A DNA stretch of 52,485 bases from an uncultured Bacilli bacterium (lineage in GTDB: Bacteria > Bacillota_I > Bacilli_A > RF39 > UBA660). The DNA is taken from NCBI GenBank assembly GCA_949745755.1, contig CATJZL010000053.1, positions 1 through 52,485 of the forward strand. Reading direction: 5' to 3'. The notes under the pieces are model-generated. The model saw nothing but the letters and a program-made list of their open reading frames with translations, ran no database searches and was not told the DNA's origin. This document shows positions 1 through 52,485 of this stretch, piece by piece. The position numbers and the translations under genes were made by a program. Positions within the stretch are counted from its first letter, which is position 1, and every line of letters begins with the position of its first letter.

Positions 1-91
1 GAAAGTGGGGTACACCTGTTCCCATCCCGAACACAGAAGTTAAGCCACTTATCGCCGACGATAGTGAATGCGAAAATAGGATGTTGCCAAG
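1..91 (+). rRNA. rrf: 5S rRNA, 5'-truncated by window edge
   Basis: Canonical 5S motifs CACCTGTTCCCATCCCGAACACAGAAGTTAAG, GCCGA..ATAGT and 3' end TAGGATGTTGCCAAG, followed by a T-run. Confidence 0.95.
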
Positions 92-262
92 ATTTTTTTT
101 GTTTGTATTTAATTATTTATATATATTTCGTTGATCAGTTGATTCTTGTCAACTTTTTTTGTGTATTTTTATTTTTTCTTTCTTTTTTCCTTTTGTTTAT
201 AATTTTTTTCATTTTATTTTTTTGTGGAAATTCTTCCGTGACAACATGTAAGATCGAAATAC

Positions 263-284
263 TTTTCCACAAAAATGTGGAAAA
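263..284. promoter_or_regulatory. Inverted pair of DnaA-box-consensus 9-mers
   Basis: TTTTCCACA (263-271) and TGTGGAAAA (276-284) both match TTWTNCACA; a third one-mismatch copy lies at 223-231. Confidence 0.4.
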
Positions 285-339
285 CAAATAGAAAATTGAC
301 AGAAGAAACTAAAATATGTAATAACTATTTACTTTTATA

Positions 340-369
340 TTGAATATTTTATTTTACCTTTGCTATAAT
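340..369 (+). promoter_or_regulatory. Putative sigma-A promoter of the tsa operon
   Basis: TTGAAT-N18-TATAAT with extended -10 TG (TGCTATAAT). Confidence 0.55.
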
Positions 370-373
370 AAGA

Positions 374-838
374 ATGGTGATAGGAATGGATTATAAAATA
401 ACAGTATATAATGAACAAGATACAATTGAACTTGCTCAAAATATTGAATCAGAAAAATTCAAAAATATGGTCATCTGTCTAGATGGAGACTTAGGTAGTG
501 GGAAAACTGTATTTACAAAGGGATTTGCAAAGTCTTTAGAAATAAAAGAAGATGTTACCTCTCCGACTTTTACTATTATAAAAGAATATACATCAGGAGA
601 ATTACCCCTATATCATATGGATGTATATCGTTTAGATGGAAAAGTAGAAGATTTAGGGCTAGAAGAATACTATCAAAAAGGTGGAGTTTGTATTATAGAA
701 TGGTCTGAAACAATTAGAGATTATTTGCCAGAAGAAAGACTTGATATTCGTATAAAAGTAGTAGGAGAAGAAAAAAGAGTAATCATAATTACCCCTCATG
801 GTACAAAATACGAAGATGTATGTGAGGCAATATTATGA
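374..838 (+). CDS. tsaE: tRNA threonylcarbamoyladenosine biosynthesis ATPase TsaE (real start likely ATG 386)
   Basis: GDLGSGKT P-loop, SPTFT, HMDVYRL, IEW motifs; operon context. Confidence 0.95.
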   Translation: MVIGMDYKITVYNEQDTIELAQNIESEKFKNMVICLDGDLGSGKTVFTKGFAKSLEIKEDVTSPTFTIIKEYTSGELPLYHMDVYRLDGKVEDLGLEEYYQKGGVCIIEWSETIRDYLPEERLDIRIKVVGEEKRVIIITPHGTKYEDVCEAIL

Positions 839-1479
839 GAATCTTATACATAGATACTTCTTCTACTTTTTTATATACTGGAATAATAGAAGACAATAAA
901 TTACTTATTGAAATCCAAGAAAAATTAGAACAAAATTTATCCAAAGATACAGTTCCTAAAATAGCATCCATGTTTAAAACAATCAATTTAAAACCAAAAG
1001 ATATAGATAAAATAATTGTAGTAGATGGGCCTGGATCATTTACAGGAATAAGAATTGGAATAACAATAGCAAAAGTCTATGCACATAGTCTAAATATCAA
1101 AATAACATCGATAACAAGTTTAGAAGCAATGGCAATATCAATAAATACAAATAATTATAAAGTACCAGTAATTGACGCTAGAAGAGGATATATCTATTCA
1201 GCAATTTTCGATAAAAATATGAAAGTAATTATGGAGCCACAACACATAAAAATAAATTTATTAGAGATAAAATTACAAGATATAGATAACTATATAATCA
1301 TCACAAATGATGAGGTTAAAATAGAGGGTATAAAAACAACTTATAAACCAAATATTTTAAAAATAGTGGAAAAATATCAAAATAAGGAGAATATAAATCC
1401 ACACAGTGTAAATCCAAATTATTTGAAATTAACAGAGGCAGAAGAAAGTTTGATAAGTAATGATAGAAAGGCTAACTAA
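835..1479 (+). CDS. tsaB: t6A biosynthesis protein TsaB
   Basis: IDTS, GPGSFTGIRIG, IDARRG motifs. Confidence 0.95.
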   Translation: MRILYIDTSSTFLYTGIIEDNKLLIEIQEKLEQNLSKDTVPKIASMFKTINLKPKDIDKIIVVDGPGSFTGIRIGITIAKVYAHSLNIKITSITSLEAMAISINTNNYKVPVIDARRGYIYSAIFDKNMKVIMEPQHIKINLLEIKLQDIDNYIIITNDEVKIEGIKTTYKPNILKIVEKYQNKENINPHSVNPNYLKLTEAEESLISNDRKAN

Positions 1480-1852
1480 AAAAAATATTGAACTATTAGA
1501 TTTTGATATTCTTTCAAAAGAACAAGTATTAAAAGAATTAAATGTAAATCCATATGCAAACTATCTTGTATATATAGAAAATAATAAAATAATAGCCTAT
1601 CTATACTACAGTTTCATATATGATAGAACTGAAATAAATATGATAGAGGTAAAAAAAGAAGAAAGAAATAAAAAAATAGGAACAAAATTACTAAAACAAT
1701 ATTTAGAAATAACAAAATGCCCATCAACATTAGAAGTAAATATAAAAAATTTACCAGCTATAGGACTTTATAAAAAATATGGATATAAAAAAGTAGCAAT
1801 CAGAGAAAAATATTATAATGGAGTAGATGGAATTCTAATGGAAAGAAAATAA
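1460..1852 (+). CDS. rimI: GNAT acetyltransferase, RimI-like
   Basis: R.K.IG..LL motif A, TLEV..N..AI.LY.K.G...R..YY; standard position between tsaB and tsaD. Confidence 0.8.
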   Translation: MIERLTKKNIELLDFDILSKEQVLKELNVNPYANYLVYIENNKIIAYLYYSFIYDRTEINMIEVKKEERNKKIGTKLLKQYLEITKCPSTLEVNIKNLPAIGLYKKYGYKKVAIREKYYNGVDGILMERK

Positions 1853-1865
1853 AAAAGGATAGTGA

Positions 1866-2882
1866 ATGAATATGAACCAAAAAGATATATATATATTAGG
1901 AATTGAAACAAGTTGTGATGAAACAAGTTTTTCAATAGTAAAAAATGGAAGAAAAGAAATAGCAACAGTAATTGCCTCACAAATAGATATTCACAAAAAT
2001 TATGGTGGTGTAGTACCAGAAATAGCAAGTAGAAACCATGTGAAAAATATAACAATGGTAATGGAAGAGTGCTTAGAAAAAGCCAACATGAAGATAGAAG
2101 ATATCGATGCTATTGGAATAACATATGGACCAGGATTAATAGGTTCCCTTTTAATAGGTCTAGAGGCAGCAAAAACACTATCTTTTATTTATGATAAACC
2201 CTTAATTCCAGTGCACCATATTGCAGGGCATATTTATGCCAATTCATTAGTAAAGGAATTAGAATTTCCTCTTTTGGCAATTGTTGTAAGTGGAGGACAT
2301 ACAGAACTTATAAAAATGACAGAACATTATAAATTCCAAAAACTAGGAGGGACCTTAGATGATGCAATAGGTGAATGTTATGACAAAGTAGCTCGAGTAA
2401 TGAACCTACCCTATCCAGGAGGACCAAAAATCGATAAAATATCTAAAAAAGGAAAAATAACCTACAAGCTTCCCTTACCATTAAACGATGATAGCTACAA
2501 TTTTTCATTTAGTGGACTAAAAAGTGCTGTAATAAATCTAACCCATAATGAGGAACAAAGGGGAAAGGAGATAAATAAAGAAAACCTAGCAGCAAGTTTT
2601 CAAGAAATTGCAGTAAAAAGTATCATTGTGAAAGCGAAAAAAGCAATTCAAAATGAAGAACTAAAACATATCATATTAGCAGGAGGAGTAGCAAGTTGTA
2701 CAAAACTAAGAGAAGAATTAGATAAGCTAGGAGAAGAATTAAAGGTAGATATGAGTTATCCACCAATAAAATATTGTACAGATAATGCAACAATGATTGC
2801 AGCTGCAGCATATTATGCCTATCAAGATGGTCGAAAAGCAGATCTGTATTTAAATAGTAAATCAAACGATAGACTATGTTAG
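1866..2882 (+). CDS. tsaD: t6A transferase TsaD
   Basis: GIETSCDET, GGVVPEIASR.H, HHIAGH, VSGGHT, DDAIGE.YDK, FSFSGLKS, CTDNA.MIA. Confidence 0.97.
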   Translation: MNMNQKDIYILGIETSCDETSFSIVKNGRKEIATVIASQIDIHKNYGGVVPEIASRNHVKNITMVMEECLEKANMKIEDIDAIGITYGPGLIGSLLIGLEAAKTLSFIYDKPLIPVHHIAGHIYANSLVKELEFPLLAIVVSGGHTELIKMTEHYKFQKLGGTLDDAIGECYDKVARVMNLPYPGGPKIDKISKKGKITYKLPLPLNDDSYNFSFSGLKSAVINLTHNEEQRGKEINKENLAASFQEIAVKSIIVKAKKAIQNEELKHIILAGGVASCTKLREELDKLGEELKVDMSYPPIKYCTDNATMIAAAAYYAYQDGRKADLYLNSKSNDRLC

Positions 2883-2910
2883 GAGAAAATAAAGACAATG
2901 TAAAACATTA

Positions 2911-2942
2911 ACACTTAATCCAAATTTAAGTGTATTTTTTTA
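2911..2942 (+). terminator. Intrinsic terminator after tsaD
   Basis: ACACTTAA/TTAAGTGT stem, 7-nt loop, T-tract. Confidence 0.7.
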
Positions 2943-3000
2943 TAAAAAATCTTCGGATTATTAAAATGTATGCTATAATAAACATAATAAGGAGGATTAT

Positions 3001-4155
3001 ATGGCAAATAAAATAATACTAAATGAAACTTCATATTTTGGTAGAGAATCTAGAAAAGAATTAATAAATGAATTAAAAGCTAGAAATTTCAAAAAGGTAC
3101 TAGTAATAACAGATAGACCTTTAATAGATGCCAAGGTAACAGAAATGGTTACAAAAGAATTGGAAATGGAAAAAATCCCTTATGAAATATATTCAAAAAT
3201 AAAATCAAATCCTACTGTAGAAAATGTAAAAGAAGGTGTAAATATTTGTAAAAGTACAAATGCAGATGTCCTAGTAGCAGTAGGAGGGGGAAGTGTAATT
3301 GATACAGCGAAATGTATAAGTATTGTTATGACAAATAAAGAGTTTGAAGATATAATATCATTAGATGGAATGGCAAATACAAAAAATAAGGGTCTTCCTC
3401 TAATTACACTACCAACAACAGCAGGAACAGCAGCCGAAGTAACCATAAACTATGTAATAACAGATATGAAAAATACAAAGAAAATGGTTTGCGTTGATCC
3501 ACATGATATACCAGTAGTGGCAATTATAGATCAAGAATTAATGGATAAAATGCCAAAAAAATTAAAAGCAGAAACAGGAATGGACGCCTTAACACATGCA
3601 ATAGAAGGATATTTGACCAAAGCATCTTGGCTGATGACAGATATGTTTCATCTAAATGCAATGGCTTTAATTTTTAAGAACTTAGAAAAAGCAGTGAACG
3701 AGGAAGATAAAGAATCATTAGATAACGTCGCTTATGGACAGTATATTGCTGGAATGGGATTTTCAAATGTAGGTCTTGGAATAGTACATTCTATGGCACA
3801 CTCCTTAGGAGCATATTATGATACCCCACATGGATTAGCGAACGCAATACTATTACCATATGTCTTAAAATTTAATGGGAAAGTATGTCCAGAATTATTC
3901 AAAAATATGGCAGGAGCCTTAAATTTAGAGATAGATGGACTAGCAGATAACGAAATAGTAGATAAATTTGTTATGGAAATAAGAAGAATAGCAGAAAATA
4001 TAGGCATCCCCAAAACTTTAAAAGAAATAGGAATAAAAAAAGAGGACTTAGAAAAATTAGCAAATCAAGCAATAAATGATGTATGTACAACAGGAAATCC
4101 AAGAGAAACAACCAAAGAAGATATCTTAAATATTTATAAAGAAGCCTATGAATAA
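3001..4155 (+). CDS. fucO: Iron-containing alcohol dehydrogenase, lactaldehyde reductase (FucO-like)
   Basis: N-terminus MANKIILNETSYFG, GGGS, PTTAGTAAEVTINYVITD, K.VCVDPHDIP, GMGFSNVGLG.VHSMAH; GGAGG RBS and TGCTATAAT upstream. Confidence 0.9.
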   Translation: MANKIILNETSYFGRESRKELINELKARNFKKVLVITDRPLIDAKVTEMVTKELEMEKIPYEIYSKIKSNPTVENVKEGVNICKSTNADVLVAVGGGSVIDTAKCISIVMTNKEFEDIISLDGMANTKNKGLPLITLPTTAGTAAEVTINYVITDMKNTKKMVCVDPHDIPVVAIIDQELMDKMPKKLKAETGMDALTHAIEGYLTKASWLMTDMFHLNAMALIFKNLEKAVNEEDKESLDNVAYGQYIAGMGFSNVGLGIVHSMAHSLGAYYDTPHGLANAILLPYVLKFNGKVCPELFKNMAGALNLEIDGLADNEIVDKFVMEIRRIAENIGIPKTLKEIGIKKEDLEKLANQAINDVCTTGNPRETTKEDILNIYKEAYE

Positions 4156-4185
4156 GAAAAAGAAAGAAAATAAGGAGTTGGAAAT

Positions 4186-5349
4186 ATGTTAAAATCAAAA
4201 GTAGGATATAGTATGGCTGAAGATAGTTTTACATCTGGATTAACAACAGCAAAAGCCTCAATTATAGGAAATGAGTCGAAAGTAGGTTTTTTATATACTT
4301 CGTGTACTCAAAATGTAAGAGAAATAGTAAGAGGAGTTAAAAGTATAACCAATATGCCTGTAATTGGTTGTACATCAAGTGGGGCTATTATAGTACCAGA
4401 TGGAATTGTTGCAAGCAATCAGGGATTTTCAGGAATGCTTACAATGGCAGACCAAAATTTAACGGTAGGGGTAGCAGGCCATGAAGCAGGAGCAAACGCA
4501 AGATTAATAGGACGTGAGGTAGCGCTAGAAGCAGTAAGAAATGCAGGAATGAAAACAGCACCAGCTTACTTTTATATGGTGGCAAGTCCAAAAGAAGAAG
4601 AAGATTATTTAATGGGAATTCAAGATGTAATCGGAAGAGTACCAATGTTTGGAGGAAGCGCAGCAGATGACACAGTAGAAGGAAAATGGAAAATCATTTG
4701 TGACGATAAGGTGTTTTCAGATGGTGTAGCAGTTTGCTTTTTCTATACACAAAGTGATATCTTAACAGAATACACAGGAGCTTATCGTGAAACGAATATA
4801 TCTGGAATTATAAATAAAGTAGAACAAAATAGAACACTAGTAACAATAGATAACGAAATTTCTTTAAATAAATATGCTAGTTGGATTGGAACAACTCCAG
4901 ACAAATTAAGAGGAACAAAACTTTTAGAAGCATCAATACTACATCCATTAGGAATAAAAGATCCAATAGGAAATTTAATAGTAGTAAGACATCCAATGAT
5001 AGGAAATAGCAACAATACTATGAACATAGGAAATAAGTTAGTAGGAAATACTACTGCTATTTTACTAGAAACAACCATAGATGAATTAATAGATTCAACT
5101 GGAAATGCCCTAAGAAAAGTAAGAAACGACTTAGCAACAGATCCAGCAGCCTATATCTTAATTCATTGTGGTGGTAGAAAATTAGGCATAAAAGAAAGAT
5201 TACCTGAAGTACACAAACAATTAGTAAGAGAAGCAAATGGAACTCCATTCATATGTTGCTTTACCTTTGGAGAATATGGATATCATGAAAATTCAGCAAA
5301 TACCTGTGGTGGACTGATGTTATCCTTTACAGGCTTTGGAGAGGAGTAA
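4186..5349 (+). CDS. Stand-alone FIST N + FIST C domain protein
   Basis: IGCTSSG, P.FGGSAAD, IHCGGR and FTFGEYG motifs typical of FIST domains. Confidence 0.8.
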   Translation: MLKSKVGYSMAEDSFTSGLTTAKASIIGNESKVGFLYTSCTQNVREIVRGVKSITNMPVIGCTSSGAIIVPDGIVASNQGFSGMLTMADQNLTVGVAGHEAGANARLIGREVALEAVRNAGMKTAPAYFYMVASPKEEEDYLMGIQDVIGRVPMFGGSAADDTVEGKWKIICDDKVFSDGVAVCFFYTQSDILTEYTGAYRETNISGIINKVEQNRTLVTIDNEISLNKYASWIGTTPDKLRGTKLLEASILHPLGIKDPIGNLIVVRHPMIGNSNNTMNIGNKLVGNTTAILLETTIDELIDSTGNALRKVRNDLATDPAAYILIHCGGRKLGIKERLPEVHKQLVREANGTPFICCFTFGEYGYHENSANTCGGLMLSFTGFGEE

Positions 5350-5354
5350 AGACT

Positions 5355-6791
5355 ATGAAAAACTTAATTGGTGGAGAAAGACTAGATGCTAAAAATAAAG
5401 ATATCATAAAAATAATCAATCCAGCTACTAAAGAAGAAATAGATACAGTTCCCAATTCAACGATAGAGGATGTAGATTTTGCAGTAAAAACAGCAAAAAA
5501 AGCACAGAAAGAATGGGCAAAAATATCTATATATAAAAGGGGAGAAATCATAGAAAAATTTTCACGGCTTGTAGATAAAAATAAGGAAGAACTGGCACTA
5601 TTATTAAGTAAAGAAACTGGAAAACCAATAAAAGAAGCAAGAGTAGAAATAGGAAATTGCAAAATATTTGCCAAAGGATATGTAGAAAAAGCAAAACATG
5701 AATATGGGAATGTAATACCAGCAGGAATAGAACAAGGACAAGAAAAAACAATACAAATCACAACTCAAGAGCCACTTGGAGTTGTAGCATGTATTATACC
5801 ATTTAATTTTCCATGTGATCTATTTGGTCAAAAAGTTCCATCTGCTTTAATTATGGGAAACTCTGTAGTAGTAAAGCCCTCTACTTGCAATCCTCTTACA
5901 GTTCACAAATATTGCGAATTATTACATGAAGCAGGAATACCAAATGGAGTAATAAACTGTATTTCAGGAAACGGTAAAATAGTAGGAGAGGCCTTATCAA
6001 AACATCCTGATGTAAATTTAGTAAGTCTTACAGGATCTACAAGTGTAGGAAGTACAGTAATGGCAAATGCAGCAAAAAATATAACTCATGTAATGCTAGA
6101 ATTAGGTGGGAATGATGCCTTCATTCTAGATAAGGAATCAGACATAGATTTAGCTGTTGAAGAATTAGTATGGGGTAGATTATATAATACTGGTCAAGTT
6201 TGCTGTGCAAGCAAGCGATTCTTAATTCATAAAGATAGAAAAGACGAATTTATGAAAAAAGCAATTGAAAGAATTTCCAAATTAAAAGTAGGCTATCCAC
6301 AAAATGAAGAAACAGATATAGGATGCCTAATAAACGAAGAGGCGGCTATAATGGTAGAAGAACAAGTTAGAAAAACCATAGAAGCAGGAGCAAGATTAAT
6401 AATTGGTGGAAGAAGAAAAGGTGCCTTTTTTGAACCAACTATCCTAGATAATGTAACAAAAGAAATGGAAGTTATGAAAGATATGGAAATATTTGGACCA
6501 GTAATTCCAATCTGTACTTTTGAAACCATTGAAGAGGCAATAGAAATTGCTAATAATTCCTCTTATGGACTATGTGGTAACATCATCACAAATAATATGA
6601 AAACAGCATTCAAAGTAGCAACAGAACTAGAAGTAGGAGGAGCAATTATTAATGGTGCAAGTTTCTATAGATCAGCAGAGATGCCATTTGGAGGATGGAA
6701 ACATTCTGGTTTAGGGAATGAAGGAATATCATCAACTTTAAAAGAAATGTCAAGAACGAAAACAATAGTACTAAAAAACATCTTAAATTAA
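5355..6791 (+). CDS. NAD(P)-dependent aldehyde dehydrogenase (lactaldehyde dehydrogenase-like)
   Basis: PFNFP, LTGSTSVG, LELGGND, GQVCCA catalytic Cys, EIFGPV, PFGG.K.SG.G.EG. Confidence 0.9.
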   Translation: MKNLIGGERLDAKNKDIIKIINPATKEEIDTVPNSTIEDVDFAVKTAKKAQKEWAKISIYKRGEIIEKFSRLVDKNKEELALLLSKETGKPIKEARVEIGNCKIFAKGYVEKAKHEYGNVIPAGIEQGQEKTIQITTQEPLGVVACIIPFNFPCDLFGQKVPSALIMGNSVVVKPSTCNPLTVHKYCELLHEAGIPNGVINCISGNGKIVGEALSKHPDVNLVSLTGSTSVGSTVMANAAKNITHVMLELGGNDAFILDKESDIDLAVEELVWGRLYNTGQVCCASKRFLIHKDRKDEFMKKAIERISKLKVGYPQNEETDIGCLINEEAAIMVEEQVRKTIEAGARLIIGGRRKGAFFEPTILDNVTKEMEVMKDMEIFGPVIPICTFETIEEAIEIANNSSYGLCGNIITNNMKTAFKVATELEVGGAIINGASFYRSAEMPFGGWKHSGLGNEGISSTLKEMSRTKTIVLKNILN

Positions 6792-6799
6792 TAAAAATT

Positions 6800-6822
6800 C
6801 ACTCAAAATAGAGTGCTTTTTT
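6800..6822 (+). terminator. Intrinsic terminator after the aldehyde dehydrogenase gene
   Basis: CACTC/GAGTG stem then T-tract. Confidence 0.6.
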
Positions 6823-6905
6823 ATTATTTAATAAATTTCACAGGATAGAGCAAAAAATATTTAAAAGCATACAATAAAGTGATATAATAAGAACGTATTT
6901 AGGAG

Positions 6906-7682
6906 TTGGTCAAATTGGCAAAAGAAAAGACAAAAAAGTCACAAACTAGAGTAAAAAGAAACCAAAAATTATATAAGGACACAATAATTACAGAGAGTTA
7001 TGCCATCCATCATAGTATTATATTCCTTTTAATAATTAGCATATTAGCCAATGGTTTTACAATTTATCATTTTATAACGTTTAATCATAATAAAGTAAAA
7101 GTAGTGACAAAAACAAAGACAGAAATCCAAGAGAAGGTACCAGAAAATATTGTCTTTTTGGGAGACTCAATCACAAATAGATATGATTTAGAAAAATATT
7201 TTTCAGATATTAACATAGTAAACAGTGGAAAAGAAGGAAATAAAGCAACTGATATATTAGCAAGTATGAAAGAACGAGTATATGACTATAATCCATCTAA
7301 ACTATTTCTTTTAATAGGAACAAATGATTTAGACGAGTCAACTGAATTATCAGTGGAGGAAGTATACAACAATATTATTGAGATAATCAAGCAAATACAA
7401 GAAAAACGAAATAAGGCAGAAATTTATATTGACTCTCTTCTTCCTGTAAACAGTGATGTAAGATATTCTCCAGCTAGAGATAAAGATAATAATAAAATAA
7501 AGGAACTAAATGAAAAATTAAAAGAATATTGTAAAAAAAATAAATGCACATATATTGATATGTATAATGAATTTTTAGATGAAGATGAGCACCTTAGCCT
7601 AAAATATACAACTGATGGATTGCATCTAAATAACAAAGGATATGAAAAATTTACTGAGCTCATAAAAAAATATTTAAAATAA
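6906..7682 (+). CDS. Membrane-anchored SGNH/GDSL hydrolase (start likely TTG 6915)
   Basis: One TM helix; GDSIT, GTND, DGLH blocks. Confidence 0.9.
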   Translation: MVKLAKEKTKKSQTRVKRNQKLYKDTIITESYAIHHSIIFLLIISILANGFTIYHFITFNHNKVKVVTKTKTEIQEKVPENIVFLGDSITNRYDLEKYFSDINIVNSGKEGNKATDILASMKERVYDYNPSKLFLLIGTNDLDESTELSVEEVYNNIIEIIKQIQEKRNKAEIYIDSLLPVNSDVRYSPARDKDNNKIKELNEKLKEYCKKNKCTYIDMYNEFLDEDEHLSLKYTTDGLHLNNKGYEKFTELIKKYLK

Positions 7683-7789
7683 AAAAATATAATAAAAAAG
7701 TAAAAAAAAAATTAGGTTTGTTTTAGAAAAATTTTCATGATATAATCATTTTAAGAACAACATATAAAATCATCATATGGAGGTTATAT

Positions 7790-8932
7790 ATGAAAGAAGA
7801 AAAAAAAATAAGACAATCAAACTTTGAGCTAATGAGAATAATTTCGATGATATTAATTATTATGTGGCATCTAATTTTTCATGGAGGTTTATTAGAAACA
7901 AATCCTACTAAAATAAATATAATATTAGAACTATTCATACTAATAGGTGCTGTACATGTTAACTCTTTTATATTAGTAACAGGATATTTTCAAGAAAGTA
8001 AAAAAATAAATTACAAAAAAGTACTCTCTCTAATAGCCACTTCGTGGTTTTATCGTGTCTTTTTTTTAGTAATTGCTCTGTTAATAGGTACATTTACTAT
8101 AAGCAAATTAGAAATATTTAATGAACTATTACCAATTGATATGAGAGATTATTGGTTCATAAATTTATATCTGGTATTATATATAATAAGCCCTTATCTG
8201 AATATTATAGTTTCGAAGATAAATCAACAAGATTTTAAAAGGATTCTTATAGGCGGGTTTATCATTTTCTCCATAATCCCATTTATAACGAACAATAAAA
8301 CAATTGCAAATGATGGATACACAATAACAAACTTTTGTTACCTATATCTAATAGGAGCCTATCTGAAAAAATTCCCCATAAAGGAATCTAGTTATTTAAA
8401 AAAATATACACAGAAGAAGCAAAGATATTTATTTTTGAGTATTATGATATTTTTTTGCCTATTGAATTTTATAGGCTATCAATTATCCAAAAATATAATA
8501 GGAGAAAATGAAATTATAAATCAAATGGCAATAAATTATTGCGCAAGCTATCGCGCCTTTAGTAATCCATTTATTATTTTACAAACTATAGGTTATTTCC
8601 TATTTTTTAGTACACTGACAATAAAAAGTAAAGTAATTAACAAAGTAAGTACATTTACATTAGAAGCCTATCTTATACATGAAAACTTTTATGTATTAAA
8701 TATCATATATGATATAATGAAGACAAGAATATGGTATCAATATGGAGGAACAATAGTAATAGGTTTAACTTTAATAATACCATTCCTCATCTTTTTATTA
8801 TGTGTGGCAGTAAGTACCTTTAGAAATAAAATATTGCAATTTATAAAAAAAAGAAAAACATATAAAAAAATAAAAGAAATAGGGAAACAATATCTAACAA
8901 AAATAAGTAAAAATGAAATGATAAAAGAATGA
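7790..8932 (+). CDS. Acyltransferase-3 family membrane O-acyltransferase
   Basis: R.SNFELMRIISM...I.WH, F.L.TGYF, YWF, YL.H; multiple TM helices. Confidence 0.85.
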   Translation: MKEEKKIRQSNFELMRIISMILIIMWHLIFHGGLLETNPTKINIILELFILIGAVHVNSFILVTGYFQESKKINYKKVLSLIATSWFYRVFFLVIALLIGTFTISKLEIFNELLPIDMRDYWFINLYLVLYIISPYLNIIVSKINQQDFKRILIGGFIIFSIIPFITNNKTIANDGYTITNFCYLYLIGAYLKKFPIKESSYLKKYTQKKQRYLFLSIMIFFCLLNFIGYQLSKNIIGENEIINQMAINYCASYRAFSNPFIILQTIGYFLFFSTLTIKSKVINKVSTFTLEAYLIHENFYVLNIIYDIMKTRIWYQYGGTIVIGLTLIIPFLIFLLCVAVSTFRNKILQFIKKRKTYKKIKEIGKQYLTKISKNEMIKE

Positions 8933-9093
8933 TTTATTATAAATAAGATATAAAAAAATAAAAAGAAAATGAATGAATGAAATTATTTTACAAACAATAA
9001 AAATAGAAAACAATATGGTAGAAAATAGAAAAAGTATAAATAATATGTTATACTACTTACATAAACAAAAGAAATAGGCCTGATGGAGGAAAT

Positions 9094-9843
9094 ATGAAAA
9101 AAAAGAAAGAAAAAAGCAAACATGCAATTGTTGTAGATAATGTTTCTAAAAAATTCAAAATCGTTTATGATAAACCCAATACATTAAAAGAAAGATTGGT
9201 ATTTTGGAACAAAAGTAAAATCAGTTATAATGAAGTATTAAGAAATATTGACTTAAAAATAGAAAAAGGAGAAACAGTAGCACTAATAGGAACAAATGGA
9301 AGTGGAAAGTCAACTTTATTAAAATTAATGACAAAAATTATTTATCCAACATATGGAGAAATAACAACAACTGGAAAACTTACTTCTTTATTAGAATTAG
9401 GTGCAGGTTTTCATCCAGATTTTACAGGAAGAGAGAATATCTATTTTAACGCTTCTATTTTTGGTTTAACGGCTGCTGAAATAGATAATCGAATCCAAGA
9501 TATCATTGATTTTTCAGAATTAGGAGAATATATAGATACTCCTGTTAGAACCTATTCATCTGGAATGTATATGAGATTGGCCTTCTCTGTAGCAATAAAT
9601 GTAGATGCAGATATATTATTAATCGATGAAATACTAGCAGTAGGAGATCAGCATTTTCAGGATAAATGCTTTGAAAAGTTAGAAAATCTAAAAAAATCAA
9701 ATAAAACAATAGTAATAGTAAGTCATAGCTTAGAATCTGTAAAAAAACTATGTACAAGAGGAATATGGATATATGACGGAGAAGTAAGAAAAGATGGTAA
9801 TATTGATCAAATAGTAGATGAATATTTAAAGGTGTGTGGTTAG
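9094..9843 (+). CDS. wzt: Polysaccharide ABC exporter ATPase (no C-terminal glycan-binding domain)
   Basis: GTNGSGKST, YSSGM..RLAF, LLIDEILAVGD..FQ.KC. Confidence 0.92.
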   Translation: MKKKKEKSKHAIVVDNVSKKFKIVYDKPNTLKERLVFWNKSKISYNEVLRNIDLKIEKGETVALIGTNGSGKSTLLKLMTKIIYPTYGEITTTGKLTSLLELGAGFHPDFTGRENIYFNASIFGLTAAEIDNRIQDIIDFSELGEYIDTPVRTYSSGMYMRLAFSVAINVDADILLIDEILAVGDQHFQDKCFEKLENLKKSNKTIVIVSHSLESVKKLCTRGIWIYDGEVRKDGNIDQIVDEYLKVCG

Positions 9844-10612
9844 TATGATAAAAGAACTATATAACTATAGACAACTTTTAAAAAGTAATGTAAGCAAAGA
9901 AATAAGAGGAAAATATAAAGGTTCATTTTTAGGTATTTTATGGTCATTTCTTAATCCTTTATTGATGACATTAGTATATGCAATCATTTTTCCTTTAATA
10001 TTAAAATCGACTCAACCTCATTATATAACATATATAGTAATTGCAATACTCCCATGGACCTGGTTTACAACAACAATCGCTCAAGGAACCAATACGATAA
10101 TAATGAATGGTGGAATTATAAAAAAAGTATACTTTCCTCGTGAAATTTTACCAATATCAATTGTGACAAGTGGTCTAATTAACTATTTAATATCTTGTCT
10201 AATTATTATCCTATTTTTATTATTTAGTGGTATCGGATTTAGTCCATATATTTTATTGTTTCCAATAATTGTTTTAATTCAATACATTTTACTCTTAGGA
10301 ATCATACTCATAACAAGCGCAATTGATGTATATATTAGAGATGCAGAGTATATTATTAATTTTTTTATGACAATGCTTTTTTATGCAACACCAATTATAT
10401 ATTCACAAGAGCTGTTCCCAGCAAAATATAGTCGGATTTTAAATTTAAATCCAATGACAACAATAATAAATAGTTATCGAGATATTTTTTATTACCAACA
10501 ATTACCTAATCTACAATCATTAACAATAGTATTCTTACTATCAGTTGTTTTGTTATTAATAGGAATAAAAATATTTAAAAAACTAGAAAGATGTTTTGCG
10601 GAGGAATTATAA
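9836..10612 (+). CDS. wzm: Polysaccharide ABC exporter permease
   Basis: KYKGSFLG.LWS.LNPL, KKVYFPRE, YATPIIY, LNP; ABC-2 topology. Confidence 0.92.
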   Translation: MVSMIKELYNYRQLLKSNVSKEIRGKYKGSFLGILWSFLNPLLMTLVYAIIFPLILKSTQPHYITYIVIAILPWTWFTTTIAQGTNTIIMNGGIIKKVYFPREILPISIVTSGLINYLISCLIIILFLLFSGIGFSPYILLFPIIVLIQYILLLGIILITSAIDVYIRDAEYIINFFMTMLFYATPIIYSQELFPAKYSRILNLNPMTTIINSYRDIFYYQQLPNLQSLTIVFLLSVVLLLIGIKIFKKLERCFAEEL

Positions 10613-11476
10613 ATGAAGAGAAAAGAAGAACTAAAATTGGCAGGAGTAGTAACCTTATATAACCCAACAGATAAAGATATAGAAAATATAAATACCTACA
10701 TAGATGATATTGATACATTATATGTAATAGATAATACAGAAGGAAAAGATAATGAAAAAAGACTACCAAAAAATAAGAAAATAATTTATTCCTTTAAAAA
10801 TGAAAATGTAGGCGTTGCTAAAGCTCTAAATATAGGAGCAGAACAGGCAAAAAAAGAAGGTTATAAATGGCTTTTAACAATGGACCAAGATACCACCTTT
10901 AAAAAGGGCGTCATTGATAAAATGAAAGAGGTCATTACAAAACAAGATATGTCAAAAATAGGAATAGTAACGCCATGGCACCATACAAAATTAATAGAAA
11001 AAAAGCCTGATACCGAATTTGATAATCCACATGATGTAATGACATCAGGAAATATAATAAATTTAGAAATCCATGAAAAAATAGGCGGCTTTAAGGAATG
11101 GATGTTTATAGATGGAATAGATATAGAATATTGCCTAAATTTGTCTAAAAATGGTTATAAAATATTAAGAATAAATACAATAGAAATAGAGCATAATTTA
11201 GGAGATCTGTTTTATAAAAAAGTAGGAAATAGATTATTCCTATGTACAAATCATGCTGCATTTAGAAGATACTACATTATGAGAAATTATCATTATATTT
11301 TAGATATGTACAAAGATTATGACCCAGACTACTGCTATAGACTAGTAAGTCAAAGACATAATATAATAGGTGTTTTATTATTTGAAAAAAACAAATACAA
11401 AAAAATAAGAGATTACATTAGAGGACTTAAGGACTACCAAAAAGGAATAAAAGGAAAATCCCCTTACAAAGACTAG
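10613..11476 (+). CDS. GT2 glycosyltransferase, rhamnosyltransferase-like
   Basis: YNP, IDN, N.GVA.ALN.G, MDQD, TSG, FID.ID.EYCL, R.YY..RN. Confidence 0.8.
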   Translation: MKRKEELKLAGVVTLYNPTDKDIENINTYIDDIDTLYVIDNTEGKDNEKRLPKNKKIIYSFKNENVGVAKALNIGAEQAKKEGYKWLLTMDQDTTFKKGVIDKMKEVITKQDMSKIGIVTPWHHTKLIEKKPDTEFDNPHDVMTSGNIINLEIHEKIGGFKEWMFIDGIDIEYCLNLSKNGYKILRINTIEIEHNLGDLFYKKVGNRLFLCTNHAAFRRYYIMRNYHYILDMYKDYDPDYCYRLVSQRHNIIGVLLFEKNKYKKIRDYIRGLKDYQKGIKGKSPYKD

Positions 11477-11485
11477 GAGGCGTTT

Positions 11486-13672
11486 ATGGAAAAGAAAGCA
11501 ATAAAAAGATTAATGAATAAAACAAAAGACACTTTAAAAGAAGAAGGAATAAAAGCTTTGGCAATAAAAAGTACGAAATATGTTACCTTTAAAATATCTG
11601 CGATAAATAGAAAATACGATAGAGGATTCAAAGACATTTTATTTATTAATGGATGCTCTCTTCCTCATCCCCAAAGATATAGGGTAACACATCAAATTGA
11701 GCAGCTAGAATCTTACGGAGTAAGTTGTGACAAAATAGATTATGAAAAATTAGACTTAGACATGATAAGATTTTATAGAGGATTTATTTTTTATCGTTGT
11801 CCTATTCTCCCAATAATAGAAGAGTTTATAAAAGTAGCCAAAGAAAATAATAAAACAATATTTTATGATATAGACGACTTAGTATTCGACCTAAAAGATA
11901 CCAATAAAATTAAGTTTTTAGATACAATGACAAAGGAAGAAAGAGAATTGTATGATAATGGTGTCATAAGAATGGGAAAAACACTAGATTTATGTGAATA
12001 TGGAATAGCATCAACTGAACGTCTTCAAATAGAAATGTCAAAGCATCTAAAAGAGGTACATATAAATAGAAATGTTGCGAGTGAAATAATGGTAAGCTAT
12101 TCTATAGAAGCTCTAAAAAAAGTACAAAAAGACAAATCAAAAGTAATAATTGGTTATTTATCAGGAACAATTACTCATAATGACGATTTTAAATTAATTA
12201 TGCCAGTAATAATAGAAGTTTTAAAGAAATACAAGAATGCTTATCTAAAAATAGTAGGCCTATTAGATTTACCAAAAGAGATGGAAGAAGTAAAAGATAA
12301 AATATTAACCTCACCCTTTGTAAATTGGACAGATTTACCAAACCTAATACGAAGTGTAGATATTAATCTGGCACCACTAGAAGATACTGTATTTAACGAA
12401 GCAAAATCAGAAAATAAATGGACAGAAGCAGCACTTGTAAAAATCCCAACTGTAGCTTCAGATGTAGGGGCTTTCAAGAGTCAAATTATAAATAATGAAA
12501 CAGGATTTCTTTGTAAAAATAATAAAGAATGGAAAGAAGCATTAGAAAAATTAATAGAAAATCAAGAATATCGAGAAAAAATAGGACAAGCCGCTTATGA
12601 TGAAGTGATAGAAAATCATGTGACTACGAATAGTGGAAAAAAAGTGGCAGATTTTATTAAAAGTAAATTGAGACGCAACTTTTTATTTGTAATGCCATCA
12701 GTAAATGTAAGTGGAGGCATCATGGTAGCAATAAAACATGGAATCATGCTAAAGAAAAAAGGTTATGATGTCACAATAATGAATATAAATAAAGAAACAA
12801 GTTTTATAAAAAATGTTTATGAAAAAGATGAATATTTAAATGTAGTACCGAAAAAGAGAGTAGAATTTTTAGCTTATGTGGATACAGTAGTAGCAACAAT
12901 GTGGTTAACCTTAGATGTTGCACGTAAATATTTGAATTGTTCACATATAAAGTATTTAGTTCAGGGAAAAGAAACTGACTTTTACAAACCTGGCACATAT
13001 GAGAAAATAAAAGCAAGTGCCACCTATAATAATATTTTAAATGTAGAATATTTAACAGTATCTAAATGGTGTCAAGCATGGTTAAAAAAATATTACGATG
13101 TAGAGGCAAAATATATTCCAAATGGAATTGATCTGGATTTATATCCTATAAGAAAAAGAAACTTTAAAGATAAAAAAATAAAAATATTAATAGAAGGAAA
13201 TAGTAAAGATTATTATAAAAATGTAGATGAAAGCTTTAAAATTGTAGAACAATTAGATAAAGACAAATATGAGATTAACTATTTATCGTATGAAAAAGAG
13301 CCAAAAAAATGGTATTATGTAGATAATTTTTATCATAAAGTACCACATGATAAAGTAGGAGAAGTTTATAAAGACACAGATATATTACTAAAAACTAGTC
13401 TATTAGAAAGCTTTTCTTATCCACCTTTAGAAATAATGGCAACAGGAGGGCTAGCCGTAGTGCTTCCAAACGGAGGAAATAGTGAATACCTAAAAGATAA
13501 GGAAAACTGTCTACTCTATGAACCAGGAAATATAAAATCAGCAGTAGAAAAAATTGAAAACATAACAAAAGATAAAGAATTAAGGGAGAAATTAATAGAA
13601 AATGGTTTAAAAACAGCACAAAGCCGTTCGTGGGACAAAATAGAAGAACAAATTATAAATGTATATGAATAG
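11486..13672 (+). CDS. Two-module GT-B (GT4-like) glycosyltransferase, C-terminal module WsaF-like
   Basis: RYRV.H..EQL, YDIDDL, FNEAKSENKW.EA; second module SGG..V, ESFSYPPLE.MA.G. Confidence 0.75.
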   Translation: MEKKAIKRLMNKTKDTLKEEGIKALAIKSTKYVTFKISAINRKYDRGFKDILFINGCSLPHPQRYRVTHQIEQLESYGVSCDKIDYEKLDLDMIRFYRGFIFYRCPILPIIEEFIKVAKENNKTIFYDIDDLVFDLKDTNKIKFLDTMTKEERELYDNGVIRMGKTLDLCEYGIASTERLQIEMSKHLKEVHINRNVASEIMVSYSIEALKKVQKDKSKVIIGYLSGTITHNDDFKLIMPVIIEVLKKYKNAYLKIVGLLDLPKEMEEVKDKILTSPFVNWTDLPNLIRSVDINLAPLEDTVFNEAKSENKWTEAALVKIPTVASDVGAFKSQIINNETGFLCKNNKEWKEALEKLIENQEYREKIGQAAYDEVIENHVTTNSGKKVADFIKSKLRRNFLFVMPSVNVSGGIMVAIKHGIMLKKKGYDVTIMNINKETSFIKNVYEKDEYLNVVPKKRVEFLAYVDTVVATMWLTLDVARKYLNCSHIKYLVQGKETDFYKPGTYEKIKASATYNNILNVEYLTVSKWCQAWLKKYYDVEAKYIPNGIDLDLYPIRKRNFKDKKIKILIEGNSKDYYKNVDESFKIVEQLDKDKYEINYLSYEKEPKKWYYVDNFYHKVPHDKVGEVYKDTDILLKTSLLESFSYPPLEIMATGGLAVVLPNGGNSEYLKDKENCLLYEPGNIKSAVEKIENITKDKELREKLIENGLKTAQSRSWDKIEEQIINVYE

Positions 13673-13683
13673 GATGTGAAAAA

Positions 13684-14277
13684 ATGAAAGTAAGATATAA
13701 AATATGTATAATAATTCTATTTATATTAAGTATAATAATTCTTTATACATTATTATTTCCTAGTAAGCAATTTTCATCCTATACGTATGAAACGATAAAT
13801 AAATCAACAATAGATGAAATAAGAAATAAAGATTTAGTAGAACAAAGTTTTCAAGCAGAAGATAATTATATAACAGTAGGATTACCCATAGCAAACTATG
13901 GACAAATTATAAAAAAAGGTAAAATTATAGTTACAATAACAGATGAACAAGGTAAGAAAAAAAAATACAATATAAAAGCAACAAATATTATTGATAATGA
14001 ATATTATTATTTAAATTATAGATTTAAAAAAAATAAAAATTACAAAATAACCATTCAAGTTAAAGATTTAAAATCCCCTATAACCTTTTTAACGACTGAA
14101 AAAGAAATAAAGGGTACAAATTTAAGAGTAAATAAAAAAGAAAGAAAAGAAAATATTATATTATCTTTTATGTATAGCAAAAAAAACTATTTTAATATTT
14201 GGTATTGTCTATTTATAATAAGTATACTATTATGCTATATGACTCTAATAAAGGAGAAAGATTATGTTAAAAAATAA
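13684..14277 (+). CDS. Hypothetical membrane protein (N- and C-terminal TM helices)
   Basis: In operon, RBS upstream, two hydrophobic segments flanking a beta-rich domain. Confidence 0.7.
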   Translation: MKVRYKICIIILFILSIIILYTLLFPSKQFSSYTYETINKSTIDEIRNKDLVEQSFQAEDNYITVGLPIANYGQIIKKGKIIVTITDEQGKKKKYNIKATNIIDNEYYYLNYRFKKNKNYKITIQVKDLKSPITFLTTEKEIKGTNLRVNKKERKENIILSFMYSKKNYFNIWYCLFIISILLCYMTLIKEKDYVKK

Positions 14278-16135
14278 AAAAAATATAAAATTTATTATAG
14301 TAACATTTCTTCTTGCCATTCTTTGTAGCTTTTTAATAGAAATAATAGTATGGAACAAAAGTCTATTAACAAAAAATAAGACCTATAATGCGAAAATTGT
14401 CGAATTACATGATATAGAAAAAAAAGAGGGGTGGTATAAAACAACAACAGATGAAGCTTATATAATACTTGAAATACAAGATGGTTATATTGATAAACTT
14501 CAATTTAAATATAAAGCAGAGAAAAATTTTGATTGGATAATGTATTATAAAAATAATAATAACGAAACACAAAAAATAATTCAAAAGTCATCAATATTAA
14601 TAAATGAGGCAACAAGAAAATTAAATACTAAAATAAAAACTTTAAAAATAGAGTTCAAATCATCAGATATAAAAATACAAAATATAAGAATTAAAAATTC
14701 TATTACCCTAAATAGTTCAAGATTATTATTTATGGTCATATTGATAACCACATTAATAATATTAATAAAATTTAGAGATTATTTTAGAAAAAATTTAGAA
14801 AAGACCTTTTTAGTTATTGCAGGTACAACAGGCTTACTACTAATTATAGTAAGTCCCAAGATGGTATATACAGCATGGGATGATCAAATACATTTGAAAA
14901 GAGCTTATACCTTATTTAGTACAAAAGAAAGTAATTTTTCACAAGCACTTCAAATATTAGAATCTAAAATAGAAGTAAGTAGTGATAATTTCCAAACAAG
15001 AGAAGAACAACAAACGTTTTACAAAGAGTTAAATAAAATACATAGACAGACAAGAGACTATAAAATACAAATAAATAATTATTCTCCAAAATATAATCAA
15101 ATCGTTTACTTACCTTTTTTTATAGGATTTCGTATAGCAGATATATTAGATTTGAACTTTACTACAGGTTTTATTTTAGCAAAACTATTCAATTTAATCT
15201 GTTACATAATTATAATGTACTATGCAATAAAAATAGCAACTTCCCTAAAGAAAATTATATTCGTAATAGCACTTTTAGTATCAAACCTGTTTTTGGCAAC
15301 CCAATTTTCCTATGACCCAACCATTACTGCCAGTCTAATTTTAGCATTAAGTTTATTTATAAAAATGTTAGAACAGAAAGAAATAAATAATAAATATTTA
15401 ATTGCCTTTATCCTAGCAGTAATTTGGGCAAGTCTTCCAAAAGCAGTCTATTGTCCTGTACTTTTACTAGCCTTATTTATTCCAAACAATAAGTTTAAAA
15501 CAAAAAAACAGGCCCTAATAATAAAAGGATTAATACTATTTATTACATTATTATTAGTATCAACATTTATACTTCCATTCTTCTTAGGTAGTGTAGGAGG
15601 GGATTCCAGAGGGGGAAATACCAATGCTTCAGCTCAACTAAGCCTAATTTTACATAATCCGTTTAGATATTGCAAAACACTGATTAAATTCTTTATTATA
15701 TATGGACCAGAACAATTTTTTGGAAAAAACACATTAGTAGGCGTTGCTTATCTATATCCATATATAGAAATGGGAATAGATTTCATATATATAGGAAGTT
15801 TTATATTTTTGATGTATGCATCCTTTACCAGCAAGATGGATAAAGAAATACTCACAAATAAAATTAAATTTATTTTATTTATTATGTTAGTAGGAATATG
15901 GTTATTAGTAGTAACAGCAATGTACTTATCATTCACAGAAGTAGGATTAAATACAATAAACGGAGTACAATCAAGATATTTCATTTTCGCCTTATTACCA
16001 ATATTATTAATATTACTCCCAACTACAAATAAAAATAAAGAAAAAGAGAAGAATCCGCTACCCTTAATTTTCATCCCATTTTTAATACTAATGTTTGTAA
16101 TTTTACTTTTTATATTTAAAGGAAAAGGAATATAA
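14264..16135 (+). CDS. DUF2142-like polytopic membrane protein (GT-C fold, GacL-like)
   Basis: WDDQIH..RA, SYD, K..Y, GVQSRYF motifs and ~11 TM helices. Confidence 0.75.
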   Translation: MLKNKKNIKFIIVTFLLAILCSFLIEIIVWNKSLLTKNKTYNAKIVELHDIEKKEGWYKTTTDEAYIILEIQDGYIDKLQFKYKAEKNFDWIMYYKNNNNETQKIIQKSSILINEATRKLNTKIKTLKIEFKSSDIKIQNIRIKNSITLNSSRLLFMVILITTLIILIKFRDYFRKNLEKTFLVIAGTTGLLLIIVSPKMVYTAWDDQIHLKRAYTLFSTKESNFSQALQILESKIEVSSDNFQTREEQQTFYKELNKIHRQTRDYKIQINNYSPKYNQIVYLPFFIGFRIADILDLNFTTGFILAKLFNLICYIIIMYYAIKIATSLKKIIFVIALLVSNLFLATQFSYDPTITASLILALSLFIKMLEQKEINNKYLIAFILAVIWASLPKAVYCPVLLLALFIPNNKFKTKKQALIIKGLILFITLLLVSTFILPFFLGSVGGDSRGGNTNASAQLSLILHNPFRYCKTLIKFFIIYGPEQFFGKNTLVGVAYLYPYIEMGIDFIYIGSFIFLMYASFTSKMDKEILTNKIKFILFIMLVGIWLLVVTAMYLSFTEVGLNTINGVQSRYFIFALLPILLILLPTTNKNKEKEKNPLPLIFIPFLILMFVILLFIFKGKGI

Positions 16136-16148
16136 ATAGGAGGAAAAA

Positions 16149-17111
16149 ATGATAAATAAATATATCATAGGAAGATTAGGAAATCAAATGTTTCAATATG
16201 CTACAGTACGAGCATTTCAAATTAAAAATAATTTAGAAAAGGAAGAAATTAACCTAGACTTTAGTGAAGTATTCCAAAGAGCAGACGAAGGTGGCTTTGA
16301 AGACTCTCTAAGCTATTTTAATATCCCAAAATACCATATTAAGCCCATAAAAAAAACACCCATGCAAAAAATATTATTAACTTATCTAAATAGTATAAAA
16401 GCTTACTATATGATAAAAGATAAAATATTTCATACAAAAAACTATTCCAAAATAATGTATAAAAAAGAGAACAAAATACAACCACGATTAAATAAACATG
16501 GATTATATAGTTTTAGGCTTGGATACTATGATTTTAAAAATTCCAATATTAAAAATAAATGTTTTTATGGAACCTTTGAGTCCTCAAAATACTTTAATGA
16601 GATAAAGGAAACCTTACAAAAAGAATTTACTCCCAAATATGGAATTTTAGAAAAAAACAAAGAACTTTATAAGGAAATAGAAAACACAGAATCTGTATGT
16701 GTAACCATAAGAAGAGGAGATTTTGTACAAGTAGAATCAATTAGAAAAAATTTATATATCTGTACACCTGAATATTTTGAAGAGGCCATAAAAATAATGC
16801 AAAAAAAAGTGCCAAAGGCAAAATTCTTCATTTTTTCAGATGATGTAGAATGGTGCAAAAAAAATATGAAATTTCCAAAAGATACTAAATTTGAAACAGG
16901 AACAGATCCAGTATGGGAAAAACTGAGAATGATGTATTCTTGTAAACACTTCATCATATCAAACAGTACATTTAGTTGGTGGGCTCAATATCTATCTAGA
17001 AATAAAGAAAAGATAGTAATTGCACCAGATAGATGGACAAATGATTCCTATAAAGAACATAATAAAATAGATATTTATGAAGAAGATTGGGAATTAATAA
17101 AAATAAAATAA
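16149..17111 (+). CDS. GT11 alpha-1,2-fucosyltransferase family protein
   Basis: GRLGNQMFQYA, IRRGD, FSDD..WC, CKHFIISNSTFSWWA. Confidence 0.88.
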   Translation: MINKYIIGRLGNQMFQYATVRAFQIKNNLEKEEINLDFSEVFQRADEGGFEDSLSYFNIPKYHIKPIKKTPMQKILLTYLNSIKAYYMIKDKIFHTKNYSKIMYKKENKIQPRLNKHGLYSFRLGYYDFKNSNIKNKCFYGTFESSKYFNEIKETLQKEFTPKYGILEKNKELYKEIENTESVCVTIRRGDFVQVESIRKNLYICTPEYFEEAIKIMQKKVPKAKFFIFSDDVEWCKKNMKFPKDTKFETGTDPVWEKLRMMYSCKHFIISNSTFSWWAQYLSRNKEKIVIAPDRWTNDSYKEHNKIDIYEEDWELIKIK

Positions 17112-18091
17112 TGAGGATGAATATGTATAAAGTAAGTATAATTATACCTGTCTATAACGCCGAAAAATATTTGGAAAGATGCATGGATAGTCTACTAAAT
17201 CAGACTTATAAGAATATTGAAATCATAGCAATTAACGATGGCTCAAAAGACCATTCTTTAGATATATTAAAAAACTATCAAAAAGAAAATAAGAATGTAA
17301 AAGTATATACTCAAGAAAATATTGGAATATCAAAAACTAGAAATAGGGGAATAAAATATGCTACAGGTGATTACATAATGTTTGTAGATAATGATGATTT
17401 TTTAGATAATGACTATATTAAAACATATATAAATGAGTTAAAAGAAAGAAAATATGATGTAATAATAGGTGGATATAGAAGAGTAAATACACAAAATAAA
17501 ACAATCAAAAAAGTAAGATTGAAAAACAAAGAATGGTGTGCTTATATGATTGTTGCACCTTGGGCAAAACTGTATAAAAGAGAATATATAAAGGAAAAAA
17601 AATTAGAATTTTTAAATTCAAATATTGGAGAGGATATCTATTTCACATTACCAGCAGTTTCTCTATCAGAAAATATAAAAATTATTTCTTACATCGGATA
17701 TAACTGGTTTTATAATGATGAGAGTGTATCCAATACCATTCATAAAGAAATAAAAAAAGAATTACAATTTGAATTTCTACTAAATAGCTTATATAAAAAA
17801 GTTCAAAAAGAAAACTTATCAAAAAATACTTATATAGAATATTACTTCATAAAAACAATAATTTGGTTTTTATTCTATACCTGTAAAAAAACGAATATAA
17901 GCGAACTATTAGAAGCTAAAATATATTATTTTCAGTGGTTAGAAAAAAATTTTAAAAATTACCAGAAAAATAAAAACATAAGACTATATAAACCACAAGG
18001 AGAAAAACTTATAAACAAAATATTAGTTTATAGTTTTGTAAAATTAAACCTTAGTGTTCCTTTACTCAAATTATATAAAAGAATAGGATAA
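17087..18091 (+). CDS. GT2 glycosyltransferase (start probably a few codons downstream)
   Basis: SIIIPVYN.EKYL, INDGS.D, FVDNDD, WAKLYK, GED. Confidence 0.9.
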   Translation: MGINKNKIMRMNMYKVSIIIPVYNAEKYLERCMDSLLNQTYKNIEIIAINDGSKDHSLDILKNYQKENKNVKVYTQENIGISKTRNRGIKYATGDYIMFVDNDDFLDNDYIKTYINELKERKYDVIIGGYRRVNTQNKTIKKVRLKNKEWCAYMIVAPWAKLYKREYIKEKKLEFLNSNIGEDIYFTLPAVSLSENIKIISYIGYNWFYNDESVSNTIHKEIKKELQFEFLLNSLYKKVQKENLSKNTYIEYYFIKTIIWFLFYTCKKTNISELLEAKIYYFQWLEKNFKNYQKNKNIRLYKPQGEKLINKILVYSFVKLNLSVPLLKLYKRIG

Positions 18092-18095
18092 TAAA

Positions 18096-19091
18096 ATGAA
18101 AAAAGAAAAAAAAATAAGTATAATAGTTCCAGTATACAATGGAGAAAAATTTATAGATAAATGTTTTGAGAGTTTAATAAACCAGACTTATAAAAATATA
18201 GAAGTGATTGCCATAGATGATGGATCAAGCGATAAATCTTATGACAAATTAAAACAATATTCTAATAAATATCCATTTATAAAATGTTATCATCAAACAA
18301 ATAAAGGACTTTCAATTACAAGAAACAATGGTATCACATATGCAACAGGGAGCTATATAACAGTACTAGATGTAGATGATTGGTTTGACCACGATTTTTT
18401 AGAAAAAATGATTACAAATAATGAAAAATATGATTTAATTATTGGTGGATATAGAAGAATATATGAAAGTGGAAAGATAGATTTTGAATATGTCTTAAAA
18501 AAAAGTGATTGGAATAAATATAGAAGAGTAACAGTTTGGGCCAAAATATATAAAACAAGTTTTATAAAGAAAAATAAAATAACTTATCCCCAGGATAGAA
18601 TTTATGGAGAAGATGTAGTATATACAATGAGGTGTATGTCTAAAAAACCAACTGTATGTTTTGTAGACTATATTGGATATAATAATTTAATTAATGAAAA
18701 TTCCATTACCCATAAAGATACAAATAAAATAAAAGAAAATGTACCTAAAATATTTAAACATTGTGATGAATTTATAAAAGAAAATAAAATATTTATAAAA
18801 GAAAACAAAAAAACAATAAAGTATTATTACTTAAAAATAGTAGCTTCCTACTTAATAGAACAAGCAGCATTCCTACCTTATGATAGTTTAGAAGAATATT
18901 ATAAGGACTCGCTTAAGAATGTAAAATCTCTTTTCAAAAAATACAACTATAAATTTTCATTGGTATATCAAAAAGATGAACCATTAAAAATAAATATTAT
19001 TATTAACACAATAATAATATTTGAAAAATTACACATAGCAAAAATACTACTACAGTTACTACATAAAGTCTATTATAAAGATAAAACATAA
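18096..19091 (+). CDS. GT2 glycosyltransferase
   Basis: SIIVPVYN, IDDGSSD, LDVDD, WAKIYK, GED. Confidence 0.9.
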   Translation: MKKEKKISIIVPVYNGEKFIDKCFESLINQTYKNIEVIAIDDGSSDKSYDKLKQYSNKYPFIKCYHQTNKGLSITRNNGITYATGSYITVLDVDDWFDHDFLEKMITNNEKYDLIIGGYRRIYESGKIDFEYVLKKSDWNKYRRVTVWAKIYKTSFIKKNKITYPQDRIYGEDVVYTMRCMSKKPTVCFVDYIGYNNLINENSITHKDTNKIKENVPKIFKHCDEFIKENKIFIKENKKTIKYYYLKIVASYLIEQAAFLPYDSLEEYYKDSLKNVKSLFKKYNYKFSLVYQKDEPLKINIIINTIIIFEKLHIAKILLQLLHKVYYKDKT

Positions 19092-19102
19092 AAGGAGGTA
19101 AA

Positions 19103-20620
19103 ATGCGTACTCAAAATAGTATATTAAATATGAAATCAAACTTTTTAATATTAATAACCCAGACGATTTTATCCTTTGTAGTTAGAACAATATTTATAAA
19201 AGAACTAGGAAAAACATATTTAGGATTAGATGGACTGTTTCTAAATATCCTAAATATTTTATCAATTGCTGAATTAGGAATAAGCTCAGCAATAAGCTTT
19301 TGTCTATATAAACCATTAAAAGAAGAAGATATAGAGAAAATTAGTATTTTGATGACCTGTTATAAAAAATTATATTATATAATAGGAACAATAATGACAG
19401 CAATAGGTTTACTGATTATGCCATTTTTACAGTATATGATAAAAGATACAGTAGAGAATCTGTACTTAATTTATATACTTTACTTACTTAGTACTACTAC
19501 ACTATACTTCATTTCTTATAAAGAAATATTAATTATGGCAGATCAAAAAAATTATAAACTGACATGGATTAACTTTTTATTTACCATAATCATGTATGGT
19601 ATGCAAGTCTTAGTATTAATACAATATAATAGTTTTATTTTATATTTAATCATTCAGCTCATTGTAAAAATACTTCAAAAAATCTTTATTAGTAGATATA
19701 TTACGAAACAATATCAAAAAATAGATTTTAATGCAAAAAAAGAATTAGAGAAAGAAGAATTAAATGGAATAAAAAGGAATATAAAATTTTTATTCTTCAA
19801 TAAAATAGGAGACTTATGCATATACTGCACAGATAATATTTTAATATCTAAAATAGTAAATTTAATAACAGTAGGACTATATTCTAATTACTCATCTGTA
19901 GTAACAATAACAAGATCTATAATAAATGGAGTCTTTACAGGTATAACTGCAAGCTTTGGAAATTTTGCAATAGACTCAAACGAAGAATCGAAAAAAAATA
20001 TATTTGAAATAATGGATTTTATACGTTTTATACTATATGGATTATGTACTATAGGTTTTATTTTATTAATCAATACATTTGTGCAGATATGGTTAGGAAA
20101 AAGTTTTTTATTAAATAAAACAAATGTATTTATAATATGTCTAAACTTTTATTTAATGGGGACACAAGTGCCTATAGAAGTGGTTAAACAAGCACTAGGA
20201 TTTTATAATAGAGATAGAATAGTTGCCCTAATGCAAGCAGTAGTGAACTTAATTTTATCTATTCTATTAGGAATAAAATTTGGTCTAACAGGTATTTTAA
20301 TTTCTACAACAATTAGTTATATAATACTTCCTTATTGGCTAAGACCTTATTACATATATAAATATATTTTCAAAACGAAAGTTCTAACATATCTGAAAAG
20401 AGAAATATTAAACTTAATAGCTATATGTATAGTTGTTATAATTAGTGAGTATATTTTTACATTTATGAGTATCAATAGTATTATAATAAGATTTATAATT
20501 GAGATAATACTTACTATGTTATTATTTGCCATTGTAGTAACAATTCTATATCACAAAACAAAAGAATTTAAATTCGTATATGAATACTGCAGGGAAAAGT
20601 TAAACAAAAGAATAGAATGA
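19103..20620 (+). CDS. Wzx-like (MOP family) flippase
   Basis: ~12-14 TM; R..FI..LG...LG, SIAELG, TDNILIS...VG.YSNY. Confidence 0.85.
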   Translation: MRTQNSILNMKSNFLILITQTILSFVVRTIFIKELGKTYLGLDGLFLNILNILSIAELGISSAISFCLYKPLKEEDIEKISILMTCYKKLYYIIGTIMTAIGLLIMPFLQYMIKDTVENLYLIYILYLLSTTTLYFISYKEILIMADQKNYKLTWINFLFTIIMYGMQVLVLIQYNSFILYLIIQLIVKILQKIFISRYITKQYQKIDFNAKKELEKEELNGIKRNIKFLFFNKIGDLCIYCTDNILISKIVNLITVGLYSNYSSVVTITRSIINGVFTGITASFGNFAIDSNEESKKNIFEIMDFIRFILYGLCTIGFILLINTFVQIWLGKSFLLNKTNVFIICLNFYLMGTQVPIEVVKQALGFYNRDRIVALMQAVVNLILSILLGIKFGLTGILISTTISYIILPYWLRPYYIYKYIFKTKVLTYLKREILNLIAICIVVIISEYIFTFMSINSIIIRFIIEIILTMLLFAIVVTILYHKTKEFKFVYEYCREKLNKRIE

Positions 20621-20633
20621 AAAAAGTAAAAGG

Positions 20634-20656
20634 TAGATAGCGGCTATCTATTTTTT
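20634..20656 (+). terminator. Intrinsic terminator after flippase
   Basis: TAGATAG/CTATCTA stem plus T-tract. Confidence 0.65.
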
Positions 20657-20738
20657 GTTTGCAAAGATATAGATTTAAAAAAAATAGATTCTATGCTAAA
20701 ATAAAAAAAAGCAACTATATGTAGTAGGAGGTTTTTGT

Positions 20739-21455
20739 ATGGAGAAAAAAGTATTATTCATAATACCAGCGTACAATGAAGAAAGCAATATATTAGAAAC
20801 AGTAAATAAGATTTCATCTTACGCAAAAAAAAATAAAGTGAGTTATGATTTTATTGTCATAAATGATGGTTCAACGGATAAAACGAAAGAAGTTTGTAAA
20901 AAAAATAATATACCCAATATAACACTAATTCACAATTTAGGAATAGGGGGGGCAGTACAAACAGGCTATAAATATGCCTTAGAAAATGGATATGATATTG
21001 CAATACAATTTGATGGAGATGGTCAACACGATATAAAATATGCAAAAAAGTTAATAGATACAATCGATGAAAATATTGATTTAGTAATAGGATCGAGATA
21101 TATAACAGATAATAAAAGCAAGTTTCAATCCACGTTTATGAGAAGAGTGGGAAGTACTTGTATCAAAAAATGCATAAAACTCTTTACAAAAGAAACAATT
21201 ACAGATCCAACATCAGGCTTTAGAGCAGCTTCTAAAAAAGTAATAGAAGAATTTGCCCTTTCCTATCCAATAGAATATCCAGAGCCAATATCAATAGTCG
21301 AATTACTAAAAAAGAAGTATAAAATAAAAGAAATACCAGTCAATATGAATGAACGAATAGGCGGAGAATCTTCCATTCGAGCTTGGAAATGTGCATATTA
21401 TATGATTAATGTATGCTTATCAATATTCTTTGTATTTATGAGAGGTGATAAATAA
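20739..21455 (+). CDS. GT2 undecaprenyl-phosphate glycosyltransferase (DPM-synthase/GacI-like)
   Basis: IPAYNE, NLGIGGAVQTG, QFDGDGQHD, VIGSR, DPTSGFRA; coupled to DUF2304. Confidence 0.88.
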   Translation: MEKKVLFIIPAYNEESNILETVNKISSYAKKNKVSYDFIVINDGSTDKTKEVCKKNNIPNITLIHNLGIGGAVQTGYKYALENGYDIAIQFDGDGQHDIKYAKKLIDTIDENIDLVIGSRYITDNKSKFQSTFMRRVGSTCIKKCIKLFTKETITDPTSGFRAASKKVIEEFALSYPIEYPEPISIVELLKKKYKIKEIPVNMNERIGGESSIRAWKCAYYMINVCLSIFFVFMRGDK

Positions 21456-21796
21456 TGAGTCTAAATTTAAGATTTGGCCTTTTAGTAACATCATTTTTGC
21501 TCCTACTAATAGTTCTTCATTTTACTATAAAAGGTAAAATACCCATAAAGTACTCACTAGTATGGTTATTATCTATTTTAATCTTATTATCAACAGCAAT
21601 TGTTCCCAATATATTAGTAATAATATCTAAACTAATAGGATTTGTAACAATGTCTAATATGATTATTGGAATGATTTTAATATTACTATTATTAATAACA
21701 TTTACATTAACAATCATAGTATCAGGACAACAAAGAAAAATAAACCTACTTATTCAGGAAATATCAATACTAAAAGCAACTATAAATAAAAAATAA
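21455..21796 (+). CDS. DUF2304 small membrane activator (GacJ-like)
   Basis: 3 TM helices, YSLVW, C-terminal L.QEISIL; overlaps the GT2 stop codon. Confidence 0.85.
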   Translation: MSLNLRFGLLVTSFLLLLIVLHFTIKGKIPIKYSLVWLLSILILLSTAIVPNILVIISKLIGFVTMSNMIIGMILILLLLITFTLTIIVSGQQRKINLLIQEISILKATINKK

Positions 21797-21892
21797 GATA
21801 GAATAAAGCGTATAAAAAATATATAGATTGTTTCCAAAAAGAAAATATTGTATAATGATACTATGAAAATATAGGAAGATTGGAGTAATAAT

Positions 21893-24592
21893 ATGTACAA
21901 AAAGAAAAACAAAATACTATATATGTTAATGATAATCAGCTATCTATCTTCATTCTATGTGTATCCATTATCAGTATATGCATTAGAAATAGATACTATA
22001 GAGAAAAATCAAAATATCGAAGTCCAAGAAGAAAAAAAGGAAAAAGAAGAGAAAACAGAATTAGATTTATCTTTCTCTGATACAATAAAATTAGAATTAG
22101 AGATAGAAGAAAAAGAGACTATAATTAAAAGATACTTAAAAGAAAAATTAAATATAGAAAAAGATATAGAAATAAATTTAGATGCTATGACTTATAGAGT
22201 AAAAGATCAAGAGGATAAAAGAATCAAACAATTTGTATACAATAAAAATAATATACTAGAATTGAACATAGAAGAAAAAGAAGACTATAGTAATGAAATT
22301 AAAAACGAAATATCTAAAATAATAAATCTAGAAAAAGAAAAGTTTAATGTTAAAAAAATAGAGAATAATCAATATAGTATAAATAATGAAAAAGATAAGA
22401 AGGTAATAATTAAAATAGCAAATAAGAAAAAAGATGAGAGTAATTTTTATACTTCAAAAAATTTATTAGAAAAACAAGATATAGGCTTATCAATTAAAAC
22501 ACACATACAAGATATAGGATGGCAAAATGAGGTAACAGATGGAGAAATAGCAGGAACGATAGGAATGAATAAATCATTAGAAGCTATACAAATAGCAATA
22601 AATAATAATGGTTTAACAGGAGAAATAAAATATCAAGCCCATGTTTCAGGTATAGGGTGGCAAAATGAAGTACAGAATAATGAAATAGCAGGAACGACAG
22701 GACAAGGAAGAAGTATAGAAGCCATTCGTATAAAATTAACAGAACAATTAGAAGCAAATTATGATATTTACTACAGAGTAAATGTAAAAAGTTATGGTTG
22801 GTTAGATTGGACAAAAAATGGAGAAAGCGCAGGGACTCTAGGTTATGGTCTAAGAATGGAATCTATTCAAATTAAATTAATGAACAAAAATGAAGCAGCA
22901 CCAGGAGAAACGATAAGACCGTTTATACAAAAACCAATGGGTGTATATTATGAAACGCATGTCCAAAATATCGGATGGCAAAATGGATTTGAAGATGGAC
23001 AAATAGCAGGAACGACAGGATTAGGGAAGGCACTAGAAGGGATAAAAATAAAATTAACAAATAATTATAGTATAGGAGAAATAAAATATCAAGCCCATGT
23101 TTCAGGTATAGGATGGCAAAATGAAGTAACAGCTGATAATTTAGCAGGAATGACAGGACAAGGAAGAAGTATAGAAGCAATTAGAATGTATCTAACAGAA
23201 GAATTAGAAAAAGAATACGATATTTACTATAGAGTACATTCTCAAAATATAGGATGGTTAGATTGGGCCAAAAACGGAGAAAATGCAGGAACACAGGGGT
23301 TTGGATATAATACAGAGGCAGTCCAAATAAAATTAGTAAAAAAAGCAGAACCAGCACCAGGTGCAACCAATAATCCCTTTCTTTTAAAAGAAACAGGTGT
23401 GTACTATGAAGCACATGTTCAAGATATAGGATGGCAAAATGGGGTAGAAAATGGAGAGATAGCAGGAACAACAGGACAAGGAAAAGCAATTGAAGGTATA
23501 AAAATACAAATAACAAATGGTAATAAAGTAGGAGAAATAAAATATCAAGCCCACGTTTCAGGTATAGGATGGCAAAGCGAAGTAAGTAGTTGGGAATTAG
23601 CAGGAACAACAGGACAAGGAAGAAGTATAGAAGCAATCAAAATGTATCTGACAGAAGAATTAGAAAAGGAATATGATATTTATTATAGAGCACATTCTCA
23701 AAATATAGGATGGTTAGATTGGGCCAAAAATGGAGAACCCGCTGGAACAAGTAGTATCGGATGGAATATGGAATCCATTCAAATAAAACTGGTAAAAAAG
23801 GGAGAACCCGCTCCAGGTGATACGACAGAACCTTATATCTCAGAATATTGGGTAAATGAGGGGGGAATACTAAAATACCATCAAGCAGATGGTACTTATG
23901 CTACAGGATTTAAAATTATAGGAAACATAAAATACTTCTTTAATATTAATGGAGAGTTATTGGGCACAAATGTAAGAAAAGTAATAGATATTTCATCACA
24001 CCAAAAGAATATAGATTGGGATATGGTAAAAAACTCAAACGAAGTAGATGCAGTCATAGTACGTGTATCAGCAGGAAGTGCTTATGAAGACACAATGTTA
24101 GAAAGAAATATAAAGGAATTAAATAGATTAGGAATACCTTATGGAATATATTTATATAGTTATGCAGAAGATGCAATAGGTACAGTTCAAGACCTAGGAA
24201 CAATGCATGAAGGAGCATTAGAAGCCCAAAGAATAATCAATGCCATAAATAAATATAAAATGCATCTCTCTTTCCCAATATATTATGACTTAGAGAAATG
24301 GGATCACAATAACAACAATGCATTATGGCAACCTAATCATTATTTACCAATAGTACGAGCATTTGGACAAGTAATGGATGCAGCAGGACAAAAGTGGCAA
24401 ATATATACAAATAAAGTATGGGCTGATACAGCATTAAACACACCAGAACTAAGAGATAAAGTAGACTGGATAGCACAATACAATAATTATGGATGCACAT
24501 ATACAGGAAGCTATTCAGGATGGCAATATACATCATCTGGAAATATTCCAGGAATAAAGGGAAATGTAGATATAAATGTATGGTTTAAATAG
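21893..24592 (+). CDS. Secreted GH25 muramidase with nine ChW (clostridial hydrophobic W) repeats
   Basis: Signal peptide (..SVYA); nine H[VIS]..IGW-type repeats; GH25 motifs IDISSHQ, YYDLE, WIAQY, WQYTS.G...GI.G.VD. Confidence 0.9.
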   Translation: MYKKKNKILYMLMIISYLSSFYVYPLSVYALEIDTIEKNQNIEVQEEKKEKEEKTELDLSFSDTIKLELEIEEKETIIKRYLKEKLNIEKDIEINLDAMTYRVKDQEDKRIKQFVYNKNNILELNIEEKEDYSNEIKNEISKIINLEKEKFNVKKIENNQYSINNEKDKKVIIKIANKKKDESNFYTSKNLLEKQDIGLSIKTHIQDIGWQNEVTDGEIAGTIGMNKSLEAIQIAINNNGLTGEIKYQAHVSGIGWQNEVQNNEIAGTTGQGRSIEAIRIKLTEQLEANYDIYYRVNVKSYGWLDWTKNGESAGTLGYGLRMESIQIKLMNKNEAAPGETIRPFIQKPMGVYYETHVQNIGWQNGFEDGQIAGTTGLGKALEGIKIKLTNNYSIGEIKYQAHVSGIGWQNEVTADNLAGMTGQGRSIEAIRMYLTEELEKEYDIYYRVHSQNIGWLDWAKNGENAGTQGFGYNTEAVQIKLVKKAEPAPGATNNPFLLKETGVYYEAHVQDIGWQNGVENGEIAGTTGQGKAIEGIKIQITNGNKVGEIKYQAHVSGIGWQSEVSSWELAGTTGQGRSIEAIKMYLTEELEKEYDIYYRAHSQNIGWLDWAKNGEPAGTSSIGWNMESIQIKLVKKGEPAPGDTTEPYISEYWVNEGGILKYHQADGTYATGFKIIGNIKYFFNINGELLGTNVRKVIDISSHQKNIDWDMVKNSNEVDAVIVRVSAGSAYEDTMLERNIKELNRLGIPYGIYLYSYAEDAIGTVQDLGTMHEGALEAQRIINAINKYKMHLSFPIYYDLEKWDHNNNNALWQPNHYLPIVRAFGQVMDAAGQKWQIYTNKVWADTALNTPELRDKVDWIAQYNNYGCTYTGSYSGWQYTSSGNIPGIKGNVDINVWFK
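22490..23830 (+). repeat. Three ~456-bp intragenic tandem units (each a ChW triplet)
   Basis: GGAGAAATAAAATATCAAGCCCA recurs at 22619, 23075 and 23531 (period 456 bp). Confidence 0.9.
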
Positions 24593-24595
24593 AAC

Positions 24596-24633
24596 AAAAA
24601 AATATTGGAAATAAAAAATTTTCAATATTTTTA
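24596..24633 (+). terminator. Hairpin terminator after GH25 gene
   Basis: AAAAATATTG..CAATATTTTT inverted repeat. Confidence 0.6.
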
Positions 24634-24660
24634 ATATAAATAACAAAAAGAAATAAAATA

Positions 24661-24712
24661 TTTTCTTGGCTCTATCGTAGAAAGTCATTTACACAGATTT
24701 TAGAGCACACTC
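24661..24712 (-). mobile_element. Orphan IS256-family terminal remnant
   Basis: Reverse complement GAGTGTGCTCTAAAATCTGTGTAA matches the IS end at 52387 in 19/24 nt; subterminal CTTTC.A.GATAGA..AAGAAA is also shared. Confidence 0.7.
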
Positions 24713-24732
24713 AGGACAAATTTTAGACAAAT

Positions 24733-24761
24733 AAAAAAGATTGACTGCATTCAATCTTTTT
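24733..24761 (-). terminator. Intrinsic terminator of the minus-strand surface-protein gene
   Basis: Perfect AAAAAGATTGA/TCAATCTTTTT stem, 6-nt loop. Confidence 0.8.
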
Positions 24762-24768
24762 CATATTA

Positions 24769-26679
24769 CTAAGCCTCCTTAGCTTCAGCAGTAGTCATGA
24801 TTTTAGATTTTAATGACTTTAATGAAATAGCATCAGTTAATGTTGAATCATCATCTTTAAGTGTAACGGTTTTTAATTCTTCATTAAGTTCTTCAAATTG
24901 TTCATGTGTCAATCTATATGATTTTGTAACAGTCGTATCTCCTTCAGTTGTAGTTATAGTTTGCCATTTTCCATCTAATGAATTTAATAATTCTTGAACC
25001 TCAGTTACTAATTTCATATCTTCAGAAGAATTAGATAATACATTAGCAGTACCAGTTTTAGCTTTAGTATAAACTGTTTCTACAGCTTTATCTGTATATA
25101 AAGTATCATCAGATTCCTTAGTTTTTAATTCTTCTAAATCTTCAAGAGCTGTATCAATAATAGTTTTTAAAGTTGCCTTACTAGTATCACTATAATTAGT
25201 ATTATCAAAATTTGTTAAATCATCAATTGCATTTTTTATAGCAAGACTTGTATTATATTTAGCTTTTGTTACACGAGAATCCATAGCAGCTTCAAACACA
25301 GTAATCATTTTCTCTACATCATCATTTTCTTTTTTATCAAATTCTTCCATATTCATACTATAACTATATTCAGTTATAAATGCAGTTCCATCTTTTAAAT
25401 CTGGATTATTATATTGCTCAGTATATAAATCTCTAACAGTAGATTTTGTTGCATTGTAGATATTTCCTTTAGCCTGATCTAAAGCTTCATTGATTTCTTC
25501 TTCAGAAGTAGCAGATTGAATAGAAGCTTTTTCACTACTGATTACCTCTTGTAAAAGCATGGCGTAAGTTGTAGTCTCATCATAAGAAATACCCTTAACT
25601 TCTCCACTTAGTTTAGAAATATAAGTATTTAATTCAGATAATGCAGCATCTATTTTTCCAGCTAATTCTTTAATTTCTTTAATAGCATCCTTAGCTTCTG
25701 AAATAGCACTTTCTAATTCTTTATCTGTAGTATTAACAGTAATATTATTGATAACTCCATCAACAATTTCTTCCACAGCCTGAACCCTTTTAACATCAGT
25801 AGTAGTGATATAGTTATTTAATTCTGTTAAAGCAGTATCAGTATTTTTAAGTACTTTTTCCGCACCAGCTGTAATAGAATCAATTTCTTCTTGAGAAATA
25901 GCTCCTTTAATATCAGCAATGGCCTTATCATAAATAGCAACGATAGCTTCATCAGTATTGTTAGTAGTAGCAGCCTTTGCACTTTCTATCTTACTAACTG
26001 CTCTTTCCTTAGAATCCTTTAAAAATAATTCATTTACTTGCTTCATTAAAGTATCTAATTTTTCATTTAATTCACTATAAGATTTAGCAGCACTAATAGC
26101 ATCTTCTAAAGCTTCATTGATTTCTTCTTTGCTAGTAGCAGCATGAATAGCTCTAATACCATTTTTAGCAATGTTTCTTATAGCTTGATTTTCACTATTC
26201 TTATAAACATCTAATTTTTGTATAGCTTCTTCTTTAGCAGCTTTCAAATCACTAACAGGAGGCTTTTCATTACCTGTTTTTACAATTCTAGCTTCTAAAG
26301 CTTCCATACTTTTTCCTAGACCTTCAGTACCAACCATTTCACCAGAAGTCATCCAGTCCATCCAACCAATATTTTGAACATGAGCTCTGTATTCTAGCCT
26401 ATATCCCTGTTCTTCTAAGCCATCAGCTCTTATAATAAGAGCTTCTACACCCTTAGCAATACCAGTAGTTCCAATAATATCCTCTTCAGAAACATTACGT
26501 ATCCATCCAATGTTTTGAACATGAACATCAAAAGATAATTTTACATTCTCAATATTTTCAAGACTTATTTTTAAAGCCTCTAATTTTAAACCATTACCAG
26601 TAGTTCCAGCAATACTATTTCTGACTGTTGGTAGCCATCCAATATTCTGTACATGAGCATCGATGCGAATTGAAGGCAT
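24769..26679 (-). CDS. Surface-protein body: three ChW repeats plus Ala/Glu/Lys-rich helical repeats; lacks a translatable signal peptide in this orientation
   Basis: HVQNIGW x3; repeats ATSKEEINEAL / AISQEEID / ATSEEEINEAL; frame stays open upstream to 26730 (LILLYSSLLIIPVNAAE) with no RBS before ATG 26679. Confidence 0.8.
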   Translation of the reverse strand: MPSIRIDAHVQNIGWLPTVRNSIAGTTGNGLKLEALKISLENIENVKLSFDVHVQNIGWIRNVSEEDIIGTTGIAKGVEALIIRADGLEEQGYRLEYRAHVQNIGWMDWMTSGEMVGTEGLGKSMEALEARIVKTGNEKPPVSDLKAAKEEAIQKLDVYKNSENQAIRNIAKNGIRAIHAATSKEEINEALEDAISAAKSYSELNEKLDTLMKQVNELFLKDSKERAVSKIESAKAATTNNTDEAIVAIYDKAIADIKGAISQEEIDSITAGAEKVLKNTDTALTELNNYITTTDVKRVQAVEEIVDGVINNITVNTTDKELESAISEAKDAIKEIKELAGKIDAALSELNTYISKLSGEVKGISYDETTTYAMLLQEVISSEKASIQSATSEEEINEALDQAKGNIYNATKSTVRDLYTEQYNNPDLKDGTAFITEYSYSMNMEEFDKKENDDVEKMITVFEAAMDSRVTKAKYNTSLAIKNAIDDLTNFDNTNYSDTSKATLKTIIDTALEDLEELKTKESDDTLYTDKAVETVYTKAKTGTANVLSNSSEDMKLVTEVQELLNSLDGKWQTITTTEGDTTVTKSYRLTHEQFEELNEELKTVTLKDDDSTLTDAISLKSLKSKIMTTAEAKEA

Positions 26680-26686
26680 TTCAGCA

Positions 26687-26714
26687 GCATTTACTGGGAT
26701 AATTAATAATGAAC
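26687..26714 (-). repeat. Left imperfect inverted site (candidate recombination site)
   Basis: Minus strand GTTCATTATTAATTATCCCAGTAAATGC; 16/28 identical to 27106-27133 on +. Confidence 0.45.
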
Positions 26715-26860
26715 TGTATAAAAGAATAAGTTATTTAGTATTTCTAATTTTGATATTCATACATAAGATAATAAAGAAGTACTAATTTTTTATTTTTAAT
26801 CTACAAAAATAAAATATAAAAATTGCTTTTAACTGAATTTAATAATTTTCAGTAAAATTA

Positions 26861-26889
26861 TTGAATAATTATTTTTTTTATGATATAAG
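26861..26889 (+). promoter_or_regulatory. Putative sigma-A promoter inside the candidate invertible segment
   Basis: TTGAAT-N17-TATAAG with extended -10 TG. Confidence 0.6.
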
Positions 26890-27035
26890 TAAGATGTATT
26901 CTTTTGATTTTATTGAAAAGTTAGAACTTATTAAATTTAACAAAATAAGGCAATATTGAACAAGGAGGTGGATTAGGTAGTAACAATCTTCAATAAAATT
27001 AAAAAAATAATATATGAAAGGAAAAGGAAGTAATT

Positions 27036-27143
27036 ATGAAAAATAATTTAACTAAAAAAACAAGTAAAGGATTATTAGCTGCGCTTGCTATGACAGCTGC
27101 ATTAGGTTCTACTGCAGTTATTCCACTTCCTGCCATCAAATGA
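27036..27143 (+). CDS. 35-aa orphan signal-peptide stub MKNNLTKKTSKGLLAALAMTAALGSTAVIPLPAIK (not in ORF track)
   Basis: AAAGGAAG RBS; basic n-region and Ala/Leu h-region, no mature domain. Confidence 0.75.
   Translation: MKNNLTKKTSKGLLAALAMTAALGSTAVIPLPAIK
27106..27133 (+). repeat. Right imperfect inverted site (candidate recombination site)
   Basis: GTTCTACTGCAGTTATTCCACTTCCTGC; shared pattern GTTC-N8-TTATYCCAST-N3-TGC. Confidence 0.45.
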
Positions 27144-27342
27144 CACCATTTTCCTACGTTTATATATTATATAACTTGATAACAATACAAAAAATAAAGT
27201 TTGAAAAGCTATCTAAAAAACCCAGCCACCTAAAAGGATGGACTTTTTTGTTATAAGATTGGATAGCATAAAAATTGACTTTCAAAGGAGCAATAAGGTA
27301 TACTGAATATAGAAACCATAACAATGGATCGGAGGGATATCT

Positions 27343-28134
27343 ATGAATATACATACATTTGTAGTACTAGCATATAAAAAGTCAAATAAACTAGAATCCT
27401 GTATAAAATCAGTATTAAATCAAAGTATAAAAACAAATGTAATGATTGCCACTTCAACTCCTAATAAATATATAGAGAACATGGCAAAAAAATATAAATT
27501 AGAAGTATGTGTTAATAAAGAATCAAATGGAATAGGAAACGATTTTGATTTTGCCACAAATTGTATAGATACAAAGCTTATAACAATAGCCCATCAAGAC
27601 GACATTTATGATTTTGATTATGCAAAAGAAGTAATAGAAAAATACAAAAAATTTCCAGATGCATTAATTATATTCACAGATTATTATGAAATAAAAAATG
27701 AGAAGAAGGAAAAAAGCAATATAAATTTAAAAATAAAAAGAATATTATTATTCCCGTTAAGATTCCATAGATTATCAGGTCTAAAAATAATAAAGAGAAG
27801 TGCATTAAGATTTGGAAACTCCATTTGCTGTCCTGCAGTAACATTTGTAACAAAAAATGTTCCAAAAGAAAAATTTTCTTGTAAATTTAAATGTGATGTG
27901 GACTGGTATGCTTGGGAAAAAATATCAAAAAACAAGGGGAAATATATATATATACCAAAAAAATTGATGGGACACAGAATTCATGAAGACTCAACAACCA
28001 CTAAAATTATAGAAAATAATATAAGAACAGAAGAAGATTTAGAAATGTTCAAGAAGTTTTGGCCTACTTGCCTTGCTAAAAAAATAAATAAATTATATGC
28101 AAAATCAGAAAACAACAATCAAGTAAAACAGTAA
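27343..28134 (+). CDS. GT2 glycosyltransferase
   Basis: IAHQDD, ICCPAV, DW..W, HRIH..S; GGAGG RBS. Confidence 0.85.
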   Translation: MNIHTFVVLAYKKSNKLESCIKSVLNQSIKTNVMIATSTPNKYIENMAKKYKLEVCVNKESNGIGNDFDFATNCIDTKLITIAHQDDIYDFDYAKEVIEKYKKFPDALIIFTDYYEIKNEKKEKSNINLKIKRILLFPLRFHRLSGLKIIKRSALRFGNSICCPAVTFVTKNVPKEKFSCKFKCDVDWYAWEKISKNKGKYIYIPKKLMGHRIHEDSTTTKIIENNIRTEEDLEMFKKFWPTCLAKKINKLYAKSENNNQVKQ

Positions 28135-28152
28135 AAAACGAAAGAAGAAAAA

Positions 28153-28608
28153 ATGGAAACAAATAAAATAGATAAATCAATAATAAAGATACTAAAACTA
28201 TTTCATATAAAAGCAAATAAAAAAATAGAAAAATTAATTATCCAAATAATTAAATTTATTATAGTAGGAGGAACAGCATTTATACTAGATTTCTTGTTTT
28301 TATATTTATTTAAAGAAATATTTGACTTATCCATACTCGTATCGAATACCTTATCCTTTTGTATTTCAGTCATTTATAATTATATAGCAAGTACAAAATG
28401 GGTTTTTGATTTAAAAAAAGAAAGAAGTAAAGAAAAAAATTTTATAATATTTATAATATTTAGTATCCTTGGACTAATAATCAATGATACAATTATGCTC
28501 ATAATGAATGACAAAATAAAAATCCATTATTTAATCTCTAAAATAATGGCAACTATTTTGGTAATGATTTTTAATTTTATAACAAGAAAAAAATTTTTGG
28601 AAAAATGA
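28153..28608 (+). CDS. GtrA family small flippase
   Basis: QIIKFIIVGG, NY....KWVF, NF...K; 4 TM helices. Confidence 0.9.
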   Translation: METNKIDKSIIKILKLFHIKANKKIEKLIIQIIKFIIVGGTAFILDFLFLYLFKEIFDLSILVSNTLSFCISVIYNYIASTKWVFDLKKERSKEKNFIIFIIFSILGLIINDTIMLIMNDKIKIHYLISKIMATILVMIFNFITRKKFLEK

Positions 28609-28640
28609 AAAATATATAATATAAAAAGTTATAGTAGAGT

Positions 28641-29165
28641 TTAATCAATATCAAAGGATATGTAATCTTCTATCTTTTCTATATTTCGATTAAGGATACG
28701 AGAAGCTTCCTTCAATTTTTCAGAAACTTCCTTTATAGTCATAGAATTAGAATAGAAATTAGAATGATCAATACGATCTATTATATCTGCAAATATACCT
28801 TTACATAGTAATGCAGTTTTCCTCCGTTCCTCAATCTCTTTCATAAGATTAGAATAAAACTCTTTATAGTTTTCGAGTTGCCTTCTATATTTTTTAATAA
28901 AAAGTATATCCTCTAAATCTTTACTAAGAGAAATAGCCTCTTGATCATACCCAGCCCTTTGCATAAGCAGAATTAAATCTAAATTTAAAACTTCAGCCAA
29001 ACCTTTTAAATACAAAAGATTAGGCTTTTTTCTTTTTCCAGCTTCAATACGAGATAATTCGGCACAATCCATATGAATTAAATGTGCCAGTTGTCGTTGA
29101 GAAAGTCCATATTGATTACGCGCTTGACGTATAAGAAACCCCAAACTATTCTCTGCTTCACTCAT
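28641..29165 (-). CDS. XRE-family HTH regulator with coiled-coil C-terminus
   Basis: R...GLSQRQLA......LSRIEAG.R..P; GGAGGGGG RBS on minus strand. Confidence 0.85.
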   Translation of the reverse strand: MSEAENSLGFLIRQARNQYGLSQRQLAHLIHMDCAELSRIEAGKRKKPNLLYLKGLAEVLNLDLILLMQRAGYDQEAISLSKDLEDILFIKKYRRQLENYKEFYSNLMKEIEERRKTALLCKGIFADIIDRIDHSNFYSNSMTIKEVSEKLKEASRILNRNIEKIEDYISFDID

Positions 29166-29184
29166 ATAAAAGATTCCCCCTCCT

Positions 29185-29244
29185 TTTGTTTATACTAAAT
29201 AAACAAACTAATGATAATAATATTGTTTAAACAAATTATATCAT
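29185..29244. promoter_or_regulatory. Two palindromic operator candidates between XRE and recombinase genes
   Basis: TTTGTTTAT-N5-ATAAACAAA (29185-29207) and ATGATA..TTGTTTAAACAA..TATCAT (29211-29244). Confidence 0.55.
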
Positions 29245-29281
29245 AGGTTATTGATAAAATCATCAGATATTTATAAGAGTA

Positions 29282-29310
29282 TTGACAAACTCAAAATCAA
29301 CTGATATAAT
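29282..29310 (+). promoter_or_regulatory. Perfect-consensus sigma-A promoter
   Basis: TTGACA-N17-TATAAT with extended -10 TG. Confidence 0.85.
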
Positions 29311-29365
29311 ATGGTCACTTTTTTGCCTAATGGTAAAGTAGTAGAAAAAAGAAGGAGAAAATACA

Positions 29366-29512
29366 ATGAAAAAAGGAATGACAAAACAAGAAATTGAAAA
29401 AAAAATTGATGAAACAATTAATCTAACAATAATATCAAAACTTTTAAACAAAAAATTAATCACGGAACAACAATTTTATACTTTAAAGGAAAAAATTAAA
29501 AAGATGTATTAA
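29366..29512 (+). CDS. 48-aa SHOCT-like protein preceding the recombinase (not in ORF track)
   Basis: AAGGAG RBS; MKKGMTKQEIEKKIDETINLTIISKLLNKKLITEQQFYTLKEKIKKMY with L...LIT..[EQ][FY] pattern. Confidence 0.7.
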   Translation: MKKGMTKQEIEKKIDETINLTIISKLLNKKLITEQQFYTLKEKIKKMY

Positions 29513-29530
29513 ATAAGAAGGGAAGATTTT

Positions 29531-31153
29531 ATGGCACAAGTAGAAATTATTGCAGCCAAAAAAAGAAAAAATGAAGAAATTATAACACAAGAAAAAAAAA
29601 GAGTATGTGCATATGCTAGAGTAAGTACAGATAGTGAAGAACAACTAACAAGTTATACATCACAGATTAAATACTATAAAGAATATATAAAATCCAAAGC
29701 AAATTGGACTTTTGTAGGAATTTATGCAGATGAAGGAATTAGTGGAACTCAAATAAAAAATAGAGATGGGTTTCAAAAAATGATAGAAGAAGCCATAGAT
29801 GGTAAAATAGATATTATCATAGCAAAATCAATTTCAAGATTTGCAAGAAATACCCTAGATACTTTAAAATATGTTAGATTATTAAGAGAATACAATGTGG
29901 ATATTCATTTTGAAAAAGAAAATATACATACCCTAGATTTAGATAGTGAAATGTTCTTAACACTTTACAGTGCCTTTGCCCAAGCAGAAAGTGAATCCAC
30001 ATCTGCAAATGTTACAATGGGTTTTATTGCAAAAATGAAACGAGGCGAAATAGTAGGAAACGCTGCATGTTATGGATTTGTATGGAATAAAGAAAAACAT
30101 AAGTTACAAATAAATGAAGAAGAATCAGAAATAGTAAAAATGATATTTCATTATTATATAGATGGTTATGGTACTAGAAAAATCGCCGAAAAATTAAATA
30201 CTCTAAATATAGTCTCCCCAAAAGGAACAAAATGGTGTCAAAGCACAGTAGCTAGAATAATTGCACAAGAAAAATATGTAGGAGATTTAATAGAACAAAA
30301 GTACTATACAATAAATCCCTTAACCCATAAACAAGTAAAAAATAATGGAGAAAAAGCAAAATATTATATAAAAAATCATCATGATGCTATAATAGATAGA
30401 AAAACATGGGAACAAGCGCAAGAAATCCAAAAACAAAGAAAAAGAAAAATCGAAGAGCAAAAAAACTATTTTATAGGAAAATACAGAATGCGTTATCCCT
30501 TTAGTAATAAAATGGAGTGTAGTACCTGTCATGCACCATTCCAAAGAAGAGTTGGATCAACAAAAAAGGACGGAAAAAAGACAGTATACTGGGCCTGTGC
30601 AAATAGACTAAAAAATAAAAATTTGTGTAGTCATAAAGAATTTATAGAGGATGCAGTAGTACAAAAAATATTTATAAAAATATACAATAAGATGGTAGAA
30701 AATAAGTATAAAACAAAAAAGGAACTTTATAAAACAATTAAAGAAATAGTATATAATACAGAATATAAAAAAAGAAATAAATTAAATCGTGAAAAAGATA
30801 TATTAAAAAAAAGATTATCCAGTCTTCTTGATATGAAATTAGATGGTTATATAGACAAAAAAAATTATCTAAAAAAAGAAAAAGAATTAAATAATAAATT
30901 ATTAGATATAAGGAACAAAATAGATAAAATAAAGGAAAATAAAGATATATTAAATGAAATAGAAAAAGTAATAAATGAACCATACTCATTGAATACTTTT
31001 GATAGAGAAGCATTTGATAATTTAGTAGAAAAAATAATAATAGGAGAAAAAGATAAAAAGGGCCAAAATAATCCTTATATGATAAGAATTAAAATAAAAA
31101 CAAATAAAATATATAAGTTTGATATTTCAAAAAAATCAAAAAAACCCTGTTAA
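29531..31153 (+). CDS. Large serine recombinase (resolvase + recombinase + Zn-ribbon/coiled coil)
   Basis: AYARVST catalytic Ser, YADEGISGT, KSISRFARN, AQAESES.S, YG, H.AII, CSTC...WAC...C. Confidence 0.93.
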   Translation: MAQVEIIAAKKRKNEEIITQEKKRVCAYARVSTDSEEQLTSYTSQIKYYKEYIKSKANWTFVGIYADEGISGTQIKNRDGFQKMIEEAIDGKIDIIIAKSISRFARNTLDTLKYVRLLREYNVDIHFEKENIHTLDLDSEMFLTLYSAFAQAESESTSANVTMGFIAKMKRGEIVGNAACYGFVWNKEKHKLQINEEESEIVKMIFHYYIDGYGTRKIAEKLNTLNIVSPKGTKWCQSTVARIIAQEKYVGDLIEQKYYTINPLTHKQVKNNGEKAKYYIKNHHDAIIDRKTWEQAQEIQKQRKRKIEEQKNYFIGKYRMRYPFSNKMECSTCHAPFQRRVGSTKKDGKKTVYWACANRLKNKNLCSHKEFIEDAVVQKIFIKIYNKMVENKYKTKKELYKTIKEIVYNTEYKKRNKLNREKDILKKRLSSLLDMKLDGYIDKKNYLKKEKELNNKLLDIRNKIDKIKENKDILNEIEKVINEPYSLNTFDREAFDNLVEKIIIGEKDKKGQNNPYMIRIKIKTNKIYKFDISKKSKKPC

Positions 31154-31223
31154 AAGAAAAGAGAAAGAATAAAATAAGAAATTGTATATTCATTTAAATA
31201 TATAGAAATTAATATAATTAAAT

Positions 31224-31589
31224 ATGAATAATGCAAAAGAGGATCAAATAAAAAATTTAACAACAGAAGAAATCTTATCTAGTGCTTTTATAGTACTAGG
31301 TATTTTAAGCATTTATGGAGATGAACTGCAAAAAAAATATATACAAACAAAAAATAAAGCTTATGAAGAACAAGCAAATTCCATTTTTGATTTAATTCTT
31401 TTGATTACTTTAATATTATATTTAATCTTTTTATATAGAAATTATAAACGTTATCAAAAATCTCCACAAAATACAAAATCTCTTTTTGGAGTAAGAGTTC
31501 TAGGAAGTTTATTACTACTAGCAGGTATCTTGTGTACAATTTATTTTCAACAGAATATAAAAACGCCAACAGCAGCACCAGAATTATAA
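31224..31589 (+). CDS. Hypothetical 3-TM membrane protein
   Basis: Three hydrophobic segments; ORF only. Confidence 0.65.
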   Translation: MNNAKEDQIKNLTTEEILSSAFIVLGILSIYGDELQKKYIQTKNKAYEEQANSIFDLILLITLILYLIFLYRNYKRYQKSPQNTKSLFGVRVLGSLLLLAGILCTIYFQQNIKTPTAAPEL

Positions 31590-31742
31590 GAAAAAACTTA
31601 AATATAAATCTGACCTCTTAGTATTATATTAAGATTTGAATATAGTCAAAATACCTGTTTAAAAGGAGAATATTTTATTAATATCCTTTTTTATTTTGCA
31701 CTTATAAAAAAAGACAAGAATTAACAGCCAAAAGCAAAGCTA

Positions 31743-31771
31743 TTGACATCAAAAATATAACATTCTAAAAT
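31743..31771 (+). promoter_or_regulatory. Putative sigma-A promoter
   Basis: TTGACA-N17-TAAAAT. Confidence 0.65.
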
Positions 31772-31818
31772 ATATCTCCAAAAGATATATATTTTTATAA
31801 ACAAAGAAGGTGTGAAAA

Positions 31819-32454
31819 ACGACAAAAGAAGAAATATACATAAAACGAAAGAAAAAAGAATTACTAGGACATATAGATACTTACAATAAAAGATGTTCAC
31901 CACAAAATAAAATCCTAGTAGATAAAAAAGACTTTGACATGGAAAGGACCTTATGTAGATCCAATATATGTAAGAATTGTGGTTCTTGTTGTAAGACATA
32001 TCCCTGTATTTTTGACCCATATGATTTTTTGGATATAACAAACTTAGATTATATGAAAAAACTATTAGATACCAATATATTATGCATATCCGAAACTTAT
32101 GAAAATAAAGTTCTAATAATAAGACCACGCGGAATAGGAGACTTAGGAACTGTAAGTTTACACGAAGATATAAAATATTCATGGAATGGCTCAAATTCAT
32201 GTATATTACATTCTACGAACGGATGTTTACTTCCTATTGAATACAGGCCAAGTGAAGGTTTATTACATATTCCAATTGATAGAATAGATCACCAAACAAT
32301 ATATAAAGAAGAAGATATCGAAAAAGAATACATACAATATAAAGAAATCTTACTAACCTTATTCAAAAGATATTATACTATACAGAATTTACCTAATGTA
32401 GAGGAAGAAAATATAAAAAAATTTACAAAATATATAATCGGATATAAAAAATAG
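31819..32454 (+). CDS. CxxCxxCC cysteine-cluster (YkgJ-like) protein; frame extends upstream of ATG 31939 to an ACG at 31819
   Basis: CKNCGSCC, C.L....GC.L....RP; SD GAAGGTG 6 nt before ACG. Confidence 0.6.
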   Translation, partial: TTKEEIYIKRKKKELLGHIDTYNKRCSPQNKILVDKKDFDMERTLCRSNICKNCGSCCKTYPCIFDPYDFLDITNLDYMKKLLDTNILCISETYENKVLIIRPRGIGDLGTVSLHEDIKYSWNGSNSCILHSTNGCLLPIEYRPSEGLLHIPIDRIDHQTIYKEEDIEKEYIQYKEILLTLFKRYYTIQNLPNVEEENIKKFTKYIIGYKK

Positions 32455-32551
32455 TTTGATCTAACTATCTAATAATAATATTTAGAATATAGATGACTAA
32501 ATGTCAATTGTATAGTATAATGAGAGACGAAATGAAGTAGGTGATTTCAAT

Positions 32552-35500
32552 ATGCAAATAACAGAAATAGGTACAAATAAAAACAGAAAAAATCATGAAA
32601 AAGAAATATTGTATTATGTTAATTATCCAGATTATGTAAAAGGAAGAAATTATTACAAAAACTATATTACTTTAAAATCAAAAGAAAGAGAAGAAACTAG
32701 CACAACATTTTATTTTGATGTAGAATCAGAAAGAACTTATGAACATTATGATTGTAATATAAGCGTAAATAAAAAAGGAGAAATAATAGATCACGAATGT
32801 ACTTGTATGCAGTTTGCCTCTTACGAAAGTTGTAAACACCTAGCAGCCTGTCTTTATAATTACCAAGATGAAATATTTATTCATGAAATAGATGATAAAG
32901 AATTAGAAAATATAACAAAAAAAGTTTTCAAGTTTTTCACCGATAATAAAGAAAAAGCAAAAGTAAAAAGAAAGTTAAATTTAAAAATAAATATAACAAC
33001 TGAAACAAACTTTAATTATGAAAATGATACAGGAATGATAGCCCTAGAAATAGGAGAAAAAAAATTATACAAATGTAGTAAACATAAACTAACAAATCTT
33101 TTAGATGCCATAGAAAGGGAAGAAGAATTTTATATAGGAAAACTTTTCACGTATACTCCTATAGAACATTACTTTAGTGAGGAGGACAAAGAAATAATAG
33201 AGGATCTTCAAGCTCTAAAAGAATCATCTCGTTATGGTTATCAGCCAATGACTTTAAAAAGAAATAGTATAAAAAAATTTCTAAAAAAATTAGATAAAAA
33301 AGAATTTATATTAAATGGTTACACAATTAAAAAAATAGAAAACAAATATCCTCTACCAACTACTTTAAATAAAAGAAATGATAAATATAGCCTCTCCTTT
33401 AATAATATAGAGGATATAGAAATCATTACAGGAGATTTAGAATACATCCAAATAAATGAATACCTATATCATTTAAACAAAAAAGATAGAGAGTTACTTC
33501 AAATTGTATTAGAAAATGATTTAGAAAATATGATTTTTTCTAAAAAAGATATTTCAGAATTTTCTAAAAGCATTTTACCCACTATTAAAAATCAAATAGA
33601 AATAAATGAAGAAATAACGGATATAATATTATCAAAAGAACCCATACCTAAGATATATTTTGATTTGTATAGAAATAGAATTATATGTAATTTAAAATTG
33701 GATTATGAAGGAAATACAATTGACTACTTTGACAAAGAAAGTAATATTTTAAGAGATGATGAATTTGAATCGAAAATAATAGAAGAATTATATACCTATA
33801 ATTTTGAAATGGTAAAGAATCAAATTAAGATAGAAGAATTAGAAGATATAGCTTATTTTTTAGAAGAAGGATTAGAAAAATTAGCAGAAAACTATGAGAC
33901 TTATACTTCAGAAAAACTAAAAAATATCAATATTATTAAAAATAGTAATATAAAAGCAACATTCTCAATAGGTCAAGATAATATAATGAGCTATAACTTT
34001 GATTTAGGAGATATAAAAGAAGATGAAATTGTAAATATATTTGAATCTCTAAAAAACAGAAAAAAATATTTTAGACTAAAAAGTGGGGATATCATAAATT
34101 TGGAAGAAGATAAAGAATTAAAGGAACTTCAAAATCTAGCAGAAGAGATGAATATCAAAGAAAAAGACATGTTAGAAAAAGAAGGAACGATACCAAAATA
34201 TAGAGCCATTTATTTAGATAGTCTAAAGAAGAAAAAATATCATATTATAAAAACAAATAATCTTTTTGATGAATTAATAGAAAAATTCAATACATATAAA
34301 GATACAAAAGTAAAATTATCAAAAAAAGAAAAAGAGCTATTAAGAGATTATCAACTAGAAGGAGTAAAATGGCTATACAATATTGAACAAACAGGTTTTG
34401 GAGGAATACTAGCAGATGAAATGGGACTAGGAAAATCTATACAAACGATTTATTTTATAAAAGAATTATTAAAAGAAAATAAAAATTATAAATTTTTAAT
34501 CGTAGCACCTACCTCACTGACTTACAATTGGGAACAAGAGTTTGATAAATTTGAACCAAACATAAAATACAAAGTACTAGCAGGATTAAAGAAAAAAAGA
34601 TTGGAAGAGGAAACTAAGATAGAAAAAACAAATGTACTCATTACCAGTTATGGACTTTTAAAAGAAGATAAAGAATTTTTTCAAAATATAAATTTTAAAG
34701 TAATGATAATAGATGAAGCACAAAATATAAAAAATAGTAATACAGCTATTACCAAAACAGTAAAAAGTATAAATGCAGAAACCAAACTAGCACTAACAGG
34801 AACTCCAATAGAAAATTCAACTATAGAACTTTGGAGTATATTTGATTATATTATGCCAGGATTTTTAGGAAATATAGACACCTTTGAGAAAAGATACAAA
34901 GTAAGAGAATTTGATGAAGACACAAATAAAAATTTAGAAAGCTTAAATAATTTAATTACGCCATTCGTACTTAGAAGAAAGAAAAAAGATGTAATAAAAG
35001 ACTTACCAGATAAAATAGAAAATAACATTTATATTGAACTAACAAAAGAACAAAAGAAAATTTACGTAGCAGAATTAGAAAGAGTAAACAAAGAAATAAA
35101 CAAAATATTAGCAGGAGAAGGAATGAAAAAAGCAAGGTTTTTAATACTACAGCTCCTAACAAAATTAAGACAAATATGCATAGATCCAAGAATACTATAT
35201 GCAAACTATAAGGGTGGAAGTGGTAAAATGGAGGAATTTGTAAAAACAGTAAAAGAAGTAATTGAAAACGGTCATAAAATATTAGTTTTTACAAGTTTTA
35301 AAACAGCTCTTTCCCTAGCTAAAGAGGAATTAAATAAAAATAATATTACATCTTATACAATAGATGGTTCTGTTGCAAGTAAGAAAAGAATTGAACTAGT
35401 AGATAAATTTAACACAGATAATACAAATGTATTTTTTATCATGTTAAAATCAGGTGGAACAGGACTAAACTTAACGAGTGCTGATGTGGTGATTCATCTT

Positions 35501-35755
35501 GACTTATGGTGGAATCCCCAAGCAGAAAATCAAGCCACAGATAGAGCACATAGAATAGGACAAAAAAATGTAGTAGATGTAATAAGATTTATCACTAAAG
35601 GAACAATAGAAGAAAAGATACTTGATTTACAAAACAAAAAGAAAATACTAAGTGATAAACTAATAGATGCAAATAGTGGTGACAATACATTCTCAAAATT
35701 AACAGAACAAGATATCAAAGAACTTTTATCCTTCGAAAATAAAGAAGAAGCTTAA
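32552..35755 (+). CDS. SWIM zinc finger / SNF2 family helicase-like ATPase
   Basis: CTC...CKH SWIM, LADEMGLGKS, DEAQ.IKN, LTGTPIEN, GLNLT.AD, WWNP..E.QA.DRAHRIGQ. Confidence 0.95.
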   Translation: MQITEIGTNKNRKNHEKEILYYVNYPDYVKGRNYYKNYITLKSKEREETSTTFYFDVESERTYEHYDCNISVNKKGEIIDHECTCMQFASYESCKHLAACLYNYQDEIFIHEIDDKELENITKKVFKFFTDNKEKAKVKRKLNLKINITTETNFNYENDTGMIALEIGEKKLYKCSKHKLTNLLDAIEREEEFYIGKLFTYTPIEHYFSEEDKEIIEDLQALKESSRYGYQPMTLKRNSIKKFLKKLDKKEFILNGYTIKKIENKYPLPTTLNKRNDKYSLSFNNIEDIEIITGDLEYIQINEYLYHLNKKDRELLQIVLENDLENMIFSKKDISEFSKSILPTIKNQIEINEEITDIILSKEPIPKIYFDLYRNRIICNLKLDYEGNTIDYFDKESNILRDDEFESKIIEELYTYNFEMVKNQIKIEELEDIAYFLEEGLEKLAENYETYTSEKLKNINIIKNSNIKATFSIGQDNIMSYNFDLGDIKEDEIVNIFESLKNRKKYFRLKSGDIINLEEDKELKELQNLAEEMNIKEKDMLEKEGTIPKYRAIYLDSLKKKKYHIIKTNNLFDELIEKFNTYKDTKVKLSKKEKELLRDYQLEGVKWLYNIEQTGFGGILADEMGLGKSIQTIYFIKELLKENKNYKFLIVAPTSLTYNWEQEFDKFEPNIKYKVLAGLKKKRLEEETKIEKTNVLITSYGLLKEDKEFFQNINFKVMIIDEAQNIKNSNTAITKTVKSINAETKLALTGTPIENSTIELWSIFDYIMPGFLGNIDTFEKRYKVREFDEDTNKNLESLNNLITPFVLRRKKKDVIKDLPDKIENNIYIELTKEQKKIYVAELERVNKEINKILAGEGMKKARFLILQLLTKLRQICIDPRILYANYKGGSGKMEEFVKTVKEVIENGHKILVFTSFKTALSLAKEELNKNNITSYTIDGSVASKKRIELVDKFNTDNTNVFFIMLKSGGTGLNLTSADVVIHLDLWWNPQAENQATDRAHRIGQKNVVDVIRFITKGTIEEKILDLQNKKKILSDKLIDANSGDNTFSKLTEQDIKELLSFENKEEA

Positions 35756-35862
35756 TCTCTAATAAAACATAGAAAAAGCAACCAAATTTATACAAAAAGA
35801 TAACGATAATCGGTATTGCTACCAATAATATTTGTAATATAATTTTGGTGGAGGTGGAAAGA

Positions 35863-37236
35863 ATGAAGTTTTGCGATAAACTCACCAAACAAAGAAAAAA
35901 CAATAATTTAAGTCAAGAACAATTAGCAGAAAGGTTAAATGTTTCAAGACAAGCCGTTTCAAAATGGGAATTAGGCTCATCCTATCCAGATATGGAAAAA
36001 ATAATTCAATTAACAAAAGTACTAAATTGTACCTTAGAAGATCTATTAGATGATGGTACAATAAATCAAGGAGCAAGTTCTGGGAAGCTAAATATAAATA
36101 CTTGTTTCCAAGATTTACTGTCTTTTATTACAAAAACATATAATATGTTTTGTAGTATGACTCTAAAAGAAAAATTAAAATGCTTAATAGAAATGTTTAT
36201 TTTAGGAATCATTTTATTGATAGTTTTTGCAGTAGCTGATGCTTTAATTCAAAGTTTAATACTAGACTGGTTATGGCAAATTCCTAAGATAGGAGAATAT
36301 TTGATAGGAATATTAAATAACCTAGTAATAATAATATTTATAGCATTAGCTCTAATCGTATTTATCCATATTTTTAAAATCAGATATTTAGATTACTTTA
36401 TTACTATAGAAGATAGTAATATCAAAAATAAAATTATAGAAGAACCTATAGAAAAAATAGAAAGTAAAAACTATAAATACAAAGAAAAACAAAAAGAAAA
36501 AATAATTATTAGAGATCCAAAACACTCAGTAATGAATTTTTCGAAATTTTTAATGAAAATAATCATACTAATTTTAAAATTCTTTGCTTTAATCTTTATA
36601 ATTCCAACAATTTTTATCTTTATATTTTTAATACTACTAGCAGTAATAAGTATATACCATACAATGTATGCGACTCTTTTCTTTTATATAGGTCTAGTTT
36701 TAATAGGAGGGACGCTCATTGGTTATGCCATATTAGAAATCTTATATAATTTTATAGTAAATAGAGAAATAAAATTTAAAAGAATATTCATAATATTAAT
36801 AAGTAGTTTTATAATAATAGGTTTATTTAGTGGTTTAAGTTTCATAAGTTTATTGAATTATGATTACCAAAAAAACACTTCTAATCTCAATAAAAAAACA
36901 ACAACACAAAATATCACAGTAGGAGAATATACAATTTTTCTAAATCATATGAATGCGGAATACATAATAGATAATACACAAGCAGAAAGTACAGCAAAAA
37001 TAGAAATCACCTCTATAAAAGAAATAGACTATAATTTAAAACACTTCAAAATAGGTGAATATGACTATTACAACTTAGAAACGACAGATTTAAATGCATT
37101 TGACATATATAAAATAATTAGAAAAGACTTTCAAAGTAAGAGAATAAGAAGTTATACTCAAGAAAATATTGTAAGTACAAAAATCTATATATCAGAAACA
37201 ACTTATAACCTTCTAAAAGAAAAAAATAACATATAA
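35863..37236 (+). CDS. XRE HTH regulator fused to a multi-TM region and extracellular domain
   Basis: LSQEQLAERLNVSRQAVSKWE.G.S.PD; GGAGG RBS supports ATG 35863. Confidence 0.85.
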   Translation: MKFCDKLTKQRKNNNLSQEQLAERLNVSRQAVSKWELGSSYPDMEKIIQLTKVLNCTLEDLLDDGTINQGASSGKLNINTCFQDLLSFITKTYNMFCSMTLKEKLKCLIEMFILGIILLIVFAVADALIQSLILDWLWQIPKIGEYLIGILNNLVIIIFIALALIVFIHIFKIRYLDYFITIEDSNIKNKIIEEPIEKIESKNYKYKEKQKEKIIIRDPKHSVMNFSKFLMKIIILILKFFALIFIIPTIFIFIFLILLAVISIYHTMYATLFFYIGLVLIGGTLIGYAILEILYNFIVNREIKFKRIFIILISSFIIIGLFSGLSFISLLNYDYQKNTSNLNKKTTTQNITVGEYTIFLNHMNAEYIIDNTQAESTAKIEITSIKEIDYNLKHFKIGEYDYYNLETTDLNAFDIYKIIRKDFQSKRIRSYTQENIVSTKIYISETTYNLLKEKNNI

Positions 37237-37399
37237 TAAGAGATTAACTAGGATAATCTATTTATATAAGAGAGTATCTGAAGTAAAGTCTATCTAAAAA
37301 AATAGAATATTTTAATCTGAACAAAAATAAGAGTAATAAGTAAAATATAAAAAGTATTCACATATTAGTGGATAAAAGAACATAAAAAAGGAGTATAGA

Positions 37400-37702
37400 A
37401 TGGATATTTTAATAGATGAATTCAAATACCTAACTGGTGCATACTATGGCATGAAAGAATTAGATGAATATGATTTAAAAGAATATATTTTAAAAGATAT
37501 AGAAAACTATATAAAAGATTTTGTGAAAACAAATAAATTAGGTATTGATTATAAAAAAGAAACAGAAGAAATAGAAGAAAAACGAGAGGCAATAACCAAA
37601 TTTCAAGATTTATTATTGATACTACCTAAAATTAATGCACCTATAGAGTTAACGCAATTAGTAAAACAAAAAATTAAGAAATTAAAGGAAGAAAATCAAT
37701 AA
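37400..37702 (+). CDS. Hypothetical protein
   Basis: AAGGAG RBS, typical codon usage. Confidence 0.7.
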   Translation: MDILIDEFKYLTGAYYGMKELDEYDLKEYILKDIENYIKDFVKTNKLGIDYKKETEEIEEKREAITKFQDLLLILPKINAPIELTQLVKQKIKKLKEENQ

Positions 37703-37730
37703 AAAACTGCAACAGAGCAGTCTTTTTTAT
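37701..37730. terminator. Bidirectional terminator between convergent genes
   Basis: AAAAAACTGC..GCAGTCTTTTT. Confidence 0.65.
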
Positions 37731-37733
37731 TTG

Positions 37734-39116
37734 TTATTTTTGATGTTCAAACATTAATCCTTTATAATATTTCCAAGAAAGAATTTTAAAAGCAAGCCGG
37801 TCAATCAACTCTTCACTAAGTCTTCCATCATCAATAGCAACTTTAACGTCACGAATATCTTTTTCATAATCAGTTGTAATAATCAAATTATTACCAGCAA
37901 GTATAGCCTTTACAGCCTTATCATCAATATTACTCACAGCCCCCATGTCAAGATCATCAGTAATAATAACACCAGTGAAGGAAAGCTCATTTCGAAGTAG
38001 ATTATGTACACTATTAGAAAGAGAAGCAGCATTATCAGGGTCAATACTATCAACGGTATTATGACTAACCAGTACAGCCTCAGCGCCAGCTTTTATTCCC
38101 TCACGAAATGGAGGTAAATCATTCTTCATAATTTCATCAAACGTCCTAGTATCAACATTGCCAGTTGTATGTGTATCAGGATTATTTCCATAGCCAGGAA
38201 AATGCTTCAATGTATAACTAACACCACCACCAAGGCTAGCTTCAATAACAGTCTTTGCAAATTTAGAAGTCTCATCTGTATCTTGGCCTAAACTTCTATT
38301 ATACATATAAGCACTCGTATTAGTAGAAACATCAACAACAGGAGCTAAATTAAGATTAAGACCTAAATCATTAAGTAATTTACTTTTTTTAATTGTATCC
38401 TCAGCGATTAAATCAAGCCCACCATCCTTATACAAATCTTGAGAAGATTTAAATTTTTCAGAAGCAAGCAGAGGATTACTACTAACACGAACGACTGTAC
38501 CACCTTCTTCATCCACAGCAGTAATAAGAGGAATATTGGCATTCTTTTGTAAGGTACTAATCATAGATTTAACAGAAGATTTGTCCTTTCCATCAAAATC
38601 TTTTTTAAAGAAAACAAACCCACCAAATTTATATTTAACTAAATCAGCCACCTGATTGCTATCAGGATATCTTACTAAAAATAATTGACCAATCTTCTCA
38701 TCTAAGGATAAACTTTGTAGCTTGTCATAAGCAAGGATATAGTAATTACTAAAAATACCATTATCTTGATAATTAGAGGGGATCCCATCTTCATCATTAG
38801 AAACAGTAACCACACTATAACGAATAACCTTATTCGCTTGCATACTACTATTTTTATCCAAAACCCCAGTATACTCAATCAATAAATTATCACCAATATC
38901 AGCAGTAATATCATTCAAATTAAATGTATAAATGATATCATTTTCATCTTGAACAGTTAATTTTTTATCCTTAACGCCCAATACGGTAACCGCAATTTTC
39001 TTAGTTTTTATAGGTTCCTTCTTATCAAAAGAAACAATCGAAATGATACTACACAATATGACGAGAAAAACGCCAATAAAACTAACTAATATTTTTTTAT
39101 TTATATTTAATTTCAT
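37734..39116 (-). CDS. Membrane-anchored GH3 beta-N-acetylhexosaminidase (NagZ-like)
   Basis: VDEEGG.V.R, APVVD, KHFPGYG....DTH, ITDDLDMGA; N-terminal TM helix. Confidence 0.88.
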   Translation of the reverse strand: MKLNINKKILVSFIGVFLVILCSIISIVSFDKKEPIKTKKIAVTVLGVKDKKLTVQDENDIIYTFNLNDITADIGDNLLIEYTGVLDKNSSMQANKVIRYSVVTVSNDEDGIPSNYQDNGIFSNYYILAYDKLQSLSLDEKIGQLFLVRYPDSNQVADLVKYKFGGFVFFKKDFDGKDKSSVKSMISTLQKNANIPLITAVDEEGGTVVRVSSNPLLASEKFKSSQDLYKDGGLDLIAEDTIKKSKLLNDLGLNLNLAPVVDVSTNTSAYMYNRSLGQDTDETSKFAKTVIEASLGGGVSYTLKHFPGYGNNPDTHTTGNVDTRTFDEIMKNDLPPFREGIKAGAEAVLVSHNTVDSIDPDNAASLSNSVHNLLRNELSFTGVIITDDLDMGAVSNIDDKAVKAILAGNNLIITTDYEKDIRDVKVAIDDGRLSEELIDRLAFKILSWKYYKGLMFEHQK

Positions 39117-39265
39117 AAAATCACCCTACAATACAGTATAGTTTACAAGAAGTTTATTTATGAATGTTTTTATTAGAAAAGAAGAACTCTCTTCACCACT
39201 GACTTTATTTTTGATACTATATATGCTATTATAAAATAAAAAAACAAAAAATAAAAGGAGAAGTT

Positions 39266-39868
39266 ATGAAAGCAAATTACAAAATAACACAAGGTGTATA
39301 TGTCTTAACAACAAAAGAGGCTGGATGTATAGTTGACGCCGTAAGTACAGTATCAAATAGTCCTGAAAAATTAATAAGTATAGCAGTAAACAAACAAAAT
39401 TATACAAATCAAATGCTAGCAATACATAAAAAACTCATTTTATCTATTTTAGATGAAAAGGTAGACAAAGAAGTAATCGATACATTTGGCTTTCATACTT
39501 CAAGAGACTATAATAAATTTGATAAAGTAGAAATGCTAGAAAAAGAGGGAATAAAATATCCTAAAAATAGTATTGGCTATATGTACTGCGAAGTAGTAGA
39601 TAGTATAGATGTCGAAACACATACATTATTTATTGTTAGAATAAAAAATGACGAACTAATAAAAGATGAAAAACCCCTAACTTATGCTCATTATAGAGAA
39701 CATAAAGACAAATATTTACAAGAAGTAACAACAGAACAAAGTAAAACAGCATGGATATGTACAATCTGTGGATATGTCTATTATGGAAATGAAATCCCAG
39801 ATAATTATAAATGCCCAAAATGTGGAGTACCAAAAGAAGTATTTAAAAAACAGAATAAACGACTATAA
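39266..39868 (+). CDS. Flavin reductase-like domain fused to rubredoxin
   Basis: GVYVLT, FGF..SRD..KF, THTLF, TY..Y; WICTICGYVY...CPKCG. Confidence 0.9.
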   Translation: MKANYKITQGVYVLTTKEAGCIVDAVSTVSNSPEKLISIAVNKQNYTNQMLAIHKKLILSILDEKVDKEVIDTFGFHTSRDYNKFDKVEMLEKEGIKYPKNSIGYMYCEVVDSIDVETHTLFIVRIKNDELIKDEKPLTYAHYREHKDKYLQEVTTEQSKTAWICTICGYVYYGNEIPDNYKCPKCGVPKEVFKKQNKRL

Positions 39869-39899
39869 TTTTAGCAAAATTCATCTTATTATGTTAGTA

Positions 39900-40390
39900 T
39901 ACAATATCAAAAAAAGAAAGAATATAATAGAATTCTGAAAAGCGATAAGAATAAGTCATATATAAAAGATTGTAATGTCTGTTATAAAATAAATAAAAAG
40001 AAAGGAAAAAATCTCTAGGAATAAAATTTTATCAATATAGATCAGATAAGTATAGAATCAATGAATAAAAAATAAATTATGAATATTTATATAGTATCAT
40101 ACAACAGATAAAAGAGGATGGTCCAGCCTATGGAATGAGTTTTATCGGTCCACTAGGAATAGAAAAAAGCAGAATAATCAAGATGCCAACTGTCTAGTGG
40201 TCTATAAAAAGATAAAGAAAATTATTCCAGAGCAACGAAAGTAGATTACTACAAATATTTAGAACGCTTAGAAAAAATCTATTTATACAAGAAAAAATAT
40301 TTTTTACCATAAACAAAGAGCACAATCTAGAAATTTGAATAGATAAAGGAATAAAAAAATAGAAGAATATTTAAAAAGCAAATAAATAGG
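39900..40390 (+). pseudogene. Possible decayed gene remnant
   Basis: Coding-like fragments (EDGPAYGMSFIGPLGIEK; RATKVDYYKYLERLEK) broken by stops and frameshifts. Confidence 0.3.
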
Positions 40391-40401
40391 AGAAATTTAA
40401 A

Positions 40402-41067
40402 ATGAAGTGTCATATAGAATATGTAGGAAAATTAAGAAATGGAACAGCTAGATATTATTGTACAAAACACAAATGCCTAGCTTCCAATAAAAGTGGAAAT
40501 AAATTGGAAGAATGTTTATGTAATACAAAAGAACAATATGAAAATAAGTTAGATATAAAGAACATGAAAATAGAAAGTATAACAATTATTTATGAAAATA
40601 TCCTAGAAAATGTAACACCCAAAATATATATAAACAGGAGAGAATTTGATGGAATATTCACTTATGAAAACTCTATATTGACCTATAAAGATTTAAGTGG
40701 AGTAATGTTAGCAAAACTAAATAATATCCATCTAGAGAAAATAAGATGTAAAAGATGCAAGGCTTATCACTCAGATAATGGAAAATTTGCCTATACTCCC
40801 CATAAAACACATTTGTGTTTATATTGTGGCCATTTTTTTAGAGAAAAAGAACCCAATATAGGTAGTGAATTAGAAAACATCTTAGACATTCCCCAAATAA
40901 AACTATACAAGAATACAACAATTATAAAAGAAAAATGTAAAATTGAATATGATATGTTAAAAGGAACTTTATTAGTAAATGAAGAAAATGTAAATCAGTT
41001 AATAATAAAAGAAAATAAAATAAATATAATAGATTTTTTAAATAAAAAACTAGAACAAGAGTTTTAA
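40402..41067 (+). CDS. Hypothetical Cys/His-rich, probably zinc-binding protein
   Basis: RYYCTKH, CKRC...H.D, PH..HLC..CG..F; AGGAG RBS. Confidence 0.7.
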   Translation: MKCHIEYVGKLRNGTARYYCTKHKCLASNKSGNKLEECLCNTKEQYENKLDIKNMKIESITIIYENILENVTPKIYINRREFDGIFTYENSILTYKDLSGVMLAKLNNIHLEKIRCKRCKAYHSDNGKFAYTPHKTHLCLYCGHFFREKEPNIGSELENILDIPQIKLYKNTTIIKEKCKIEYDMLKGTLLVNEENVNQLIIKENKINIIDFLNKKLEQEF

Positions 41068-41084
41068 AAGAAGAGAGAAAGAAT

Positions 41085-41288
41085 ATGAGTAAATATACAA
41101 AATTATGGAAATATTTAAAGGAAAAGAATAAAGAAGAATATCAACTATCTTTTGAAGAAATAAAAAATATTTTGGGGTTTGAAATAAACCACTCCTTTTT
41201 AACTGATAAAAAAGAAATATTAGAGTATGGTTATAAAATAGAAAAAATAGTTCTAAAAGAAAAAAGAATAATTTTTAAAAAAAACTAG
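41085..41288 (+). CDS. Small hypothetical protein
   Basis: MSKY..LW.YL...LSF.EI..ILGF.I.HSFL pattern; operonic spacing. Confidence 0.7.
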   Translation: MSKYTKLWKYLKEKNKEEYQLSFEEIKNILGFEINHSFLTDKKEILEYGYKIEKIVLKEKRIIFKKN

Positions 41289-41297
41289 GAGAAAAGT

Positions 41298-41855
41298 ATG
41301 CCAAAAAGATGTAAATGGTGCAATATAAAAAACGAAGACTATATCACTTATCACGATAAGGAATGGGGAAAACTAAATTTAGAAGAAAGATATTTATTTG
41401 AAATGTTAATACTGGAATCATTTCAAGCAGGACTATCCTGGGAATGTATCTTAAATAAAAGAAAAGATTTTAAAATAGTCTATGATAATTTTGATATAGA
41501 TAAAGTAAGTAACTATAAAGAAGAAAAGATAAATGAATTACTAACAAATAAAAATATTATTAGAAATAAAAGAAAAATAATAGCAAGTATAAATAATGCT
41601 CAAATATTTAAAAAGATACAAAAGGAATATACTTCTTTCCATAATTATTTAAAAACGTTTACGAATGATAAAGTAATATATGAAGTCGATAAAACGACAA
41701 ATAAGCTGTCAGATACCATATCAAAAGATTTGATGAAAAAAGGAATGAAATTTGTTGGTTCAACAATAATTTACTCTTATCTACAAGCAATAGGTATAAT
41801 CTATTCCCACGATAAAGACTGCTTTCTCTATAAAAATAAAGGAGAAAAGAAATGA
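41298..41855 (+). CDS. tag: DNA-3-methyladenine glycosylase I
   Basis: RC.W, YHD.EWG, LFE.L.LE.FQAGLSW..IL.KR, IIRN..KI, KFVG....S..QA.G....H...C. Confidence 0.95.
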   Translation: MPKRCKWCNIKNEDYITYHDKEWGKLNLEERYLFEMLILESFQAGLSWECILNKRKDFKIVYDNFDIDKVSNYKEEKINELLTNKNIIRNKRKIIASINNAQIFKKIQKEYTSFHNYLKTFTNDKVIYEVDKTTNKLSDTISKDLMKKGMKFVGSTIIYSYLQAIGIIYSHDKDCFLYKNKGEKK

Positions 41856-42523
41856 AGAAAAAATATATAGTAGTTATAATAATTTGTCTCATTTTTTCTA
41901 TCATAAAAGGAATATTAACAGATGACCTGATAATAGGTGGAACAATAGTAACAACAGGATTATTAAATGCCTACTTTGCCAGTGAGGGAAAAAGAATAAA
42001 TTATATACTAGGCTTGATAAATTACCTGTTAATGTCCTACGTTGCTTTTAAAAACAATTTATATGGAATGTCCATCTTTTACATAGGCATATTTGCCCCT
42101 CTCCAAATAAAAGGTTTTCTAACATGGCATAAAAATTTAGACGAAAATAAAAACGTGCAAGTAAAAGAATTTACTTTAAAAAATTCTATAATAATAATGA
42201 TATCGTGTGTAATAGCAAGTCTTATTTTAGGCTATTTGTTAACATGCATCCCCAATCAAAGATTAGCCTTTTTAGATGCTAGTTCAAATTGTATAAATCT
42301 ATGTGGAATAATATTAATGATACTAAGATTCAAAGAATCATGGTGGCTATGGTTAATCAATAATTTTTTAGATTTATTGATTTGGATATGTACTGTAATA
42401 AATAAAGGAAGTTATTCTATGATGGCCCTATTTGTATCAATTGGATATTTCTTAATAAATATTCAGGGTTTGATAAAATGGAGTAGAAAAGCAAAAAAAG
42501 AAAATAAAAAAATCTTCCTCTAA
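41852..42523 (+). CDS. pnuC: PnuC-type nicotinamide riboside transporter
   Basis: G...W, P....AFLDA, R..E.W..W...N, terminal GL..W; 7 TM. Confidence 0.8.
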   Translation: MKKKYIVVIIICLIFSIIKGILTDDLIIGGTIVTTGLLNAYFASEGKRINYILGLINYLLMSYVAFKNNLYGMSIFYIGIFAPLQIKGFLTWHKNLDENKNVQVKEFTLKNSIIIMISCVIASLILGYLLTCIPNQRLAFLDASSNCINLCGIILMILRFKESWWLWLINNFLDLLIWICTVINKGSYSMMALFVSIGYFLINIQGLIKWSRKAKKENKKIFL

Positions 42524-42549
42524 ATCATGAAAAAGAAAGGAGTTACAGA

Positions 42550-42981
42550 ATGGAATTATGTTGTATTTATATAGAAACGGAAAAATTTAAAGAAGTAATC
42601 GATTTTTATGAAAAAGTCTTTCAAATAAAAGGAAAAGTATATACAGAAAATAGATGGATAGAGTTCGATTTTGGAAGCAAATTATCGATTTACAATAAAA
42701 AATATGATACAGAGTTAATAAATAAAAAGAAAGAAAATACAAAATTTAGCCAAACATATATAGAAAATTTTAAAGAAAATAGAGAAAGACCACTAAATAA
42801 TATAGTGACTTTTAATTTTTACACAAAAGATTTAAAGAAAGAACAGGAAAGAATAAAAAAATTAAATATCTGTAAAGTAACTGAGATAATGTATGTCAAT
42901 ATAACAGAACCATATTATTACTTTAATGTATACGATCCAGAAGGAAATACAATAGAAATATGTGGAGATGACTATAAATAA
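42550..42981 (+). CDS. VOC/glyoxalase-like protein
   Basis: FYEKVF and DPEGNTIEI motifs. Confidence 0.85.
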   Translation: MELCCIYIETEKFKEVIDFYEKVFQIKGKVYTENRWIEFDFGSKLSIYNKKYDTELINKKKENTKFSQTYIENFKENRERPLNNIVTFNFYTKDLKKEQERIKKLNICKVTEIMYVNITEPYYYFNVYDPEGNTIEICGDDYK

Positions 42982-42989
42982 AAGAATAG

Positions 42990-43022
42990 AAAAAGGAGTA
43001 AAGTAAATTTCTCCTTTTTTTT
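42990..43022. terminator. Terminator between convergent genes
   Basis: AAAAAGGAG..CTCCTTTTTTTT. Confidence 0.7.
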
Positions 43023-43072
43023 GATAAAAGAATATAATTTGTAAATATTTGTCTATAAAAGTCTATTTTTGT

Positions 43073-44389
43073 CTATTTACATGAATTACACTTGTATCGG
43101 TTATTAAATGATTTAATATATTTTTTTCGCATATCAGGCATAATACTCTCAGCAGCTTCTAATGCAAAACAATCAGCATCAAGTAAGGTGGTTTCGATAA
43201 GATGACAAGACTTACCAAAATCCTTACAGTACCCATTTCTTAATAAGGCATCATTATAATATTGAATTTTTTCTTCTTCTTCTGTAAGTCCATTATAATC
43301 TTTTCGTATGACACTAACCGTATCTGCACAAGAAACAATTAAAGAATCAATTGAATTTTCACAAATCTGTTGATAATTTTCTATTGGAATATCAAAATTT
43401 TGAAAAGCAACATAATTGCGTAGCTGCATATCCACTATAGAACGTTCAGCAAGAACAATATCAGTACCCCGATTAGGTTGAATAGCACCTAAAAACTGAT
43501 TATATTGTAGAGCAGAAGTAGCTTGAACTATTTTTTCTTTAGAAAGCTTTTTTATAGAATCTCCAAAAAAAGTATTATAAATGGAAGACTTAGTAATATC
43601 ATTTAACAAAGTAGCTTTAAAACCATAGGAAGAAAAGAAATTAAATAGATCTTGAACAGCAGCATGTTCAAAAGTACGTGGCATACCAGTAAACTCTACA
43701 ACAAAAGGCTGCTCTAAATGGTTAAGAGCCTTTAGTCGCTTCACTTCAAGAACAGAAGCTGTTAATTTTCGTAATCGAACTTCCTTTTCGTTTGCATTTA
43801 ATAAAAAATCAGAAAGAGAAGCAGGAAAAACCTTATCAATAATAGATTTCAGTCTCCTAAATATAGGTAGATTTTCATCTACACTATCAATCAAACTTTC
43901 ATAAACTTGAGTATAATACCATCTTTGATTTTGTTCTCCACTATGAAATGCATAAAAATCCCTTTTCCCATTTTTTTCAAAAGTAAGATATAAATCTTCT
44001 AAATGATTAATTTTATCAGCACAAATAATAACCTTATTTTCAAAAGGTAATTTTCTTATTTCATCAATTGTGCGCTGCTTTCTCTCTCTCCAAGATAAAG
44101 ATTTAGGAATCTCAGATGTTCCTTGTATTAAAGAACAAATATACTTTCCAAATTCTCTTTCTATTTTATTAATCATATCTTTTCTAGTAAAATTAAAAGA
44201 ATATTTAGTATCTTCAATCACCTCATGAAGATAAGCCGCTGCAACAATATAATCACTATAATGATAAGTCTCTAATATTTTTGCAACACTAATTAAATGC
44301 ATAAATTTACATTTATCAGGCTCTCCATTCAAAGTTTGCCCTTTATGTGATTGAATAGCAAAGTACATTGCCTTTTCTTTTATATTCAT
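43073..44389 (-). CDS. SpoT/Mesh1-like HD domain fused to a degenerate NMP-kinase-like domain
   Basis: FA...H.GQ, H...VA, LHEVIEDT, SW.ERK, ADKI; C-terminal VVEFTGMPRT and ERS..D; GGAGG RBS. Confidence 0.7.
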   Translation of the reverse strand: MNIKEKAMYFAIQSHKGQTLNGEPDKCKFMHLISVAKILETYHYSDYIVAAAYLHEVIEDTKYSFNFTRKDMINKIEREFGKYICSLIQGTSEIPKSLSWRERKQRTIDEIRKLPFENKVIICADKINHLEDLYLTFEKNGKRDFYAFHSGEQNQRWYYTQVYESLIDSVDENLPIFRRLKSIIDKVFPASLSDFLLNANEKEVRLRKLTASVLEVKRLKALNHLEQPFVVEFTGMPRTFEHAAVQDLFNFFSSYGFKATLLNDITKSSIYNTFFGDSIKKLSKEKIVQATSALQYNQFLGAIQPNRGTDIVLAERSIVDMQLRNYVAFQNFDIPIENYQQICENSIDSLIVSCADTVSVIRKDYNGLTEEEEKIQYYNDALLRNGYCKDFGKSCHLIETTLLDADCFALEAAESIMPDMRKKYIKSFNNRYKCNSCK

Positions 44390-44542
44390 AAACCCTCCTG
44401 TATTTGAGAAAATATCTCAAAGAAATAATTAAAATTTATAAAGATACTATATAATATTTAAAATAAAAAAACAATGAAAATAGTTTATATTTAAGGAAAA
44501 TAAAGTTATAATAGAACTAATAACAAGGAGTGCAAGTGGAAA

Positions 44543-45175
44543 ATGAAGAAAAGTAAAAAAATAGGACGAATACTCTATATATGTTTTTTAGTAATAGCTA
44601 TAGCAGTAGCAGGGTGTGTAATAATACAAAAAGACCTAAAAGAAAAAAGTAAAGAACTAAAACAAGAAAGTAAAAAATATGAAATCACTAAGACAAAAAC
44701 AAAGAGCGGAAAAGAAATAGATACAGAGTATATTCGTATAGAAGAAAATAAATTTTATATAAAAAGACCCTTAGAATTTAAACAACTAGACAAGAATACA
44801 ATTAATAAAAAATATAATGGAGATATACCCAACATTGTCTTTTCAAGTGAAGATACCAAAATTAATTTAGCGATAAAAATAACCGAAAATGAAATGAAAA
44901 ATAATAAGATAAAAAGTTATACAAACCAAATGACTAATCTTTTAAAAGAAAGTAGTAAGATAATAAGTACAAAAGACTATAAAATAGATGGTTACAATAT
45001 AGGTCAAATAAAGTTAATAACAAGTGCAGAAGACACAGATATATATAACAATATGATTTGTTTCTCTTACGAGAATAAACTAATCATAATCACATTTAAT
45101 TGTACAATAGATTTACAAGAAGAATGGCAAGAAGTAGGAGACTTTTTAATAGATTCCCTTTTCTTTACAGAATAA
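44543..45175 (+). CDS. Membrane-anchored hypothetical protein (PsbP/DcrB-like fold suspected)
   Basis: N-terminal TM; A.DT.IYN, I.TFNC....EEW pattern. Confidence 0.6.
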   Translation: MKKSKKIGRILYICFLVIAIAVAGCVIIQKDLKEKSKELKQESKKYEITKTKTKSGKEIDTEYIRIEENKFYIKRPLEFKQLDKNTINKKYNGDIPNIVFSSEDTKINLAIKITENEMKNNKIKSYTNQMTNLLKESSKIISTKDYKIDGYNIGQIKLITSAEDTDIYNNMICFSYENKLIIITFNCTIDLQEEWQEVGDFLIDSLFFTE

Positions 45176-45187
45176 TAAGGAGAAAAC

Positions 45188-45484
45188 ATGCAAGATAAAA
45201 AAAGAGTATTAGAAAATATAGATAAAATTCATACAACTGAAATGGGAATAGATAGAATTAAAAAGAATTTAAAATTGAACTTACACGAAAAAAAAGAAAT
45301 AGTAAATTATTGTAAAAAGAAAATAACAGATGTTAAAAGCAATATATACAAGAAAGGAAAAAACTATTATTGTGAACTAGAAGATATAAGAATAACCATT
45401 AATTCTCACAGTTACACAATAATAACCGCACATCAAGTAAAAGAAGTCTATAAAAAGAAAAATACAAAAACCAATCTTTTTTAA
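45188..45484 (+). CDS. DUF3781-like small protein
   Basis: HTT.MG..RIK.NL, KGKN.Y, TIN..SYTIITAH. Confidence 0.75.
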   Translation: MQDKKRVLENIDKIHTTEMGIDRIKKNLKLNLHEKKEIVNYCKKKITDVKSNIYKKGKNYYCELEDIRITINSHSYTIITAHQVKEVYKKKNTKTNLF

Positions 45485-46047
45485 TACATAGTCTACATGG
45501 AAATACTAAAGAGTCTTTTGCACGCAGCATAGAAAAATTTTGTCATGAAAAGAATATAGATTACTATTATCCCGAATTTCCAAAAGGAGAAGAGGCTAGT
45601 TTTAAAAAATGGGAAAAAATATTAGATATATATTATCAAAAAGGACAGATGAATGAAAACACTATAATAATAGGTCACAGTCTAGGAGCTGATTTTATTC
45701 CAGTTTATCTAGTAAAAAAACAAATTCAAATCAATACATTTATAAGTATTGCGGGATTTTTACAATATGATGGAACAAATACCCAAATAATAGAAATAAA
45801 AAACAAATTTAATTTATCTAAAGATATACTACAAAATGTACAAAACTATACAAAGAAAAGATATGCTATATATAGTAACGATGATCCAATAAGTTCTATA
45901 AACTTTTTAGAAGAATATGCCAATAATTTACATGCTAAGAAAATAATGATACCAAAAGGAGGACATTTTGGTCCAAAGTCAAATATAAAAAGAATAAAAG
46001 AATTGGAAGAAATAATTTTATTTAGAAAAAATAATAAGAATAATTAG
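45481..46047 (+). pseudogene. YdeN/RBBP9-like alpha/beta hydrolase, N-terminus lacks an in-frame start (frameshifted from upstream ORF)
   Basis: Frame open from 45454: LIHSLHG...P.FP...W...GHSLGA...S.DDP...GGHF; ATG 45649 is only 8 codons before GHSLG. Confidence 0.7.
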
Positions 46048-46051
46048 GAAA

Positions 46052-46630
46052 ATGGAAAAAGAGAAAATGAAAGAAGAATATTTAAAGACAATTAAAGAAT
46101 ATTTATCCTATTATAAAGAAGAAAAAACAAGACAAGAAGAAGTAGAAAAATTTATAAGAAATACAGAAGAAAGTCAAATAATAGACTGGAATAACTTTGA
46201 TGGACATATAGTAGCAAGTGCTTTTATATATAATGAAAAAAATAAAAAGTTTCTAGTTCTATACCATAAAGATCTAAAAATGTACCTATATCCAGGAGGA
46301 CATATAGATAAAGAAGACAAAAATATTTTAGAAGCAGCCAAAAGAGAAACAAGGGAAGAAACAGGACTAACAAAATTTAAAGAGGTACTAATTGGTAACA
46401 AAATAATTCCTATCGACATAGATACGCATAGGATTCCCTACAATAAAAGGCTAAATTTAAAAGCACATACACATTTTGATTTTAGATATTTATTTATACT
46501 AACAGAAGAGGAAAAAATAAAACAAGATACAAAAGAAATGGGTGATTATAAGTGGATAGATATAAAAGAGTTAGAAGAAAATAATAATTATGGTAAAGTA
46601 GTAAATAAATTAAAAAATATACTAGAATAA
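46052..46630 (+). CDS. Nudix hydrolase
   Basis: GH..AS, PGGH.D..D....AA.RE..EETG, DID.H.IP, H.HFDFRY. Confidence 0.9.
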   Translation: MEKEKMKEEYLKTIKEYLSYYKEEKTRQEEVEKFIRNTEESQIIDWNNFDGHIVASAFIYNEKNKKFLVLYHKDLKMYLYPGGHIDKEDKNILEAAKRETREETGLTKFKEVLIGNKIIPIDIDTHRIPYNKRLNLKAHTHFDFRYLFILTEEEKIKQDTKEMGDYKWIDIKELEENNNYGKVVNKLKNILE

Positions 46631-46653
46631 AAACCAATAGAAAGAGAGAAAAA

Positions 46654-47046
46654 ATGATAGATAAGGTTGGAGGAATAATAGTAAAAGATAAAAAAATAGT
46701 AGTCCAAAGAAAAAAGAACAATAGAGAAGAATGTATTATACCTGGTGGAAAAAGAAAAGGAGGCGAAACAGATTTTGAAACACTAAAAAGAGAACTCAAA
46801 GAAGAGCTAAATGTAGAACTTATAAAAGCAGATTTTATTGGTGGATATGATGATATCGCTGTGTTTTCAGACAAAAAAATACACGTACAGACATACTTAG
46901 TTGAAATAAGTGGAGAAATAACACCACAAAATGAAATAAAAGAAGCTCTTTGGATAGATAAAAATTATAAAGAAGATGGAATTAAGGTAGGTAGTATTCT
47001 AGGTAAATATGTAATTCCAGAATTAGTGAAAAGAGGTTTAATGTAA
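46654..47046 (+). CDS. Nudix hydrolase
   Basis: PGGKR..GET....L.REL.EEL. Confidence 0.9.
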   Translation: MIDKVGGIIVKDKKIVVQRKKNNREECIIPGGKRKGGETDFETLKRELKEELNVELIKADFIGGYDDIAVFSDKKIHVQTYLVEISGEITPQNEIKEALWIDKNYKEDGIKVGSILGKYVIPELVKRGLM

Positions 47047-47047
47047 C

Positions 47048-47527
47048 ATGGGATATATACAAGATATAAGAAAAAAAGTAGGACATGACCCAATTTTAAC
47101 AGCAGGGGTTGGGTTATTCCTTTTTAATGAGAAAAAAGAAGTATTAATGCAACTAAGAACAGATTATAATGAATGGGGTTTCCCAGGAGGTGCGATGGAA
47201 CTGGGAGAAAGCTTTGAAGAAACAGCAAAAAGAGAGTTAAAAGAAGAAACAAATTTAGAAATAGATGAGTTAGAAATGATAAAGGTCTTATCAGGAAAAG
47301 ATACATATAGAGAATATCCAAATGGAGATAAATTATATGATATAACAGGCATTTTTCTTGTAAGAAAATACCATGGAACGTTAAAAATAAATGATAACGA
47401 ATCAAAAAAACTACAATATTTTGATATGAATAATATTCCAGAAAATATAACAGCACACACTAAGAACTATCTAGAAAAATATGGAGATATCTTAAAAGAA
47501 GCCTTAGAAAAATTAGAAGAATATTAG
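47048..47527 (+). CDS. Nudix hydrolase
   Basis: PGG.MELGES.EETA.REL.EET, YPNGD. Confidence 0.92.
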   Translation: MGYIQDIRKKVGHDPILTAGVGLFLFNEKKEVLMQLRTDYNEWGFPGGAMELGESFEETAKRELKEETNLEIDELEMIKVLSGKDTYREYPNGDKLYDITGIFLVRKYHGTLKINDNESKKLQYFDMNNIPENITAHTKNYLEKYGDILKEALEKLEEY

Positions 47528-47673
47528 AAAAAAAATAATTAATAGTATAAGGCACAAAAAAACTTTAATAAAAAATAAGTAACTTCAAAAAACGTGAAAA
47601 ATTAATAATATAAAAAATAAGTGGTAGTGTATAAAATATTTCACACTATCTACATAGAAGAAGGAGAAAAATA

Positions 47674-48096
47674 ATGATTGATACAAAAGAAAAAATAAAA
47701 TCAGTTTATACAGCACATTCAAAACATAACTTTTATGCTAGAAAAATGATTTCAGCCTTTGTGCTAGAAAAGAATAAACTACCTTTAAATCCATTTACGA
47801 ATTGGGACTACTTTATGAATGATATGGTAGATAGAAAATTAACAGTAAGAGGAAATAACAACTTAATTTATTTAGCAGATGAGGTATGGCAATTTGGCAT
47901 TATATCAAATGGATGTTATCATGAAATAAAACTAGCAATGTCCCTTAAAAAGAAAATAAAATTTTTTACAATTGGAAAAACACCAAAAGATATTGAAGAA
48001 ATAAAATTAGAAGATTTGCTGTTTGAAGAAGAATTAAAAAAAGAATGTAATACAAAGGAATTTATAGATGAACTCATAAAATATCAAAATAAATAG
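47674..48096 (+). CDS. Hypothetical protein, nucleoside-deoxyribosyltransferase-like fold suspected
   Basis: VYTA, PLNPF, ADEVW.FG.IS.G...EI..A. Confidence 0.6.
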   Translation: MIDTKEKIKSVYTAHSKHNFYARKMISAFVLEKNKLPLNPFTNWDYFMNDMVDRKLTVRGNNNLIYLADEVWQFGIISNGCYHEIKLAMSLKKKIKFFTIGKTPKDIEEIKLEDLLFEEELKKECNTKEFIDELIKYQNK

Positions 48097-48110
48097 AAGG
48101 ATAAAGTAAT

Positions 48111-48913
48111 ATGGGAAAAATGGAGTTAGAAGTAAAAATATTAGACATAGATGAGCAACAAATAATAGATACAATAATAAAAAATGGAGGTAAGTTAAAA
48201 GAAGAGACTAAACAAACGCTTTATACATATGATTTACCAAGTATATATGGAAGATATCTTGATATAAAATTACTAATTAATGAATACTATAAATCGAAAA
48301 TGGAAAATAAATTAATAGCCCAAATAGATAGATTAAAGCAGTTATTTTTTGAAATAGATAATTTACTAAATAAAGAAGGGCAAGATGAGATAAAGAAGAG
48401 AATAGGCACAAACAAATTACAGAATTACTAAAAAAAGAGAGGGAAGAACTAATTAAAATACTAAGTAAAAAAGAATTGAATACATTTCTAGAAAGATTCC
48501 ATAATAACGACAAAAAATGGATAAGACTTAGAAAGACAAATAATAAAACCATACTAACAGTAAAACATATATTAAGAGATAACAATACTAAAATACAACA
48601 GATGATGGAAACAGAAATAGAAGTTCCCTCTATTGAAGATGCAGATAATCTACTGGAAACTCTAGGATTTTCACATAAAAGTTATCAAGAAAAGATAAGA
48701 AAAACATACATTCTAAAAGGGTATGAAATAGATATAGACACATGGCCTATGCTAAATACATTTATAGAAGTAGAAGGAAAAAATGAAAAGGATATAGAAA
48801 AAATTATAAATATATTAGGATACGAGTTAAAAGATACCATATCTTGTACAGTAGATGAAATTTATAAACAAAATGGAATAGATAGTTTAATGATGAGAGA
48901 AATTAAATTTTGA
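48111..48913 (+). pseudogene. CYTH (class IV adenylyl cyclase/triphosphate tunnel) protein split by a frameshift
   Basis: ELEVK in 48111-48431; WIRLR, LTVK, ETE, EK.R, ID.WP, FIEVEG in second frame, which is open from 48389. Confidence 0.75.
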
Positions 48914-48931
48914 AAGAAAACAGGAGGACAA

Positions 48932-49669
48932 ATGGAAAATAAAGTAGCGATAATAACAGGTTCAAGAAGAGGACTAGGAAAAGAAACAGCCTATATGTTT
49001 GCAAGTAAAGGATATGATATAGTTATAAATGATAAAGAGGACCAAGAAAAAATAAAGGAAGTAGTAAACGAAATAGAAACAAAATATAAGGTAAGAGTCT
49101 TAGGAATATGTCTAGATATTTCAAAAGAGGAAAATGTAAAAAAATTGTTAGAAGAAATTTTAAAGAAATTCAAAAGAATTGATGTGCTAGTAAATAATGC
49201 AGGCATTGTTGAAGATATGGAAATAGAAAAAAGAGACGAAAAAATATTTAATAAGACAATAATAAACAATATAACCTCAACCTATTTAATGTGCAAATAC
49301 ATAGGAAAATATATGTTTGAACACAATGAATTAAGCAGAATAGTAAACATCTCTTCAACAAATGGCATAAATTCATTTTTTCCAACAAGTATAGACTACG
49401 ATGCCAGTAAAGCAGGAATAATTTCTCTAACCAATAACTTTGCCTTAGAATATCAACCAAAAATACTTGTAAACGCTGTAGCACCAGGTTGGATAAATAC
49501 AGAGATGAATAAACAACTCGAAGAAGAAGTAATAAAAGAAGAAACAGAGAAAATTTATTTAAAAAGATTTGCAGAACCCAAAGAAGTCGCAACTCTAATC
49601 TATTTTCTATGTAGTGAAGAAAATACTTATGTTAATGGAGAAACAATAAAAATAGATGGTGGATACTAA
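48932..49669 (+). CDS. Short-chain dehydrogenase/reductase (FabG-like)
   Basis: TGS.RGLG, NNAG, Y.ASK, VAPGWI.T, IDGG. Confidence 0.92.
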   Translation: MENKVAIITGSRRGLGKETAYMFASKGYDIVINDKEDQEKIKEVVNEIETKYKVRVLGICLDISKEENVKKLLEEILKKFKRIDVLVNNAGIVEDMEIEKRDEKIFNKTIINNITSTYLMCKYIGKYMFEHNELSRIVNISSTNGINSFFPTSIDYDASKAGIISLTNNFALEYQPKILVNAVAPGWINTEMNKQLEEEVIKEETEKIYLKRFAEPKEVATLIYFLCSEENTYVNGETIKIDGGY

Positions 49670-49684
49670 AAATAAGGAGGAAAT

Positions 49685-50005
49685 ATGGCAACATCAGACA
49701 ATTTTATAAAATACGTTTGTGAAAAATTAGAAGGAATAGGGGAAATCAGATATAGAAAAATGTTTGGTGAATATATGATCTATATAAACGAAAAGCCAAT
49801 CATTACAGTATGTGATGATACAGTCTTTGTAAAAAAACTAGATTGTATAGGAGACAAGATGAGAAATGAAAAAAGTGCTTGTCCTTATAAAGGAGCAAAA
49901 GAACAATATATACTAGATATAGAAAACGAAGAATTGAGTAGAGAAATAATAATGAAAATAGAAGAAGTAACACCTCTACCTAAAAAGAAAAAAAAGAGCA
50001 AATAA
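49685..50005 (+). CDS. TfoX/Sxy N-terminal domain protein
   Basis: RKMFGEY..Y, CD..VFVK, PY.GAK. Confidence 0.85.
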   Translation: MATSDNFIKYVCEKLEGIGEIRYRKMFGEYMIYINEKPIITVCDDTVFVKKLDCIGDKMRNEKSACPYKGAKEQYILDIENEELSREIIMKIEEVTPLPKKKKKSK

Positions 50006-50042
50006 AAAGAGAATTCATATATTACTTATAAGGAGGAAATAT

Positions 50043-50963
50043 ATGAATTTTGATTATAACTTTGGAAATCAATACTATAAATATATGGGAAAAGAGGGAT
50101 TACAAACAAAAGTATATACCATAATGGCTCCTGAACAATCTCAAAAAACACAACCTGGTATGGAATATTTAATGACACCTAAACCAGTATTTGATAATAA
50201 AGATTATAAAGGAAGCGGAAAGTTAAAAGATAAAGTAGCAATTATCACGGGAGCAGATAGTGGACTCGGAAGAGCAGCAGCCATTGCTTTTACAAAAGAA
50301 GGAGCAAAAGTAGTAATTCCATACTATGATGAACACATAGATGCAAATTATACAAAAAACTATATAGAGTCTTTAGGAGGAGAATGTCTATTATTATCAG
50401 GCGATATTTCAAACAAAAACTTTTGTAAAAGCATAGTCGAAAAAACATTACAAAGATTTGGAAAAATTGATGTATTAGTAAACAATGCAGGAGTACAATA
50501 TCAACAAGATAAATTAGAAAATATTACAGATGAACAATTTGATAGAACAATGAAAGTAAATGTATATGGAATGTTTTATCTAACAAAAGAAGTTTTACCT
50601 TACTTAAAGTCAGGTGCCTCAATCATTAACTTAACCTCAGTAACAGCCTTTTATGGAGATCCACAGCTTATGGATTATGTTACAACAAAAGGAGCAATTG
50701 TAGGATTTACAAGAGCACTAGCAAGAAATCTAGCACTTAAAAATATCAGAGTAAATGCCATAGCACCAGGATTTTTTTGGACACCCTTACAACCAGCATG
50801 TTGGGTAAAAGAGAAAATCCCATCTCTTGGTTCAGATGCCGCTATGGCAAGAGGAGCAATGCCTTATGAGTTAGCACCAACCTATGTTTTTCTAGCATCA
50901 GACGATTCAAGCTATGTAACAGGGCAAGTCATTCATAATAATGGCGGGCAAGTAATGGGCTAA
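50043..50963 (+). CDS. SDR oxidoreductase, general-stress YdaD/YghA-like
   Basis: Q..QPG.E..M.P.P, YKGSGKL..K.A.ITG.DSG.GRA, DY..TKGAI, VFLAS..SSYVTGQ. Confidence 0.92.
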   Translation: MNFDYNFGNQYYKYMGKEGLQTKVYTIMAPEQSQKTQPGMEYLMTPKPVFDNKDYKGSGKLKDKVAIITGADSGLGRAAAIAFTKEGAKVVIPYYDEHIDANYTKNYIESLGGECLLLSGDISNKNFCKSIVEKTLQRFGKIDVLVNNAGVQYQQDKLENITDEQFDRTMKVNVYGMFYLTKEVLPYLKSGASIINLTSVTAFYGDPQLMDYVTTKGAIVGFTRALARNLALKNIRVNAIAPGFFWTPLQPACWVKEKIPSLGSDAAMARGAMPYELAPTYVFLASDDSSYVTGQVIHNNGGQVMG

Positions 50964-51031
50964 CAAAAAATGCCTATAATTAGAAATATCTGATTCGCAT
51001 ATATCTATTCTGTATAGAAAAATATAACAAT

Positions 51032-51058
51032 AAGGTCTTATTTTCAAGACTTTTTTTA
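51032..51058 (+). terminator. Putative terminator
   Basis: GTCTT..AAGAC stem plus T7. Confidence 0.5.
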
Positions 51059-51126
51059 TTCATTTCCTACAGAATGATTATATAAAATCTGTCTTATCTC
51101 AAATAAAAACAGACAAAATCTTTTTA

Positions 51127-51155
51127 TTGAAAACTAGTATTTATAGTACTATAAT
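51127..51155 (+). promoter_or_regulatory. Putative sigma-A promoter
   Basis: TTGAAA-N17-TATAAT. Confidence 0.55.
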
Positions 51156-51346
51156 GAATCTATAGATATACTTGAGAGTATTAGGATATGTTTAACCAAT
51201 AGTATGCTATCTAATTAGCTAGTTAATATAGCAAAATAAAAAACAAAGAATGTAATAAAAAATTGAAATAAACGATGAGTCTAGATTAGAAAGATATTGG
51301 AAAGGTTAAAGAATAATTTTAAGCATAATAATAAATTATTCCTGAT

Positions 51347-51857
51347 ATGATTTTAAGAAAGAAGCGTAGTAGTATGGTTAATTTAAAAAAGGCAATTCAT
51401 TCTCATTGGAAATTATTTATTTTTATATTTTGTCTTGTATTTATAATATATATTTTCTTTATAAATAGAAAACTTTCTCTAGACGAAATAAATAAACATT
51501 TAGAAGAAACAGAAAGGATTAAGTTAAGGATAGAAAACAAGGTAAATGATAAGTCTACTACTATAAAAAAAGAAATAAAAAATGATAAAGAAGTAAAAGA
51601 AATTGTAACATTCTTAACTAAATCTATATATTAACTCTATGTATAAAAATAAAGAGGAAGTCTGGGATACACTTGAAAAAATTTATAGATCAACAACATA
51701 TGTCTTAAATTTTTTAAATGAAAAGGGACATACTATTATAAAAATGAGAATTACAACTAAAGGCCATCACTCCTTAGAAATATATATGAATGGACATTAT
51801 TATAATATAAGTACTAAAAATAGTAGTAAATTATTTAATATTTTAGAAAATACATAA
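51347..51857 (+). pseudogene. Membrane-anchored hypothetical protein probably split in two (51347-51634 and 51639-51857)
   Basis: 4-nt gap, no RBS for second ORF, frames overlap across a TATATA run. Confidence 0.45.
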
Positions 51858-52096
51858 AAATTGTATGATGATAAAAATAGACTATTTAATAATAAAAAGT
51901 TGAATGGTTCTTTTTTATCGATTTTAAATGTATGAAAAAGAGGGTTTAAAACAAAAACGAAAATAAAATAGATAGTTTTTTGTAATATTATGAAGCAGTA
52001 TCTAATCTCTAAAAATAAAGACAAGAACAAGACAAATTGTTTATACATGAATTGTAACTATACCTTTTATTTGATAAAATAAAAATATATATTGCA

Positions 52097-52312
52097 ATGA
52101 TTCAAAAGAAGAGAATGGATGTGAATAAAATGGATTATATTTATAAAGAGTTAAATCAAAGAAAAGAGAATTTAGTAAGTTTAATAGAATATGTAAAAAC
52201 TTTAACAGATAAAGAATTAGAAGATATATTTGATAATGAAACAATAAATAGAAATATAAAAACAACAATTGTAGAAATTGGTTATGAAAGAATAAAAAGA
52301 TTACCTTTCTGA
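52097..52312 (+). CDS. Small hypothetical protein whose stop codon is the IS3 terminus (start likely ATG 52130)
   Basis: TGA 52310-52312 coincides with the first bases of the IS3 inverted repeat. Confidence 0.45.
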   Translation: MIQKKRMDVNKMDYIYKELNQRKENLVSLIEYVKTLTDKELEDIFDNETINRNIKTTIVEIGYERIKRLPF

Positions 52313-52386
52313 ACTGAACCCCAAAAATTGGACAGTTTATAAATAGTTATTAAATAGAGGATTGTAACCTATAATTTATAGGGGAC
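52310..52386 (-). mobile_element. Right end of an IS3-family (IS150-like) element, interrupted
   Basis: TGAACTGAACCCCAAAAATTGGACA terminal repeat; minus strand 52385-52350 encodes SPINYRLQSSI*, typical of an OrfB C-terminus. Confidence 0.8.
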
Positions 52387-52485
52387 GAGTGTGTAAATAA
52401 ATCTGTGTAAATAGAAATCTTTCCATGATAGAATAAAAGAAATGGAGAGATTTTTATTATGAAAGAAAATAACAAAGGAAAAGAA
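52387..52485 (+). mobile_element. Left end of an IS256-family element, truncated by window edge
   Basis: GAGTGTGTAAATAAATCTGTGTAA terminal repeat, TGATAGAAT -10, GGAG RBS, ATG 52459 (MKENNKGKE). Confidence 0.75.

Follow-up and report, generated by a model that had tools for sequence, protein, structure and literature searches.

The ChW-repeat surface protein gene of an uncultured mouse-gut bacterium appears to be controlled by a conservative site-specific inversion switch that turns the wall-bound protein on and off, a reading to which we give a probability of roughly 80%. The window analysed, 52,485 nucleotides in all, comes from a small genome (1.38 Mb, 27.6% G+C) whose source assembly is fragmented into 133 contigs and is 91.6% complete. 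Within it the invertible segment, 431 bp including both 3-bp cores (26695-27125), is present as a single copy in the genome and is directed away from the ChW body, so that the window holds the OFF state. A first-pass annotation, made from the letters alone, had proposed just such an OFF state of a switch that crosses over inside the signal-peptide coding sequence, and the flipped product does exist in nature. Both orientations are found and the junction is exact, making this an inverton of the partial-intergenic class. The label ‘intragenic’ used in that annotation fits one of the two sites only: when the switch is ON, the coding sequence contains just one of them and the second is found upstream of the promoter, and partial-intergenic is the better term.

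In the OFF state the body of the surface protein is left as an open reading frame of 636 amino acids on the minus strand (24769-26679), identical to P0123. Pfam places three ChW repeats in it (E 7.8e-35), and these are followed by a helical region of about 480 amino acids belonging to no known family. The C-terminal 486 amino acids gave nothing above threshold in Pfam and have only four relatives among 1.84 billion representatives, and the body protein has no NCBIfam match. The protein atlas gave DUF1542/FIVAR/GA-like leads at 0.77-0.83, under the bar of 0.9, and these are leads only. Upstream of the ATG the frame runs from a stop codon through LILLYSSLLIIPVNAAE-MPSIRID with neither a start codon nor a Shine-Dalgarno sequence, in agreement with the earlier observation that the body lacks a ribosome-binding site and a usable leader while its upstream frame looks like a signal-peptidase c-region. 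The mature protein truly begins two codons upstream of the called start, at AE-MPSIRID. As judged from the sequence and from the joint in the metagenome run X6 described below, the codons P-V-N-A-A-E (26680-26697, minus strand) are the c-region of a signal peptide left on the body, and the Pro codon at 26695-26697 is the crossover.

The 431-bp cassette holds a promoter candidate, a leader, a ribosome-binding site and the initial 30 codons for the signal peptide. On the plus strand the ribosome-binding site AAGGAAG (27024-27030) precedes a stub of 35 amino acids (27036-27143), the two together spanning 27024-27143; the stub translates as MKNNLTKKTSKGLLAALAMTAALGSTAVIPLPAIK and a stop, and is identical to P0122, which occurs on 105 contigs. 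Codons 1-30 of the stub (27036-27125) encode the n- and h-regions of a signal peptide, while the tail LPAIK with its stop (27126-27143) is out of context. The leader, about 145 nt long, contains a long hairpin (26897-27009, plus strand) with arms of 21 nt that are 90% complementary; its fold has a z of -2.0, which was matched by 7 of 200 shuffles, and a search of 26400-27400 against Rfam with E up to 1 gave no match. The promoter candidate, TTGAAT-17-TATAAG with a TG just before the -10 hexamer (26861-26889, plus strand), was matched to the consensus by eye and is missing from the scan list because the scan demands that the final base be T. The region is AT-rich, and it holds no more promoter-like matches than shuffled sequence does (13 observed against 18.5 expected); the promoter is therefore plausible but unproven. 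The earlier description of a stub driven by its own promoter and ribosome-binding site thus stands for the stub and the ribosome-binding site, both of which are present in the sequence, whereas the promoter is a consensus match.

Inverting 26695-27125 in silico yields an open reading frame of 671 amino acids, as the first-pass annotation had predicted, and nearly identical proteins occur naturally: the flipped product is one residue off P0129 (N172S) and two off P0128. The natural fused proteins agree letter for letter across the junction, reading TAVIP/VNAAEMPSIRID. The N-terminus of the ON product, as read from P0128, resembles a Sec-type signal peptide, with four lysines in residues 2-11 and a putative h-region, GLLAALAMTAAL, followed by V-N-A/A-E. 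Small residues at -3 and -1 are the signal peptidase I rule, and the same layout of the signal peptide is kept in the homologues P0192 and P0193.

The inversion itself was found in metagenome assemblies. Four of the 24 runs, all represented by consensus contigs, were compared at the locus. In one of the four, X6, a contig of 6129 nt carries exactly 26695-27125 on the opposite strand, joined at 26694/27125 and 26695/27126, with three ambiguous letters at each joint and the segment otherwise unchanged; in the other three, contigs span the locus in the window orientation. In the X6 contig and the flip alike the junction is in frame, conservative and reciprocal, with no bases gained or lost. The share of sampled words (0.95-0.99) is blind to orientation, and at 0.97 X4 and X5 are OFF and X6 is ON. 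The chance that either orientation is an artefact of assembly is negligible. The window does come from a fragmented assembly, but single contigs from separate, independent runs span the locus in each orientation (OFF in three of the four, ON in one), ENA, Logan and NCBI between them supply proteins of either form, and the junctions lack any long repeat by which an assembler might be misled. Misassembly, which had been raised as a concern at the outset, is on these grounds excluded.

Clustered at 90% identity, the body protein falls in a group of 20 members, and the counts of the two forms rest on the 15 of these that were listed. Among the listed members the fused ON forms are P0128 on two contigs (ENA), P0129 on two (Logan) and P0124 on ten, and the 636-residue OFF forms are P0121 (33 contigs), P0123 (14), P0126 (10), P0127 (7) and P0001 (1). 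The OFF body is intact in at least five distinct 636-residue variants on at least 65 contigs. The OFF state is in the majority, with 105 stub contigs against at least 14 fused contigs, counts that are not independent because the comparison contigs are public mouse-gut assemblies that may share strains. Frameshifted copies exist in both states, namely the OFF protein P0191 (246 amino acids) and the ON lineage P0124/P0125.

Three protein haplotypes are found in both states. The P0129 type is ON in P0129 and OFF in P0121, the N172 haplotype is OFF in the window (P0123) and ON in the X6 contig, and the haplotype with L214 and N248 is OFF in P0127 and ON in P0124/P0125. Inversion at the exact same junction has therefore recurred. 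Two flanking SNPs, at 26270 and 27606 on either side of the switch, occur in all four combinations, so homologous recombination between strains takes place at the locus and could be a partial source of the sharing of haplotypes between orientations.

More distant homologues show the gene in one piece. P0192 (720 amino acids) aligns with P0128 collinearly from residue 4 onwards, and the alignment (35% identity, E 7e-98) runs through the junction ungapped. The stub taken by itself agrees with P0192 at 17 of 30 positions, and P0193 reads VAIPVANAAE at the same place. Homologues of the stub leading into an unrelated protein would have spoken against the proposal, and P0192 continues into the same protein; this contiguity across the junction indicates that the gene was originally one piece. 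P0192 is known only in the contiguous form (two members, five contigs), and the clusters of P0192, P0193 and P0194, which comprise few contigs, contain no split forms. Searching with P0128 turned up a single kind of hit among the genome contigs, a ChW match of 43% identity from an unrelated MAG, and no match among the metagenome contigs, near-identical records perhaps lying outside the searched set. In 40 related genomes the body protein gave ChW-repeat matches only (4 of 41 genomes including its own), and a search of 400 further genomes of the family did not find P0192.

The two recombination sites, delimited from the X6 joint and the dyad statistics, each consist of a 22-nt half-site, a CC core and a second 22-nt half-site. 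The left site (26674-26719) is on the minus strand, its core appearing as GG at 26696-26697 on the plus strand, and the right site (27101-27146) is on the plus strand with its core at 27123-27124. The first-pass alignment of the junctions, 16 matches in 28 with CCA/TGG at 27123-27125 and 26695-26697, was reproduced. Such a score is reached by 1.9% of 200,000 random CCA-anchored site pairs from the genome, and a wider alignment with 26 matches in 63 by 11% of 200,000 such pairs, which bears out the earlier judgement that the plain DNA repeat is weak. Perfect identity at the crossover extends over 3 bp (CCA) only, with mismatches on either side, and as the two sites differ at these flanking positions, the exchange is confined to CCA. 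A clearer signal comes from symmetry about the CC. The four half-sites give 59 summed matches against 39.0 ± 5.9 (p 0.0015), and the self-dyad matches number 22 against 12.8 ± 3.1 (p 0.003). Two candidate centres, CC and CA, were tried, and on moving the centre to CA the inside-versus-outside half-site matches fall to chance level. Both sites are thus imperfectly palindromic about the CC (p about 0.002), with half-sites only about half identical to one another.

This site structure is what a serine recombinase crossing over at 2 bp would use. The 3-bp identity at the crossover likewise indicates a serine recombinase, and the likeness to RecV-type tyrosine switches that had been suggested is a poor fit. 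Tyrosine switches as a class (RecV, Xer, Fim), with 6-8 bp of identical overlap, were rejected on the 3-bp identity and on finding no PF00589 hit on the contig. A small invertase of the Hin/Gin type, of about 190 amino acids and acting on 26-bp sites with similar half-sites, was also rejected, the neighbouring recombinase having 540 amino acids and the half-sites being about half identical. The pattern GTTC-N8-TTATYCCA occurs three times in the genome, where about 0.4 occurrences are expected by our own estimate, and two of the three are the switch itself. A half-site matrix, overfitted because it was trained on the switch's own four half-sites, found no second pair of such sites in the 91.6%-complete assembly (next best 14.6 against 37-39), and this suggests a dedicated local recombination system.

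A candidate for the invertase lies 2.4 kb from the right site. It is an intact large serine recombinase of 540 amino acids (29531-31153, plus strand) with the Pfam domains Resolvase (26-173), Recombinase (196-303) and Zn_ribbon_recom (323-383), and it is the only serine recombinase on the switch contig. Upstream of it (29282-29512, plus strand) are a consensus promoter, TTGACA-17-TATAAT (29282-29310), and an open reading frame for a conserved protein of 48 amino acids (29366-29512) that is co-transcribed with the recombinase. An XRE-type regulator (HTH_3; 28641-29165, minus strand) diverges from this operon, and homologues of the regulator stand beside three related recombinase modules. The recombinase and the switch share long contigs in four strain lineages (52485, 76287, 48015 and 26933 nt, identified by matching longest-contig sizes), and no recognisable prophage was found around the recombinase.

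The 48-residue protein resembles a recombination directionality factor. Of 19 related loci examined, 5 have its reading frame directly in front of the recombinase gene, with 49-62% identity between the small proteins, and these five are among the six closest homologues of the recombinase. Modelled as a complex with the recombinase it gave an ipSAE of 0.72 against 0.02 for the best control, a mark that 51 of 78 solved complexes attained but only 2 of 108 mismatched pairs; agreement between runs covers at least 90% of contacts, and the pLDDT of the partner is 80. The modelled contacts fall on recombinase residues 385-410 and 473-498, just past the zinc ribbon, so that the small protein is predicted to bind the zinc-ribbon/coiled-coil junction. 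The high score may stem from likeness to a solved complex of an integrase with its directionality factor. Known directionality factors bind at this same junction, according to part of the text of PMC12286644.

Counting against this enzyme as the invertase, its closest relatives (40-55% identical) are found in contexts resembling mobile elements, where relaxase genes, recombinases in tandem or in pairs, and a reverse transcriptase occur. There are no split surface genes beside these relatives, and the half-site matrix found no comparable sites beside related recombinases (best 18.8, at locus L069). At locus L067 the frameshift in the recombinase is a single-base change on a contig of 2.7x coverage and is not a shared feature.

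Taken together, the switch would work as follows. In the ON orientation the cassette would be joined in frame to the body at the Pro codon, giving a preprotein of 671 amino acids with its four-lysine n-region, its h-region and a c-region ending VIPVNA/AE, which would be exported and held on the wall through the three ChW repeats. In the OFF orientation the cassette would yield the stub only, and the body would be without promoter, ribosome-binding site, start codon and export signal. Strand exchange would take place at the CC dinucleotide, at the centre of two imperfect palindromes of about 46 bp in inverted orientation, as would fit a serine recombinase, whose cut is staggered by 2 bp. We infer reversibility within a population, the activity of the promoter and export. 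The selective reason would presumably be escape from antibody or phage. The most likely invertase is the large serine recombinase at 29531-31153, with the 48-residue protein as its directionality factor and the divergent HTH regulator in control, an assignment that we hold at about even odds. Somewhat short of even, and accordingly tentative, is the fuller proposal that a domesticated large serine recombinase and its directionality-factor-like partner, under the XRE-type regulator, flip the cassette between att-like sites with little in common apart from a CC core.

It may instead be that another recombinase flips the switch and that the neighbouring enzyme is a remnant of a mobile element, which we think less likely than not. 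Candidates are not lacking, since the genome has 12 Resolvase-domain hits, of which the 11 other genes could each be considered, as well as two intact Xer-like tyrosine recombinases on contig C44 and two IS110-family genes for DEDD enzymes, and invertases that act globally from a distance, such as RecV and Mpi, are known. The mobile-element contexts of the neighbour's closest relatives point the same way, as does the fact that in some strains that still hold the locus the recombinase gene is called from Met84 (P0139 on 12 contigs, P0148 on one) without the part carrying the catalytic serine. On the other hand, a tyrosine recombinase of the classical kind is disfavoured by the 3-bp identity and the CC-centred dyad, the six further serine recombinases alignable by tblastn are 23-30% identical to the neighbour, and the Resolvase hits off the switch contig are mostly on contigs of 3-16 kb that are possibly mobile or mis-binned. 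The absence of a second site pair from the assembly is also a better fit to a dedicated local enzyme than to a global one.

A different view is that a single inversion broke the gene in an ancestor, as a step of pseudogenisation, and that the polymorphism then spread by homologous recombination with no programmed switch. This would agree with the all-four SNP combinations, the majority of OFF contigs, the frameshifted copies in both states and the contiguous form of P0192, and the evidence for both orientations does consist of consensus contigs. We consider it improbable, as three haplotypes occur in both states with an identical junction, the OFF body has stayed intact in its several variants, the junction is in frame and reciprocal without any base change, both sites have the dyad structure of recombinase sites, and a microhomology of 3 bp would not yield repeated identical events.

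An extension of the inversion switch to a two-way toggle, in which the OFF promoter reads through the stub into the genes downstream, was also considered. These encode a GT2 glycosyltransferase (27343-28134) and a GtrA-like protein (28153-28608), both on the plus strand (27343-28608; Pfam), and the cell would then alternate between display of the ChW protein and raised glycosylation of a surface polymer. The OFF cassette is aimed at this pair from 200 nt away, the intervening terminator-like hairpin (27226-27241, minus strand; from scan and fold), which has T/A runs on both sides, is weak with only five pairs, and the same neighbourhood in a relative (G006) is a variable cell-surface locus. 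Against this, the GT2 gene has a promoter-like site of its own (27275-27304) and on the plus strand a T run comes right after the hairpin, which may terminate transcription. We regard the toggle as unlikely.

Several features of the inversion switch have counterparts in known systems. The vsa locus of Mycoplasma pulmonis has a single expression site with a promoter and the 5' end of a signal peptide, a recombination site within the coding sequence, many silent gene bodies and the tyrosine recombinase HvsR; here the promoter and the signal-peptide 5' end likewise stay together, but there is one body only. In Clostridioides difficile the cwpV element separates the promoter from the open reading frame and works through a terminator, and the tyrosine recombinase RecV inverts it at imperfect repeats of 21 bp, whereas here the flip moves the promoter and 5' coding sequence themselves, with a crossover of 2-3 bp. 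What the two have in common, as far as the cited portion of PMC2784873 goes, is a phase-variable wall protein of a Gram-positive gut bacterium and a short upstream element that inverts. The closest in layout is the UU172 element/mba locus of Ureaplasma parvum (PMC3047005, in the part drawn on here), where one site is in the 5' coding sequence of the surface gene and the other in an intergenic spacer, and where inversion carries the promoter and the signal-peptide 5' end off the gene body. There, however, the cassette passes to a second body (UU171/UU144) and expression alternates, the repeats are at least 21 nt and Xer-like tyrosine recombinases are suspected, while at the present locus perfect identity covers 3 bp and the signs point to a serine recombinase. 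The present switch would be plainly ON/OFF because the alternative partner is a tail of five codons.

Partial-intergenic invertons with one end coding and one intergenic, and with an altered product, have been described by PhaVa and by Milman et al. (PMC10028968, PMC9881135). In the parts of these two surveys considered here, the search begins from detectable inverted repeats and many cases are domain-swapping shufflons, unlike the present switch with almost no repeat and a cut inside the signal peptide; their supplementary tables may hold similar cases. Engineered reporters of serine integrases, as given in part of PMC12286644, have an invertible promoter between dissimilar inverted sites (attP and attB) that have only a central dinucleotide in common, and use a large serine recombinase with or without a small directionality factor, a pairing for which binding is predicted here. 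Those are laboratory constructs, whereas this arrangement is natural and chromosomal, with the link between enzyme and sites inferred. No report of a large serine recombinase driving phase-variable inversion was found among those titles and abstracts of the searched library that were listed.

A real DNA switch with almost no inverted repeat was thus found by reading sequence alone. Repeat-based surveys of invertons probably miss this class, and the tool thresholds of PhaVa and of Milman et al. would be expected to pass over this switch; being invisible to finders that start from repeats, such switches could be widespread and uncounted. In public annotation the OFF state appears as a leaderless protein of 636 amino acids and an orphan reading frame of 35. 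If a domesticated integrase does operate the switch, the flip switches engineered from integrases would have a natural, chromosomal counterpart here, and if the recombinase and its 48-residue partner drive the inversion, the chemistry of integrase and directionality factor would here be used for gene control and not for movement of an element, with a compact new set of sites and enzymes to study. For an uncultured bacterium of the mouse gut the locus offers a testable mechanism of surface-protein variation, one that bears on escape from antibodies and phages in the gut.

In the window the body of the ChW protein (636 aa, three ChW repeats) lies on the minus strand at 24769..26679 with no ribosome-binding site before its ATG, and the frame upstream, *LILLYSSLLIIPVNAAE-MPSIRID, contains the signal-peptidase-type c-region described in the first-pass annotation. 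The stub ORF, on the plus strand at 27036..27143, has a good ribosome-binding site in front and encodes MKNNLTKKTSKGLLAALAMTAALGSTAVIPLPAIK*. The promoter motif reported for it, TTGAAT-17-TATAAG with TG, is present as a consensus match only, and promoter-like matches in the surrounding DNA are no commoner than in shuffled sequence. The proposed likeness of the two junctions also holds, with CCA/TGG common to 27123-27125 and 26695-26697 and 16 of 28 aligned positions matching, so that every part of the initial observation is confirmed. The leader of the switchable gene (26897-27009) forms a long hairpin with 21-nt arms that are 90% complementary (fold z -2.0), whose loop region holds a strong AAGGAGGTG with no start codon after it; no Rfam family matched this leader. 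The window corresponds to contig C53 in a source genome of 1.38 Mb and 133 contigs (27.6% G+C, 91.6% complete), and the metagenome runs with the locus are from mouse gut.

Both orientations were found in public data. Clustered at 90% identity, the 636-aa protein falls in a group of 20 members, 15 of which give the composition described here. Among the members listed, the 35-aa stub (protein record P0122, on 105 contigs) clusters with the 636-aa forms, together with two 671-aa proteins, P0128 (ENA, 2 contigs) and P0129 (Logan, 2 contigs), whose N-termini read MKNNLTKKTSKGLLAALAMTAALGSTAVIPVNAAEMPSIRID. The same fused N-terminus begins P0124, a frameshifted protein of 116 aa on 10 contigs. Flipping 26695-27125 in silico gives the predicted 671-aa product, which is P0129 except for N172S. 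Four runs from four studies were compared with the window over 25700-28100; in three (X4, X5 and X10) one contig each crosses the region in the window's orientation, while a 6129-nt contig from X6 carries exactly 26695-27125 on the opposite strand, with a 3-letter ambiguity at the joints and the segment otherwise unchanged. The inversion is base-exact and reciprocal. Misassembly is excluded, since both orientations are spanned by contigs from separate runs. The switch is real and had been read correctly, with flipping back and forth within one population as an inference. The OFF state is the commoner in public assemblies, with 105 stub contigs against 14 fused ones among the members listed, and OFF in three of the four runs.

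Only four proteins matched the C-terminal 486 aa when all 1.84 billion representatives were scanned. The 720-aa protein P0192, one of these, and P0128 are collinear, starting at residue 4 and continuing past 530 (35% identity, E 7e-98), and the alignment has no gap at the junction (…SSAILPVNAATKPS…); the stub alone matches the N-terminus of P0192 at 17 of 30 positions. P0193 reads …VAIPVANAAE… at the junction position. The stub is therefore the true leader of the ChW body. The claim that leader and body belong to one protein survives, as the stub's homologue in P0192 runs on into the same protein and not into an unrelated one. Judged by P0128 and P0129, the ON product would carry a Sec leader of typical form.

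Haplotypes were defined relative to P0129, and the contigs counted for them are non-independent samples. Three occur in both states: the unchanged haplotype (ON, P0129; OFF, P0121, 33 contigs), N172 (OFF, the window, P0123, 14 contigs; ON, the X6 contig) and L214+N248 (OFF, P0127, 7 contigs; ON, P0124 and P0125, 10 contigs each with the longest contig in common). Among the forms found, T248 (P0128) is ON only and E366/E376/R417 (P0126) OFF only. Any tree of these haplotypes would need at least three inversions at the identical junction, or else repeated short recombination tracts. Recombination between strains does occur, since SNPs 26270 and 27606, which flank the switch, are present in all four combinations in the compared runs. 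Recurrent site-specific inversion is nevertheless clearly more likely, because 3-bp microhomology would not yield repeated identical, reciprocal events and because five variants of the 636-aa OFF body, on 65 contigs, have stayed intact. It is improbable that no dedicated machinery lies behind the inversion. In the P0124/P0125 lineage the switch is ON and the gene is frameshifted near residue 108, and one of the OFF copies is broken too (P0191, 246 aa), which shows that the ChW protein is lost through mutation and not through inversion alone.

The bases flanking the CCA differ between the sites (C/T before, G/C after) and the recombinants are clean, which places the two strand exchanges inside this trinucleotide. 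We compared the four 22-nt half-sites, inside and outside the segment, with CC as the central dinucleotide, one of two centres tried. Left-inside against left-outside and left-outside against right-inside each gave 12/22 matches, left-inside against right-inside 11/22 and right-inside against right-outside 10/22. The six comparisons sum to 59 (p 0.0015) and the self-dyad matches to 22 (p 0.003), the p values coming from 100,000 random pairs of CC-anchored sites; when the centre was moved to CA, inside-against-outside matches were at chance level. Serine recombinases act on imperfect palindromes of ~46 bp around a non-palindromic 2-bp core, whereas classical tyrosine recombinases require 6-8 identical bases between the cuts. 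A serine recombinase would thus exchange strands at the CC core of two ~46-bp inverted imperfect palindromes. The overlap rules out a RecV- or Fim-type switch, and the class of the neighbouring enzyme, a large serine recombinase, rules out a Hin-type system.

This enzyme (540 aa, 29531-31153, plus strand) is the only recombinase on the contig and lies 2.4 kb from the right site, and we give it a probability of about 50% of being the invertase. Its neighbours are a GT2, GtrA, an HTH regulator, a 121-aa membrane protein and an SNF2 helicase, with no recognisable prophage around it. That another recombinase does the work is less probable, though still a serious alternative. The genome holds 12 Resolvase-domain hits, two intact Xer-like tyrosine recombinases and two IS110-type genes, and the six other serine recombinases alignable to the 540-aa enzyme by tblastn are 23-30% identical to it. 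Several findings speak against the 540-aa enzyme as the invertase: relatives of its module sit in mobile-element-like contexts, no similar crossover sites were found beside them, and in some strains the ORF is called only from Met84 (P0139, 457 aa, 12 contigs; P0148, 434 aa with an additional 23-aa internal deletion, 1 contig), without the part bearing the catalytic serine. Within the first 24 codons of the intact gene in the window are an A7 run (29558-29564) and an A9 run (29592-29600), and the genome as a whole has 96 A/T runs of at least 9; slippage in the two runs might place the recombinase, too, under switching control, the truncated forms having been seen as protein records. Eight of the 12 Resolvase-domain hits are open frames of ~465-650 aa, the size of large serine recombinases. 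Those off the window's contig (on C56, C73, C29, C131, C38, C60, C132, C101 and C84) are mostly on 3-16 kb contigs, several at contig ends, and could represent mobile elements, fragments binned in error or other loci that rearrange.

Upstream of the 540-aa recombinase, on the same strand, a consensus promoter (TTGACA-17-TATAAT, 29282-29310) is followed by a 48-aa ORF (29366-29512). Five of the 19 related loci examined keep this ORF directly in front of the recombinase gene, at 49-62% identity (L057 10647-10784; L058 202-342; L059 4148-4285; L060 9054-9194; L079 852-980), and five of the six closest recombinase homologues come from them; an XRE-type HTH gene is often near the conserved pair. 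Modelled with the recombinase, the 48-aa protein scored an ipSAE of 0.72 against 0.02 for the best control, with at least 90% contact agreement among runs and a partner pLDDT of 80. A score at that level is attained in 51 of 78 solved complexes and in 2 of 108 mismatched pairs. In the model the recombinase is contacted at residues 385-410 and 473-498, which follow straight on from the zinc ribbon (323-383), and the 48-aa protein is predicted to bind at the zinc-ribbon/coiled-coil junction, where directionality factors are reported to bind (PMC12286644). Resemblance to a complex of known structure may account for the high score. The ORF, of no named family, is a candidate directionality factor on this modelling.

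In current terms (PMC10028968) the switch is a partial-intergenic inverton. Its closest natural analogue is Ureaplasma UU172/mba (PMC3047005), where a leader cassette moves with one site in 5' coding sequence and the other in a spacer, but where two gene bodies alternate and the repeats are longer. Engineered reporters with a promoter between inverted attP and attB resemble it in layout (PMC12286644). In the literature searched, no phase-variable inversion was attributed to a large serine recombinase, and comparable cases may be tabulated in the inverton surveys. Inversion switches of this kind are already known, and the novelty lies in the variant.

ChW repeats are generally regarded as cell-wall-binding modules. 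The ~480 aa after them matched no Pfam or NCBIfam model; this region is long and helical, and its nearest look-alikes are DUF1542/FIVAR/GA-type modules (scores 0.77-0.83), a likeness to Gram-positive surface proteins that offers leads only. Compared with a congener genome (G006:C4 24800-32700), the neighbourhood 21893-24592 plus 27343-37236 is a variable cell-surface locus, in which the ChW gene, switch and GT2 block and the HTH and recombinase block are accessory insertions flanking a conserved GtrA. In the congener GtrA directly follows a GH25-ChW lysozyme-like gene, of which the window's copy has nine ChW repeats; the switchable ChW gene, GT2, HTH-recombinase pair and SNF2 helicase (32552-35755 in the window) are absent, their position being occupied by genes for a 450-aa membrane protein and a 226-aa protein. 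A near-identical stretch of at least 46 nt recurs on at least eight contigs of the source genome (C59:225, C57:98, C55:30, C16:1402, C79:11165, C92:20011, C70:524, C102:6321), several copies within a few hundred bases of contig ends; a multi-copy element that interrupts the assembly is the probable explanation. A search of 400 other genomes from the family did not find the gene, and the 40 nearest relatives gave nothing beyond ChW-only matches. Given these results, and given that the P0192 cluster (2 members, 5 contigs) holds contiguous forms only, the gene and its switch are an accessory trait of this species.
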